A stretch of DNA of 64,000 nt, from contig OX597827.1 of NCBI GenBank assembly GCA_951406725.2, positions 61,504,001-61,568,000 of the forward strand, given 5' to 3'. This DNA is from Octopus vulgaris (Eukaryota). A program made the position numbers and the translations under genes. The notes below the pieces were generated by a model. It made no database searches and was not told the origin of the DNA. It was given only the letters and a program-made list of their open reading frames with translations. Positions 1 through 64,000 of the stretch are shown here, piece by piece. The number at the start of each line of letters is the position of its first letter. The stretch's first letter is position 1.

Positions 1-99
1 AAATTTCGGATTTACATTTCCAGCACATCTATCTATGTGTCCGCTGACCGGTATTTTGCGGTAATCAGGGTTTCTAATTTGTGATTTATGCACCGCCAT
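1..99 (-). CDS. Probable first coding exon of an unidentified gene divergent from LACTB (partial, runs off window): MAVHKSQIRNPDYRKIPVSGHIDRCAGNVNPKF...
   Basis: ATG at 99 in AGGATGGCGG context; 33 open codons to the window edge; non-repetitive sequence; promoter-like motifs immediately upstream. No homology recognised. Confidence 0.45.
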   Translation of the reverse strand, partial: MAVHKSQIRNPDYRKIPVSGHIDRCAGNVNPKF

Positions 100-144
100 C
101 CTGTTATGTAAGCTATTTTTTGTATGGCCTATATACTGCCTATT

Positions 145-192
145 GCAGCCTGCGCATGTTATGACGTAAATTAAGTTTTCTGATGCGCAGGT
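145..192. promoter_or_regulatory. Housekeeping-type promoter motifs (NRF1-like TGCGCATG, CRE-like TGACGTAA)
   Basis: TGCGCATG at 151-158 and TGACGTAA at 162-169, 50-70 nt upstream of the minus-strand ATG at 99. Confidence 0.35.
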
Positions 193-230
193 GAAGTTTG
201 TTCTAATGGTGAACTGGTGGCCTTGTTCCA

Positions 231-289
<59 letters not shown>

Positions 290-290
290 T

Positions 291-445
291 ACGACAGGCT
301 TCTTTCAGCTTCCGTCTACCAAATCCACTCACAAGGCGTTGGTCAGCCCGAGGCTATAGTAGAAGACACTTGCCCAAGGTGCCACGCAGTGGGAATGAAC
401 CCGGAACCATGTGGTTGGTAAACAAGCTACTTGCCACACAGCCAC
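291..445 (-). mobile_element. tRNA-derived CORE-like SINE (family A), head portion
   Basis: Matches many copies in the window (GGCACCTTGGGCAAGTGTCTTCTACTATAGCC on the - strand); preceded by (TA)n at 232-290. Confidence 0.8.
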
Positions 446-495
446 TGTTGGTTAATATTTACTTTAACACCCGTCCACAGTAATCATTAACCTAT

Positions 496-1072
496 ATGGA
501 AAAGACTTCCGCCCCTCGACCTCCATTTTCTCCCAAATTTGTTTATTTAAAAATTTTTTTTTTTTTTTGCCAAAAATCCCCGTTTTCGGATACGGATGTT
601 CCGGAAAATTGCCAAAAATCGGCATTGTGGAAAATTCCGCCCCCTTTCCTCCCCAACTTCTTCAATTTTGACTTTTTTTCACCAATACTAACCCTAACAC
701 TAAAATCCTAACCCTAACCCTAACTGTAAAACCCTAACCCTAACCCTAAAACTGTAACCGTAAATACAGAAACGTTTTGAAGAAAAAATTCTTTAAAAAA
801 AAATTTTACAACGATTTTTGGAAAATTCTTTCAGAATCATAATCTCCGTATTTTTCCACATATTTTGAGAAAACAAAAATTGTGAAAAAAGTTTAAAATG
901 AAGGAATGGGGGTGGGGTGGTAATGTAGAAATGTCAATTTTTGCCATTTAAAATTTTTTTTTTATTTTTGCAGATTCGTATTCCCCGTAGCCGAAGGGAG
1001 GCGGTTGCGTCGAAAAAAAAGTTTTAAAAAAGGGTGGTTTTTGGTGGGGAACGGGCGGAAGTCTTGCCCCAA
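496..1072. mobile_element. TIR-bounded non-autonomous element with internal telomere-like (TAACCC)n
   Basis: AAGACTTCCGCCC (502-514) is inverted as GGGCGGAAGTCTT (1053-1065); degenerate TAACCC repeats at ~688-760. Confidence 0.55.
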
Positions 1073-2146
1073 TGGAAACCCAATATGTCTTTTACGGGAA
1101 GTTCTCCTTTGATTTTTTTTTACTTTTTTCCCCTTGAATTCAATGTTTATATACACTCTTTAAACTCTTACACAACTACCCCAATCTGGCAACCCTTCGA
1201 AGTATACGAACCAATAAGGGAGACTATCCCGTACCTCGATCTGTTAGAATTAGTAGTCGAACCTCTTCCAATTCACTTTCTTCCATTAAGAAGAACATGT
1301 TTGGATAACATAATCTGGGTAAAACTCTCCTTATTAAGACTGGATGCTCATGGTTAGATTGTCTTGTAAATATGTCTGTTCGACTAGAGCAGGTCTGATC
1401 TGGTTTGGCTGAACAACATCAGCATCAACTACGCATCGTCACCTGGCCTGCTAGAAATAGCAGCCAAATGTCGCTTAATTACAGCCTAGTGCCCTAAAAA
1501 ATAATGGACACATCAGATAGTGTAGTTGGTGGAATATTTTGCCTTGGGGAAAAAAAACATGATGGTCACGGCTGGAACGACGATCAGGCGAGGCTGACTT
1601 GCGTACTAAACAATAACAATAACAATAATTTAATTTAACCAAACACATTTATTATTACCCGTCTGAAATATAGAAGGGTCATTAAAAAAAAAACACAGAG
1701 GACTGTCGCGCACTACCTATATTCTTCTCCCTAGCACTCTTCTCCTAAATTCATCTTACCGTGTTTCGCTCACCTACTGCTAACCTGTTGTTACTTATAT
1801 TCAAACAGTGATTGCATTGTTACTCAATTTGGTCTTTCTGAATTAAAAATATGAGTAACGGGCAAGAATTTCACCTTTTTAGATTAAGGAAATAATATTA
1901 AGAAGGACAAAAGGAAGAAGCAATCAACATTAAAACTAATGTAGCACCGTTTCAAACCGAGGCTTTTTTTTTTATCTTCAGAGTGACTCGCAGACTTGAA
2001 AATCACATTCGTTACATTGCCTTATCATTTCTACTATATTATATATCACATCGACCTTTCTGTTTGGTGAGCGAGATAATATATCTATATATAAATATTT
2101 GATTATATTTAGACGTCTCACGTAAATAAACAAGACGACATCAACA

Positions 2147-2545
2147 ATGACTGCATTGGCCAACAACCGTTTACGTTGCCTGCGATCGCTTCTTCAACGT
2201 TCGACATGGACTACGAGACAGCACGTTACCCCTCAGTTCTGCTTCAAACAGTATTCCAGTTCCTTTTTCAGGTTTCGATCGACATTCCGTGAAGAACGAT
2301 CACCACGAAACCTACAGAATATCTTCAAAAGTCTACTTCTTCGACTGGGAGCCGGCAGCGCGGCTGTTTTGCTCGTCGGTAGTTACCTGTACGACGGCGG
2401 GGGTGGCAACAGGCAAACACTATCTACTGTTGCGGAATGCCGGCAACCCCCAGAGCCACAGCGACTCGTGAAGCTACCCACAGCAGAAAAACTTACATTA
2501 GAAGAAGCTATAGTCGTAGCTAAAGACCTCGCCGAATGCAAAAAG
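2147..2545 (+). CDS. LACTB: LACTB exon 1 (mitochondrial targeting presequence plus N-terminus, 133 codons)
   Basis: Arg/Ser/Leu-rich, acid-poor N-terminus followed by hydrophobic AAVLLVGSYLY; donor AAG|GTAAAT at 2546; phase 0 matches exon 2. Confidence 0.88.
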
Positions 2546-3226
2546 GTAAATAAGCAAATTTACTGTGGATCAGTTGTTGTCTGTAGCTGTGATTTGTGTC
2601 GTTGTTAAACTCCAAATTGGCCCTGATCCAGCAGAGCTGTATCATTCCATCTGTAACCACCCAGTATCTTTTCTTTTGTGCAGGTAACTCAAGCCCACCT
2701 TAATTAACGTGCAATTTTTAACACGATAAAGTTTCATATGATCGCTATTGGATTACTATATCTAACAGAGCTACCGACCATGTAGAAGCTTCCGTTTTAG
2801 CTCCATACCAATCCTACTCGAATAGATCTACGATTATAGGCGCTCCAGTTGTGACCAACATGTCTTTGTTTCTTCAAACATAATGTCTCATGTGCTCTTC
2901 TTTTTTTTTAAAACATTAAAAGAGTGTTTTTAAGGAAGATTTCGTTAATATTTCTAGCAAGTCAAGCAATGACTCAAAGCTCACGTTATTCGTACGTTAG
3001 TAGCGATACATTTAACCCCAGATAAGCCTTGACCGAGCCGGCCTATGACCAGAAACATTTTAACGATGACCATTTAGTCCTACCCTCTTTCAGACTTGAT
3101 GTGTCCCCGACTGCATAATCCAATGTGTCCTTCCTTTTTTTCTTTCTTTTTCTTAAGATACGAACAACGGGTGGTGTACAAAAACCAATTTGTATGCATG
3201 CGTATGTTTTCACAAAGACTTAAGTG

Positions 3227-4330
3227 TGTGTGTGTGTGTATCCATACAAAACTTAATAGTGTGTATGTATGTGTGTACAAAAATGTAATAGTGTGTGTGT
3301 ATACAAAACTTAATAGTGTATATGTATGTGTGTACAAAAATGTAATAGTGTGTGTATACAAAATTTAATAGTGTATATGTATGTGTGTGTACAAAAATGT
3401 AATAGTGTGTGTGTATACAAAATTTAATAGTGTATATGTATGTGTGTGTACAAAAATGTAATAGTGTGTGTGTGTATACAAAATTTAATAGTGTATATGT
3501 ATGTGTGTGTACAAAAATGTAATAGTGTGTGTGTGTATACAAAATTTAATAGTGTGTATGTATATGTGTGTACAAAAATGTAATAGTGTGTGTGTATACA
3601 AAATTTAATAGTGTATATGTATGTGTGTGTACAAAAATGTAATAGTGTGTGTGTATGCAAAACTTAATAGTGTGTATGTATGTGTGTGTACAAAAATGTA
3701 ATAGTGTGTGTGTGTGTACAAAAATGTAATAGTGTATATGTATGTGTGTGTACAAAAATGTAATAGTGTGTGTGTGTACAAAATTTAATAGTGTATATGT
3801 ATGTGTGTGTACAAAAATGTAATAGTGTGTGTGTATACAAAACTTAATAGTGTGTATGTATGTGTGTGTACAAAAATGTAATAGTGTGTGTGTATACAAA
3901 ACTTAATAGTGTATATGTATGTGTGTGTACAAAAATGTAATAGTGTGTGTGTGTACAAAATTTAATAGTGTATATGTATGTGTGTGTACAAAAATGTAAT
4001 AGTGTGTGTGTATACAAAACTTAATAGTGTATATGTGTGTGCGTAAAATTTAATAGTGTGCATGTATGTGTGTGTACAAAAATGTAATAGTGTGTGTGTA
4101 TACAAAACTTAATAGTGTGTATGTATGTGTACAAAATTTTAATAGTCTGTGTATGAATATATTTGTGTGTGTATACAAAACTTTATAGCGTATGTGTGCG
4201 TGTGTGTGTATGTGTGTACCAAAATTTAATAGTATATGTGTTTGTGTATGAAAGCTTCAGTGTGTGTGTCTGGTGTACAAAAATTTAATAGTGTGTGTGT
4301 GTATCTGCATACAAAAACTTAATAGTGAGT
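3227..4330. repeat. Minisatellite, ~60-bp unit made of two ~30-bp subunits
   Basis: Alternating ACAAAA(C/T)TTAATAGTGT(A/G)TATGTAT(GT)n and ACAAAAATGTAATAGT(GT)n, decaying toward 4330. Confidence 0.9.
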
Positions 4331-4800
4331 ATATATGTGTGTGTATATTTGTGTACCAAAAACATAAATACATGCATGTAAGAACAGAGAAGCAAGCATG
4401 CAAAATTTTTAAAGAACAGCTCAATTTTGTATGGAAGGGGTAGTAGAAGAAGAACTTAATTTGTGTGTATCTGTGTAAAATTATTTGTAGATAAAGGAGT
4501 GTAGAGATTTTTTTTGTTAATAGTTTAAGAAATGGATCTTTACCTTTTGACCGACAGATTTTTAAAAAATGATCCTCCAAAGAAATGGTGCAATGCAAGT
4601 GTCTTTTACATGTTACCCATGTTAATTCTTCAACCACTGCAAAATAGGTCACAGCAAAACAGGTCATATTCTGTGCCTGTGTAACCCTATGGATAATATG
4701 CAATGGCATTCACTGACATGAATACCACTGTGTGTGTGTGGTATGTGTGCGTACAAAAGCTTAGTAGTTAGTGCATGTGTCAGTACAAAAATTCAGTATA

Positions 4801-4834
<34 letters not shown>

Positions 4835-4979
4835 AAATGCAAAAACTCAGCATGTAGTATGTGTGTGTTTATATGTTTGTGCAAATACAAAAATATAGTG
4901 TGTGTGTGTGTGTGTGTAAGTACAAACATTTAGTTATGCTTGTGTTTGTGTATGTATGTATGTATGTATGTAATCAACA

Positions 4980-5755
4980 TCGTCATCATCATCATCGTTT
5001 AACGTCCGCTTTCCATGCTAGCATGGGTTGGACGATTTGACTGAGGACTGGCGAACCAGATGGCTGCACCAGGCTCCAATCTGATCTGGCAGAGTTTCTA
5101 CAGCTGGATGCCCTTCCTAATGCCAACAATTCCAAGAGTGTAGTGGGTGCTTTTACGTGCCACCGGCACGAGAGCCAGTCAGGCAGTACTGGCAACGGCC
5201 ACACTCAAATGGTGCTTTTTATGTGCCACCTGCACAAGAGCCAGTCTAGCGACACTGGCAACGACCTCGCTCGAATGTTTTTTTCACGTGCCACTAGCAC
5301 AAGTGCCAGTAAGGCGACGAGAGGTAACGATCATGCTCAAATGGTGCTTTTTACATGCCACCAGCACAGAAGCCTGTTTATTGCTCTGGCAACAATCACA
5401 CTCAGATGTTTTTTCACTTGCCACCAGCACAAGTACCAGTAAGGTAACGCAGGTAACGATCATGCTCGAATGGTGCTTTTTATGTGCCACCTGCACAGGA
5501 GCCAGTCCTGCGGCAACTGGCAATGACCTCACTCAAATGTTTTTCCACATGCCATCAGTACAAGTGCCAGTAAGGTGATGCAGGTAATGATCACGCTCGA
5601 ATGGTGCTTTTTACATGCCACCAGCACAGAAGCCAGTTTTTTGCTCTTGCAACGATCACGCTCAGATGGTACTCTTAGCGCTCCACTAGCACAGATGCCA
5701 GTCATCGAATTTGATTTCGATTTCGATTTTAATTTCACTTGCCTCAACAGGTCTT
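4980..5755 (-). mobile_element. RTE-associated 3' end/SINE (family C, (GAT)n tail) with internal tandem expansions
   Basis: (CAT)n start and CTACAGCTGGATGCCCTTCCTAA core; related sequence follows the RTE ORF remnant at 58085-58850. Confidence 0.75.
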
Positions 5756-6922
5756 CAAATAGAAAAACGTACTTTGTTTATATGTGTAACTACAAGAAAA
5801 AAATAGTATTGCAGTATTTATCTTCAGATAGCATTATATGTGTGTATAATGCTATCTGAAGATAAGTATTGCAATATATATATTTTTTTAATATTTAGGG
5901 TGGAGATAAGGTAGCAAGCTAGCAGAATCATTACTGTAGCAGACAAAATGCTTAGCAGCATTTCATCCACCTTGACATTCTGAGTTCAAATTCTGCCGAG
6001 GTTGACTTTGCCATTTATCTTTTTAAAGTCACTAAAATAAGTACCAGTTGAATACTGGGGTTGATGTAATCAATTTACCCACTTCCCCTGAAATTGCAGG
6101 CCTTGTGCCAAAATTTGAAATCAGTATTTAGAGAGGTGGTGCAGTGCCCATAGCTTTTGCATTGTAACCTATAAAATTGTGGGGTCACACACACACTCAC
6201 GCATATATACATGCACTCCTGTTTCTTTACTTACTACTTAAGCCCTTCAATCCCTATGGAAAATAAGCCCTCAACAACTTGTCTCCACTATTCTCAACTC
6301 AATGCAGGGATGTTGGGTTTCTTTCAAATTTTACTGTGGCAAGCCATGTGCTTCTCTGGTGGAAAGCCTTTCTCTTCCAGGTCCTATTGGTTTTGAATTA
6401 TCATTAAACCTTGAGAATTTAAGGCAGCCATATCAGGCCAAAATACTGTACCAGTTTAATATTCATACCAGCTAGATCCAGCCTCTCACACCTAGACTAC
6501 AATGTCAGTCTAAAAATATACAGACACATCATCAAAATCTTGAAGTTAAGAGTTAAGGCATGATTATTCCAAAACAATATGAATAAATATTGTTTATAGA
6601 TGCAGGAGTGGCTGTATGGTAAGTAGCTTGCCTACCAACCACATGGTTCCAGGTTCAATCCCACTGCATGGCACCTTGGGCAAATGTCTTCTACTATAGC
6701 CTTGGGCCGACCAAAGCCTTGTGAGTGGATTTGGTAGATGGACACTGAAAGAAGCCTGTTGTATATATGTATATGTGTGTCTGTGTTTGTCCCCCCAACA
6801 TCGTCCTGGGGTCGATTTGCTCAACTAAAGGCGGTGCCCTAGCATGGCCACAGTCAAATGACTGAAACAAGTAAAAGGAATAAAAAAGAGTAATGTGAGA
6901 TATTCAGCAACAGTACTTTGTA

Positions 6923-7099
6923 GTAAAGATTGTTTGCCGACATAACATGGCAGTCCTGATCTAGGACCAATGTTGCTGTAATTTAGCCCCAGGAGATATC
7001 GTCGTATAGCCAGCTGGAGACGATGTCTCCTGGGGCTAAATTACAGCAACATTTGTCCTAGACCGGGACTGCCATGTTATGTTGGCAAACAATCTTTAC
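6923..7099. repeat. Near-perfect palindrome (~81-bp arms, 15-nt loop), probably a Penelope-like terminal fragment
   Basis: GTAAAGATTGTTTGCC...GGAGATATCGTC pairs with GACGATGTCTCC...GGCAAACAATCTTTAC; related to 18055-18140 and 23850-23910. Confidence 0.85.
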
Positions 7100-7258
7100 A
7101 TATTGCTAGGTTTGTACCACCCCCTTGAGACCCAACTACACTCTAGCTGAAAAATATAGAATACTTCATAAGTAATATAAAGGCCCTAAATTCAGTGGCG
7201 ACGTTAATAAAGATGTTACGCATTAATTCGATTTGTTAAACTTATCTTCATTAATGTA

Positions 7259-7780
7259 CCATAAATCTTCGAGTGTAGTCTGCCCTTGAGTATAATATGC
7301 AGGGGATTTTTAGGGGGCTGTACTTCTGAAAAACATAAACCTTGTGTATAATACGCACCCATTTTCTAACTTGAGTTGTGCGTAATTAAGTCAGCAGCAC
7401 CTAGTCGAACAAACACTTCCACGCATCTGTAATACAATAATGGTGATGTTTTTAACTGTTATATGGGAATGTAAATATGTTTTCAAATTGTTTTTGTTAC
7501 ATGTTATTCTGTGTTCTGAATACTTTTATTTTAATAAATGTTGCTTACTGCAAGTTATGGATGATTCTTTTATGACTTCATTGCTTTCAGGCTTAGCTTA
7601 AGGTATTTTCGCACCCGACATCACAAAATGTGTCTGAATAAACATTAGCGGACAGCAAATATAGACTCGGACATTGCTTAGAAAATATCTTTCATTTTTA
7701 ACCTCGTATATAGTATGCACTATGCATTTTGACCTTTAAATTTTGGGAAAAAAGTGCGGATTATACTCAAGGATTTACGG
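7259..7780. mobile_element. MITE, Tc1/mariner-pogo type, TA target-site duplication
   Basis: TA|CCATAAATCTTCGAGTGTAGTC ... GATTATACTCAAGGATTTACGG|TA imperfect terminal inverted repeats. Confidence 0.7.
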
Positions 7781-8289
7781 TATATCGAATTATATATGGA
7801 TATAAACAAGGTCTACACAGATATAAGAGTTAGAACTTGTGATCCACCTGCGAATCTTTTACTTTGGAAATTTTTGCCCGCTGCACTAAGAAGTTTCCCC
7901 CACCCCTGGTTTAGACAAATATATTATCAAGGCAATTTTTTACAGCTGGATAAGCGGATATTGTATTCCATACATTTGCATAGCTACAAAACCAACAGAT
8001 GGCCTGTTGACATAAGACGTCATCATCCTCATTTAACATCTACTTTCCATATTGGCATAACATCAACAACAACAACAACACTCACTGCTGAAGGATTTTT
8101 GGGGAAATACAAATGTAAACAAAAATACACACACACACACACAAACATATGTATGCATGGTATATGGACACTGAAAAAACCGCTATATGTATGTGTTTAT
8201 GTGTGTATGTGTGTGTGTATTTGTATGTCATTATTCAGTTTTATTTCAAGATTTCTTGCCAATAGAGAAAGAGCTGGTTTCTAACCTAG

Positions 8290-8640
8290 CATTGCTAGCA
8301 TCGCCTTACTGCCACTTGTGCTGGTGGTATGTGAAAAAGCATTCAAACGAGGTCATTGCCAGTGCCGCTGGACTGGCTCCTGTGCAGGTGGCACGTAAAA
8401 AAAACACTATTTGAATGTGGCCGTTGCCAGTACTGCCTGACTGGCCCTCGTGCCGGTGACACATAAAAGCACCCACTACACTCTTGGAGTGGTTGGTGTT
8501 AGGAAGGGCATCCAGCTGTAGAAACTCTGCCAGATCAAGATTGGAGCCTGGTGCAGCCATCTGGTTTGCCAGTCCTCATTCAAATCGTCCAACCCATGCT
8601 AGCATGGAAAGCGGACGTTAAACAATGATAATAATGATGT
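8290..8640 (+). mobile_element. RTE-associated 3' end/SINE (family C)
   Basis: GTTAGGAAGGGCATCCAGCTGTAGAAAC core with GAT tail; inverted relative to 4980-5755. Confidence 0.75.
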
Positions 8641-8895
8641 TAATGATCCAAAGCTCCTTCATTGGAATTTCAACAACAAACAGGGTATTTTTTTGCATGT
8701 ATGTATGTATGCGTGCAGATTTGTATGTTTTGTTTTAGGTATGTCTTCTCATGCATATACTTGCATAACTAGATAAACTGGCGTGTGTGTGTGTTTGCCC
8801 TAATTATATATCTATCTAACCTCTGCACTCTGATTTCAACCTCTATCATGATTATTAGTAGAAATATATTTGTTTTCATAATTTTCCTTTTTCAG

Positions 8896-8962
8896 GCTGA
8901 ATGTAGTGCCCCTGGCTTGGTTATTGCAGTCAGCATTGATGGTGAACTCGTCTGGAGCGAAG
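8896..8962 (+). CDS. LACTB: LACTB exon 2 (AECSAPGLVIAVSIDGELVWSEG)
   Basis: TTTCAG| acceptor and |GTATCT donor; 67 nt, phase 0/1; PG.V..VS.DG..VWSEG motif typical of LACTB. Confidence 0.93.
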
Positions 8963-9564
8963 GTATCTCATTTGAAATTATTTACTAATATTGTATTTTA
9001 TTACAAGAATTATGGGGAGGGGTTCAGTTTTAATTTTATAGGCTAGTTTATCAAATCTGAGAGAGGACAGAGGGTAGTATCAGTTTGGAGTGGGGTAAAG
9101 TAGATAGACAATTTAAGTGGCATAGTCATAAATCAAGATTTATTTGAAGCAAAGCCATAATTAAATCTAAATAACAGAAATAATCAGGGAAAAGCAGTGT
9201 CTTTTTTTTTTTTGAAAAATTTCAGTTACAACTGTGATGTTGTTGTTAAAGCATGTTCTTTGTCTATCTCCTTATCCTCTTGGAGATTTTGGATAAAATT
9301 ATACTAATGAATCCTTCGAATTTAATTAAATTCTATGTTTTTTTGTGTACCTGAAGATTGCTTTACATTTTAAATTGATATAATGTTTGCATTGTTCAAT
9401 TACATAGAATTGCATGAAACGATCGTACTGCATTACCTCTGGATATCCTCGTTGCTTATTTTGATTATAATCACCTTATTTTAAATTGTATGGATAATAC
9501 CATACTAAATTCTGGTACCTTCAACTTAAGTACCATATTCATCTAAATCTAAATTTTTATTGAA

Positions 9565-9617
<53 letters not shown>

Positions 9618-9621
<4 letters not shown>

Positions 9622-9853
9622 TGAAAATACACTTGGAGTCCTTTAGATGGTTCTTTTTTTTAAAAGCTTAACCAGTTTCACCAATTTTTCTGATTTTCAA
9701 AAGATAAGTGAGATACAGTAGAAAGACATGGGGCTATGCCTCAGCCCCACATCTTTCTCTGTCATTTAACCTTTGAAAATCAGAAATATCTGTAAAAGTG
9801 GTTAAGCCCTTAAAAACAAACCATTTAAATGACTCCCAGTGTATTTTCAACTT
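9618..9853. repeat. Imperfect long palindrome next to a (TA)n tract
   Basis: AAGTTGAAAATACACT... pairs with ...AGTGTATTTTCAACTT; central TGGGGCT/AGCCCCA stem. Confidence 0.7.
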
Positions 9854-10058
9854 CTTTTTCAGTATTTCTACTTCTACCCATGTGGAATAAAATAACTTTG
9901 TTATATACATATATATATATATATATATATGTATGTATAATTGTATTTCTATGAATGTTTTATCTCCATTGTTAACTTTTTTCTCACCTCTAATCTAATT
10001 ACATTCTTCTTTTCCTATCACATGATTATATTCATTAATTCTGATTGGCTCCTTACAG

Positions 10059-10249
10059 GGTTCGGCTATGCTGACCTGGAGAATCGAATTCCATACACGC
10101 CATCCACCGTGACCAGGATTGCCAGCATCAGTAAATCCATCACCATGGCAGCAGTAGCCAAAATGTGGGAGAACGGACTGCTTGATCTTAACAAACCAGT
10201 CCAGCACTATGTACCATCCTTCCCTGAGAAGGAAGTAGATGGGGAAAAG
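10059..10249 (+). CDS. LACTB: LACTB exon 3 containing the catalytic SxxK motif (RIASISKS)
   Basis: FGYADLENR...RIASISKSITM...YVPSFPEKEVDGEK; TTACAG| and |GTATGT; 191 nt, phase 1/0. Confidence 0.96.
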
Positions 10250-10494
10250 GTATGTTCTCAGAGATATCATTTTGTATGTAGGTGCTGGTGTGGCTGTGGG
10301 ATTAAGAAATTTGCTTCTCACTACAAGGTTTTGGGTTCAGTCCCACTACTTGACACTTTGAGCCAGTGTCTTCTTATATAGCCCTAGACCAACCAAAGTC
10401 TTGTAAGTGGGTTTTGTATATATACATGTGTTTGTGTGTGTGTTTCACACCCAATGCTATGATGGAGTCATTCCCAGAGCACTATATTTTTTGT

Positions 10495-10815
10495 TGTTTG
10501 TTGTTGTTTGTTCCTTCTCGAGCCATGCCTGGCTCATAAGGGCCAGTTTCCCGGTTTCCTTGGCATATAGGTTCCCCACCTGGATGGGATGCCAGTCTGT
10601 CACAGGTGAGCTGCAAGATGCAGGAGGAAAGAGTGAGAGAAAGTTGTGGCAAAAGACAAAAGAATCAGCAGAAGTTCGCCATTACCTTCTGCTGGAGCAG
10701 CATGGAGCTTGAGTGTTTTCACTCATAAACACACACATCGCCCGGTCTGAGACTCGAACCCACGATCCCTCGACCGCGAGTCCGCTGCTCTAACCACTAG
10801 GCCATGTGCCTCCAC
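10495..10815 (-). mobile_element. tRNA-derived SINE (family D head)
   Basis: Minus strand GGAGGCACATGGCCTAGTGGTTAG (A box) and GGTTCGAGTC (B box); AAC-type tail. Confidence 0.75.
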
Positions 10816-12317
10816 AAGCACTATATTGCAGCAAACTGACAAACAAGGAAAACACAGACACTAAAAATGTGTGGTTGAGAATGCATGTGTGTGTGTGTGT
10901 TTATGTTTGTGTGTGTGCGTGCAGTTTCCACCAGCTATTAAATTCATTTATAAGCTATTGGTTGGCCTAATGCTATAGTAGAAAGCATTTGCTAGAGGTG
11001 CCATGCAGTGGAGCCAAACCCAGAACCTTGTGGTTGCAATGTAGACTTCTTAAAGACGCAGCTGTACTGGTACATATTTTGTGTGAAAACATGGTTTAGC
11101 CCATGGCCAATCCAGATCAAGTGGATCCATGATCAAAATAATTCTAGACATGACCACTCCATCTCTTTTTTTCAGGCATAGTATATCTTGATGTACATTA
11201 TTTAATATGTCTTTATATTTATTTTTTTTCGTTGGGCCTTACTGAGGCAATGATGAAAGACTGAGTTCTCTGGAGATATACTGTGATTGTGAAGACCTGA
11301 CAAATAACATGAGTTCATGGCTGTTTCCTACACCAGTTTCGCATAGCAGCCGCAGCCTATCCAAAGTACCTTGGATCGCAGAACGACCTGCTGTGCTCAC
11401 CTTGGATCGTAGGGTGACCCACTGTACTTGAGGAGACCTATTGAGTCAAGTACATCAACATCAACATCAAAATAAATATCAAATGGAAATTGTAGTTGTG
11501 ATACCTGTGCCGGTGGCATGTAAAAAGCACCATCCGAACATGGCCAATGCCAACACCGCCTTGACTGGCTTCCATGACGGTGGCACGTAAAAAGCACTAA
11601 CCGATCGTGGCCACTGCCAACCTCCCCAGGCACTTGTACTGGTAGCACATAAAAAGCAACCACTACACTCATGGAGTGGTTAGCGTTAGGAAGGGCATCC
11701 AGCTGTAGAAACAGTGCCAGATCAGACTGGAGCCTGGTGCAGCCTCCTGGCTTACCAGACCCTGGTCAAACCGTCCAACCCATGCTAGCATGGAAAACGG
11801 ACGTTAAACAATGATGATGATTTTGAAACTGGATAGTGTATGATCTGGTAGAAAATTGGCTACTATTTTTAGTAAGTCTAGCAACCACAGAGGGTATGAG
11901 TAGACATGAGTTCGATGTATGGTGAAGTATAATTAACTTTTGTTGTTTATATTGTTAGCAGCAACAGCAGGAGCACTATTAAACTAATGTTTTGTTAATT
12001 AGCAATGCAGAATCTACCCATTTCCATCAAATATCATACTTCAGTCCTCAGGGAAAGTAGTCTCCTTCTTCTGGAAACTAGAATTGGGCATTGGACCTAC
12101 TAGCCACTTTTATAAAACTAACAACAACAACAAAGGTAATAATAATAATAATAATAATAATGATAATAATATTAATCTTTTCTACTGGAAGTACAAGACC
12201 TCAAATTTGAAGGAAGGGATTAAGTCAACCCTAATGCATAGCTGGTACTTATGTAATTGACCCCAAAAGGATGAAAGGGAAAGTTGACCTTTTCTCTTTG
12301 TGTTTTCATGTTTGGAT

Positions 12318-12373
<56 letters not shown>

Positions 12374-12438
12374 GGTCCCGGGTTGAGTCGGGGTTAACCA
12401 CAGTAAATAAGGTACTCAATACATAGCAGAGTAAATTA

Positions 12439-12561
12439 ATTTATTTTATAGAAGGAGCTTCTACAGCACTAGAACTGTTTCATTCAAAAGAAATCATCAG
12501 GAAGCTCGATGATTTCTTTTGAATGAAACAGTTCTAGTCCTGTAGAAGCTCCCTCTATAAA

Positions 12562-12567
<6 letters not shown>
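12439..12567. mobile_element. Palindromic Penelope-like terminal fragment between two (TA)n tracts
   Basis: ~60-bp inverted arms (12439-12498 and 12508-12567) containing a hammerhead motif; flanked by (TA)n at 12322-12370 and 12566-12599. Confidence 0.7.
12455..12507 (-). ncRNA. Type I hammerhead ribozyme (minimal, Penelope-type)
   Basis: Minus strand GAGCUUC-CUGAUGA-UUUCUUUUGAAU-GAAA-CAG-UUCUAGUG-CUG-UA-GAAGCUC: 7-bp stem I, intact core, weak stem II, paired stem III, GUA cleavage triplet. Confidence 0.75.
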
Positions 12568-12602
<35 letters not shown>

Positions 12603-13034
12603 AATGATGATTTGCATATTCATTTTTAATACATTCCAGAAGATTTGAATGTGTGAATAAGCTAATTACTGTCGTGTTTCACCATTGGTGAACAACTTCT
12701 TTCAGACGAATATGTGTTCATAACACACTCAAATCATTAGTTTAAAGGGACTTTGAGACATCCAGTGTTTTGACATCATTGTGTCTCATCAACCAAAGCT
12801 ACCCTGGACTATTGAATCCAACAAGAGTTTGTGGCTCTCATTCATAACTTCAGCAGAAAATTATTAGCTGAAATGTTCCGATATCTGCCAACCAATAATA
12901 ATAAGTCAGAACAATGACTTGTATATTTATTCTTAATAACATTCTGGCAGATTTGAATGTCAGTTTGTTAATTACTGTTGTATTTTCTTCATTAGCAAAC
13001 AGTTGCTCCTTTCAAATGAATGGAAACGCCTTGC

Positions 13035-13737
13035 TAACTAGAACTTTATTATGTAATATAAGAGTTGGTTCACCCTTGGCATCAATCACATTGTTAATAC
13101 ATTGTGGAATTGGTTCATACAAATTCCGAATGGTTGTTAGGGGAATTTTGAGCCACTCTTCAAGTAAAAACCTGTTTTAGCCCTTTCAACAGCAATGGCT
13201 GAGGGAAGCAGTCCTTCACTTGTTGCTCCAAAATGCACCATAAATATTTAATTATATTGAGATCTGGTGATTGTGAAGGAGTGGGGGCAATCCAAATTAC
13301 TTACTTCTTTTCTATGCTCTTCATACTAAGTTTGAATAACATTAGCCTAAGTGAATCAGTGCATTATGAACTCGGAAGATTGTACAACCATCAGGGAACT
13401 ATGTCTGTACCATATGAACATCATCAGCCAAAATACTCAAATACTCAAGGCGGCAAGCTGGCATGAACGTTAGCACACCAGGTGAAATGCTTAGCAGGAT
13501 TTCGTCTGCCACTACATTCTGAGTTCAAATTCCGCCGAGGTCGACTTTGCCTTTCATCCTTTTGGGGTCAATAAATTAAGTACCAGTTACGCACTGGGGT
13601 TGATGTAATCGACTTAATCCGTTTGTCTGTCCTTGTTTGTCCCGTCTGTGTTTAGCCCCTTGTGGGCAATAAAGAAATGAGAAAATAGATTAGTTAGTTT
13701 AAAAAAGCAGTTTCCATTATTTTGTCAACTTCCGTAT
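13035..13737 (-). mobile_element. Degraded Tc1-like element interrupted by a family B SINE (13448-13682)
   Basis: Similar to 24491-25525; ends in GTTTCCATTATTTTGTCAACTTCCG|TA, the inverse of that element's terminal repeat. Confidence 0.55.
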
Positions 13738-14444
13738 GTGTATAAGTTTGTATGTGAATGTGAATTCACGTGTATCTTCATACATGTGTAAATATAAGCA
13801 TTTTGACCTCAATAACTGATAATTTTCCCTTAAAAGAATGTAATCCATAACTACCTTTCAACAAACCATCACAACCGTTAAATTTTCTCTTCTTCCTGTG
13901 ACATGACTGCATCCATTAAATCTGATTGGTTCCTTGCAGCAGGTTTTAGCCAAGGTTAGCTGGAGAATTGCTTACCAAGTTATGAAAATGCTGGTTCATG
14001 ACAGTAGGTTTGTTCCAAAACAGGATAAACAATTCACAAATATACCAACACAGATGAATGCCAGTAGTCAACTGCATTTTTCCATATTATCTTCTTATTG
14101 TCAGTTTGAGACGTGAGAATATCATCTTTTAAAATAAAATCTCTTTTGTCACTTTATTTTTGAAAAATATGAATAAATAAATCCATTTCCTTAACTTAAT
14201 ATTCCAACTCAGTCTCAAAAATGTCTATACCTATTTATCAGAAACAAAGTTACAATGGATTTTTTAAGAGAAAAAATACTTTTTTTTTTGTTTTTTGTTA
14301 AAATCTTTGCTGAAATTCTTCAGGATTTTTGTATTATTTTTTTGAACTGTGATAAGAGGATTACTGACACTTTGCCAATCAGGTGGTTTATGATTTCACA
14401 AGAGACTAACTAACTGTGTAGTTGGATGCATTGGATTTAATCTT

Positions 14445-14654
14445 TTACTCTTTTACTTATATCAGTCATTTGACTGTGGCCCTGCTGGAGCACTGCTTTT
14501 AGTCAAGCAAATCGACCCTAGGACTTACTCTTTGTAAGCCTAGTACTTATTCTACTGGTCTCTTTTGCCGAACCGCTAAGTTACGGGGACGTAAACACAC
14601 CAACATCAGTTGTCAAGTGATGTTGGGGGGACAAACACAGACACACAAACGTAT

Positions 14655-14685
<31 letters not shown>

Positions 14686-14855
14686 CACATACATACATAC
14701 GACAGACTTCTTTCAGTTTCAGTCTACCAAATCCACTCACAAGGCTTTGGTCAGCCCAAGACTATAGTAGGAGACACTTGCCCAAGGTGCCACTCAGTGG
14801 GACTGAACCCGGAACCATGTGGTTGGTAAGCAAGCTACTTACCACACAGCCACTC
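14445..14855 (-). mobile_element. Full-length family A SINE
   Basis: CTTTTACT tail, internal (CA/TA)n and tRNA-like head; same as the copies at 30720-32822. Confidence 0.85.
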
Positions 14856-16825
14856 ATTCTGCAGTTGATAACAAGAAAAGCTAAAGTTCGTGAATATGGT
14901 AACTCAGCTTACAGAGAAAGTTGAAATGGCTGTACCACCAAGTTTTATGTTATAATGAATCTGAGTTATCCTAAAAGGTCATGCACCTTTTAACCAGACT
15001 AAATAAGGATCTTATTTAACTTAAATTACATTTTTAAAATAACCAAAAAATTGGAAGAAATTTGTTTGAATGACCATCTTCTTTATTATTAAGCTAGTGT
15101 TATCATCAGCATCATCATCATTGTCATTTTAATATCCCACGCTTTGGTCATCCCAAGGCTATAGTAGAAGACACTTGCCCAAGGTGCTACGCAGTGGGAC
15201 TGAACCCGGAACCATGTGGTTGGTAAGCAAGCTACTTACCACACAGCCATGATGGTTGTGGTTATGGTGATGGTGGTAGTGGTAGTGGCATCAGTGGTGG
15301 TAGTCTTTATAGCAGTAGTAGTGGTGGAGAGAGAGATTAAAGGTCATGGCAGTGATGGTGAAAGTGGTGATGATGATGGTGGTGGTGAAGGTTATTATAT
15401 TACATTGCCAATGTAATTTAAGACCACTCAGGACAATGACAAGTATTATGAAGGGACATGTATGGCCTTAGTATTTCAGGTTATTTATCCTTTTTCTAAC
15501 TATTTATTAGTTTTCTTTTTTTTTATTTGACACTTTGGTGGAATTTTTTTATGTTTATTTATATTTTTATGTTATTGTTCTTTTTTGTGTTTATGTTATT
15601 TTTACATGTCAATAGGGAGCTTCTGTGTAGGCAACCAACCTGCTAGAAAGATCTCTCTTTTAAATAACCCACTATGCAAAAAAAAATGGTGGAGGTGCAA
15701 TGGCCTCCAGTAGTTAGGGCAGCAGAGTTACGGTCAGAGGATTGCGGTTTCAATTCCCAGACCGGGCGTTGTGTGTGATTATTGGGTGAAAACACCTAAA
15801 AGCTCCACGAGGCCCCAGCAGTGGGGGTGGCGACCCCTGTTGTACTCTATCGCCACAACTTTCTCTCACTCTCTCTTCCTGCTTCTTGAGTAATGTTGCG
15901 ATGGACTGGCATCCCGTCCAGCTGGGGGGAACACATATGCCACAGAAACCATGAAACTGGGCCCATAAACCTGGCTAGGCTTGAAAAGGGTGACATTTAA
16001 ATGTATGCAAATAATGGAAAGACACTTGATAATGTGGTCCTAGATGCATACTGACTGAAAAATAGTTGAGGTGGTCATAGGACTGGATTGGTTAGCGTTA
16101 GGAAGGGCATCCAGATGTAGAAACATTGCCAGATCAGACTGGGCCTGGTGCAGCCTTCTGGCTTCCTAGACCCCAGTTGAACCGTCCAACCCATGCTAGC
16201 ATGGAAAGCGGACGCTAAACGATGATGATGATGGCTATAGTTTTGAAACAGTGATTTTTAAGTAAGTATAGTTATGATTTTAAATACAATCTGAAAAAAG
16301 TTTAAATGTGGGAACCTGTAGGAAAACTGGTTTTCCAATTAAAAACTTTAACCACTTGAATACAAAAATTCCTTTTCTCCCCACCCAAAAGGTCACTAAG
16401 TGGGGAATAAAATATATTGAATCCTAATCAAATAAGACTGACCACAGTGAAACAAAAGCCACGCCTCCTTCACCTCCCCCTTCCTCTCATACTTTTTTCT
16501 TCTTTCTTTTCCCTTTCTCCACAAACTCCCAAAACACACTCCTACTTTCTTTTCTCTATCTTCACTATCTCACACTCTCTCACCCCTGCACTTTACTTTC
16601 TAATTTGTTCCCTCCTCTCTCTCTCTCCCTCTCTCGCTCTCTCTCTCTCTCTCACTCTCTCTCTCTCTCTCTCTCAAACATCATCAGTTTCAATTGTATA
16701 TAAAAAGGCAAAGTAAACTTACTATAAGCCACTTTTTTGATAAATCTGATAACAGAAGAAAGTGCTAAAAGTGTAAATAGGAATACATATAATCATTCAA
16801 TATTCTGGCTACCTTGTTATTCTCA

Positions 16826-16863
<38 letters not shown>

Positions 16864-18054
16864 AATATAAATAATATATAAATATATGCATATATACATA
16901 CATATATGTACGTACCTACATCTATATGTACATGTACATGCATATATGGGTACAGGACATCAAAAAAAACGTTGAACACAATGAGAAACCAAAACCATAA
17001 AATAAAAACCTGGAAACAAACTTTTTTTCAAACAACGAAAAACAGAGTACAAGACATACAACACAAGGAATATTCCCCTTCTTCAGTTGTCCCTGTTTTG
17101 TCTACTCCATGTTTTGAAGGTAAGGACAAGGTGCGACTTCATTGAAACAGTCCTTCCCACAAAGTAAATTAAATAAAATTTGGGGTTTTTTGCAGAGGGG
17201 TAAAAGTGGTAACAAGAACAGGACAGTATATATGTGTATATATATATATATATATAGGCACAGGCACAGATGCGTGGTAAGAATCTTGCTTCCCAACCAC
17301 ATGGTTCTGGGTTCAGTTCCACTGTGTTGCATCTTCAGCAAGTGCCTTCTACTATAGCCTCAGGCCTACCAAAGCCTTGTGTGTGGATTTGGTAGATAGA
17401 AACTGAAAGAAGCCCACTGTGTGTGTGTCTTTGCATCTGTCCCACCACCACTGAAAACTGGTGTTGGTGTGTTTATGTCCCCATAACTTAGCAGCTCAGC
17501 AAAAGGAACCAACATAATAATTACTAGGCTTTAAAGATATAATTTCTGTTGTTGATTTCTCCGACTAAAACCCTTCAAGGCAGTGCTCTAGCATGGCCAC
17601 AATCAAATGACTGAAACAAGTAAAAGATAAAAGAGATATATTTATATATACCATTATCATCATCATCATTTAACATCCATTGTCCCTGCTGATATGGGTT
17701 GGTCAGTTTGACTAGGGCTGGTAAGCTGAGGTTTTGCATCAGATTCCAGTCTAATATGGCATGTTTCCTACAACTGGATGCCCTTCCTTGTGCCAACAAC
17801 TCCAAGAGTGTAATGGGTGCTTTTAGGTGCCAGTTTCATGACAGCAGTATCTGTCACAACTATGATTTCACTCAGCTTTATGGATCTTTCTTCTCAAGCA
17901 CAACATATTGCCAAAAGTCTTTGTCATTTGCTCTCTGAGGCCCAGCGCTTGAAAGGTGTTTTTTATGTGCTACTGGCATGATTGCTAGTTCCACAACACC
18001 AGCATTGGCCGCATTACCTCATATATATATATATACATATATATATATGTATTA

Positions 18055-18570
18055 AGAGTTATCACCAAGCTAATATGGCAGCCCAGAAATATAGGACGAA
18101 TGCTGCCATTAATTATCTCCAAGAGGTCATCGCCTCTAGCTAGTTATGTGATACACGAACCTGTGTCCATTATAACCGTCAAACAGGGGAAGTCAGCCGC
18201 TTCCCCTTGCCAGTCAGACATCTGCAGACTAGTTTCAGGGTATTTGCCCCTTATCAATGTAGAGCAGCCGAACCCAAAAGGCATCGCTACTGACCGTCTG
18301 TTCGAAGGATTATTTACCTAAATTCAGTGGAATACATCCACTGGTTTCCAAAAATAGAAATATTGATATTTCTAATTCTCTCTAGAGGAAACTACGGCAG
18401 CGGTACTGGATATTAATAGTTATCACCAAGCTAATATGGCAGTCAAGAAATATAGGATGAATGCTGCTGTTGATTAGCTCCAAGAGGCCTTCACTTTGGC
18501 GATAACTATTAATATCCAGTACCGCTGCCGTAGTCTCCTTTAGAGAGACTTAGAAATATCAATATTTCTA
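18055..18570. mobile_element. Penelope-like terminal structure: direct repeat, inverted repeat and degenerate hammerhead, inserted in (TA)n
   Basis: 18055-18140 repeats directly at 18417-18490; 18355-18428 is inverted at 18496-18570; minus strand 18221-18263 reads TCTACA-TTGATAA-GGGGCAAATACCCT-GAAA-CTAG-TC-TGCAGA. Confidence 0.7.
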
Positions 18571-18573
18571 CAC

Positions 18574-18618
<45 letters not shown>

Positions 18619-18819
18619 TGCAGTTTTGATATTAGTTCATGGATCCCCAATAGTATCCTTTCTTGACCTCCAGGGGTCTATGAACCACCAAGCTGGGAGT
18701 TTCTGACATAGAAAATGCCCCTATCATTCATTTTTTGTCAGTTGCCTTTTATTTTGAAATTATTTTTGTCTTATTTTGTATTTTTATTTTTTTTATTGTT
18801 GGTTTTAATTTTTTTTTAG

Positions 18820-18927
18820 GTGACCCTAACTGTCCGTCATTTGCTGTCTCACATGGGTGGTATTCGTCACTACGACAGGACGTATATAGATAAGGATGCT
18901 GATAAAACTAGTAACGATAACTCTAAG
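18820..18927 (+). CDS. LACTB: LACTB exon 4 (VTLTVRHLLSHMGGIRHY...)
   Basis: LLSHxxGIRHY family motif; poly-T TAG| acceptor, AAG|GTGAGG donor; 108 nt, phase 0/0. Confidence 0.96.
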
Positions 18928-20029
18928 GTGAGGACTGGATTCCTTAAAGAGTCACGATTGCTTTCTAATTTTTTTATACACACATACATACATATATTGG
19001 GTGGTTGAAAAGATGCATGGGCATTATTAGATGAACCCCAATTTCAACTGTGCATAGTTGGAAGAAAAAAAGAACCAGGAACAAAATTAGCTTATGGGAG
19101 ACCCAACTTTACATGCAGGACCTAGGGTGAAATTTTGAGACTTTTTAATTGTTTTTCTATATGCCATCAAATGCACGTGTGTGTGTGCATGTGTGTTTGT
19201 GTGTGTGTAGGAAATATCCTAAAGGTTAAATCCAATTTTAATTCACCTGAATTACATGATGTAATTGATCTGTTCATCAATAAAAATCATGGCCGAAACA
19301 GCTGTAGTGAACCACCGCCCATTTGTGTTGTATATATATATATATATATATGGAAGAAGGTTTGAAAATGCAATTTTAAAGATGTTTATTCACTTAACCG
19401 GTTTCACTTTTTTAGAAAAAGTAAGAAAAAGTAAAATGCAAAGCTTTGTATAAGCTTTGTTGTGTTAAGTACTGGTTGTCACAAAAGTATTAAAATACAG
19501 ATATACATTCTTTGATAATAATAAGAAAATGTTAAAAACAGCTTACAAGAAAGTATTTAAGAAAATATTCAACAAAAAGTATTAGGAGTTCAATAAAAAT
19601 CATGTTTGTTTGGTAGTATATATATACACAAAAGGATATATATTGAAGAGTTTACAAAGAATTTGAGAGGAACCAACCTGTCCTCCGAGCATTTTTTATT
19701 TTGTGTGTAGCTAAGGATTGTTTGCTATTTTAAGGGACAGTGTGGGAGGTTGGTTGAAGTGGGGGGAAGGAAGAGTAATGTGGAATTAAAAGGGTTTTTT
19801 TTTTGTTTCTGGATTATTCTGTCATGGTTCAGTGGTTTTTGGGACTGGTCAGAAAAGATAATGGAGCCTGGTGTGACTCCTGGCCTTATCAGCTCTGGCC
19901 AAACTGTCCAACCCATTCAAGCATGGAAAATGGATGTTAAATGATGATGGTGATGATGATGAGGATTACTTGTTTTCATGTTTTTGCTTTATTTTTTTAT
20001 GTTTTGTGTCTGTGTTTCTCTTTTACTAG

Positions 20030-20110
20030 GATGATTCAAAGAGTACCAATAGCACTGCAACCAAGAACAACAACACTGCCACCAAGAACAACAACACTGC
20101 CACCACCAAT

Positions 20111-20141
<31 letters not shown>

Positions 20142-20300
20142 CTAACAACAACAACAACAACAGCAAGGAACTTGCTAAACTATCTGAATGTTCAAACAAC
20201 AGCGACTACAAAATGGAGGAAATGTATCTGAAAAAGACCTTCAAAAATGTTGACGAATCCCTAATGCTCTTCAAGGATGACCCTCTTGTTCACAAACCAG
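20030..20300 (+). CDS. LACTB: LACTB exon 5 with poly-Asn/Thr low-complexity insert, ending FKDDPLVHKPG
   Basis: TACTAG|GATGAT acceptor in frame with MEEMYLKK...FKDDPL; CAG|GTAATT donor; 271 nt, phase 0/1. Confidence 0.9.
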
Positions 20301-20325
20301 GTAATTTGATTGTTTTTAAAATATT

Positions 20326-21202
20326 CTTATTTCTTTATTGTCCACAAGGGGCTAAAGATAGAGGGGACAAACAAGGACAGACAAAGGGTTTAAGTCGATT
20401 ACATCAACCCCAGTGCATAACTGGTACTTATTTAATCAACCCTGAAAGGATGAAAGGCAAAGTCGACCTCGGCAGAATTTGAACTCAGAATGTAACACCT
20501 GACGAAATACTGCTAAGCATTTTTGGGGAAGGGGCCAGTCAATTAGATTTGACACCAGACAAAATACCTATTTCTTTACTACCCACAAGGGGCTAAACAC
20601 AGAGAGGACAAACAAGGACGGACAAACGGATTAAGTCGATTATATCAACCCCAGTGCGTAACTGGTACTTCATTTATTGACCCCGAAAGGATGAAAGGCA
20701 AAGTTGACCTCGGCGGAATTTGAACTCAGAACGTAAAGACAGACGAAATACCTATTTCTTTACTACCCACAAGGGGCTACACACAGAGAGGACAGACAAG
20801 GACAGACAAACAGATTAAGTTGATTATATCGACCCCAGTGCATAACTGGTACTTCATTTATTGACCCCGAAAGGATGAAAGGCAAAGTCGACCTCAGTGG
20901 AATTTGAACTCAGCACGTAACGGCAAACAAAATACTGCTAAGCATTTCACCCAGCATGCTAACGTTTCTTATTTCTTTATTACCCGCAAGGGGCTAAACA
21001 TAGAAGGGACAGACAAGAACAGACAAACGGATTAAGTCGATTACATCAACCCCAGTGCGTAACTGGTACTTAATTTATCGACCCCGAAAGGATGAAAGCC
21101 AAAGTTGACCTCGGCGGAATTTGAACTCAGAATGTAATGGTAGACGAAATACCAGTAAGCATTTCATCTGGCGTGCTAACATTTCTACCAGCTCGGCGCC
21201 TT
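20326..21202 (-). mobile_element. Tandem array of ~4 family B SINE units
   Basis: Repeated TATTTCTTTA...CCCACAAGGGGCTAAAC...GAAAGGATGAAAGGCAAAGTCGACCTCGG...GAACTCAGAA units at ~20326, 20568, 20751 and 20968. Confidence 0.85.
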
Positions 21203-21664
21203 AAAATATTCTGTTATATGTTGCTTAAAAAATTTCTTAAAACTGTCACTGTTCTTGGTTGGTTTATAATTCAGAGAAGCTTCTACTTTTTCACAAAAAC
21301 CTAGCACAGTTCTTCTTTTGTTTTTTTTTTCTTCAATCTTTTATTCTTTTTAATTTGTTTCAGTCACAGGATTGCAGCCATGAATGGTGCACTGCCCTGA
21401 AGGGTTTAAGTTGATCAAGTCGAGCCTAGTGCTTACTTTTCGATTCTGATACTTATTCTATTGTTCTCCTTCACTGAACTGCTAAGTTATGTGGAGGAAA
21501 ACAAACCAACACCGGTTGTCAAATGGTGGGATGGGAGACAAGCACAAAAGTGCACATGCATACACACACACGGCAGCCCTCTACAATTTCTGTCTAGCAG
21601 TAAAAAGAAAACATAGATGCAAAAGATATTTTTAAAAAATTAATTATGGAAACAAGTACTCATC

Positions 21665-21698
<34 letters not shown>

Positions 21699-21844
21699 TC
21701 TTCATAATTTAACATTCATTTTCCTTGCTGGCATGGGTTGGATGGTTTGACCAGAGCTGGTAAGGCAAGGGGCTGCACCAGGCTCCATTGTCTATTCTGG
21801 CATGGTTTCTATGGCTTGATGCCGCCAACCACTCCACAGAGTGT

Positions 21845-22180
21845 ACTGGGTGCTTTTTATGTGGCACCAGAACCAGTGCTTTTAATTCGACACCCACACC
21901 AGTGCTTTTTATGTGGCACCAGCATCAGTGCTTTTAACGCAACACCTGCAGCAGTGCTTTTTATGTGGCACCAGCACTATTTATGTGGCACTAGCATGAA
22001 TGCTTTTTATGTGGCACTAGTATCACTGCTTTTTATGCAACACCAGCATCAGTGTTTTTAATGTGACACCAACATAAATGCTTTTTATGTGAAACCAGCA
22101 TCAGTGCTTTTTATGTGGCTCCAGCATCAATGCTTTTTATGTGGAACCAGCATCAGTACTTTTTACATGGCACCAGCACC
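21845..22180. repeat. ~28-bp tandem repeat (CAGTGCTTTTTATGTGGCACCAGCAT) inside a family C element
   Basis: About a dozen degenerate head-to-tail units with no unique spacers. Confidence 0.8.
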
Positions 22181-22391
22181 GATATCTGTTCTGCTGTGGC
22201 AGACAGGTCTTCTTCTTGAGTACTAGTGAAGCAGATGGTTCTAATGAATATATATTGTTGCAGGTGCAGCTATATGGTTAAGAAGTTTGTTTTAGAAGAA
22301 ACACACAAGTTTTCCACAATTCCCATCTACTCAATTTTCTCATTAGGATTTCACTCCTTATGCCTTTAGTAGAAAGGATTATCATTTTTAA

Positions 22392-23118
22392 GATGGCAAG
22401 CTGGCAGAATTGTTAGCATGTTGGTTGAAATGCTTAGCAGTATTTTGTTTGTCTTTACGTTCTGAGTTCAAATTCCACTGAGGTCAACTTTGCCTTTCAT
22501 CCTTTCGGAGTCAATAAAATAAGTACCAGTTGAACACTGGGGTCAGTGTGATTGACTTATCCCCTTCTCCCAAAATTGTTGTCCTTGTGGCAAAATTTGA
22601 AACCATTATTATTATTATTATTTTTATGGCAAGTAAGGCGGGAAGCTGGCAGAAACGTTAGCACGCCGGACGAAATGCTTAGCGGTATTTCGTCTGCCAC
22701 TACTTTCTGAGTTCAAATTCTGCCAAGGTCGACTTTGCCTTTCATCCATTCGGGGTCAATTAAATAAGTACCAGTTATGCACTGGGGTCAATATAATCGA
22801 CTTAATCCGTTTGTCTATCCTTGTTCATCCCCTCTGTGCTTAGTCCCTTGTGGATAGTAAAGAAATAGGTATTTCGCCTGTCTTCATCTTCTAAGTTCAA
22901 ATGCTGCCAGGGTCGACTTTGCTTTTCATCTTTTCAGGGTCGATAAATTAAGTACCAGTTACACACTGGGGTCGATGTAATTGACTCATCCCCTACCCCC
23001 CCAAAAAAAACTTCAAGCTTTGTGCCTATAATAGAAAGGATTATTACGATGGCAAGCTGGCAGAATTATTAGCACACCACACAAAATGCTTGGCAGCATT
23101 TCTTCTGGTTTTACATTA
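22392..23118 (+). mobile_element. Cluster of ~4 family B SINE units (the last a short head fragment) ending just before LACTB exon 6
   Basis: Repeated GGCAAGCTGGCAGAA...TTCTGAGTTCAAATT...GACTTTGCCTTTCATCC...AAGTACCAGTT. Confidence 0.85.
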
Positions 23119-23143
23119 CTGTTATCATCTGTCATTCATCTAG

Positions 23144-23309
23144 GCAGTAAGTTTCTGTATACAACACACGGCTGGACATTGGTGAGTGCTGTCTTGGAGA
23201 AATCTTCAAATATATCTTTAACGAAGATGATGCCCTCAGTGTTCAGAGACCTCGGACTTCACAACACCTACCTGGACAGGAATAAACCCATCATATATAA
23301 CAGATCCAG
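23144..23309 (+). CDS. LACTB: LACTB exon 6 containing the second active-site motif (FLYTTHGW)
   Basis: SKFLYTTHGWTLVSAVLE...TYLD...IIYNRSR; CTAG| acceptor, AG|GTGAGG donor; 166 nt, phase 1/2. Confidence 0.95.
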
Positions 23310-23747
23310 GTGAGGAGAAATTCTTCCTTATTACTCACTTATTATTATGGAATTTTTATCACTTTTTTTAAAAATCTTCTTTTACTTGTTTCAGTCATTG
23401 GACTGTGGCCATGCTGGGGCACTGCCTTGAAGGGTTTTACTCAAACAAATTGATCCCAGGAGTTATTTTATTTTTTCTTTAGCTTAGTATTTATTCTAGT
23501 GGTCTCTTTTGCCAAATTTGGAGATTACGGGGATGTAAACAAACAAACACTGGTTGTCAAGCAGTGATGGGAAGCAAATGAAACACAAACACAATGACAC
23601 ACACGCACTTAGATATCAACGTATTGGGGGTTTTTTCAGTTTCCTTCTACCAAATCTACTCACAGGGCTTCGGTTAGCCTGGGGCTATAATAGAAGACAC
23701 TTTCCCAGGATCCTGTCATGCAGTGGGACTGAACCCCAAACCACATA

Positions 23748-24190
23748 GTCACTGATCTTGTTAGGAGAAAAACAATTAGTTTTAAATCTCTGAGCAAGAA
23801 ATAAATAGGAACAACACTACAGAGTAAAGTCTATTTTCTAATGTAAAGGGGGAGTCCTGATTGTGATGGTGTTACTACCTTCTTTAGCCCCAGGAAAACA
23901 TCTTTTCCAGCTGGCTATCAATGTGCAACTGTGTCCTGATACTTTGAACAAGGAATACCTGTGAACCAATATCTTCATCGGCACAGGATCACTTTTGGCC
24001 AGAGATGGCAGAACTAGGTCGTGTTCAAGATGGATTTAAAACTAATCATTTTTCTCCTTACAAGATCAGTGACTGTGTGTCACTTTAGAAGTATATACCT
24101 CAAGTGAAGCCTAGTGGTGCCATCTCTAACCAAGGTTTTCCTGTGCCAATGAAGAGAAATGATCCAGAAACTGTTGGTCTGCAGGTACTA
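23748..24190. mobile_element. Rearranged Penelope-like fragment with two inverted-repeat pairs and a core-mutated hammerhead
   Basis: 23748-23790 inverted at 24028-24073; 23972-24018 inverted at 24109-24156; + strand 24140-24185 reads CCTGTG-CCAATGA...GAAA-CTGTTGG-TC-TGCAGG. Confidence 0.55.
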
Positions 24191-24490
24191 TTTAAGGCTG
24201 AGTGAGGACATTAGCTCCCTTGCTCAAGGTGTCACACAAATGGCACCCATGCCAGTGGAATGTAAAAGCACCCATTACACTCTTGGAGTGGTTGGCATTA
24301 GCAAGAGCATCCTGCCGTAGAAACCATGCCAAATCAGACTGGAGTCTGTTGCAGCCGTCCAGCTTGCCAGCCTAGGTCAAACCGTCCAACCCATGCCAGC
24401 ATGGACAATGGATGCTAAATGATGATGATTAATTGTAATAAAAGGAGAAAAATTTAAAGTGTATATCGATTTTTGGCCCACCCTGTATAT

Positions 24491-25525
24491 ACAGGGGTTG
24501 GGCAAAATAATGGAAACACCTTAAAATTTCTAACAGATTTATTTTAGTATGGGGTAGGACTAACTTTGGTAATAATTACAGCTTGAATTCTATGAGGTAT
24601 GGACTCATACAAAGTTGGAATTGTTTCTGAAGGAACTTTTGTCCATTCTTCAGCTAAAACAGTCTCCAGTTCTTGTAGTGACGATGGTGGAGGACATCAA
24701 CTCATTTGTTTTTCTAAAATGCACCATAAATGTTCAATAATTATTTCTTTACTGCCCACAGGGGGCTAAACATAGAGGGGACAAACAAGGACAGACAAAG
24801 GGTTTAAGTCGATTACATTGACCCCAGTGCATAACTGGTACTTATTTAATTGACCCCTAAAGGATGAAAGGCAAAGTCGACCTCGGCAGAATTGAACTCA
24901 GAACGCAACGACAGACGAAATACCGCTAAGCATTTCACCCGGCATGCTAACATTTCTGCCAGCTCACTGCCCTAAATGTTCAATGATATTGAAATCTGGG
25001 AACTGTAGTGGCCAGATAAGATGTTCAACTTCACTAGAATGTTCCTTGTGCCATTCAGCAGCAACTTTAGCTGTGTGAATTGCTGCATTATCATCCTGAA
25101 AGATTGTGTTTCCCTCCAGAAACAGTTCCGCAACCATAGGATGAATTTGAGCAGATAAAATACTTAAATAATTTTGACTATTAATTCTGCCATGAAGGGA
25201 AACCATTGGGCCAGCAGATTTCCAAGATATAGCCCCCCCCCCCTCCCACGATCCATGTTTAACAGTTGGAAGAAGGTAGTCTGGGTCAAATGCTTCTTTT
25301 GGCTATCTTCACGTGTATACTCAGCCGGTGGTCAGAATTAAGGTAAAGGATGACTTGTCTGAGAAAATAACATTCTTCCACTGCTCTAGGGACCAATTCT
25401 GTAGGTTTTTACTCCACTCTAAATGCTTTGCAACGTTTGTTTTTGAAAGTAGTGGTTTTCTGATTGCAGCCATCCCATGAAATCTGGCTTTGTACAGCTC
25501 CCAGTGAACAGTTTTTGTGGAAACA
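24491..25525 (-). mobile_element. Tc1-family transposase pseudogene, interrupted by a family B SINE (24745-24972)
   Basis: RKPLLS...WKNVIFSDKSSF and IFQDDNAAIHTAK...WPLQFPDFNIIEHL DDE motifs; terminal repeat CAGGGGTTGGGCAAAATAATGGAAACAC at 24492. Confidence 0.88.
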
Positions 25526-25707
25526 TATATATATATATATGTATATATATACATATACCAGTGTTGTAGTTTCAGCAATTAGCACACCATGTGACAGCCA
25601 CCACTGTATGCCGCTACTTCTTACACACTTTCTACCTACATACTTTTCTATCTATCTATTATTTCAATCCTGCTTTATACCTGTTTTTATTTATGTATTC
25701 CTCTCAG

Positions 25708-26269
25708 GTTCTACAGTTTTTCAGAGAAAGGACAAGTGGTTAATGCTCCCTACGTTGATAATTCTTACAAATGGTCTGGTGGTGGATTCCTTTCAACTGC
25801 TGAGGACTTGATAAAATTTGGAAATGCCATGCTGTACAGCTTCCAGTTTGATGACTCTGGTGATAGCACATCTCCTTTGAATACAAAAACAGAAGGACAA
25901 GGTGCACAAAACAAGAACAGCAATGAAGCCAGGTTGAAGGGCTATCTGAAGCGCAAAACAATGTTGGATCTATGGAAACCTGTCGAAGGGACCAATACTT
26001 CTGCGGCCCCTAATATTTATTATGGCCTTGGTTGGAGTGTTATTCCTCTCAAACATGAGCATGCTTATTGCTTGAAGAACCGTTTCTGTGCTTTCCATAC
26101 TGGGAATGCTATTGGTTCTAGTAGCATTTTGCTTATGTTACCTCGAGATTCACTGCAGTCAGAGGCTAACCCTCCCAAAGGAGTGGTAGTGGCTGCCATC
26201 TGCAATATTGGTGATGTTAGTTTACGTAAATTGGCCATATCTGTAGCTGATCTGTTTGATCGGGTATAG
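25708..26269 (+). CDS. LACTB: LACTB terminal exon copy A (7a); predicted 587-aa isoform
   Basis: TTCCTCTCAG|G acceptor, phase 2; VDNSYKWSGGGFLST, YGLGW and HTGNAIGSSS motifs; intact to TAG; AATAAA at 26453. Confidence 0.9.
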
Positions 26270-27189
26270 GAGTTTGGTGTTGTTACTGAAAGGACAAATG
26301 AAAGGGAAATCGAAGTCAGGAAGAAAATTTGGAAGAAACAGAGTAAACTTGAAGGAAAGAAAGAAAATCTAAATGAATGAAAAAGTAAATAATTGTAAGA
26401 AAGAAATAATGAACGAAAGGCTGAAAGAAAGAAATTAAAAAAACAACAAAGCAATAAAATTAATAACAAATAAGAACATTTACTTTATTTGATTTTCATT
26501 AAGACCCTGTGCAAGCATGGCTGTGTTGTTAAGAAGTTTGCTTTGCAACTGCATTGGTTTCAGGTTCAGTCCTACTGTAAGTGTCTTTTATTTACTATAA
26601 CCCCGAGTTGACCAAAGCCTTGCGAAAATATCTTTCCAAGGTGCTGCATAGTGAGACTGAACCTGAAACTACATGGTTGCGAAGTGACTTCTTAACCACA
26701 TAACCATATATCTGCATCGAAGGAGTAACGGGATTAAATATCGTTTATTGTTTTATCATAATGTGCTAACGAACGCGATAGAAGAGATGTTTGAATTGGA
26801 CTCGTTATATTATTGGTGCTGGGCTTTGTTTTTATTGTGTCTTCCTCTCTGGCAGCTGGGAAGGGGTCAACATGATAGCCTGATGAAATCTGAATTATCA
26901 TTTTAATGTCCACTTTTCCATGCTTGCTTGGGGCAGATGGAGTTTAGTGAGGCAATACTTGCCTGTTTCTAAGCAAGGTAATATTCCCCCATGGCTAGAT
27001 ATGTTTACACACATTTTTGAAAAAGAATGATGCTAGGAAGGGCATCCAACCGTAGAAACAATGCCAAATCAGACTGGAACCTGGTGCAGCTCTCTCTCTC
27101 TGGCTTATCAGTTCCAGTTAAACCATCCAACCTGTGCCAGCATGGAAAGCAAATGCTAAATGATGATGATGATGATGATGATGATGATA

Positions 27190-27221
<32 letters not shown>

Positions 27222-27223
<2 letters not shown>

Positions 27224-27471
27224 GAAAGAAAAAGGCGTTCAGAATGCTAGATGGTTGTAAAAAAATATATATTTATTTACATGTCACATATTATTTCTTC
27301 ATATTTTTTAGCACTTTCAACTACTCCTGTAGTTTCATCAGAAATATGACGAGACTGCAAGAGTTGTTGAAAGTGCTATAAAAAAATGAAGAAATAATAT
27401 GTGATATGTAAATAAATATATATATATTTTTTTACAACCATCCAGCATTCTGAACGCCTTTTTCTCTCATA
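27222..27471. mobile_element. ~250-bp palindromic Penelope-like fragment between the two LACTB terminal exons
   Basis: AAAAGGCGTTCAGAATGCT... pairs with ...AGCATTCTGAACGCCTTTT; ~115-bp arms; flanked by (TA)n. Confidence 0.75.
27300..27348 (-). ncRNA. Minimal hammerhead ribozyme candidate
   Basis: Minus strand CAUAUUU-CUGAUGA-AACUAC-AGGA-GUAGUU-GAAA-GUGC-UA-AAAAAUAUG: intact core, 6-bp stem II, minimal stem III, weak A/U stem I. Confidence 0.55.
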
Positions 27472-28388
27472 TATATTAAATCTGTACATCACCCCCAATA
27501 CTTCTAACATATATGTACATATATACATATATAACCCATGCTAGCATGAAAAACGGATGTTAAACAATGATGATGAGATATATAAAGAGAGGGATAGACA
27601 GGCAGCTATATATATACATATATCTTTTGGCACTGTGTATCAATTATGATGATAATTAACAATGGATTAAATTACCATTTTCTTCTGAAGATCTGGTGTT
27701 TCAAGTTCATCATGCAATTTCTGCACAACACACTAACACATGTAAAGATTATGTAATTTATGATGTTATAATAAAAAGATAAACTAAATGTCCTGTTTTA
27801 TTCTGTTCTCCTATATATCTATATAGATAGATGTGTATGTATATATATATATACACACCTAGCATTCTTTCAATAGTTAATCTATCTTTCCTTCTATTTG
27901 TCACCCTCCTACCTTCTTAGAACATATTCTGTGCATATCAGGCAACACATATCAAAGATGGTTAATATTGTTTATAGTAATTCTGTTCTTAGTGTATCAA
28001 TTGTTTTTTCCTTTTTTCCAAATCTAATAATACAAATGCAAATTCAACAATAAAGTCAGACTGAAGTTGCTTTATGTTTAGAAATAGCTTAAAGTTTGTA
28101 TGTTTATAGTTATGGCAAAGTGTGAGTTTCAGTGCTATGACAGCAACTACCATGTACCACTACTTATCTGTCTGTTCGTCTATCTATCTATCATCCATCA
28201 GTCTATCTCTACATCTTTGTTTGTCTATTTCAGTCTGTCTGTCTCTCCATCTCTTTGTCTGTTTCTCCATCTATCTATCAATCTATTACCTTTCTATCTT
28301 TCCCTCTATCTTGCTATCTATCCATCCAATTATCTATCTGTCAATCAATCAATCCTGCTTTATACCTGTGTTTATGTATTCCTCTCAG

Positions 28389-28932
28389 GTTCTACAGTGT
28401 CTCAAAGAATGGACAAATGGTTAATGCTCCCTACATTGACAATTCTTACAAGTGGGCTGGTGGTGGATTTCTTTCAACTGCTGAGGACTTGATAAAATTT
28501 GGAAATGCCATGCTGTACAGCTTCCAGTTCGATGATAATGTATCACCTTTGAGTACAAAAACAGGACAAGGTATGCAAAACAAAGAGGAAGCCAGGTTGA
28601 AGGGCTATCTGAAGCGCAAAACAATGTTGGATCTGTGGAAACCTGTTGAAGGGGCCAAAGTCTCTGAAGCTAATGATATTTACTATGGACTTGGGTGGGA
28701 GCTAATTCCTTTCAAACATGAGCATGCTTATTGCTTGAAGAACCGTTTCTATGCTTTCCATACTGGGAATGCTGTTGGTGCTAGTAGCATTTTGCTTATT
28801 TTACCTCGAGATTCACTGCAGTCAGAGACTAACCCTCCCAAAGGAGTGATAGTGACTGCCATCTGCAATATTGGCGAGGTTAGTTTGCGTAAATTGGCCT
28901 TGTCTGTAGCTGATCTGTTTGATCGGGTATAG
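28389..28932 (+). CDS. LACTB: LACTB terminal exon copy B (7b); predicted 581-aa isoform
   Basis: Same TTCCTCTCAG|G acceptor and phase as 7a; IDNSYKWAGGGFLST, YGLGW and HTGNAVGASS motifs; intact to TAG. Confidence 0.9.
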
Positions 28933-28964
28933 GAGTTTGGTGTTGTTACTGACTAACTGAACGA

Positions 28965-29640
28965 AAGACAACGAAAGAGAAATTGAAGTAAAAAAGAAAG
29001 AAAATTTGGAAGAATGAAAGGAAAATTGATGAAGAAATAAAGAAAAATGACAAAGAAAATTTGGAAGAATGAAAGAAAAAATAATAAAGAAAAAGAAAAT
29101 TGATAAAGAAATAAAGAAAAATGATAAAGAAAATTTGGAAGAGTGAAAGAAAAAATGGTGAAGAAATAAAGAAAAATGATAAAGAAAATTTGGAAGAATG
29201 AAAGAAAAAATGATAAAAAAAATTTGGAAGGATGAAAGAAAAAAATGATAAAAAAAATTTGGAAGGATGAAAGAAAAAATAAGGAAATAAAGAAAAATGA
29301 TAAAGAAAATTTGGAAGAATGAAAGAAAAAATGATTAAAGAAATAATGAAAAATGATAAAGAAAATTTGGGAGAATGAAAGAAAAAATAAAGAAATAAAA
29401 AAATGATAAAGAAAATTTGGAAGGATGAAAGAAAAAATGATAAAGAAATAAAGAAAAATGATAAAGAAAATTTGGAAGAATGAAAGAAAAAATAAGGAAG
29501 AAAGAAAATCTAGAAAAAAAATGGAAGAAAACATAAGAAAATTTGACAGAATGACAGAAAAAATAAGAAGAAAGAAATAATAAATGAAAGAAAAAATAAG
29601 AAGAAAGAAATAATAAATGAAAGAAATAAAAACGAAATTA
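28965..29640 (+). repeat. Purine-rich tandem repeat (AAGAAAATTTGGAAGAATGAAAGAAAAAATGAT...) in the 3' UTR of exon 7b
   Basis: More than ten degenerate ~35-50-bp units; a single seed copy is present at ~26320-26340 behind exon 7a. Confidence 0.9.
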
Positions 29641-30017
29641 ATAGTCAAAAAACAATAACAGCATTTGATCTCATTTTCATTAAGAATTATGACCATATTG
29701 TAAATGTGGTGATAGGAGTAAATGTGGTTTATTGTTTTCTTATAATGTAATAACATTGTGGAAGTGATGTTTCAGTTGAATCTTGTTATAATCCTGGTAT
29801 TGATCTTTGTTATATTGTCTTTCTCTGTTGCACCTGAGAAGGGACCAGCATGGTAAACCCTATTGAATTTGAATCACTTTAAAAATTTATTTTTTTAATA
29901 AAGTTAGTCATTCCTGACCAAAGATATTCCAGCTGTGGCCACCCCATCTTAATCTTTTTTTTTGAACATAGTCTATCTAAGACTATATTGTTTAATGTGT
30001 TCTTCCCGTTGCTGTTT

Positions 30018-30405
30018 GTTTGTTTGTTGAGCGAAGCAGTCTTCGTCCGAGAGCTCGCAAGATCGCGCCTCAGGAGAAGTCCGAAACGTGGTCCTTTGCT
30101 ATTCGTAAGAGCTGCAGAAGAGAAAGCAAGTCAGCCCCCGACACCCAGAGCATCGACGGATGGATGAATGTGCATCCAGGCTCAGCGGTTGCGTAAGTAG
30201 TCGGGGATAAGAAACAGGAAGAAAGAGTGAGAGAAAGTTGGAGCGAAAGAGTACAACAGGGGTCACCAGCACCCCCTGCCGGAGCCTCGTGGAGCTTTAG
30301 GTGTTTTCTCTCAATAAACACACACAACGCTCGGTCTGGGAATCGAAACCGCGATCCTCCAACCGCAAGTCCGCTGCCCTAACCACTGGGCCATTGCGCC
30401 TCCAC
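30018..30405 (-). mobile_element. Intact tRNA-derived SINE (family D head) with 14-bp target-site duplication
   Basis: TCCCGTTGCTGTTT at 30004-30017 and 30406-30419; A/B boxes; (CAAA)n tail; CpG-rich, so probably young. Confidence 0.88.
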
Positions 30406-30719
30406 TCCCGTTGCTGTTTAGCGTCATGATCAAAGCCATTCCAGTTGTGGCCTTTTCACCCTTAGGTATGTCCTTTTTGCTTACAAGGTGACCCCACCAG
30501 TGCTAGTACCACAAAGAGCACCTAGTACACTCTGTAAAGCTTCATCATCATTTAACATCCATTTCCCGTACTTGCTTGGGACAGATGAAATTTGGTGAAG
30601 CAAATTTTTTTACAGTTGGATGTCCTTCCTATCACCAACCCTCACCTTTCTCCATAAGGTCAGACATGCTTTCCACAGAAGACTGAAAATGAACAACATA
30701 GTTTATATGATGGTAACTT

Positions 30720-32822
30720 TTACTCTTTTACTTGTTTCAGTCATTTGACTGTGGCCATGCTGGAGCACCGCCTTTAGCCGAGCAAATCGACCCCAGGACT
30801 TATTCTTTGTAAGCCTAGTACTTATTCTATTGGTCTCTGTTGCTGAACCGCTAAGTTACAGGGACGTAAACACACCAGCATCGTTTGTCAAGCGATGTTG
30901 GGTGGGGGGGGAATAAACACAGACACACAAACATACATATATATATATGACAGGCTTCTTTCCGTTTCCGTCTACCAAATCCACTCACAAGGCTTTAGTC
31001 GGCCTGAGGTTATACAAGACACTTGCCCAAGGTGCCACGCAGTGGGACAGAACCCGGAACCATGTGGCTCATAAGCAAGCTACATACCACACAGCCACTT
31101 GTTTACAATCATCACATGTCAAGACATGAGTACACACATACAGAATGGGCTTCTATTTTCCGAATCCACGCACAAGGCTTTAGTTGGCTCATGGCTATAG
31201 TAGAAGACACCCAAGTTACCACCCAGTGGGATTGAACCCGAGACCATATGGCGAGGAAGCAAGTTTTCTTACCAGACAGTCACACCTGTACCCAAAGGTG
31301 GTGGGTAACTGATTTGAGTAGCGACAACTCAAGTTCTTGAGAGGGCTTTTTAATATTGCTGACGGCAAGGTAACCTCTGTAGAGTTGGTGCCATGAAAAA
31401 ATATCCCCAGTACACTCTGTAAACTGGTTGGTGTTAGAAATGCTTTATAGCCATTGCATTATGTCAAACTGTCCAAATGGATGTAAAATAATGATGGTGT
31501 ATACTCTTTTACTTGTTTCAGTCATTTGACTGTGTTCATGCTGGAGCACCGCCTTTAGTCGAACAAATTGACCCCAGGACTTATTCTTTGGAAGCCTAGT
31601 ACTTATTCTATTGGTCTCTTTTGCCGAACTGCTAAGTTACAGGGACGTAAACACACCAGCATCGGTTGTCAAGCGATGTTGGGGGACAAACACAGAAACA
31701 TACACACACACACATATATATATATACATATATACGATGGGCTTCTTTCAGTTTCCGTCTGCCAAATCCACTCACAAGGCTTTGGTCGGCCCGAGGTTAT
31801 AGTAGAAGACACTTGCCCAAGGTACCATACAGTGGGACTATTCACTTGTTACTTGTTTGAGCGAAGCCATGCTGTTAATGTTCATTATTGATATGACATT
31901 GACCAGTTGATCTGTACTTTCAAATAACATCTAGCCATTAAAATCCTGGCCAAAAGTCATTTCTCATCCGAGCCTTGGAAGGAAGCAAAAAAAAAGAATT
32001 TTTTTAAGCAAATGAGCACACACACTTTTTCACACAAAATAGTTTTCTGATCAACCCAAGGCTAAAATACATAAAAAGAAGACACTTGTTCAAGGTTCCA
32101 CACAGCCACACAAACTCTGAACCATAAGGCTGTGAAAAGAACTTTACTATATTTATGCCTATACCTTAAAAAGACATCAGTTTATAACATTCATTATTGT
32201 TTGACATCCACTTATCCATGCTTGCATGGATCAGAAAGAATTTGTTGAGGCAAATTTTCTATGGCCAGATGTCCCTCCTGTCACCAATCCTCACCTGTTT
32301 CCCCATGGTCAAGACATTTTCTATGGAAGACTAGAAATGAATAACATCATTTGTATGACAACAATGTCCATGAAGGTTCCACACAGCCGATCAAATTCAA
32401 AACCATAAGGTTACTCTTTTACTTGTTTCAGTCATTGGACTGCGGCCATGCTGGAGCACTGCCTTTAGTCGAGCAAATCGACCCCAGGACTTATTCTTTG
32501 TAAGCCTAGTACTTATTCTATTGGTCTCTTAAGCCGAACTGCTAAGTTACGGGGATGTAAACACACCAGCATCGGTTGTCAAGTGATGTTGGGGGGACAA
32601 ACACAGACACACAAACATATATATACATACACATATATACGACGGGCTTCTTTCAGTTTCTGTCTACCAAATCCACTCACAAGGCTTTGGTCAGCCCAAG
32701 GCTATAGAAGAAGATACTTGCCCAAGGCTATAGAAGAAGATACTTGCCCAAGGAGCCACACAGTGGGACTGAAACTGGAACCATGTGGTTGGTAAGCAAG
32801 CTACTTAACCACACAGCCACTC
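30720..32822 (-). mobile_element. Three co-oriented near-full family A SINEs (30720-31100, 31503-31840, 32412-32822)
   Basis: Each begins TACTCTTTTACTTGTTTCAGTCATT on the + strand and matches 14445-14855. Confidence 0.85.
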
Positions 32823-33135
32823 TGAGCTTTACCCCATTCATAGTTGTACCCTAACAGAACTCCATCATGTTAAGACAAGGGCACACTCAAACACACACAC
32901 ACACACACACACACATACATACAATGGACCTCTTTCAGTTCCCATCTACTAAATCCACTCAAGCATTTGGTTGGTCTAGTACTATAGAAAACATTTGCCC
33001 AAAGTACTACAGAAAGCACTTGTCCTGCTGCACAGTGGGACTGAACCAAAGACTACATGGTTGGGAACCAGCTTCTCAACCACACGACCAGTATATTATA
33101 TATAAAAAAAAATATAGAAACATTTAGTTAATACT

Positions 33136-33141
33136 TTTATT
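33136..33141 (-). terminator. Candidate polyadenylation signal for MESD
   Basis: AATAAA on the - strand ~1.2 kb after the stop, at the edge of unique sequence before the SINE cluster. Confidence 0.35.
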
Positions 33142-33862
33142 TCTGTTTATGATATAAAGGGATCAATATCTTACAGAGCAAGGGGACTGGAAAGAAAGGA
33201 AGAAAATGAGGAAAATTAATCCTGTCTGTGTTTAAAAAACCAATTAGATGTCACGGTTATAAAGTCACTGATGTTGGAGATGATGATGATGATAAATGAT
33301 GGAGACTCATTGTAAAAAAAACCAATTATTTTTTTTATATCATTCTGGCGATCTTTCGATATAGGAATCATTTATAAACCATGTGCGTTTGTTTACATTT
33401 CTGAAGATGATAGTTGGTTTCTGTAAAAAAATTTTTATTTTTTTAATATGGTGTTGGAGGAAAAGGGGATCTTTTGATATCTGCGTGAAAGTGAAAGAGA
33501 TAGAGAGAGTGCGAATATATGAGGAAAGTTCTTATGAAGTTGGCGTGAAGTGGAAGAATTGATGTGTGTGTTTGATAGTGTGTGCAAGACAGAATGTGTG
33601 GTGTGTACGTGAATTGCTTTTGTTAGTGTGAGTGTGAAGAGAGAGAGAGAGAGTAATGTTGCTGGTGTGTGTGTATGTGTGTGAGAGAGAGATAACTGAA
33701 ATTTTTTAATTCACTTTTTGTAGTGAGTGAATGTGTGAGTGATTGACAGAGAAAAAGCGAGAGAGAGAGAGAGAGAGAGAGAGAGGAGGGAGGGAGGGAG
33801 AGGAGGGAGGGAGGGAGTGGAGGGAGAGGTTATGTATGTATGTATGTATGTATGACTTCAGT

Positions 33863-33908
<46 letters not shown>

Positions 33909-34161
33909 CCAACTTCAAAAGAATTTCCCTGATCAAATCGCACTCTCTCTCTGTCTCTTTCACTTTTATGCTGACTTCAAAAGATACCCTTTCCCTCCAA
34001 CCTATATGTAAAAAAATAAATATTTATGGAAACCGCTGATGTTATTCAGAAAAGTAAATAAACACACGTGGTTTTATAATTTTATAAGTAACAGTTGTGT
34101 TACTAGTACCGTAAGATGGCCCATTATTCCTTTTAAAATACATACATACATCTGAGAAATA

Positions 34162-34205
<44 letters not shown>

Positions 34206-34302
34206 TTAGTCGAGATGAAAAGAGATTCTTCACTGTGTCTTTGGTTTTTTGGTAATCTATTTCTTCAGGAAATTTAGGACCACACTAGAGACTTTTTCCA
34301 CC

Positions 34303-34320
34303 TCATAATTCAGTTTTTTT
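34303..34320 (-). CDS. MESD: MESD exon 5 coding part: KKTEL-stop (ER retention signal)
   Basis: TTATAACAG|AAA AAA ACT GAA TTA TGA; phase 0 matches the exon 4 donor; MESD/boca proteins end in KDEL-like motifs. Confidence 0.8.
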   Translation of the reverse strand, partial: KKTEL

Positions 34321-36605
34321 CTGTTATAAATATATAGATATATAAAAGATAATTATATATTTGTTAATAAACATTAGATACAATAATTTATTAATAAACA
34401 GATACAATAAAATAAATGTAATTACAATAAAAATAATTGTTTTAAAGATTTATTCAGAAAACGGAAAGGCAATGCCCTTAATTTTTTTTCAGGACTTCCA
34501 AGATTATGGGTTGGAGGTTTTAATGAAGGAAAAAAGCAATTATTCCCAAACTGGAGACCTAGTGTGAGGGCTTGGAACAGATTAATTCTTCTAAAGACAC
34601 CAAAAGGTGTTGAACAGGTAGATAGATTAATAATAACAGTTTTTTAAACTCTGAGGAAGTATTTGTAATAAAGATAGAATTAAACATAAGTAGATGCTCA
34701 AACACACACATGAAGGACTTCAGTGATGTTGAACCGGCAACCTTTTTAATATATCCTACCTACCACTTCAATTTACTTTAGATCCATGATTGCAAATTTT
34801 TACATAGCTGGATTAAGTACATGTGTTATTGGACACCAATAACTTTTTAAATGCTATATATATATATAAGGATGGAAGCACATGGCCTAGTGGTTAGAGC
34901 AGCGGACACACGGTCGAGGGATCGTTGGTTCGAATCTCAAACCGGGCGATGTGTGTGTTTATGAGCGAAACACCTAAGCTCCACGCAGCTCCAGCAGAAG
35001 GTAATGGCAAACTTCTGCTGACTCTTTCCTCCTGCATCTTGCTCACCTGCGACAGACCGGCGTCCAGGTGGGGAACCTATACACCAAGGAAACTGGGAAA
35101 GCAGCCCTATGAGTCAGGCATGGCTCAAGAAGGAACAAACAATATCAGAAGGCTGCGTGTTCATATCACGTCGGGGTCACCAATTGTAACAAGATGGTCT
35201 CAGGAACACTTGATGGGTGTCTTATCTTGTCACATATAATTGTCGAAGGGAGAACCAAAACCCGACTGTCTTCAATAGCAATAAATAATACTTTATTTTT
35301 TGGGTTTCACAAATAAAAATATATACACATATATTTTCCTTAAGGGCGAACCAGTAGCCAAGTCCACAAGACTGTTCACAAATGTTCACTTGTGTGAGCC
35401 AAAATTACCATCTCCATTCTCGCTTAGAAGAGAGCTTCTCTGTATGTAGGGTTTTCCCTGAGAGAAGGTTGGTCACGTCCACTCGGTAGGGTTGCTGATT
35501 CAAAAAGACAGATTTAGCAGGAACGCTTTCAGCTTGCGCATGAGGGAACTTCCAGTGGCCTACCAGAAGTAATCCAACTCTGCACATGTGCGCTGAAAAC
35601 TTCCAAAACGCGTCAATACATATATAAGTAAACTTTTTAAAAGTTAAATACTAGCCAATAACACTTCTCTCTTCTCTCCTTTTGCAACAGGAGCAACCAT
35701 GTATCTCTTCTACTGCAGGACACCTGCTTTTATCCCTCTATCATAACTTTACCTCTCATCACCCAGCACAAAGCCACATCCCTCAATACTACTCAACCCT
35801 CAGCTGAGAAGTCTTGTCTTATGAGCCACTTGGTGACCTCACTCATGCTGGTGCCATGTAAAAAGCACCATATACATTCTGTAAAGTGGTTGGCTATAGG
35901 AAGGGAATTGAACCATAAAAACCATGCCAAAGCAGACAGTAGTGCTTGCTGCAATCCTTTGGCTCACCAGCTCCTATCAAACTGTCCAATCCATGCTCAC
36001 ATAGAAGGTACACATTAAATGATGATGATTATGTGTGTGTGTGTAAAATGAGTATTAAAATTGTTTTAAAGCAGAGATGGGTGCTACAAGTAATAATTTC
36101 ACTGCAAAGAAATACAGTTGCACTAGTACACTGCATTAAAAACACATTTTCTAAATTACTTGGCCTTTCCCAACAAGCCCTCAAAAACTCACAGCCAACT
36201 TGCGGACCGATATACAGCACAACATCTGCTTTATACTTTTAACCCTTTCACATTCAAATTGCTCAGTCAAATGTAATGTTTATTCACATTGTTTCGAGTT
36301 AGTCATGCATTATGTTGTAGCTTTGAGATTTCAACAATGTGATTGTTATTTTTAGAATAACATTGTAGGGTAAGTGTGATGGGCGAATCTAGCTTGTTTG
36401 AACATAAAACAGATGGGATATATGGGTAGTTCAAATATTAAATATTTAAACCCCACCACTAAGATATTGTAATTCCTCTAAGAAAACATTGTTAGATTGG
36501 ATATTTCTCAATATTGAGATTTTGTTTTTTTTAATCACACCTGAAAGTTTTGGTGAATTTTAATTAATGATTTAATTAATTAACAATGGAATATTTTATA
36601 CTAAC

Positions 36606-36747
36606 AGGTGATCCTTTGCCAGGGAAGTCCTGGTTCTCTATGGTTACTGACAAACATCGTTCCTGCTCGACAAGGAAGTTCTTTATCTCCCATGCTTTTG
36701 AGCCATCTTTCAACATGAAAATTGCTCGGTTGTCACTGATTAAATAT
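36606..36747 (-). CDS. MESD: MESD exon 4 (YLISDNRAIFMLKDGSKAWEIKNFLVEQERC...FPGKGSP)
   Basis: RAIFML.DGS.AWEIK.FLV.Q.RC MESD signature; TGCAG| acceptor, CCT|GTTAGT donor; phase 2/0. Confidence 0.93.
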
Positions 36748-37025
36748 CTGCAATACACAAAAATGAATATGTTAATAATAGAATTTAAGGACTTAGAAAA
36801 CTCATGCTTGAGCTTCTTGAAAACCAAGGTTATTTATAATTTTGTTATACATGATTAATAAAACAAGGGAAACAAAATTTTTTTTTTTATTTTCATAAAA
36901 TTTGGACTTTATAGGCACAGTCAATGGCTCCATGGTCAAGAAGTTTGCTTTGCAACTATGTCGTTTTGAGTTCAATCCCATAGCCTTGTGAATGAATTTG
37001 GTAAACGGAAACTGTGCCGAAGCCC

Positions 37026-37145
<120 letters not shown>

Positions 37146-38779
37146 TGTTGGTTTGCCTCCCACCCATCCACTGCTTGACAACCAATGTTGGTTTGTTTAT
37201 GTCTCCATAAATTCGCAGTTCAGCAACAGTCTGAAACAATAAGTACCAGACTTTGAAAAAAAAAAAAAATGCAAGGGTCAATCTGTTCAACTAAAACCCT
37301 TTCAATCAGTGCAGCAGTGCTCCTGAATGGCCACAGTCCAATGGCTGAAATAAATAAATGACAAAAGATCTCCATGAACTGAAAGTCTTTAGAGTATTGG
37401 ATAGAATGCCTTGCAGTAGTTGTTACAAATTTTTGTGCTCTGAGTTCAAATCCTGCCACGGTCAACTTTGCCTTTCATCTTTTCAAGATCAAGAAAAAAG
37501 ACAGTATTAATCCAGGGCAGAACCGTTAGAGGGTCAGGCAAGATACCTTATGGTATTTGCTCTGGTCACTTTGTGTTCTGACAGCAACACCCACAGTCAC
37601 ACCAATACCAGGCTGGTGGCCTTTCCCTTTGGTTAACCTTGGCACATCTTGTTGCTGTATGAGTTTTCTCTCTTCTTGATGCAACATGATGCGTCAACAA
37701 CTACAGGGGAGAAAACTGGTACAGCAACATGATGTGCCTAAATATTTTTTTTCGTCCTTTTCAAGCCTAGCCAGGCTCATGGGGTCGGTTTCCTGGTTTC
37801 TATGGCATATGTGTTCCCCCTCAGCTGGACAGGATGCCAGTCCATCGCAGTGTTACTCAAGAAACAGGAAGAAAGAGTGAGAGAAAGTTGGGGCGAAAGT
37901 ACAACAGGGGTCACCACCAACCCCTGCCAGAGCCTCATGGAGCTTTAGGTGTTTTCGCACAATAAACACACACAACGCCTGGTCTGGTAATCGAAACCAC
38001 GATCCTCCGACCACGAGTCCACTGCCCTAACCACTGGGCCATTGCACCACCACCTAAAAGTGCCTAAATGTGCTAAAGTTTAAATATCAGTAGCATGGAA
38101 AAAGGCAACATGCTTTCACGGGCAACAGCCAATCATCCTTAGGAAATCTTGCCCAGCCCATGCCTACTCAAACAAGTACAGTGGTATGATCAACCTTGAC
38201 CAATGGAGGCCCTATACCATCATTGTATCATCATCACCACTTAACATCCATCTCCGATGCTGGCATTGGTTGGACAGTCTGACAGGGACCAATAAGTCCA
38301 AGGACTGCAAAAATGCTCTAGTGTCTGCTTTAGGCATAGTTTCTATGGCTTGATGCCCTGCTTAACACAAACCACTTTACAGCATGTACTTGGTGCTTTT
38401 TTCATACCACCATCACTATTGAGGCTGCTATGCAGCTCAGAGGAGTATGAGAAATTTGTGGAGCACCAAAATCTCAAAGCTTGATCCGTTAGAATTAGTA
38501 GCTAAATCTCCTTTTAACTCTTTCATATTTAGATTACTCTGTCAAATGCTTATTTATTAACAAATGTTTTGAACTAAATGGGCAATAAAGAAATAAGAAG
38601 ACATAATCCAAAGGTGCAACAAAGCGGGACTGAACCTGAAACCATGTGGCTACAAAGTGAGCTTCTTAACCACACAGCCATTCCTGCATTGATGAGAAAT
38701 TGAAAAAAAAAGAAAAAAAAACAAAACATAAAAAACATAAAAACAATGACTATAAAGGGACAGTGGATTGTTTCCTTAC

Positions 38780-38861
38780 CGTGTAATATCTATGTTTGCG
38801 TTATATAAACTGCTCTGCCACAGTGACGTAATTTCTTCAGTCTCGTGCCGTGCAGGGTCAC
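38780..38861 (-). CDS. MESD: MESD exon 3 (GDPARHETEEITSLWQSSLYNANIDITR)
   Basis: ETEEITSLWQ.SL.NAN signature; AACAG| and |GTAAGG; 82 nt, phase 1/2. Confidence 0.95.
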
Positions 38862-39912
38862 CTGTTAGTGAGAAGAGATGTTCATGGTTGGAATGTCTTT
38901 GATCACAGGCTTGCACAATCAAGGCTAACTAGAGGCTAAACACTACCAGCAACAACATCAACAATAACACAAAGCCAACAAGGGCAGGAGCCTCCTCAAA
39001 GTCACTCAAAACATCTTTTATCTTTTACTTGTTTCAGTCACTGGACTGCAGCCATGCTGGACTGCTGCCTCAAAGAGTTTTCAGCCAAACAAATTGACTC
39101 TTCATCATCATTGTCATCATCACTTAACATCCATCTCCCATGCTGGCATGGGTTGGACAGTTTGACAGTTAAGGCAGCAAACTGGCAGAAACGTTAGCGC
39201 GCCGGGAGAAATACTTAGCGGTATTTCGTTTGCCATTACGTTCTGAGTTCAAATTCCGCCGAGGTCAACTTTGCCTTTCATCCTTCCGGGGGTCGATAAA
39301 TTAAGTGCCAGTTTTGCACTGGGGTCGATGTAATCGACTTAATCCCTTTGTCTGTCCTTGTTTGTCCCCTCTATGTTTAGCTCCTTTGGGTAATAAATAA
39401 ATAAGTTTGACAGGCTCCAATAAGTCCAAGGACTGCAACATGCTCTAGTGTCTGCTTTAGGCATAGTTAGACTCACTCGTTAACAAAGGGAAGGGTGGTC
39501 ACAACAACGACAACATCATCATTTTAAAGTTTACTTTTCCATGCTTGCATAGGTCAAATGTATGAATTAAATGTCTGAGACAAGTTGTTATTAATAAGAT
39601 TATAATTTTTCAAAATTTTTCAAAATTTTTCAAACTGATGCAGATTTTTTACTATAGCTAGATGTTCTTCCTGTTGTTGCCAGCTTGCACCTGTTTCCAA
39701 GTTAGGTAATATTTCCCCATGACCAGACAGGTTTTCATGAAAGATTGTAACCACAGGATACTGCTTGTATGAGGATGACACACATTCACAGCTACTGTGC
39801 ACTGTCAAAGTAAGAAAATAGTTACACACACACACACACACACAACAGGAATTTTTTTTGTTATTTATTCACCATTACACACGTTTCGTTTGCTAATAGG
39901 AATCTTTAAAAG

Positions 39913-40235
39913 GAGCACTCCGCCAGTTTTGACGACGAGGGTCCTGATATGATCAATGGAACAGCTTGCTCATGAAATTAACGTGCAAGTGGCTGAGCAC
40001 TCCACAAACACGTGTACCCTTAACGTAGTCCTCAGGGAGATTCAGCATGACACAGTGTGTGACAAGGCTGGCCCTTTGAAATACAGGTACTACTCATTTT
40101 TGCCAGCTCAGTCAACTGGAACAATGTGAAATAAAGTGCCTTGCCCAAGGACACAACATGCCACTGGGAATTGAACTCACAACCTTTCAATCATGAGCCA
40201 AATGCCCCCTAACCACTAAGTCACGTGCCTTCACC
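39913..40235 (-). mobile_element. tRNA-derived CORE-like SINE (family E)
   Basis: Reverse complement of 40555-40878. Confidence 0.75.
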
Positions 40236-40554
40236 TAATAGGAATTACACCTAAATCATCATAGTTAACTCTGAAGTCACCTATAGAAAACTTCAAAAGG
40301 AATATAAAACATTATGTTACCAGACAGTAAATTGGTGGATTGGTTACAGAATCAAATAGAATGCCCTGCAGTATTTCTTCCAGCTCCCTGTACTCTCAAG
40401 TTCAAATTCCACCAAGGTCAACTTTGCCTTTTATTCTGTAGAGGTTTTTTTAAATAAAATACAAGGGCAATTTTTCTCTCTCTTTCTCTCTTCCTTTTCT
40501 TCCTTCAATTTCCCCACTTCACTCTCTGTTTAAATCAGACTATTTTGCACTGTG

Positions 40555-40878
40555 TGAAGGCGCGTGGCTTAGTGGTTAGGGGCATTTGGCTCATGATCGT
40601 AAGGTCGTGAGTTCAATTCCTGGCGGCGCGTTGTGTCCTTCAACAAGACACTTTATTTTCATGTTGCTCCAGTCCACTCAGCTGGCAAAAATGAGTAGTA
40701 TCTGTATTCCAAAGGATCAGCCTTGTCACACTCTGTGTCACTCAATCTCCCCGAGAGCTATGTTAAGGGTACACGTGTCTGTGGAGTACTCAGCCACTTG
40801 CATGTTAATTTCACGAGCAAGCTGTTCCGTTGATCGTATCAGCTGGTACCCTCGTCGTCGCAACCGACGGAGTGCATT
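40555..40878 (+). mobile_element. tRNA-derived CORE-like SINE (family E)
   Basis: GGCGCGTGGCTTAGTGGTTAG A box, GAGTTCAATTCC B box, TTGTGTCCTT...AAGACACTT CORE-like block. Confidence 0.78.
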
Positions 40879-41060
40879 TTGCACTGCAAGAAGAGTTGCT
40901 GGGAAACTGCTTACAGCGTCTCCCGTTATCCAAAAATAGAGAAGGGCTGAGTGAGGGGCTGCCAACCTCTTAACAAACTGTATGCCACTAGAACTGTCCA
41001 AAGATAGACCAATATCCAATATCCAGGCCAATATGGAAAAAGGAAATAAAGAATACTTAC

Positions 41061-41214
41061 CAGAAACTGACACAAACATCATTAAAGTTTTGCCTTTTTT
41101 GCTCATCATGAGAAGTTCTTCAGGTTTATTGGAGTCATACTTGGAGAAATCAACTGCTGGTGCTTCTCTTTTCCATTCTGGAAGTTCATCTGGTTCCAGT
41201 TCTTCATCTCCTTC
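41061..41214 (-). CDS. MESD: MESD exon 2 (EGDEELEPDELPEWKR...KKGKTLMMFVSVSG)
   Basis: LPE.KR and KKGKTLMMFV.VSG signatures; TTGTAG| and |GTAAGT; 154 nt, phase 0/1. Confidence 0.96.
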
Positions 41215-41917
41215 CTACAAGAACAAACACTTGATGGTTAATAAATAAATTATTACAAAAAAAAAAAAAGTGTGAAACCCTTCTTAACAGTTCCTTTCTA
41301 TAACCCTTTAGTGTTTAAACCAGCCATATCTGGCCCAAATAATCCCAAATATCCGGCCCAAATAATCTACCTGTTTTCTATTAAAACAGCCCAGGTTTGG
41401 TATCTCACACCAACCTATAATGTCAATCTAAAAACAGGTAATAACATCATCGAAATCTTGAAGATACAGGATTATGCATGATTAATTATGCATGTAGCTA
41501 TAACATTTTGATGATGTGACTGTTTATTTTTAGAATGACATTGTAGGGTAGGTGTAAGAGGTTAGATCTGACCAGTTCAAACATAAAACTGGAAGAATAT
41601 TTTGGGATAGATGTGGCCAGTTTAAATGCTAAAGAATTACAGAATATAATCCAAACCTTTCTTCTATATTTCTTTTTACTTTTTTATACGTTTCAGTCAT
41701 TGGACAGTGGCCATGCTGGGGCAGTGCCTTGAAGGGTTTAGTCGAACAAACTGATCCTAGAAGTTATTTTATCAATTTCTTTTGCTGAACTGCTAGGGTA
41801 TGGGAATGTAAACAAACCAGCAACGGGTGTCAAGCAGTGTTGGTGCTGGCTAACAGAAAAACACATACACACACACTAGCCATTACACATTATTTTTTCT
41901 CCTTGTTTCTTTCTGTG

Positions 41918-41958
41918 TTCCTTCCTGAAGAAGAGTGTAGGCTCGAAATGTTAAAGAC
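41918..41958 (+). ncRNA. Degenerate minimal hammerhead motif in a Penelope-like fragment (~41895-42050)
   Basis: CTGAAGA-AGAG-TGTAGG-CTC-GAAA-TGT-TA-AAGAC; core and stem II intact, stems I and III imperfect. Confidence 0.45.
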
Positions 41959-43985
41959 TTTTTCACTTTCCGAGCATTATAATAATACATCTGTTTGTTG
42001 TCTACACCACCTGTCTTCGTCTTTTGTTTTTTTTGTGAATTCTCCCTACATATATACAGGGGAGGAGTATTTGTCCCCTACTAGTGCTTGATACCAACTG
42101 CTGTTAGTTCATTTATATCCCTGTATCAGTAGTTCAGCAAAAGAGATCAATAGAATAAGTAACATACTTTTAAAAAGAAGTACTGGGGTCGATTTGTTCA
42201 ACTAAACTCTTCAAATCGGTGCTCCAGCATGGTCACAGACCAGTGACTGAAGTAAAAGAAAATAGGAGAAAAGATCTCTATACTATCTGGTAAAACTTCA
42301 TGGCCACAGCGAGGGGGAGAGAGGAAGGTAAGAGGGAATAGAGGGAGAGAGAGAGAGAAAGAAAGGGAGCAGAGTGTGGTAGAGAGAAGGGGGAAGTAGA
42401 GAGAGAGAGATAGACAGACAGAGAGGGTGAGAGAGACAGACAGAGAGATAGAGTTCCAAGAATGAGATCAAGAGGGGAAGTAACAAAAGTGAAATGCAAA
42501 TTAATTAACTGAGATGGTGGTGACAGGCACAAGAGCCAAGGTTTCAGAGAAACTTGGTACCAGGCACAGAACATGGTATGAAAGAGAAGCAACAGAGAGA
42601 AGAGGACAACAACAACAACAAACAAGGAACAAACCAGAAACATTCATAATCATCAAATGTCTGTAAAATGATACAGGATGTCTAGATAATTACTTTATGA
42701 TAATTCAATAAGGTGGAGGCACGTGGTTTAGTGGTTAGGGTGTCAGCATCATGATCGTAAGATTGTGGTTTCGATTCCTGGACCGGGCGACGCATTGTGT
42801 TCTTGAGCAAAACACTTCATTTCACGTTGCTCCAGTCCACTCAGCTGGCAAAAATGAGTAACGCTGCGATGGACTGGCGTCCTGTCCAGCTGGGGAACAC
42901 ATATGCCATTGAAACCAGGAAACCGGGCCCATGAGCCTGGCTAGGCTTTAAAATTGCACATTTATTATTATTTTTTTTAATTAATTCAATACATCTGATT
43001 GCAAACATGGCTGTGTGGTTAAGATGCCCACTTTGCAACCATGTGGTTTGTGGTTCAGTCCTACAGTACCTTGGGCAAGTGTCTACTATGGTCCCAGGCT
43101 CACCAATGTCTTGTGAGTGAATTTGGTAAATGGAAACCATGTGGAAGCCTGTTGTTTGTACATATCTATGTGTGGGGGTGAAAGTGGATGGCTGAGTGGT
43201 TAGGGTGTTGCACTTACGAGCATAAGATTATCATCATCATCATCATTTAACATCCGTTTTCCATGCTAGCATGGGTTGGACGGTTCGACTGGGGTTTGGT
43301 AAGCCATGGAGGCTGCACCAGGCTCTAGTCTGATTTGGCAGTGTTTCTACAGCTGGATGCCCTTCTTAACGCCAACCACTCCATGAGTGTAGTGGTTGCC
43401 TTTTACGTGCCACCGGCACAGGGGTCAGAGCAGACTGGCAAACGGCCACGATCGTTGGTGCTTTTATGTGTCACCGACATGGACGCCAGTCGGGCGGTGC
43501 TAATATCTGCCACGTTCGGACGGTGCTTTTTACGTGTCACCGGTACAGGTGTCTTAACTACAATTTCCATTTGAATCTTTATTTTGATGCTGACGTACTT
43601 GACTCAAGAGGTCTCCTCAAGAACAGCGGGTCACTCTACGATCCAAGGTTAGCACAGCAGGCCATCCTGCAAGCCATGAACTCACTTCATTTGTCAGGTC
43701 TTCGAAGTCACAGCATATCTCCAGATCATGGTTTCAATTCTCAGACCAGCACTGTGTTATGTTCTTGAGTAAGACACTTCATTTCATGTCGTTCCAGTCC
43801 ACTCAGCTGTAAATGGCTGACCCTGCAACGGACTGGCTTCTTGTTCAGAGCCACTTAAAGTGTCATACTGCATTACTACTTAATATTCTGTTGCTTATTT
43901 TGATTTTATTCACCTTACTTCGAGCTGTGCGGATAATACCGGACTGACTTGGTGCTTCAACATAAGTACCTAATTCAACTGAATC

Positions 43986-44030
<45 letters not shown>

Positions 44031-45148
44031 CATACATACACATGTGAATGTGTGCATGTCTGTTGCGCTTGTCATCCATCACTGCATGTTTGTGGCCCCC
44101 GTAACTAAGCAGTTCAGCAGAAAAAGACTGACGGAATAAGTATCGGTCTTTACAAAAAAAGATAAGTACTAGAGTCAGTTTGTTAAACTAAAACCTTCAA
44201 GGTGGTGCTCCAGCATAACCTCAGTCCAACGACTGAAACAAGTAAAAGAATATAAAGAATATAAACAAGGCCAAAAAGTTGATTACATCGTTTCTCATTA
44301 TTTTACTAGTACTGTACTTCATTTCCACAGGAGACGCAAAGCAAAATTGACCATTGCTGGATTTGAACTCAGAATATCAAGAGTTAGAACAAATACAGCA
44401 AGGAATTACGTCCAGTTCAGCCGGGGCACCGCCCACTTTGGATAATAATTGTTCCCGATTTGGACACAAGGCTAACAATTTCAAGGGGGAAAAGTTAGTC
44501 GATTACAATTGACTCTAGTAACAGATTGGTACTTTATTTTATCGACCCCGGTTTGACATCAGTAGAATTTGAATACAGAACATAAGGAATCAGAAGAAAT
44601 ACCGGTGCCTAAACAGAAATATTGTCAAAATAATCCTCAAAACATTTTGTTTGATCCTACCAAAGCATCGTCCATTTCTATTAATAATAACGATGGCCTG
44701 AAATTTTAAGGGGTGAGTTAAGTACGCGATATCATCTACCATAGTATTTCACAGGTATATTATTTTATCGACCGTGAAAAAATAAGAATGTGATCTAGTC
44801 GGGGTTTGGACACAGAACATAAAACTCTGGAAGAAATACGGCAGAGCATTTCTTCTGACGCTCTAAAGAATCTGCCAGCACGCTGCCCTGCCATAAATAA
44901 CAATAATTCTTTTCTACTACAGACACAATTTTGAGGGAGACGGGTTAGTCCGGTATTTACATGGATACTTATTTTATCGACCCCGAAAGGATGAAAGGCA
45001 AGGTTGACCTCGGCGGAATTTACACTCAGAACAGAAAAGACGAACGAAATGCCACCATACATCTTGTCCAGCGTGTCAACAATTCACCCATCTCGTGCCT
45101 TATCCTACCATTAGGAATAATAACAATAGTAAACAAACATATTCTCAC

Positions 45149-45328
45149 CTCCCACTGTTCATATAATCGCTCCAGGTCAGCTTCGCTGTAGTCGCGGATG
45201 TCTTTCTTCTTCCAGCTGTCCGCGCTATCCTGATCAGTTGACTTCAGTTTGGACTTCTCTGCTGTCGCCGCAACATTATGTAAAAGCGAAAACAGACACA
45301 AAATATAGAAGCAGACAATCTTGGACAT
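45149..45328 (-). CDS. MESD: MESD exon 1 (signal peptide; KKKDIRDYSEADLERLYEQWE)
   Basis: Hydrophobic signal peptide plus KKKDIRDY..AD..RL.EQWE signature; GAG|GTGAGA donor; 180 nt, phase 0. Confidence 0.95.
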
Positions 45329-45389
45329 CGTGAAGGAATGACACACTATAAATGGAATTCCTCGCCTTGTCTTTTAATGAACACGCCGT

Positions 45390-45512
45390 CTCTTTTGATT
45401 GGTTGTTTGGCATTACAGTAAAGTTGACCGCAGATTCCTAACCACACACTCGTAATGGAATAGTAAGTGAATGTGCGCGTATGCGTAATTGGGTGTAAGT
45501 GCGCGCGAGCAT
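45390..45512 (-). promoter_or_regulatory. MESD proximal promoter: CCAAT box and CpG/GCGC-rich motifs
   Basis: ATTGG at 45398-45402; TGCGCGTATGCG and GCGCGCG at 45474-45507 in otherwise CpG-poor DNA. Confidence 0.45.
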
Positions 45513-45771
45513 ATTATGTGAAAAATACAGCCAAAAAGTCAATAAAGTAAAAATTAAATAAATACATAAAACAGTTAATGAAATTCGAAAAGTAGTTCTT
45601 CATATTCACGAAAATATCCACTTCTAAAAACAAGCCAACATTTGTAAGATGTCAAGTACACACTAATTGCTTTATAAATTTCTCCTTGTCCTCTTGTTAT
45701 TGTTGCTTAGAAAAAAAATCTTCAACGCTTGTAATTAACGAACAGAGTATTCTATAGATATTTTTTAAATA

Positions 45772-45913
45772 TTAGGTTGTCCCAAAAAGTTCGTAAACAC
45801 TTGCGAAAATTGAAGTTTTACTCGCCAAGTACTAACAAAAACAACAAAAATTATTCCTCAAAATAAAGACCATTATTTTCCAAGACTTTCTACGAACTTT
45901 TGGGACAACCTTA
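45772..45913. mobile_element. Mariner-type MITE upstream of MESD
   Basis: TTAGGTTGTCCCAAAAAGTTCGTA ... TACGAACTTTTGGGACAACCTTA inverted termini, TA flanks. Confidence 0.8.
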
Positions 45914-47964
45914 TATTTTCCCTTTAATTACTATTACTCCCTGGTGATTGCTAATTCAAAGTATTAGATTAGTAGAACTGTTAGTATTTAGTTTCAATTT
46001 CTTAAGTTCTAAGTTCGAATCACACCAAAGTTAATTTTGTAGGTAAAACTACAGATGCGTACCTCTCTGCCTCACCCACCCACCGATTTTGTTTCGTTAT
46101 GACTTTCTGAATAATGAATATAATTTTATTATAATTTTCCAGAGTTACATTTTAGATAGTGTAAATTAAAGTTATACTGAAACTTTTAGCGAAAAGCTTT
46201 TTTTGGATAGTTGGAGAGGAATTTCGGATAATTCACACAACTCTTATTAACTTCCTGAAAAATGGATAGTTTTTTATAAAATTTTCTATAAATATGCTTC
46301 AGATGGTAGAGATTACGATTATGTCTGAGTTTGAGGTGAAAAAAGAAAACTGTGGGTAGCATCGCGCGACGGATAATTCACATAGTCCAACTTTACTTTC
46401 TGTTATGTTTTCATAAGGTATGTGAAATAGCCGATCCGCCCACTTTTTTTTTTTTTTTTTACTCATCAAATTCCGTTATAATAATAGTCTGAAACGTATT
46501 TGTTCTTTTACTTGTTCCAGTATTTGTGTTGCGGCCATGCTGGAGCACTGCCTTGAAGGGTTTATTCAAACAAATCGCCTCCACCCCCGCTGTACTTATT
46601 TTTTAAGTCTGATACTCACACACTCTCTCTCTCTCTCTCTCTCCATCTCTCAAACCTTTAGGTTACAGTGGCGTAAACAAACCAACACTAGCTGTCAAGC
46701 GGTGGGGGGTGGGACTAACACACACACACACATGCACAGTGGGCGTCCACATAGTTTCCTTCAACCGAATTCACTCACAGGGCATTGATCGACCCAGAAC
46801 TTATAGCAGGAGACACTTGTCCAATGTGTCACAAAGTGGAATTGACTTCCTTAGTTTTGTCAATAATGGACTCTCAACTGCTAGAGAAAGCAGCAACTCA
46901 TCTCCTTGCAAGGGACATATACAAAAACAGTGCCAAAACAGGCACTGGTGTCACCATTAGCTAGTGATTAACCCCCTAACCATCAACTATCCATCTGTCA
47001 CAACTTCAAACAACCCCCCCACCACCTGCACTTTATCCTAACCTTCAGCAGCCAAGCGTCATCCACGTGCAACTGAAACACTTCATGTGAAATCTACAGA
47101 CTTCGACATTTAGATACCTCAAAAACATCCCCTAATGGAATCATACCAATCTTGTCCCCTTTGAGAATACAATCCCTATACACATCTCATTCTAATTTTG
47201 ACACAAGGCTAACAATTTTGAGGGGAGAGAGCAGTCAATTACATCCACCCAAGAGATTGACTGGTACTGGTTTTATTGATCCCAAAAGGATGAAAAGCAA
47301 AATTGGACTTGGTAGGATTGGAATTCAGAATGTAGAGTCCCAAAAAATACTCCTACACAGCACTTGTGCTGGTAGCATGTGAAAAAACATTTGAGCGAGG
47401 TCATTGCCAGTGCTGCTGGACTGGTGGCACATAAAAAACACCATTTGAGTGTGGCTGTTGCCAGTACCGCCTGACTGGCCCTTGTGCCGGTGGTATGTAA
47501 AAGCACCCACTACACTCTCGGAGTGGTTGGCATTAGGAAGGGCATCCAGCTGTAGAAACTCTGCCAGATCAAAATTGGAGCCTGGTGCAGCCATCTGGTT
47601 TGCCAGTCCTCAGTCAAATCATTCAACTCATGCTAGCATGGAAAGCAGACGTTAAACGATGATGATGATGATTTTGTCCAACTCACTAACAGTTCTGCCC
47701 GCTTACCTCCTTACAATCGCTATTAATATCCTCTCAACTAAAGCAAAAAAGGCCTGAAATTTGTGGAAAGGGTGATAATTGATTACATCAACCTGTGTTC
47801 AACTAGGGTTGATGTAATCAACCTTGAAAGGCAAAGTTGATCTTGGCAGAATTTCAACTCAGAATGTAAAGATGGGAGAAATGCCACTAAGCATCTTGTC
47901 CAGGATGCTAACGGTTCTGCCAGCTCACCCCCTTCACAATCACTACATATATATACACCCGTCT

Positions 47965-48315
47965 ACCACCCACCTTTTCAAACTCCACCCGTGGACATAT
48001 TTGCAAGGTCAGAAAACAGCACAGCTCCCATGACTTTAGGAAGCATTTTTTTCATGCTGAGAGTTGCTGAAGCATGGAACAAACTGCCGGCATCAGTTGT
48101 TAGTTGTTGGAGCACTGCATCCTTCAAAACTTCCATGCTTCCTGAGATTTGCCAACACTACACCTGATTTTCTCCCCTCCATACACACATAAGCATGTAT
48201 CTGACTCATACATTGTTCGCTTCCCAGACATTTGTACATTACTGCATATACTTAATATGCACTTTTGACAAGTTGTGGTGTACCTGAGCACTGTATACAA
48301 TAATTTCATTATTAT
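47965..48315 (+). mobile_element. CR1-type LINE 3' end, degenerate
   Basis: Same family as 49465-49750 (AGAGTTGCTGAAGCATGGAA.AAACTGCC), ATT tail. Confidence 0.75.
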
Positions 48316-49166
48316 ATAAACACAGGATGTGTGTATATCTGTGTTTGTCATGTCATTAAAACTCAAGATCCACCTGACAGGTTTTAATGAAATTTTATAC
48401 ATGCATTACATAGGGTCCATGGAGTGTCATGGGCCAAAAAAATTTTCAACTTCTTGCCTAATGCGGGCCTAAGGGGCAGATAAACCACAATTTTAAAGCA
48501 TTTTCTCAGCGTTAAGGCCCATAACTTGAAGAGTATCCAGTCACTTTCCTCCAAATTTGCAGCAAACATTAATCAGGCTCCTCGAATTGCTGTTGTCTAA
48601 AAAAATTTCTGACACCAACTATGGGGCCCGCCAAAAATGCAGATTAATCAGATTTGAGTATACTGCACTGAGTTTTATCTTTGTTTTAGGCCATTTTCCT
48701 ACGATAAAATATTGACACTACTCATGCATTATAAGTAGCATATAATATTTCATGAAAATCTTTTTGCCTAATTTGGCAGAGGAAATGAGAAGAACATTAA
48801 AATTTTTGTCAGTGCCCTGTTGATGCTTCATGTTATCATCCCATGTACCACCGGGCCTTGTGTATGTGGCTGGGTAAAGGTACAACAAACCCACTCGTCC
48901 ATTCTGCAGAAGTGCCCCGTTGTTGTTTCACGTTTCCGATCCTGCGCAACACAGCATGGCCTTCAACAGCATGTCTGCTTTCTATGCCATCCATGTCTGA
49001 ACTATATAATGCAAAATGTTCATACAAAAAAATAAACTGCTGTTGTGACTCACAGCCAATTGAGTTTCACCACGTGACCACTTCTGGAATCTACACTTGC
49101 CACCTGCAATTAGTCCCCCCACCCCACCTGTGTTCCCTCCCCGTTTAGTTTTAGTCAGAGTAAATA

Positions 49167-49932
49167 CAGGGTGTCCCAGAATTTATGATGATTTGAGTGA
49201 AATCAGATGCATATTTTTTAAAACTCACTTTTATTTACATTTATCATGTTTAATATGTGTTGAAAGTGTATAAATTTTGAATTTTGTTTATAATTCTATT
49301 TTCGTTCCTGTTGGACCCCTCTTATTTGTCCACGACAGTTTTTATCCAATTTGGCAGCAATCATTTTTCTTTTTACCTCCATCCCCATGATAGAGCAATC
49401 GTTTAGGTGAGCTTAAAGAACACATTCAGTTAGCAGTGGAGGAGTTAACTCCTGAAATGTTTCAAAATGAACACCTTTTTGATCTCCATGTGTCTAACAC
49501 ACGTGGACATGCCTACAAAGTCAGAAAACAACACAGCTCCCATGACTTTCGGAAACATTTTTTCACGCTCAGAGTTGCTGAAGCATGGAATAAACTGCCT
49601 GCGTCAGTTGTTGACTGCCATGACACTGCATCCTTTAAGGCCCTCATGCTTTCCGAAATCCGCCGAAACTACACCTGATTATATATACACTTTAGATGAG
49701 TTGTAGTGCACCTGAGCACTGTACACAATTATTATTATTATTATTATTATGTGTTTCACAACACTAAGGAGAGATTTGAAGTATGCAGGGATACAGACAT
49801 GTTGAAAATTTTCAATAAATGTCTGATGCAAGATTTATAAATTTGTTTTGTTTAGGTAATAAACATAAAATCTCGTCAGTTTTTTAAGCCTTTCCTCAAT
49901 TTTATCAAAACTGTTAATTCTGGAACACCCCG
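49167..49932. mobile_element. Tc1/mariner-type MITE hosting a CR1 insertion
   Basis: TA|CAGGGTGTCCCAGAATT ... AATTCTGGAACACCCCG terminal inverted repeats. Confidence 0.7.
49465..49750 (+). mobile_element. CR1-type LINE 3' end (ORF2 C-terminus plus (ATT)n tail)
   Basis: TRGHAYKVRK...RKHFFTLRVAEAWNKLPASVV is the CR1 ORF2 terminal motif. Confidence 0.88.
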
Positions 49933-51956
49933 TGTGGTGTAGTGTTGCTAGTCGTTGCATTGCTCGAGTAAATATTAAAATCAAAGGTCTTCTTGCCATA
50001 AACATCTCATCTTGTTAAGCATAATGTATCAAGGAGTCTATCAACCAAAATGTATCTCTCCTTTATGGCTGTATGGTTGAGAAGGTTGCTTCCCAACCAT
50101 GTCGCCTTGGGTTCAGTCCCACTCTGCAGCATGTTGGGCAATACCCTTTCACTGCAGTTCTGTGCCAACCAAAGCCTTGTGTATTATATAATTGCCATTA
50201 CTGTATTGATAAATAAAATAACACATACAACTCACTTATTATTGTCATATAATAAACAAACAGAAGCTCATGTATGAAATTGATCTTTTTTCTACTTCAA
50301 TTATTAAATGATTTTTTCTTATAAAATACACACATACAGGAGGAGTAAATCTATATATATAATAACACTTTGAATGTGACTCCCAAGAAAGAGTAAAAGT
50401 AATTACCCGATCAACAATGGGTATTACTGCTTGTATGTGTATATATATAATATATATATATATACATCAAGAAAATATTACCAATCCTTCCCCAACAAAA
50501 ATATATAACTAGAATGAAAAACATGCAATTAGAACCTTCAGCGTTGCTACAAATACTCGGCCTCACCACCCTTAAAAAGCTCTCCTAAGCATAGTTGGCC
50601 TGTGCATATCCTCATCATAGCAAAGACTGCCCCTTTCCCTCTTCACAACTAGAAAATACTTCAAACCCTAACAACTAACCCTCAACAAAACTCAGGTGAT
50701 ACCCACAATAGGATGCTGCTCCCAGTCTGGGAGAATGCTGGTTACACATTATAGGATGTCTATGTGTAACAATTAGTTACCTTTGTTCTGGGCTTGTCTT
50801 TAAACTGCATCCAGTAGTGGGGACTTCGGGAGTTCCAGGGTTTTAAGAAGTGGGAACCACACACACATGTATATATATATATATATATACAACAGGCTTC
50901 TTCTAGTTTCTGTCTACCAAATCCACTCACAAGGCTTTGATCGGCCTGAAGCTATAGTAGAAGACACTTGCCCAAGGTGCCACACAGTGGGACTGAACCT
51001 GGAACCATGTGGTTGGTAAACAAGCTACTTACCAGACAGCCACTCCTGTGCCTTGTTTGTTAATAACTTTAATTTCAATGTTTTGTTGTTTTTTTTTTAA
51101 ATACATTTTCTATTAGAACAAAAAGAAATGGTGTCAAAGTAAAATAACATTGCAAGTTTTAGATTAAAATGATTTTATTTTTTAATATGGTATTATAGTT
51201 TTTTTTATTAAGGCTTTCATTAATCTGAATTTTAATTATTTTCTTTCAACCTTTGAGATGAGGATTTTCGGTATGTAGTGACCCATATTTTCCAGCATAC
51301 AAGTTGACAAAGCATAATATAGCATAAATATTCAAACATTGCCATTATCCTTTCAATTGCTGCTGCATGTCAATGGAATTTATGGCCCTCCAAAGTTGTA
51401 TAATTTGTCCTACATTTTTTTGGCAGTAAACTTTGGTCTGAAAAATTCAATTTTTATACCAGAAAATATGTTCCTGCTTCCACAGAAAATTGCATTTGAT
51501 TGAATGGTCTGAAGTCATTCACCAACACATTTCAACTACTTTCCCTCAGGCATGCTGTGTCTTCTCTCTGTCTTTTCTACCACTACTGCTGTGGTCTATG
51601 CTCTTCAAAGCCTGCTGGTGTCATGTCATGTCCACTCAAGAATTTTTCTCCTCTCACAAAAACATAGTTTCTGTCCACCGATGCCTTACACTAACCATTA
51701 TACTTTCTGAAGTTGATCTGAAGAACATGAACCATGATGTTGTATGTCGTGAAGGGTTTGAAAAGGCCATGGGTGGGATCAGCCCATCCCCTTAAAAAAG
51801 ACTTTCATTTTCATATTGCTCTGTAAATTATGATTTTAACAAAACTGTTTTCATTTCATATTTACTGTATTTAATCTTATCTTTTACTTGTTTCAGTCAT
51901 TGGACTGCAGCCATTCTGGAGTACTACCCTGAAAGATTTTAGTTGGCCTGTGCATA

Positions 51957-51994
<38 letters not shown>

Positions 51995-52431
51995 AAGTGA
52001 AAGGAGTACAGTGAACTTGCTGTGAGGAGTGGAATATCCAACGTATCGGATTCAATAGAAAATTTTCCTCAATGAATCCATTTATGCAAACTTATAGTTA
52101 TAGACTTTTAAAATGATGATGATGGTGATGGTAGTGGTGTTGATGATGGAATGAGCAGTACAATATTCAAACTTAGTTGCTACTTGACCACAATTATTAC
52201 ATAGTGTTTTTTTTTGTCTTTGGTCAGTGTTATTTCCTATTGGTTCCATCTAGAAATCAAACGAAATGACTACTATTCCTTTCAAACTTTGTTTTTCTGA
52301 CCTGGACATCAATGTTTTCAAAATAACCCATTTTCCATTACATTTCAGACAGATTTGGTGCCGAGTTACTGAAGCAGAAATATCATTACAGCAAATATTT
52401 TGCTCAATACCACAGATTTCTATGTCAACCT

Positions 52432-52600
52432 AGGCCCCCATATCTACGGCATTCGCCGCTGGAATAAGGAGTGGTTGGAGATCACGCAGTCATTAGCCTC
52501 AAATCGCCAGGCCTGGTTGGCATCTGTGAAAGATGCAGCATTGAGGATGAATGAAGCCAGCTCAACCCATCCCGGGTGAATGCTGTCAAGTCAATTCAGT
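52432..52600 (+). mobile_element. RTE-clade LINE C-terminal fragment
   Basis: GPHIYGIRRWNKEWLEITQSLASNRQAWLASVKDAA resembles RTE-clade C-termini (recalled similarity, not searched). Confidence 0.55.
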
Positions 52601-53172
52601 CATTTCTATGTCAACTGCTTCACGTCAACCACTTGAGCATGTCCCTTAGTGACTGACAATACGTGCATCTTCAATTATGAGGAATAGCAGGAGACTTACC
52701 AAGTCTCTTCATCAGTAGCAGACACCCAGTAGCTGCACAGCAACTGAATCTCACTGTCATAAAAAAATTGTTTGATGTTTGTAAAATTAGTAGCAATTAA
52801 TTTGAAGAAAGAAGATGGGGAGGCTGGATACGTTAAACCATGCTGTCTGTGGTGGGCAGAAGCATTCTTATTAACAAGCACAGTCTTTTGAGATGAGAGA
52901 TAAAAAATATAGACACTAGATGCTGTGACACTAGATGTGTGGGTATCCATATTCAGTGTCAACATCCCTGTCATTATAAAACCACTTCCAGCTGGCCAAT
53001 GTGATCCAGAGGAAGGCATGGCTATGTAGTTAAGAAGCTCAATTTGCAACCACAAGGTTTTGGGTTCAATTCCAATGCACGGGATCTTGTGCAAGTGTCT
53101 TCTACTATAAGCCTCAGCTCAACCAATGCCTTGTGAGTGAATTTGGTAGAGTGGAGATGGTATAAAACCTTG

Positions 53173-53211
<39 letters not shown>

Positions 53212-54224
53212 GGTGTTAGCCCACCCTTACCAAATGACAACTGATTTTAGTTTGTTTACCTCTATAACTTAGAGATTCAGTAAAAGTGACTGATAAAATT
53301 AGTATGAGATTTTACAAACAAAATAGCTGCACCAGCATCTGGTTGGTACTCATTTTTCAGTCAAGCAGACTGGAGTGATAATGATATGAAGTGCTTTGCT
53401 CAAGGACACAGTGCACTACCTTGTTCAAGAATTGAACTCTCAACTTTATGAACATGAGCCCAACATTTAACCACTTGGCCACTCAACTTCACAATTAATG
53501 GAATAATTAATATAAAAAATAAACAGCCGACCAAAGCCTTGTGAGTGGATTTGGTAGACGGAAACTCAAAGAAGCCCGTCGTATATATGTATGTGTGTGT
53601 GTGTGCGCGTATGTTTGTGTGTTTCTGTTTGTCCCCCTAGCATTGCATGACAACCGATGCTGGTGTGTTTATGTCCCCGTAACTTAGCAGTTCAGCAAAA
53701 GAGACCGATAGAATAAGTACGGGGCTTACAAAGAATAAGTCATGGGGTCGATTTGCTCGACAAAACGTGGTGCTCCAGCATGGCCGCAGTCAAATGACTG
53801 AAACAAGTAAAAGAGAGCAGAAAGAACTACAAAGAAAAAAAAAGAGAAGAAAAGGAAAAGACAGACAGACAGACAAACAAACAAACAAACAAAGGACAAA
53901 GAAAAATGAAAACAAAACTTTTTTAAAAAATCGAAGTGAAATTACAACAAAATTTATACCCATATTGAAAAGGAAAAAAATATTTAAAGGCAGAAACAAA
54001 TTATAAAAGCAAAATAACAATAATGATAATTTTTCGGTCTAATAAAATATCAAGAGCGAAAAAATATGCAGCTAATGTTTGGCTGATGGTAGCGCAACCA
54101 AGTGTGTATGTATGTATATAATATCTGTGTGTGTCTGTGTTTATGAGTAACATTGTTGAGTGGAGTGGAGCGAGGTGCAGTTTAACTAGGAAAAAAAGTA
54201 CTCAGTTATCATAGCAAAGTGTAG

Positions 54225-54377
54225 AATACATACATATATACACGCATGCACACACACACACACACACATACTGATACATATATTTATTATGTATACCTCT
54301 ATATTGTATACTTACATATAATACATATACACACATATAATACATACATACATAAATATATTGTATGTGTGTGTATG

Positions 54378-54413
<36 letters not shown>

Positions 54414-54640
54414 AACATACATATATGCATGCATATATAAACACATTTTATATATATACATAATATATACATACACACATACATAAATATATTGTATGTG
54501 TGTGTATATATATATACACACACAAACATACATATATGCATGCATATATATTTTATATAAACATAATATATACATACACACATATACATACATACAGTAT
54601 ACATATATATATGTATATATGACATACATACACACACATT
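54225..54640. repeat. Compound (TA/CA/TG)n microsatellite
   Basis: Direct reading; source of several spurious ORFs. Confidence 0.9.
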
Positions 54641-54936
54641 TTGAGTACTCTTTTTCCCGTTTGTATCTTTAAATGTATATACCAATATATACACACACAA
54701 GCAGTTATTATTGTCATTGTTGTTGACGTTAGCTACCACTAATGGCCAGCAAACTTCCACAGAGTGGTCCTTATGAATAGGTCGGCTTTAGATGAGAAGG
54801 AAAGTGATCAGGCCCTTTAACAAGAAATCAGCTGCTGGGTCGGTAAGCCCCCTATGGAGAGGGGGGGGGAAGGCCATCATCGTTGTTGGTGAACAACAAA
54901 TAAGCAGAGGTCAGCCAGGTTCCACTGAAATTTTAT

Positions 54937-55075
54937 TTACATTCGTTCCAGTTTCGCCTGAACTGAGCGGTATTTGTTTACAAGTTGGCGCACTTCAGGG
55001 TCTGTGCTGCTGATTGCTTGTAGCTCCACCTGGTAGCTGGACACTGCATCAAGGCAATAAGTGAAAAACTGCCTC
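54937..55075 (-). CDS. NUP155: NUP155 last coding exon (RRQFFTYCLDAVSSYQVELQA...YRSVQAKLERM-stop)
   Basis: CLDAV..Y.VELQ and .S.QAKLER match the Nup155 C-terminus; TTTTGCAG| acceptor, phase 2. Confidence 0.93.
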
Positions 55076-57485
55076 CTGCAAAAAGAAGAAAGAAAGAAAG
55101 TATAAAGACCAAATGTCATAAAATATCATTCGTTTTAAAATAATAGCTATCATTGATGATAATCATGATGTCTATAATTAATTACATATGCTTGGTTTTG
55201 GGCATCCTCCCTACTCAAGCCAACCCTCCCAATCTCCTCCTCCCTTCACGTTTTCCTCAGACTACCTTACTTTCAAGGTCTGTTTACCTCAAACCCAAGC
55301 ACCCTCCTCAGAACATGCACCTCATCCCTCCTCATCCCATACCAATTTCTTTACTACCCACAAGGGAGCTAAACACAGAGAGGACAAACAAGGACAGAGA
55401 AACGGATTAAGTCGATTATATCGACCCCAGTGTGTAACTGGTACCTATTTAATCGACCCCAAAAAGATGAAAGGCAAAGTCGACCTCGGCAGAATTCGAA
55501 TGTTGCGGCAGACGAAATACTGCTAAGCATTTCGGCTGGTGTGATAACGATTCTGCCAGCTCACTGCCTTCCATTCATTTTAACATAATAGCTATCAATG
55601 ATGATAATCATGATGTCTATAATTAATTACATATGTAATATCAACACAAACATTATTACGATATACAACAGTCAAACATTTTAGTCAACACTCCACTAAA
55701 AAAAAAAAAGGGTAGATGCAAAAAACAAATCGTTAACTCTTTTGATATCAAACCACCCAAGACTGTATCTATGATACAAATTTCTTATTTTAAAGTCAGC
55801 TAAATTAACCCTTTAGCACCATCCAAGCGTGATTGTTGCCAGGGCAGCTAACTGGCCTCCGTACCGGTGGCACGTAAGAGGCACCATTCGAGCGTGATCG
55901 TTACCAGCATCACCTTACTGATACCTGTGCCGGTAGCATGTGTAAAAAGATTCGAGCGAGGTCGTAGCGAGTACTGCCTGATTGGCCCCCGTGCTGGTGG
56001 CACGTAAAAGCACCCACTACACTCTCGGAGTGGTTGGCGTTAGGAAGGGCATCCAGCTGTAGAAACTCTACCAGATCAAGATTGAAGCCTGGTGCAGCCA
56101 TCTGATTCGCCGGCCCTCTGACAAATCGTCCAACCCATGCTAGCATGGAAAGCAGACGTTAAACAATGATGATGATGATGATGATTTCTGTTGAAATACA
56201 CTGCCTTCGTTTCAATAATTTTTGAAACCAATGAAGAATTTATCAAAATAATTGCACTCTTAGTATTTAAACCAGTCAAATCCAGTCAAAATATTCTGTT
56301 TTATCTTCAAACTGGTTGAATCCGGCCTTTCACACCTACCCCCAATAGTGTTACTTTAAAAATAAACAATTACATCATCAAAATCTTAAGACTATGAGAC
56401 AAAGCATGATTAATTCAAAACAATGTGAAGAAATAAGCATTACATTTGACAGAGTAATCTGAATGCTAAAGGGTTAAACTTGTGTTTGGAATATAAATTA
56501 ACATGGAATTTTGATGGGGGATTTTAATTTAGATCATTTTAAAACAGTGAATTTGTATCATAGGACCAGGGGCAGTCTTACGTGGGTTGCTATCAAAAGG
56601 GTTAAAACCCCCCACAAAAATTTCATATTAATTTATCTTCCAAATACCAGCTTTATTATGATAAAGGTATTTTACTAAATTCTTCATTATTACCAAAATT
56701 AATTAAAACAAGGACAGTGTGTTTTAACAGAACTTCGGTAATGAAAAAGATTTTTTTAAAAAGTGGGTGGTAGTTACATTAACCCTTTCGATACCAACCT
56801 TCCTGAAACTGTCTCTGGCTCTGTAGTACAAATGTCATTTTCAAAAGGTTCTCAATTAAAATCTTCTACCAAACCTTAGTCACAATTTATGTTCCTAACA
56901 CTAGCTTAATGATAAAGTTATTTTACTAAATTCTTTGTTATATTTAATGTAATTGAAAGAAATACAGAGCATCTCAAAATAAATACAGTAACAAAATCAC
57001 GACAAATTTATGCTATAAGTTACTTGGTGACCCTGCCAGTGCTGGTGCCACATAAAAAGCATATAGTCCACACTGTAAAGTGGTTGGCATTTGGAAGGGA
57101 AGCCAGCTGTAAAACCCACGTCAAAACTGACCTTGCCTGTGCTGGTGCCAAAATATATATATATATATATATATATACACGATATTTACCACATGAACTA
57201 CGATGAAAAAAATGAGAAAGATATCCATATAATTTTTTTGTGCAGGGATTCCTTGAGACGTAATTTAATTTAAGGGTTATGCAAGGGTAAAAAGGTTGAG
57301 GAACACTGCTCTATAGAATGGCTGGCATTAGAAATGGCACGTATTGTGTTCAATAGCCAAGTATATTACTATGTTAGAAACCAGTTCATTCTTTAAAGGA
57401 AGAATTCAAAGAAACACACACACACACACACACAGAAGCATAGGTTGGTAGGTAGGAAGACAGATAGAAAGAGGTTTAAACTTAC

Positions 57486-57592
57486 CGTTCTGCTGTTGGA
57501 ATCAAGTGGATCATGTTCGTTAATTTATCAATAAGATGGTATAAAACTGTGAGAATGTGTAATGGTTTGTGGTATTTCTGCCAGCTTGGACC
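57486..57592 (-). CDS. NUP155: NUP155 exon (GPSWQKYHKPLHILTVLYHLIDKLTNMIHLIPTAER)
   Basis: P.W....KPLH.L motif; ACTAG| and |GTAAGT; 107 nt, phase 0/2. Confidence 0.9.
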
Positions 57593-58084
57593 CTAGTGAA
57601 ATAAAAGACAAAGACAACGTAAATATATTTACACAGAATCTCACTTGAAACCAGTGCCAGGTTTACCCTTGTGCTTAGGTGTGCTTAAGGAGAGGGCTCT
57701 GTTGACCAGGAGCTCTGGTCAACGGGACCCTGTCCAAACAAGGAGCTTCGTAACTTAACTAGCACAGAGTCTCATTTGTTCTAAATCCAACACTGCTCGA
57801 AACCCATTAAAGACATTGGGCAAATGCAGAGAGTTTTACCTTCAATCGTGAATTGATTTGTTCTTAGTTTGTTGTAACTCCCAATTTGATAGTTTTTAAT
57901 AATAAAGCGTTAATGTTAATGTTACACTGTGGAAAGGGGATGGTATAAAGTGTGTGTGAGAGAGAGAGAAAGATTGATTCAAATGAACACTAGTGACACA
58001 TATGACAATTAGCAGTGTGAGAGAGTGAGAGGTACATATGCAAATAGGTTATGTTATTTTAGTGTGTATGTGTATACACACACA

Positions 58085-58850
58085 TAGTGTGCATACTCGA
58101 CAGAGTGCTAGTTCCTTGAGAGAAAGGTTGGACCTAAGAAGCATCAGATGTGGTGTGCAAGAGAAAAGACTGCACTGGTATGGTCATGTGGTGAGAATGG
58201 ATGTGGATAGCTGAGTGAAACCGTGCCACACCCTAGCAGTTGAGGGAACCTGTGGAAGAGGTAGACCCAGGAAGACCTGGGACGAGGTGGTGAAGCATGA
58301 CCTTCAAACATTGGGCCTCACCGAGGCAATAACCAGTGACCGGGACCTCTGGAAATATGCTGTGCTTGAGAAGACTTGGCAAGTGCTAGTGTGACCACAA
58401 CGTTGTGGCCCATGCCAGGAGTGTAAACAGTCCACTTATGCGTGCCTTTCCTTCATTGGACACTAAACTCTGCTTGTGAAGACCAGTTGAGGCAAGTGAA
58501 ATCGAAGTCAGAATCAAACTCAATTGCGAAGACCCATTGAGGCACATGAAATCGAAATCAAATTCGGTGATTGGCATCCGTTGCTAGTGGAGCGCTAAGA
58601 GTACCATACGAGTGAGATCGTTGCCAGAGCAACAAGCTGGCCTTCATGCGAACGTGATCATTACCTGCGTCGCCTTACTGGCACTTGTGCTGGTAGCACG
58701 TGAAAAAAACAAAACATTCGAGCAAGGTTGTTGCCATTGCCGCTGGACTAGCTTCTGTGCAGGTGGCACATAAAAAGCACCATTTGAGCGTGGCTGTTGC
58801 CAGTACCACCTAACTGGCCCTCGTGCCAGTGGTTGACATTAGGAAGGGTT
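58085..58850 (+). mobile_element. RTE LINE 3' end (ORF remnant plus family C 3' region)
   Basis: RLHWYGHVVRM...VEGTCGRGRPRKTWDEVV...DRDLWK is the RTE C-terminal motif; one in-frame stop. Confidence 0.88.
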
Positions 58851-59210
58851 GAGGCTATAGTAGAAGACACTTGCCCAAGGTGCCACGCGGTGGGACTGAA
58901 CCCGGGACCATGTGGTTCATAAGCAAGCTACTTACCACACAGCCACTCCGACGCCTATCATGTATAATCTTGTAGCTTCGAGATTTCAATGATGTGATTG
59001 TATATTTTTAGAATGACATTGTAGGGTAGGTGTGAAAAGCTAGATCCAGTCAGTTTGAACATAAAACAAGTAAAATATTTTTGGCCAGATGTGGCCAGTT
59101 TAAATGCTAAAGGTTTAAACCTAGCACTTAGTTTATTATTTACTTTTGCCAAATTGTTAACCCAAAACAGGCATTTTTTACCCACAAGATTCTAGTATGA
59201 AGAGACTCAC

Positions 59211-59347
59211 CCGAAATTTGAAGATGGAATCGTAAACCTGTAGCAACTTGGTAGGTTTCACGCCAAAATCGAGTAGTGTGTTGAAGACCCAGATTGGAGA
59301 CAGATCATGCTGACAACTGCACTGCTCCAAGTATTTTGTGATGAAGG
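59211..59347 (-). CDS. NUP155: NUP155 exon (FITKYLEQCSC...GVKPTKLLQVYDSIFKFR)
   Basis: FI...LEQ..C and GV....LL.VYD..FK.R motifs; AACAG| and |GTGAGT; 137 nt, phase 1/0. Confidence 0.92.
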
Positions 59348-60840
59348 CTGTTGTATAGAATGTGAAGGAAGAAAAATATATTAAAGCAAAAGAGAAAAAA
59401 AACAGAACAGAATACAAACAGCAACAGAAGAAATTGTTTTAAATGAAATTAGACATTTTCAATTATAATAACAACTATAAATACCATCATCACTATCTTC
59501 CACAGATAAAATTTATATTTACAAGGAGTGGCTGTGTGGTGGGCCGACCAAAGCTTTGTGAGTGGATTTGGTAGATGGAAACTGAAAGAAGCCCGTCGCA
59601 TATATGTATATATATGTGTATGTACGTGTATGTATGTTTGTGTGTCTGTGTTTGTCCCCCCCCCACCAACATCGCTTGACAACCATTGTGTGTATGTGTG
59701 CATGCACACACACACACAATGGGATTCTTTCAGTTTCTTATTTCTTTATTGCCCACAAGGGGTTAAACATAGAGGGGACAAACAAGGACAGACAAAGGGA
59801 TTAAGTCGATTATATCGACCCCAGTGCGTAACCGGCACTTAAGGCAAAGTCGACCTCGGCAGAATTTGAACTCAGAACATAATGGCAGACAATATACCAC
59901 TAAGCATTTCGCCCAGCGTGCTAACGTTTCTGCCAGCTCACCTTCTTTAAGTTTCTGTTTACCAAATCCACTCACAAGTCTATAAGTAGAAGACATTTGC
60001 CCAAGGTGTCATGCAATGAGACTGAACACAAAACCATATGGCTGGGAAGCAAACTTTACCACACAGCCATTTCTTAGTCTACAGAAGAAATCAGATAAAA
60101 GCATACACATCAACACACATGAAGGACATCCAGCTGTAAAAACCATGCCAAAACAAACCTCACCTGTCCTGGTGCCATGTGACAAGCACTCAGCCCACTC
60201 TGCAGAGTGGTTGATGTTAGGGAGGGCATCCAGTTGTAAAAATCATGCCAAAACAGACAGAGTAGCCTGGTGCAGTCTTCCACTTGGCCAGCTCCTGTCA
60301 AACCGCCCAACCCATGCCAGCAGGGAAGGCAGATGTTAAATGATGATGATGATGATGATAAATACACCTGAGACCCCCTTCGGTCATGACTGACCGTAGG
60401 ATTGCACCTAGAAAGTTACCCTCCCAGGCACAGGTCCGGGCAAGGTTGTTTATGGAAGACCAGCAGTCGCCCATGCATACCGGCCTCCCCTCTCCAGTGA
60501 AGGTACATGGTTCAGTGGTTAGAGTATCAAGCTTACGATCGTGATGTCGTGAGTTTGAATCACAGACCGGGCTGCATGTTGTGTTCTTGAGCAAGACACT
60601 TTATTTCACGTTGCCCCAGTTCACTCAGCTGTAGAAATGATTTGCGACATCACAGGTGCCAAGCTGTATTGGCCGTTGTCTTTCCCTTGGATAAATACAC
60701 CACAAAATAATTAATTATTTAGGTGTGAGTGGAAGTAGATTCAAACTTAGATATTTTTAAAAGTATATTACCACAGTACATCCACCAGACTTCTTCAAAT
60801 ACAAAAAACACTGGGGGACTGTTTTCATAGTTTAACTTAC

Positions 60841-60951
60841 CAAGAGGGAAGTAGCGGTCAGCAGACACATATTGTTTGCCGATTGGAAGTAACTGGTTGG
60901 ATATATTCACAGGGTTTATGACACTAGATGCTTTCTTGGCTGAATCTATCG
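60841..60951 (-). CDS. NUP155: NUP155 exon (IDSAKK...IGKQYVSADRYFPL)
   Basis: GK.Y....R.FPL motif; TTTCCAG| and |GTAAGT; 111 nt, phase 1/1. Confidence 0.92.
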
Positions 60952-61201
60952 CTGGAAAAAAAAGATAAGAAAAACCACATGTTAATACTTCTCTATATGT
61001 CTGTCAATATGACAATTAATAACACAAAAGATACATTTTTAATTAATTGTTAATTATTCACTACTAAGTTTAAAATTGAAAATTAATTATTTTTAAAATA
61101 AAAAAAAACATTCATTTCATTACAGTTAGGAATGAATTAAGAACTGCAATTTTCAAAGACATAAACACAAATTAAAAAGAGAAAGACAACAAGAAAATTA
61201 A

Positions 61202-61421
61202 CCCTTTCGTTACCAAGCCGGCTGACACCGGCTTGTCTTTCAGTATAAATGTCTTGTTTTCATAAGTTTTGAATTAAAATCTTCCACCGAACCTTAGTCA
61301 CAATTTAATGTTCCTAACACTAGCTGAATGATAACTAAGTTATTTTACTAAATTCTTTGTTATATTTAAAATAATTGAAAGAAACACAGAGCATCTCAAA
61401 ATAAATACAGTAACAAAAGGG
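61202..61421. mobile_element. piggyBac-type MITE with TTAA target-site duplication
   Basis: TTAA|CCCTTTCGTTAC ... GTAACAAAAGGG|TTAA; sibling copy at ~56780-56995. Confidence 0.8.
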
Positions 61422-62408
61422 TTAAGGGACTGAACAAGATAAAACTCATGGGACAACAATAGGATAACAAAGAGGACTGAACAACAAGACTATTAAGGGA
61501 CTGAATGGATAGGATAACTCAGGGAACTGAAAAACAGGATAACAAAGAGGACTGAACAGCTGGCAATAAGGGGACTGGATGATAGGACAAGGGGATTAAA
61601 TATCAGGCCAACTAGAGGACTAAAAAACAGGACCACTAAGGGAATATTATGTTTCTCTAAGTCTGTCTAGGGCAGTGAAACATACAACTGGTAGAGTGTC
61701 TTACAGTGTTAACTTGACAAAATGCACATGTGTGTACTTCAGAATTACAAGTACAATCTATCTGAGGTTCTCGTACTTTCTGTCTCCTGTCAATATTCAG
61801 TGATAAGGTTTGGGACAACCTGAGGCTATGTTAAGGGTACTTGCCCAAACCTGTGTTCACAGGATTGTCAAGTGGACTTCTTGGCCACTGTAGCCATGTC
61901 TGCATTCATCTCTGCTGTCTAGTTTCTTTTTGTATTACTCTTGCTCTTTGGCCGAGCTGCAGCAATTTTTGTCTGGTTCCCAAAGCATCAAGTGCCGAAA
62001 ATGAACTTTCTTATCTTCCATTTTAAAGGGTTACAGAATTAACACAGGTTATAGGAACATAAACCTTCTTCCACGAAAAGATAGCTTAAACTGTGCTCTA
62101 AATGGAGGTGTGGTCAAATCATATTTTATGGACTCAACCATGTTCTAAAATAAGTCGAAAGGTAAGCTACTATAAATCGGCACAAACTTTCCGGACAACC
62201 CAATATTTCCCTATGACTGGACATAATTTCATGGAAGAATCGAAACAAAGGATGCTGCTTGTGTGATGATGACACAACAATCATGTGATGTTAATTACAA
62301 AGAAACAGACGCACACACACATAGATATGACAGGCATCTTTCAGTCATGTTGAGGTTCACCTCGTTGGCTCAGGCTCAGTTTGGTGGTGAGAGTGTCTTG
62401 AGACTTAC

Positions 62409-62529
62409 CTGAATCTATAATACTTTGCCAAAGATTTTCAATGAGAGCTGGATCAAAGAGGCCAGCAGAATGGACAATAGCCAGCTTGCATTCATGCAGG
62501 CCGTATGGATCAGCAAATTTTTCATAGAG
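62409..62529 (-). CDS. NUP155: NUP155 exon (LYEKFADPYGLHECKLAIVHSAGLFDPALIENLWQSIIDS)
   Basis: LY..FADP..L.ECKLAI.H.AG..DP.L...LWQ.II Nup155 signature; 121 nt, phase 0/1. Confidence 0.96.
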
Positions 62530-62559
62530 CTGAAAGGGAGAGGATATAAAAAGTATTAG

Positions 62560-62805
62560 AGAGAATGAGAGAGAGAGTGAGTGAGTGAGTGAATGAGAGA
62601 GTGAGTGAGTGAGTGAGAGAGAGAGAGTGAGTGAGAGAGAGAGAGTGAGTGAGAGAGAGAGTGAGTGAGACAGAGAGTGAGTGAGAGAGAGAGAGTGAGT
62701 GAGTGAGAGAGTGAGTGAGTGAGTGAGAGAGAGTGAGTGAGAGTGAGAGAGTGAGAGAGAGAGTGAGTGAGAGAGCGTGAGTGAGAGAGCGTGAGTGAGA
62801 GAGAT
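62560..62805. repeat. (GAGT)n/(GA)n microsatellite next to a NUP155 acceptor
   Basis: Direct reading. Confidence 0.9.
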
Positions 62806-63104
62806 GATTGTGAATAAGAGAAAACTGTGAATGAAAGAAACAGATAAAGAAGTGTGAATGAGAGAGAGAGAGAGGCAAAGAGAGGGATAAACAATTATGC
62901 ATGAGAAACAGAGAGAAAGGCAAAGAGTGAAAACTATGAATGAGAGAGCAAGAACAATGAACAGTTAAGAGAGAGAGTGAGCAGAGAATTGAAAGAGAAA
63001 AAAGAGAAAGAAAATGGGTGCAAATGAAAGGAGGAGAGAGAGAGAGAGATTGAAAAAGAGTAGGAGATAATGAGACACAGAGTGTATTAATAGGTGAGAC
63101 TTAC

Positions 63105-63206
63105 TGATGAAATATCTAAAAGATCAGAATTCAAAGCAGTCAACACTTCGTTGTTGCACTGCATAGTGCAGAAAGCATTGTAGACCATCATCTGTAACTT
63201 AGCAAC
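63105..63206 (-). CDS. NUP155: NUP155 exon (VAKLQMMVY...LTALNSDLLDISS); upstream exons lie outside the window
   Basis: VA..Q and L.S.L.DI motifs precede LY..FADP in Nup155; TTGCAG| and |GTAAGT; 102 nt, phase 0/0. Confidence 0.9.
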
Positions 63207-63389
63207 CTGCAACGGAGAACAAACCATGTGGGAAGGAAATTAGTTTCATAATTAATAACTGTGTGCGCGTGCATGCGTACACACACAGCTGTTGGTAATA
63301 TGTTTGTGGATTTGGCAGAACTACATACAAACATTTAAGTGTGGTGGGGGCCAACAGGCATACACAGAAACATATGTAGTCACTCTTAA

Positions 63390-63611
63390 CCCTTTAGTGT
63401 TCACATTATTCTACCAAAATTAATCCTTTTTTCATCCAAATTGTTTTGAACTAATCATGCGTTATCTTGTAGCTTTGAGATTTTGATGAGGTAGCTGTTA
63501 ATTTTTAAAACGATATTGTAGGGTTGGTGTGAGAGACCAGATCTGGCCAGTTTGAACTTAAGACAGGCAGAATACTTTTGGCCGGATATGGCTGGTTTAA
63601 ATGCTAAAGGG
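63390..63611. mobile_element. piggyBac-type MITE (second family) with TTAA target-site duplication
   Basis: TTAA|CCCTTTAG ... CTAAAGGG|TTAA; partial siblings at ~6420-6590, 36240-36450, 41300-41635 and 58960-59115. Confidence 0.8.
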
Positions 63612-64000
63612 TTAAGTTGTTTTTAAGTTATGTCCTTTTCTACTTTTTTTTTTTAAGAAAGTAATGGAAAAAAATGAAGTTCAATTAAGTCAATTAATCT
63701 GACTTTGCATCAGTCTCAGTGAATATAATTAAAAGCATAAATACGTTTTTTTGGATCTTTACCTTTTGACGTACAGATTTAAAAAATAATTTTTTGTAAC
63801 TAAATACTTTCAAACTTCGGACACTGGTAGAATGTGTTCCCATTTTGGGAAACCACTGTCGCTTTGAGATTTCAATGATGAAATTGGTTATTTTAGAATG
63901 ACATTGTAAGGTAGGTATGAGAAGCCAGATCTGTCCGACTTGAACACAAAACAAGTAGAAATCTTAGGCTGGATTATTTGAAGGCGGCGAGCTGGCAGAA

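Follow-up and report, generated by a model that had tools for sequence, protein, structure and literature searches.

The window, the whole stretch of 64,000 nucleotides that was analysed, contains one LACTB gene on the forward strand, in which tblastn with four LACTB proteins locates exons 1 to 6 followed by a last exon that is present twice, as copies 7A (proximal) and 7B (distal) (Table 1). The exon boundaries are all AG/GT, and the joined frames run without an internal stop into proteins of 587 residues when ended by 7A and 581 residues when ended by 7B. By analogy with human LACTB, exon 1 likely encodes the mitochondrial targeting region. A genome-wide search (2.8 Gb; four candidates scored) returned exactly two matches to exon 7, both in the window, and no retrocopy of LACTB; the genome has a single LACTB gene with two intact last-exon copies and no third. 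A public model (P0003, source label Octopus vulgaris), the one member of its protein cluster, is identical letter for letter to the window exons minus exon 4 and is ended by 7B, and the 7A isoform was not found in the protein collection searched.

Table 1. Positions of the LACTB exons and of the features around the two last-exon copies
Feature	Position	Strand	Evidence and remarks
LACTB exon 1	2147..2545	+	tblastn, boundaries; ATG
LACTB exon 2	8896..8962	+	tblastn, AG/GT
LACTB exon 3	10059..10249	+	tblastn, boundaries; carries catalytic SISK
LACTB exon 4	18820..18927	+	tblastn, boundaries; H216/H222/Y223 equivalents
LACTB exon 5	20030..20300	+	tblastn, boundaries; poly-Asn loop
LACTB exon 6, phase 2	23144..23309	+	catalytic YTT, Arg at human H352 position; donor common to 7A and 7B
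Exon 7A coding part, proximal copy, apparently faster-evolving	25708..26269	+	contigs join exon 6 (X1 record 1, X11 record 8)
Divergent island of 7A, codons 92-114	25982..26050	+	human T450-R469 region including W454 and E457 positions
Probable isoform A 3′ UTR, about 1.5 kb	26270..27790 (end approximate)	+	reached by contigs as far as 27045 (X1) and 27785 (X11); in X3 depth falls after 27799
Fold-back repeat, MITE-like, dispersed family, within A UTR	27216..27476	.	−159 kcal/mol, z −25; at least 57 matches
AATAAA, candidate poly(A) signal of isoform A	27770..27775	+	end of contig cover, two studies
Exon 7B coding part, distal copy, apparently conservative	28389..28932	+	sequence present in X3, X11, X15
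A-rich tandem array in B 3′ UTR, many AATAAA	28973..29637	+	sequence
Duplicated 3′ non-coding block	29692..29874	+	homologous to 26703-26895, 26% mismatch

A sequence-only reading of this DNA had described two tandem terminal exons with the same acceptor context and phase 2, each with a full reading frame and a stop, and this arrangement is present as described, with 186 (7A) and 180 (7B) open codons after the split codon followed by TAG. The difference it put at about 29 of 180 residues is 29 of 180 by alignment, with gaps of 3, 1 and 2 codons and 57 differing bases among the 540 aligned in the coding part; the motif differences KWSGGG/KWAGGG, HTGNAIGSSS/HTGNAVGASS and TNTSAAPN/AKVSEAND are all there, and tblastn with the four LACTB proteins found no further LACTB exon between the copies, again as claimed. 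More than about 60 nt before the acceptor, the similarity of the copies does not exceed that of shuffled sequences (score 29 against a maximum of 31). The flanks had been called diverged; the duplicated unit, however, also takes in 3′ UTR, where the two non-coding blocks align with 134 matches and 47 mismatches (score 132 against a shuffled maximum of 43).

The best matches of octopus LACTB are metazoan LACTB proteins (E 2.6e-42 to 7V21), with PF00144 on all top hits listed. The SxxK, YxT/YST and HTG motifs lie in one frame in both models, as SISK at 178, YTT at 351 and HTG at 531 (7A) or 525 (7B), and the L15 filament loop and dimer residues are present. The terminal exon had been called catalytic, which holds for the HTG, K394 and Y460 equivalents, whereas SISK and YTT reside in shared exons. 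Residue lists were taken from the available text of the human LACTB study (PMC9815587), and roles were transferred from the human protein by alignment. Both isoforms retain S164, K167, Y323, HTG, H216, H222, Y223, K394 and Y460 (human numbering); of 12 residues mapped to the active-site region, 11 are identical between them, as are ten dimer-interface residues, eight of which are as in human LACTB. Judged by these residues, both isoforms are likely to be catalytically competent.

Of the 22 listed positions within exon 7, five (W454, E457, Y377, L383 and S527) are not the same in the two isoforms. The earlier suggestion that the copies differ in substrate groove or filament surface is borne out to the extent that these five positions map there, without enrichment compared with the rest of the exon (5/22 versus 24/158 others, p=0.36). 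In human LACTB, W454 lies at the pocket rim and E457 forms a filament salt bridge (PMC9815587). The W454 position is Ala in 7A and Glu in 7B, Argonauta and cuttlefish, and the E457 position, which faces the Arg at the H352 position, is Asn in 7A and Asp in the others. The human H352A variant retains filaments and loses about 60% of its activity, and Y377K loses about 70% (PMC9815587). Furthermore, the R477-D355 bridge is missing in all four cephalopod sequences mapped, and the octopus interface may therefore differ from the human one. Filament formation, intermembrane-space location and D-aspartyl endopeptidase activity are, in the available text of the sources, established for human LACTB only (PMC9815587, PMC12148432). 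Functional tuning of 7A relative to 7B is conceivable on these residues, at a little short of an even chance. Free D-aspartate is abundant in the nervous tissue of octopus, and a link between this pool and the LACTB isoforms would be speculation. The human enzyme prefers D-Asp substrates and cuts after D-Asp (PMC12148432).

In 20 of the 24 listed runs (six studies, three organism labels), 50% or more of the 7A words occur; the remaining four, with next to none of these words, were given no weight either way. Contigs of four runs were compared over 23000-28975: X1 and X3 (organism A), X11 (organism B) and X15 (organism C, DNA-sized). X1, X3 and X11, none of which is recorded as RNA, were taken as RNA by inference, for X1 and X11 because an intron-less contig exists and the genome search gave no retrocopy, and the depths given below come from contigs only and are a poor measure. 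In X1 a single 1717-nt contig (record 1) passes from exon 6 directly into 7A, and in X11 a single 714-nt contig (record 8) does the same. Exon 6 is spliced to 7A, contiguously in two of the three RNA-like runs; the listed break at 23306/25705 is equivalent to 23309/25708, since CAG ends both sides.

For 7B, the joint from 23309 to 28389 is not among the joints listed (327 further joints lie outside that listing). The exon 6 contig of X3 stops 10 letters past the donor, its final eight letters known by position only and not by sequence; 10 is the count of letters common to 7A and 7B, and the intron shares only 2. An end at the very point where 7A and 7B diverge suggests a fork in the assembly graph, with both continuations following exon 6. 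In the same run exon 6 has a depth of 65.2, the 7A-specific sequence 40.8 and the 7B-specific sequence 35, each copy at about ten times the depth of the intron (2.65-4.87 in unique flanking pieces), and the 5′ half of 7B is covered at 91.2 (28400-28599), compared with 2.6-4.2 in the intron preceding it. The 7B-specific sequence is transcribed, and from the fork and the exon-level depth the exon 6-7B junction very probably exists. The alternative use of last exons proposed from sequence is in this way seen directly in contigs for 7A and indicated by an exact graph fork and depth for 7B; the proposed switch is a separate matter, as the similar depths of the two copies in X3, the one well-covered run of the same taxon, fit co-expression equally well.

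We also considered that, in any one genome context, 7A alone might be a real last exon, 7B-type RNA being converted alleles or read-through and 7B a conserved donor. The junction is directly seen for 7A alone, and X1 has no 7B cover, at a depth of only about 3 that was not read as absence. In X11, 7B-type sequence is a 212-nt piece only, a bubble in an otherwise unbranched A path, and depth at 28400-28599 is zero; the piece may stem from a 7A allele that underwent conversion and not from a transcript with 7B. Assemblers remove short bubbles, and the lack of the 7B 5′ half and UTR in X11 was not read as absence because contigs drop variants. The depths in X11 (18.6 for 7B-specific sequence versus 15.1 for 7A) fit a separate B transcript better than a converted allele (expected 25.1 versus 33.7, observed 26.7). 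7B is also the more conserved copy, with no changes between taxa in the 212 nt compared with five for 7A, and it is the copy used by the public model. Together with the X3 fork exactly at the 7A/7B divergence and the depth of the 7B 5′ half, these observations make a gene with 7A as its sole last exon improbable.

Two haplotypes placed in tandem by the assembler, which the sequence-only reading had named as what would undo its claim, are a general risk of assemblies, and nothing further speaks for them here. In the independent, DNA-sized X15, both copies are present with distinct flanks at equal depth (4.6-6.6), 7B being joined to its own upstream flank, although no single contig runs across both; 7A and 7B are present in other labelled taxa. 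Furthermore, the copies differ at 57/540 coding bases and by 26% in the UTR block, far more than the 8 changes in 562 nt that separate 7A of organism B from that of the window. An assembly artefact is, on these grounds, extremely improbable.

AATAAA follows both copies, as had been noted; the first one after 7A (26453), however, is read through by contigs in three of three RNA-like runs. In X3 and X11, contig cover drops beyond about 27790, just past a later AATAAA, and in X15 it continues, which gives a weak hint that this AATAAA is the real poly(A) signal of isoform A. The A UTR is predicted to end some 600 nt short of the 7B acceptor; for the B UTR, contig cover was examined as far as 28975. 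A crude scan (15 shuffles, this sequence alone, without cross-species conservation) found no docking/selector pairing above shuffled background, the duplexes reaching −22.8, −27.4 and −23.7 kcal/mol against shuffled means of −24.1, −25.3 and −22.7, and the top 25 inverted repeats contain no docking/selector pair. Alternative terminal exons are selected by alternative cleavage and polyadenylation (PMC5740500), and as no docking/selector signal rises above shuffles, the choice is likely made by simple competition of polyadenylation with splicing to the distal exon. A T>C difference at 26578 was considered as RNA editing and rejected, the same change being present in DNA-sized X15.

Between 7A and 7B, dS is 0.15-0.18 and dN/dS 0.51-0.67. 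The ratio is a check that the sequence-only reading had proposed; its interval excludes 1 only without transition weighting and reaches it once transitions are weighted, and the overall ratio is weak evidence of selection. A neutral copy stays stop-free in 9-30% of simulations. Disruption of a copy elsewhere had been raised as a further check: the 7A of organism B is without a gap and carries three replacement and five silent changes (neutrality P 0.02-0.04), and 7A looks constrained between taxa, with an omega of about 0.2 that is compatible with a redundant and a functional 7A alike.

The outgroup alignment held 27 of 35 proteins, eight lacking the anchor motif having been dropped; no LACTB of another Octopus species is among the protein matches listed (best 120 of 480, 119 of 119 and best 120 of 2695) or in the cluster. 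Relative to Argonauta, 15 residues are derived in 7A and 4 in 7B (p=0.019), and at sites where both outgroups agree the counts are 10 and 2 (p=0.039); with the cuttlefish-cluster protein alone as outgroup they are 11 and 8, and the asymmetry is not significant (p=0.65). 7A appears to be the faster-evolving copy and 7B to keep the ancestral cephalopod sequence.

The divergence is unevenly spread. Synonymous divergence is patchy, with a pS of 0.43 for codons 92-114 and of 0 for codons 115-167 (permutation p 0.010 and 0.003), and it is lower than the divergence of the UTR block that was copied as well (p 0.01-0.05). In this one sequence pair, the patchy, low silent divergence is suggestive of an older duplication that gene conversion has partly homogenised. 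Replacement changes are clustered, with six in eight codons (permutation p=0.022; p=0.053 for a 20-codon window). In a tree of the island, 7B and Argonauta group together (23 columns, support 88), and in a tree of the remaining exon 7A and 7B do (support 84); this is a comparison of three versus three informative sites, with an island picked post hoc.

These patterns bear on a reading in which both isoforms are made and 7A is redundant, under relaxed constraint and equivalent or slightly impaired, being kept only because a truncated 7A would spoil roughly half of the transcripts. It would accommodate the dN/dS that transition weighting leaves not clearly under 1, the lack of interface enrichment and of a docking/selector signal, and the 7A changes at columns conserved elsewhere (A396S, with Ala in 14 of 15 non-cephalopods, Y482C and A492S); moreover, purifying selection against stops is expected of any spliced exon without a new function. 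The clustering of replacement changes in an island that escaped homogenisation argues against it, and we regard a redundant 7A as rather unlikely, if the most serious of the alternatives.

We consider it reasonably probable that a tandem duplication of the last exon produced a two-isoform LACTB with a choice between polyadenylation and splicing and with 7A tuned at the island. A tandem duplication of about 1.3-1.8 kb would have copied the last coding exon together with its acceptor and 3′ UTR, and exon 6 would be joined to 7A, and likely also to 7B, so that one gene yields two full-length isoforms sharing their N-terminal two-thirds. The choice would likely lie between cleavage and polyadenylation where the long A UTR ends and splicing to 7B, with no RNA docking site. 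7A would have diverged faster, mainly within a single island that maps to the pocket rim and the second polymer interface, and the remainder of exon 7 would likely have been partly homogenised by gene conversion. The 7A isoform is predicted to lack an acidic filament contact (Asp to Asn, human E457) and an acidic rim residue (Glu to Ala, W454), which would make it the same protease in tuned form and not a new enzyme. A stronger form, which we hold to be unlikely, is that 7A has a neofunctionalised C-terminus whose island is kept apart by selection against conversion; the duplication may then predate the Octopus-Argonauta split, and the two subunits, co-expressed and alike in their dimer interface, would assemble into mixed filaments with an activity or D-Asp-peptide specificity set by last-exon choice. 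If true, this would provide a natural pair with which to dissect the filament control of LACTB.

The gene architecture itself is ordinary. Exon duplication has given two enzyme variants per gene in PKM, KHK and ACOX1, through homologous mutually exclusive internal exons, and in insect serpin and GST genes, through alternative 3′ exons, as it would in octopus LACTB. Internal mutually exclusive exons need splicing exclusion, whereas terminal exons use alternative cleavage and polyadenylation. About 10% of animal genes have tandem exon duplicates (as cited in PMC9013439), and tandemly duplicated alternative 3′ cassettes occur in Drosophila pip (pipe) and PGRP-LC (PMC6191721, PMC9013439). As described in these sources, the constant 5′ exons of pip and PGRP-LC are spliced to a single member of a tandem series of homologous 3′ coding cassettes that end separately. 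Octopus LACTB would share this layout, and the product of pip, like LACTB, is an enzyme. The two fly genes have 3-10 cassettes, whereas LACTB has two single-exon copies; their type of competing RNA pairings has no counterpart above shuffled background in LACTB; and the variable part of LACTB, unlike theirs, completes a protease fold and a filament interface. Conversion and concerted evolution have been discussed for the tandem alternative exons of Dscam (PMC3236188), from which LACTB differs in having only two copies, with conversion drawn from one sequence pair. The design of duplicated alternative 3′ exons is already known; among the open-access papers listed, we found no report of a duplicated last exon for any LACTB.

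The protease LACTB is a tumour suppressor; its activity depends on contacts within the filament, and its substrates in vivo are still unsettled (PMC9815587, PMC12148432). A natural isoform pair with an identical catalytic core and differing pocket-rim and polymer-interface residues offers a ready comparison. Human LACTB (PDB 7ULW, 7V1Y/7V1Z/7V21) belongs to the same family, and its SISK, YTT and HTG are kept in both octopus isoforms; it differs in having Trp at W454 and the R477-D355 pair, whereas the cephalopod proteins have Glu at this position (Ala in 7A) and the pair is absent.

LACTB exon 4, which encodes the equivalents of the conserved human residues H216, H222 and Y223, is left out of P0003, the public LACTB protein model labelled Octopus vulgaris; its absence there is likely an annotation error, and possibly a genuine in-frame skip. 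In X11, an RNA-like contig run from organism B (another labelled taxon), the sole sequence of the type of 7B, the second of the two tandem last exons, is a 212-nt bubble in an unbranched 7A path, which could be a converted 7A allele or the result of assembler pruning.

The likely 3′ UTR of isoform A, which ends in 7A, contains a near-perfect 260-nt hairpin belonging to a dispersed fold-back family (at least 57 matches), a candidate double-stranded editing substrate in this isoform only. A further self-complementary stretch (79% over 243 nt, self-BLAST) lies in intron 2.

Positions of the LACTB features in the window
Feature	Position
Intron 2 self-complementary stretch	9618-9853
Exon 4	18820-18927
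Exon 5 repeat	20053-20166
Hairpin	27216-27476
7B-type bubble (X11)	28721-28932

In the octopus protein, the counterpart of the loop through which human LACTB binds membranes contains a long Asn/Thr-rich repeat, encoded in exon 5, and Argonauta LACTB carries a similar expansion.
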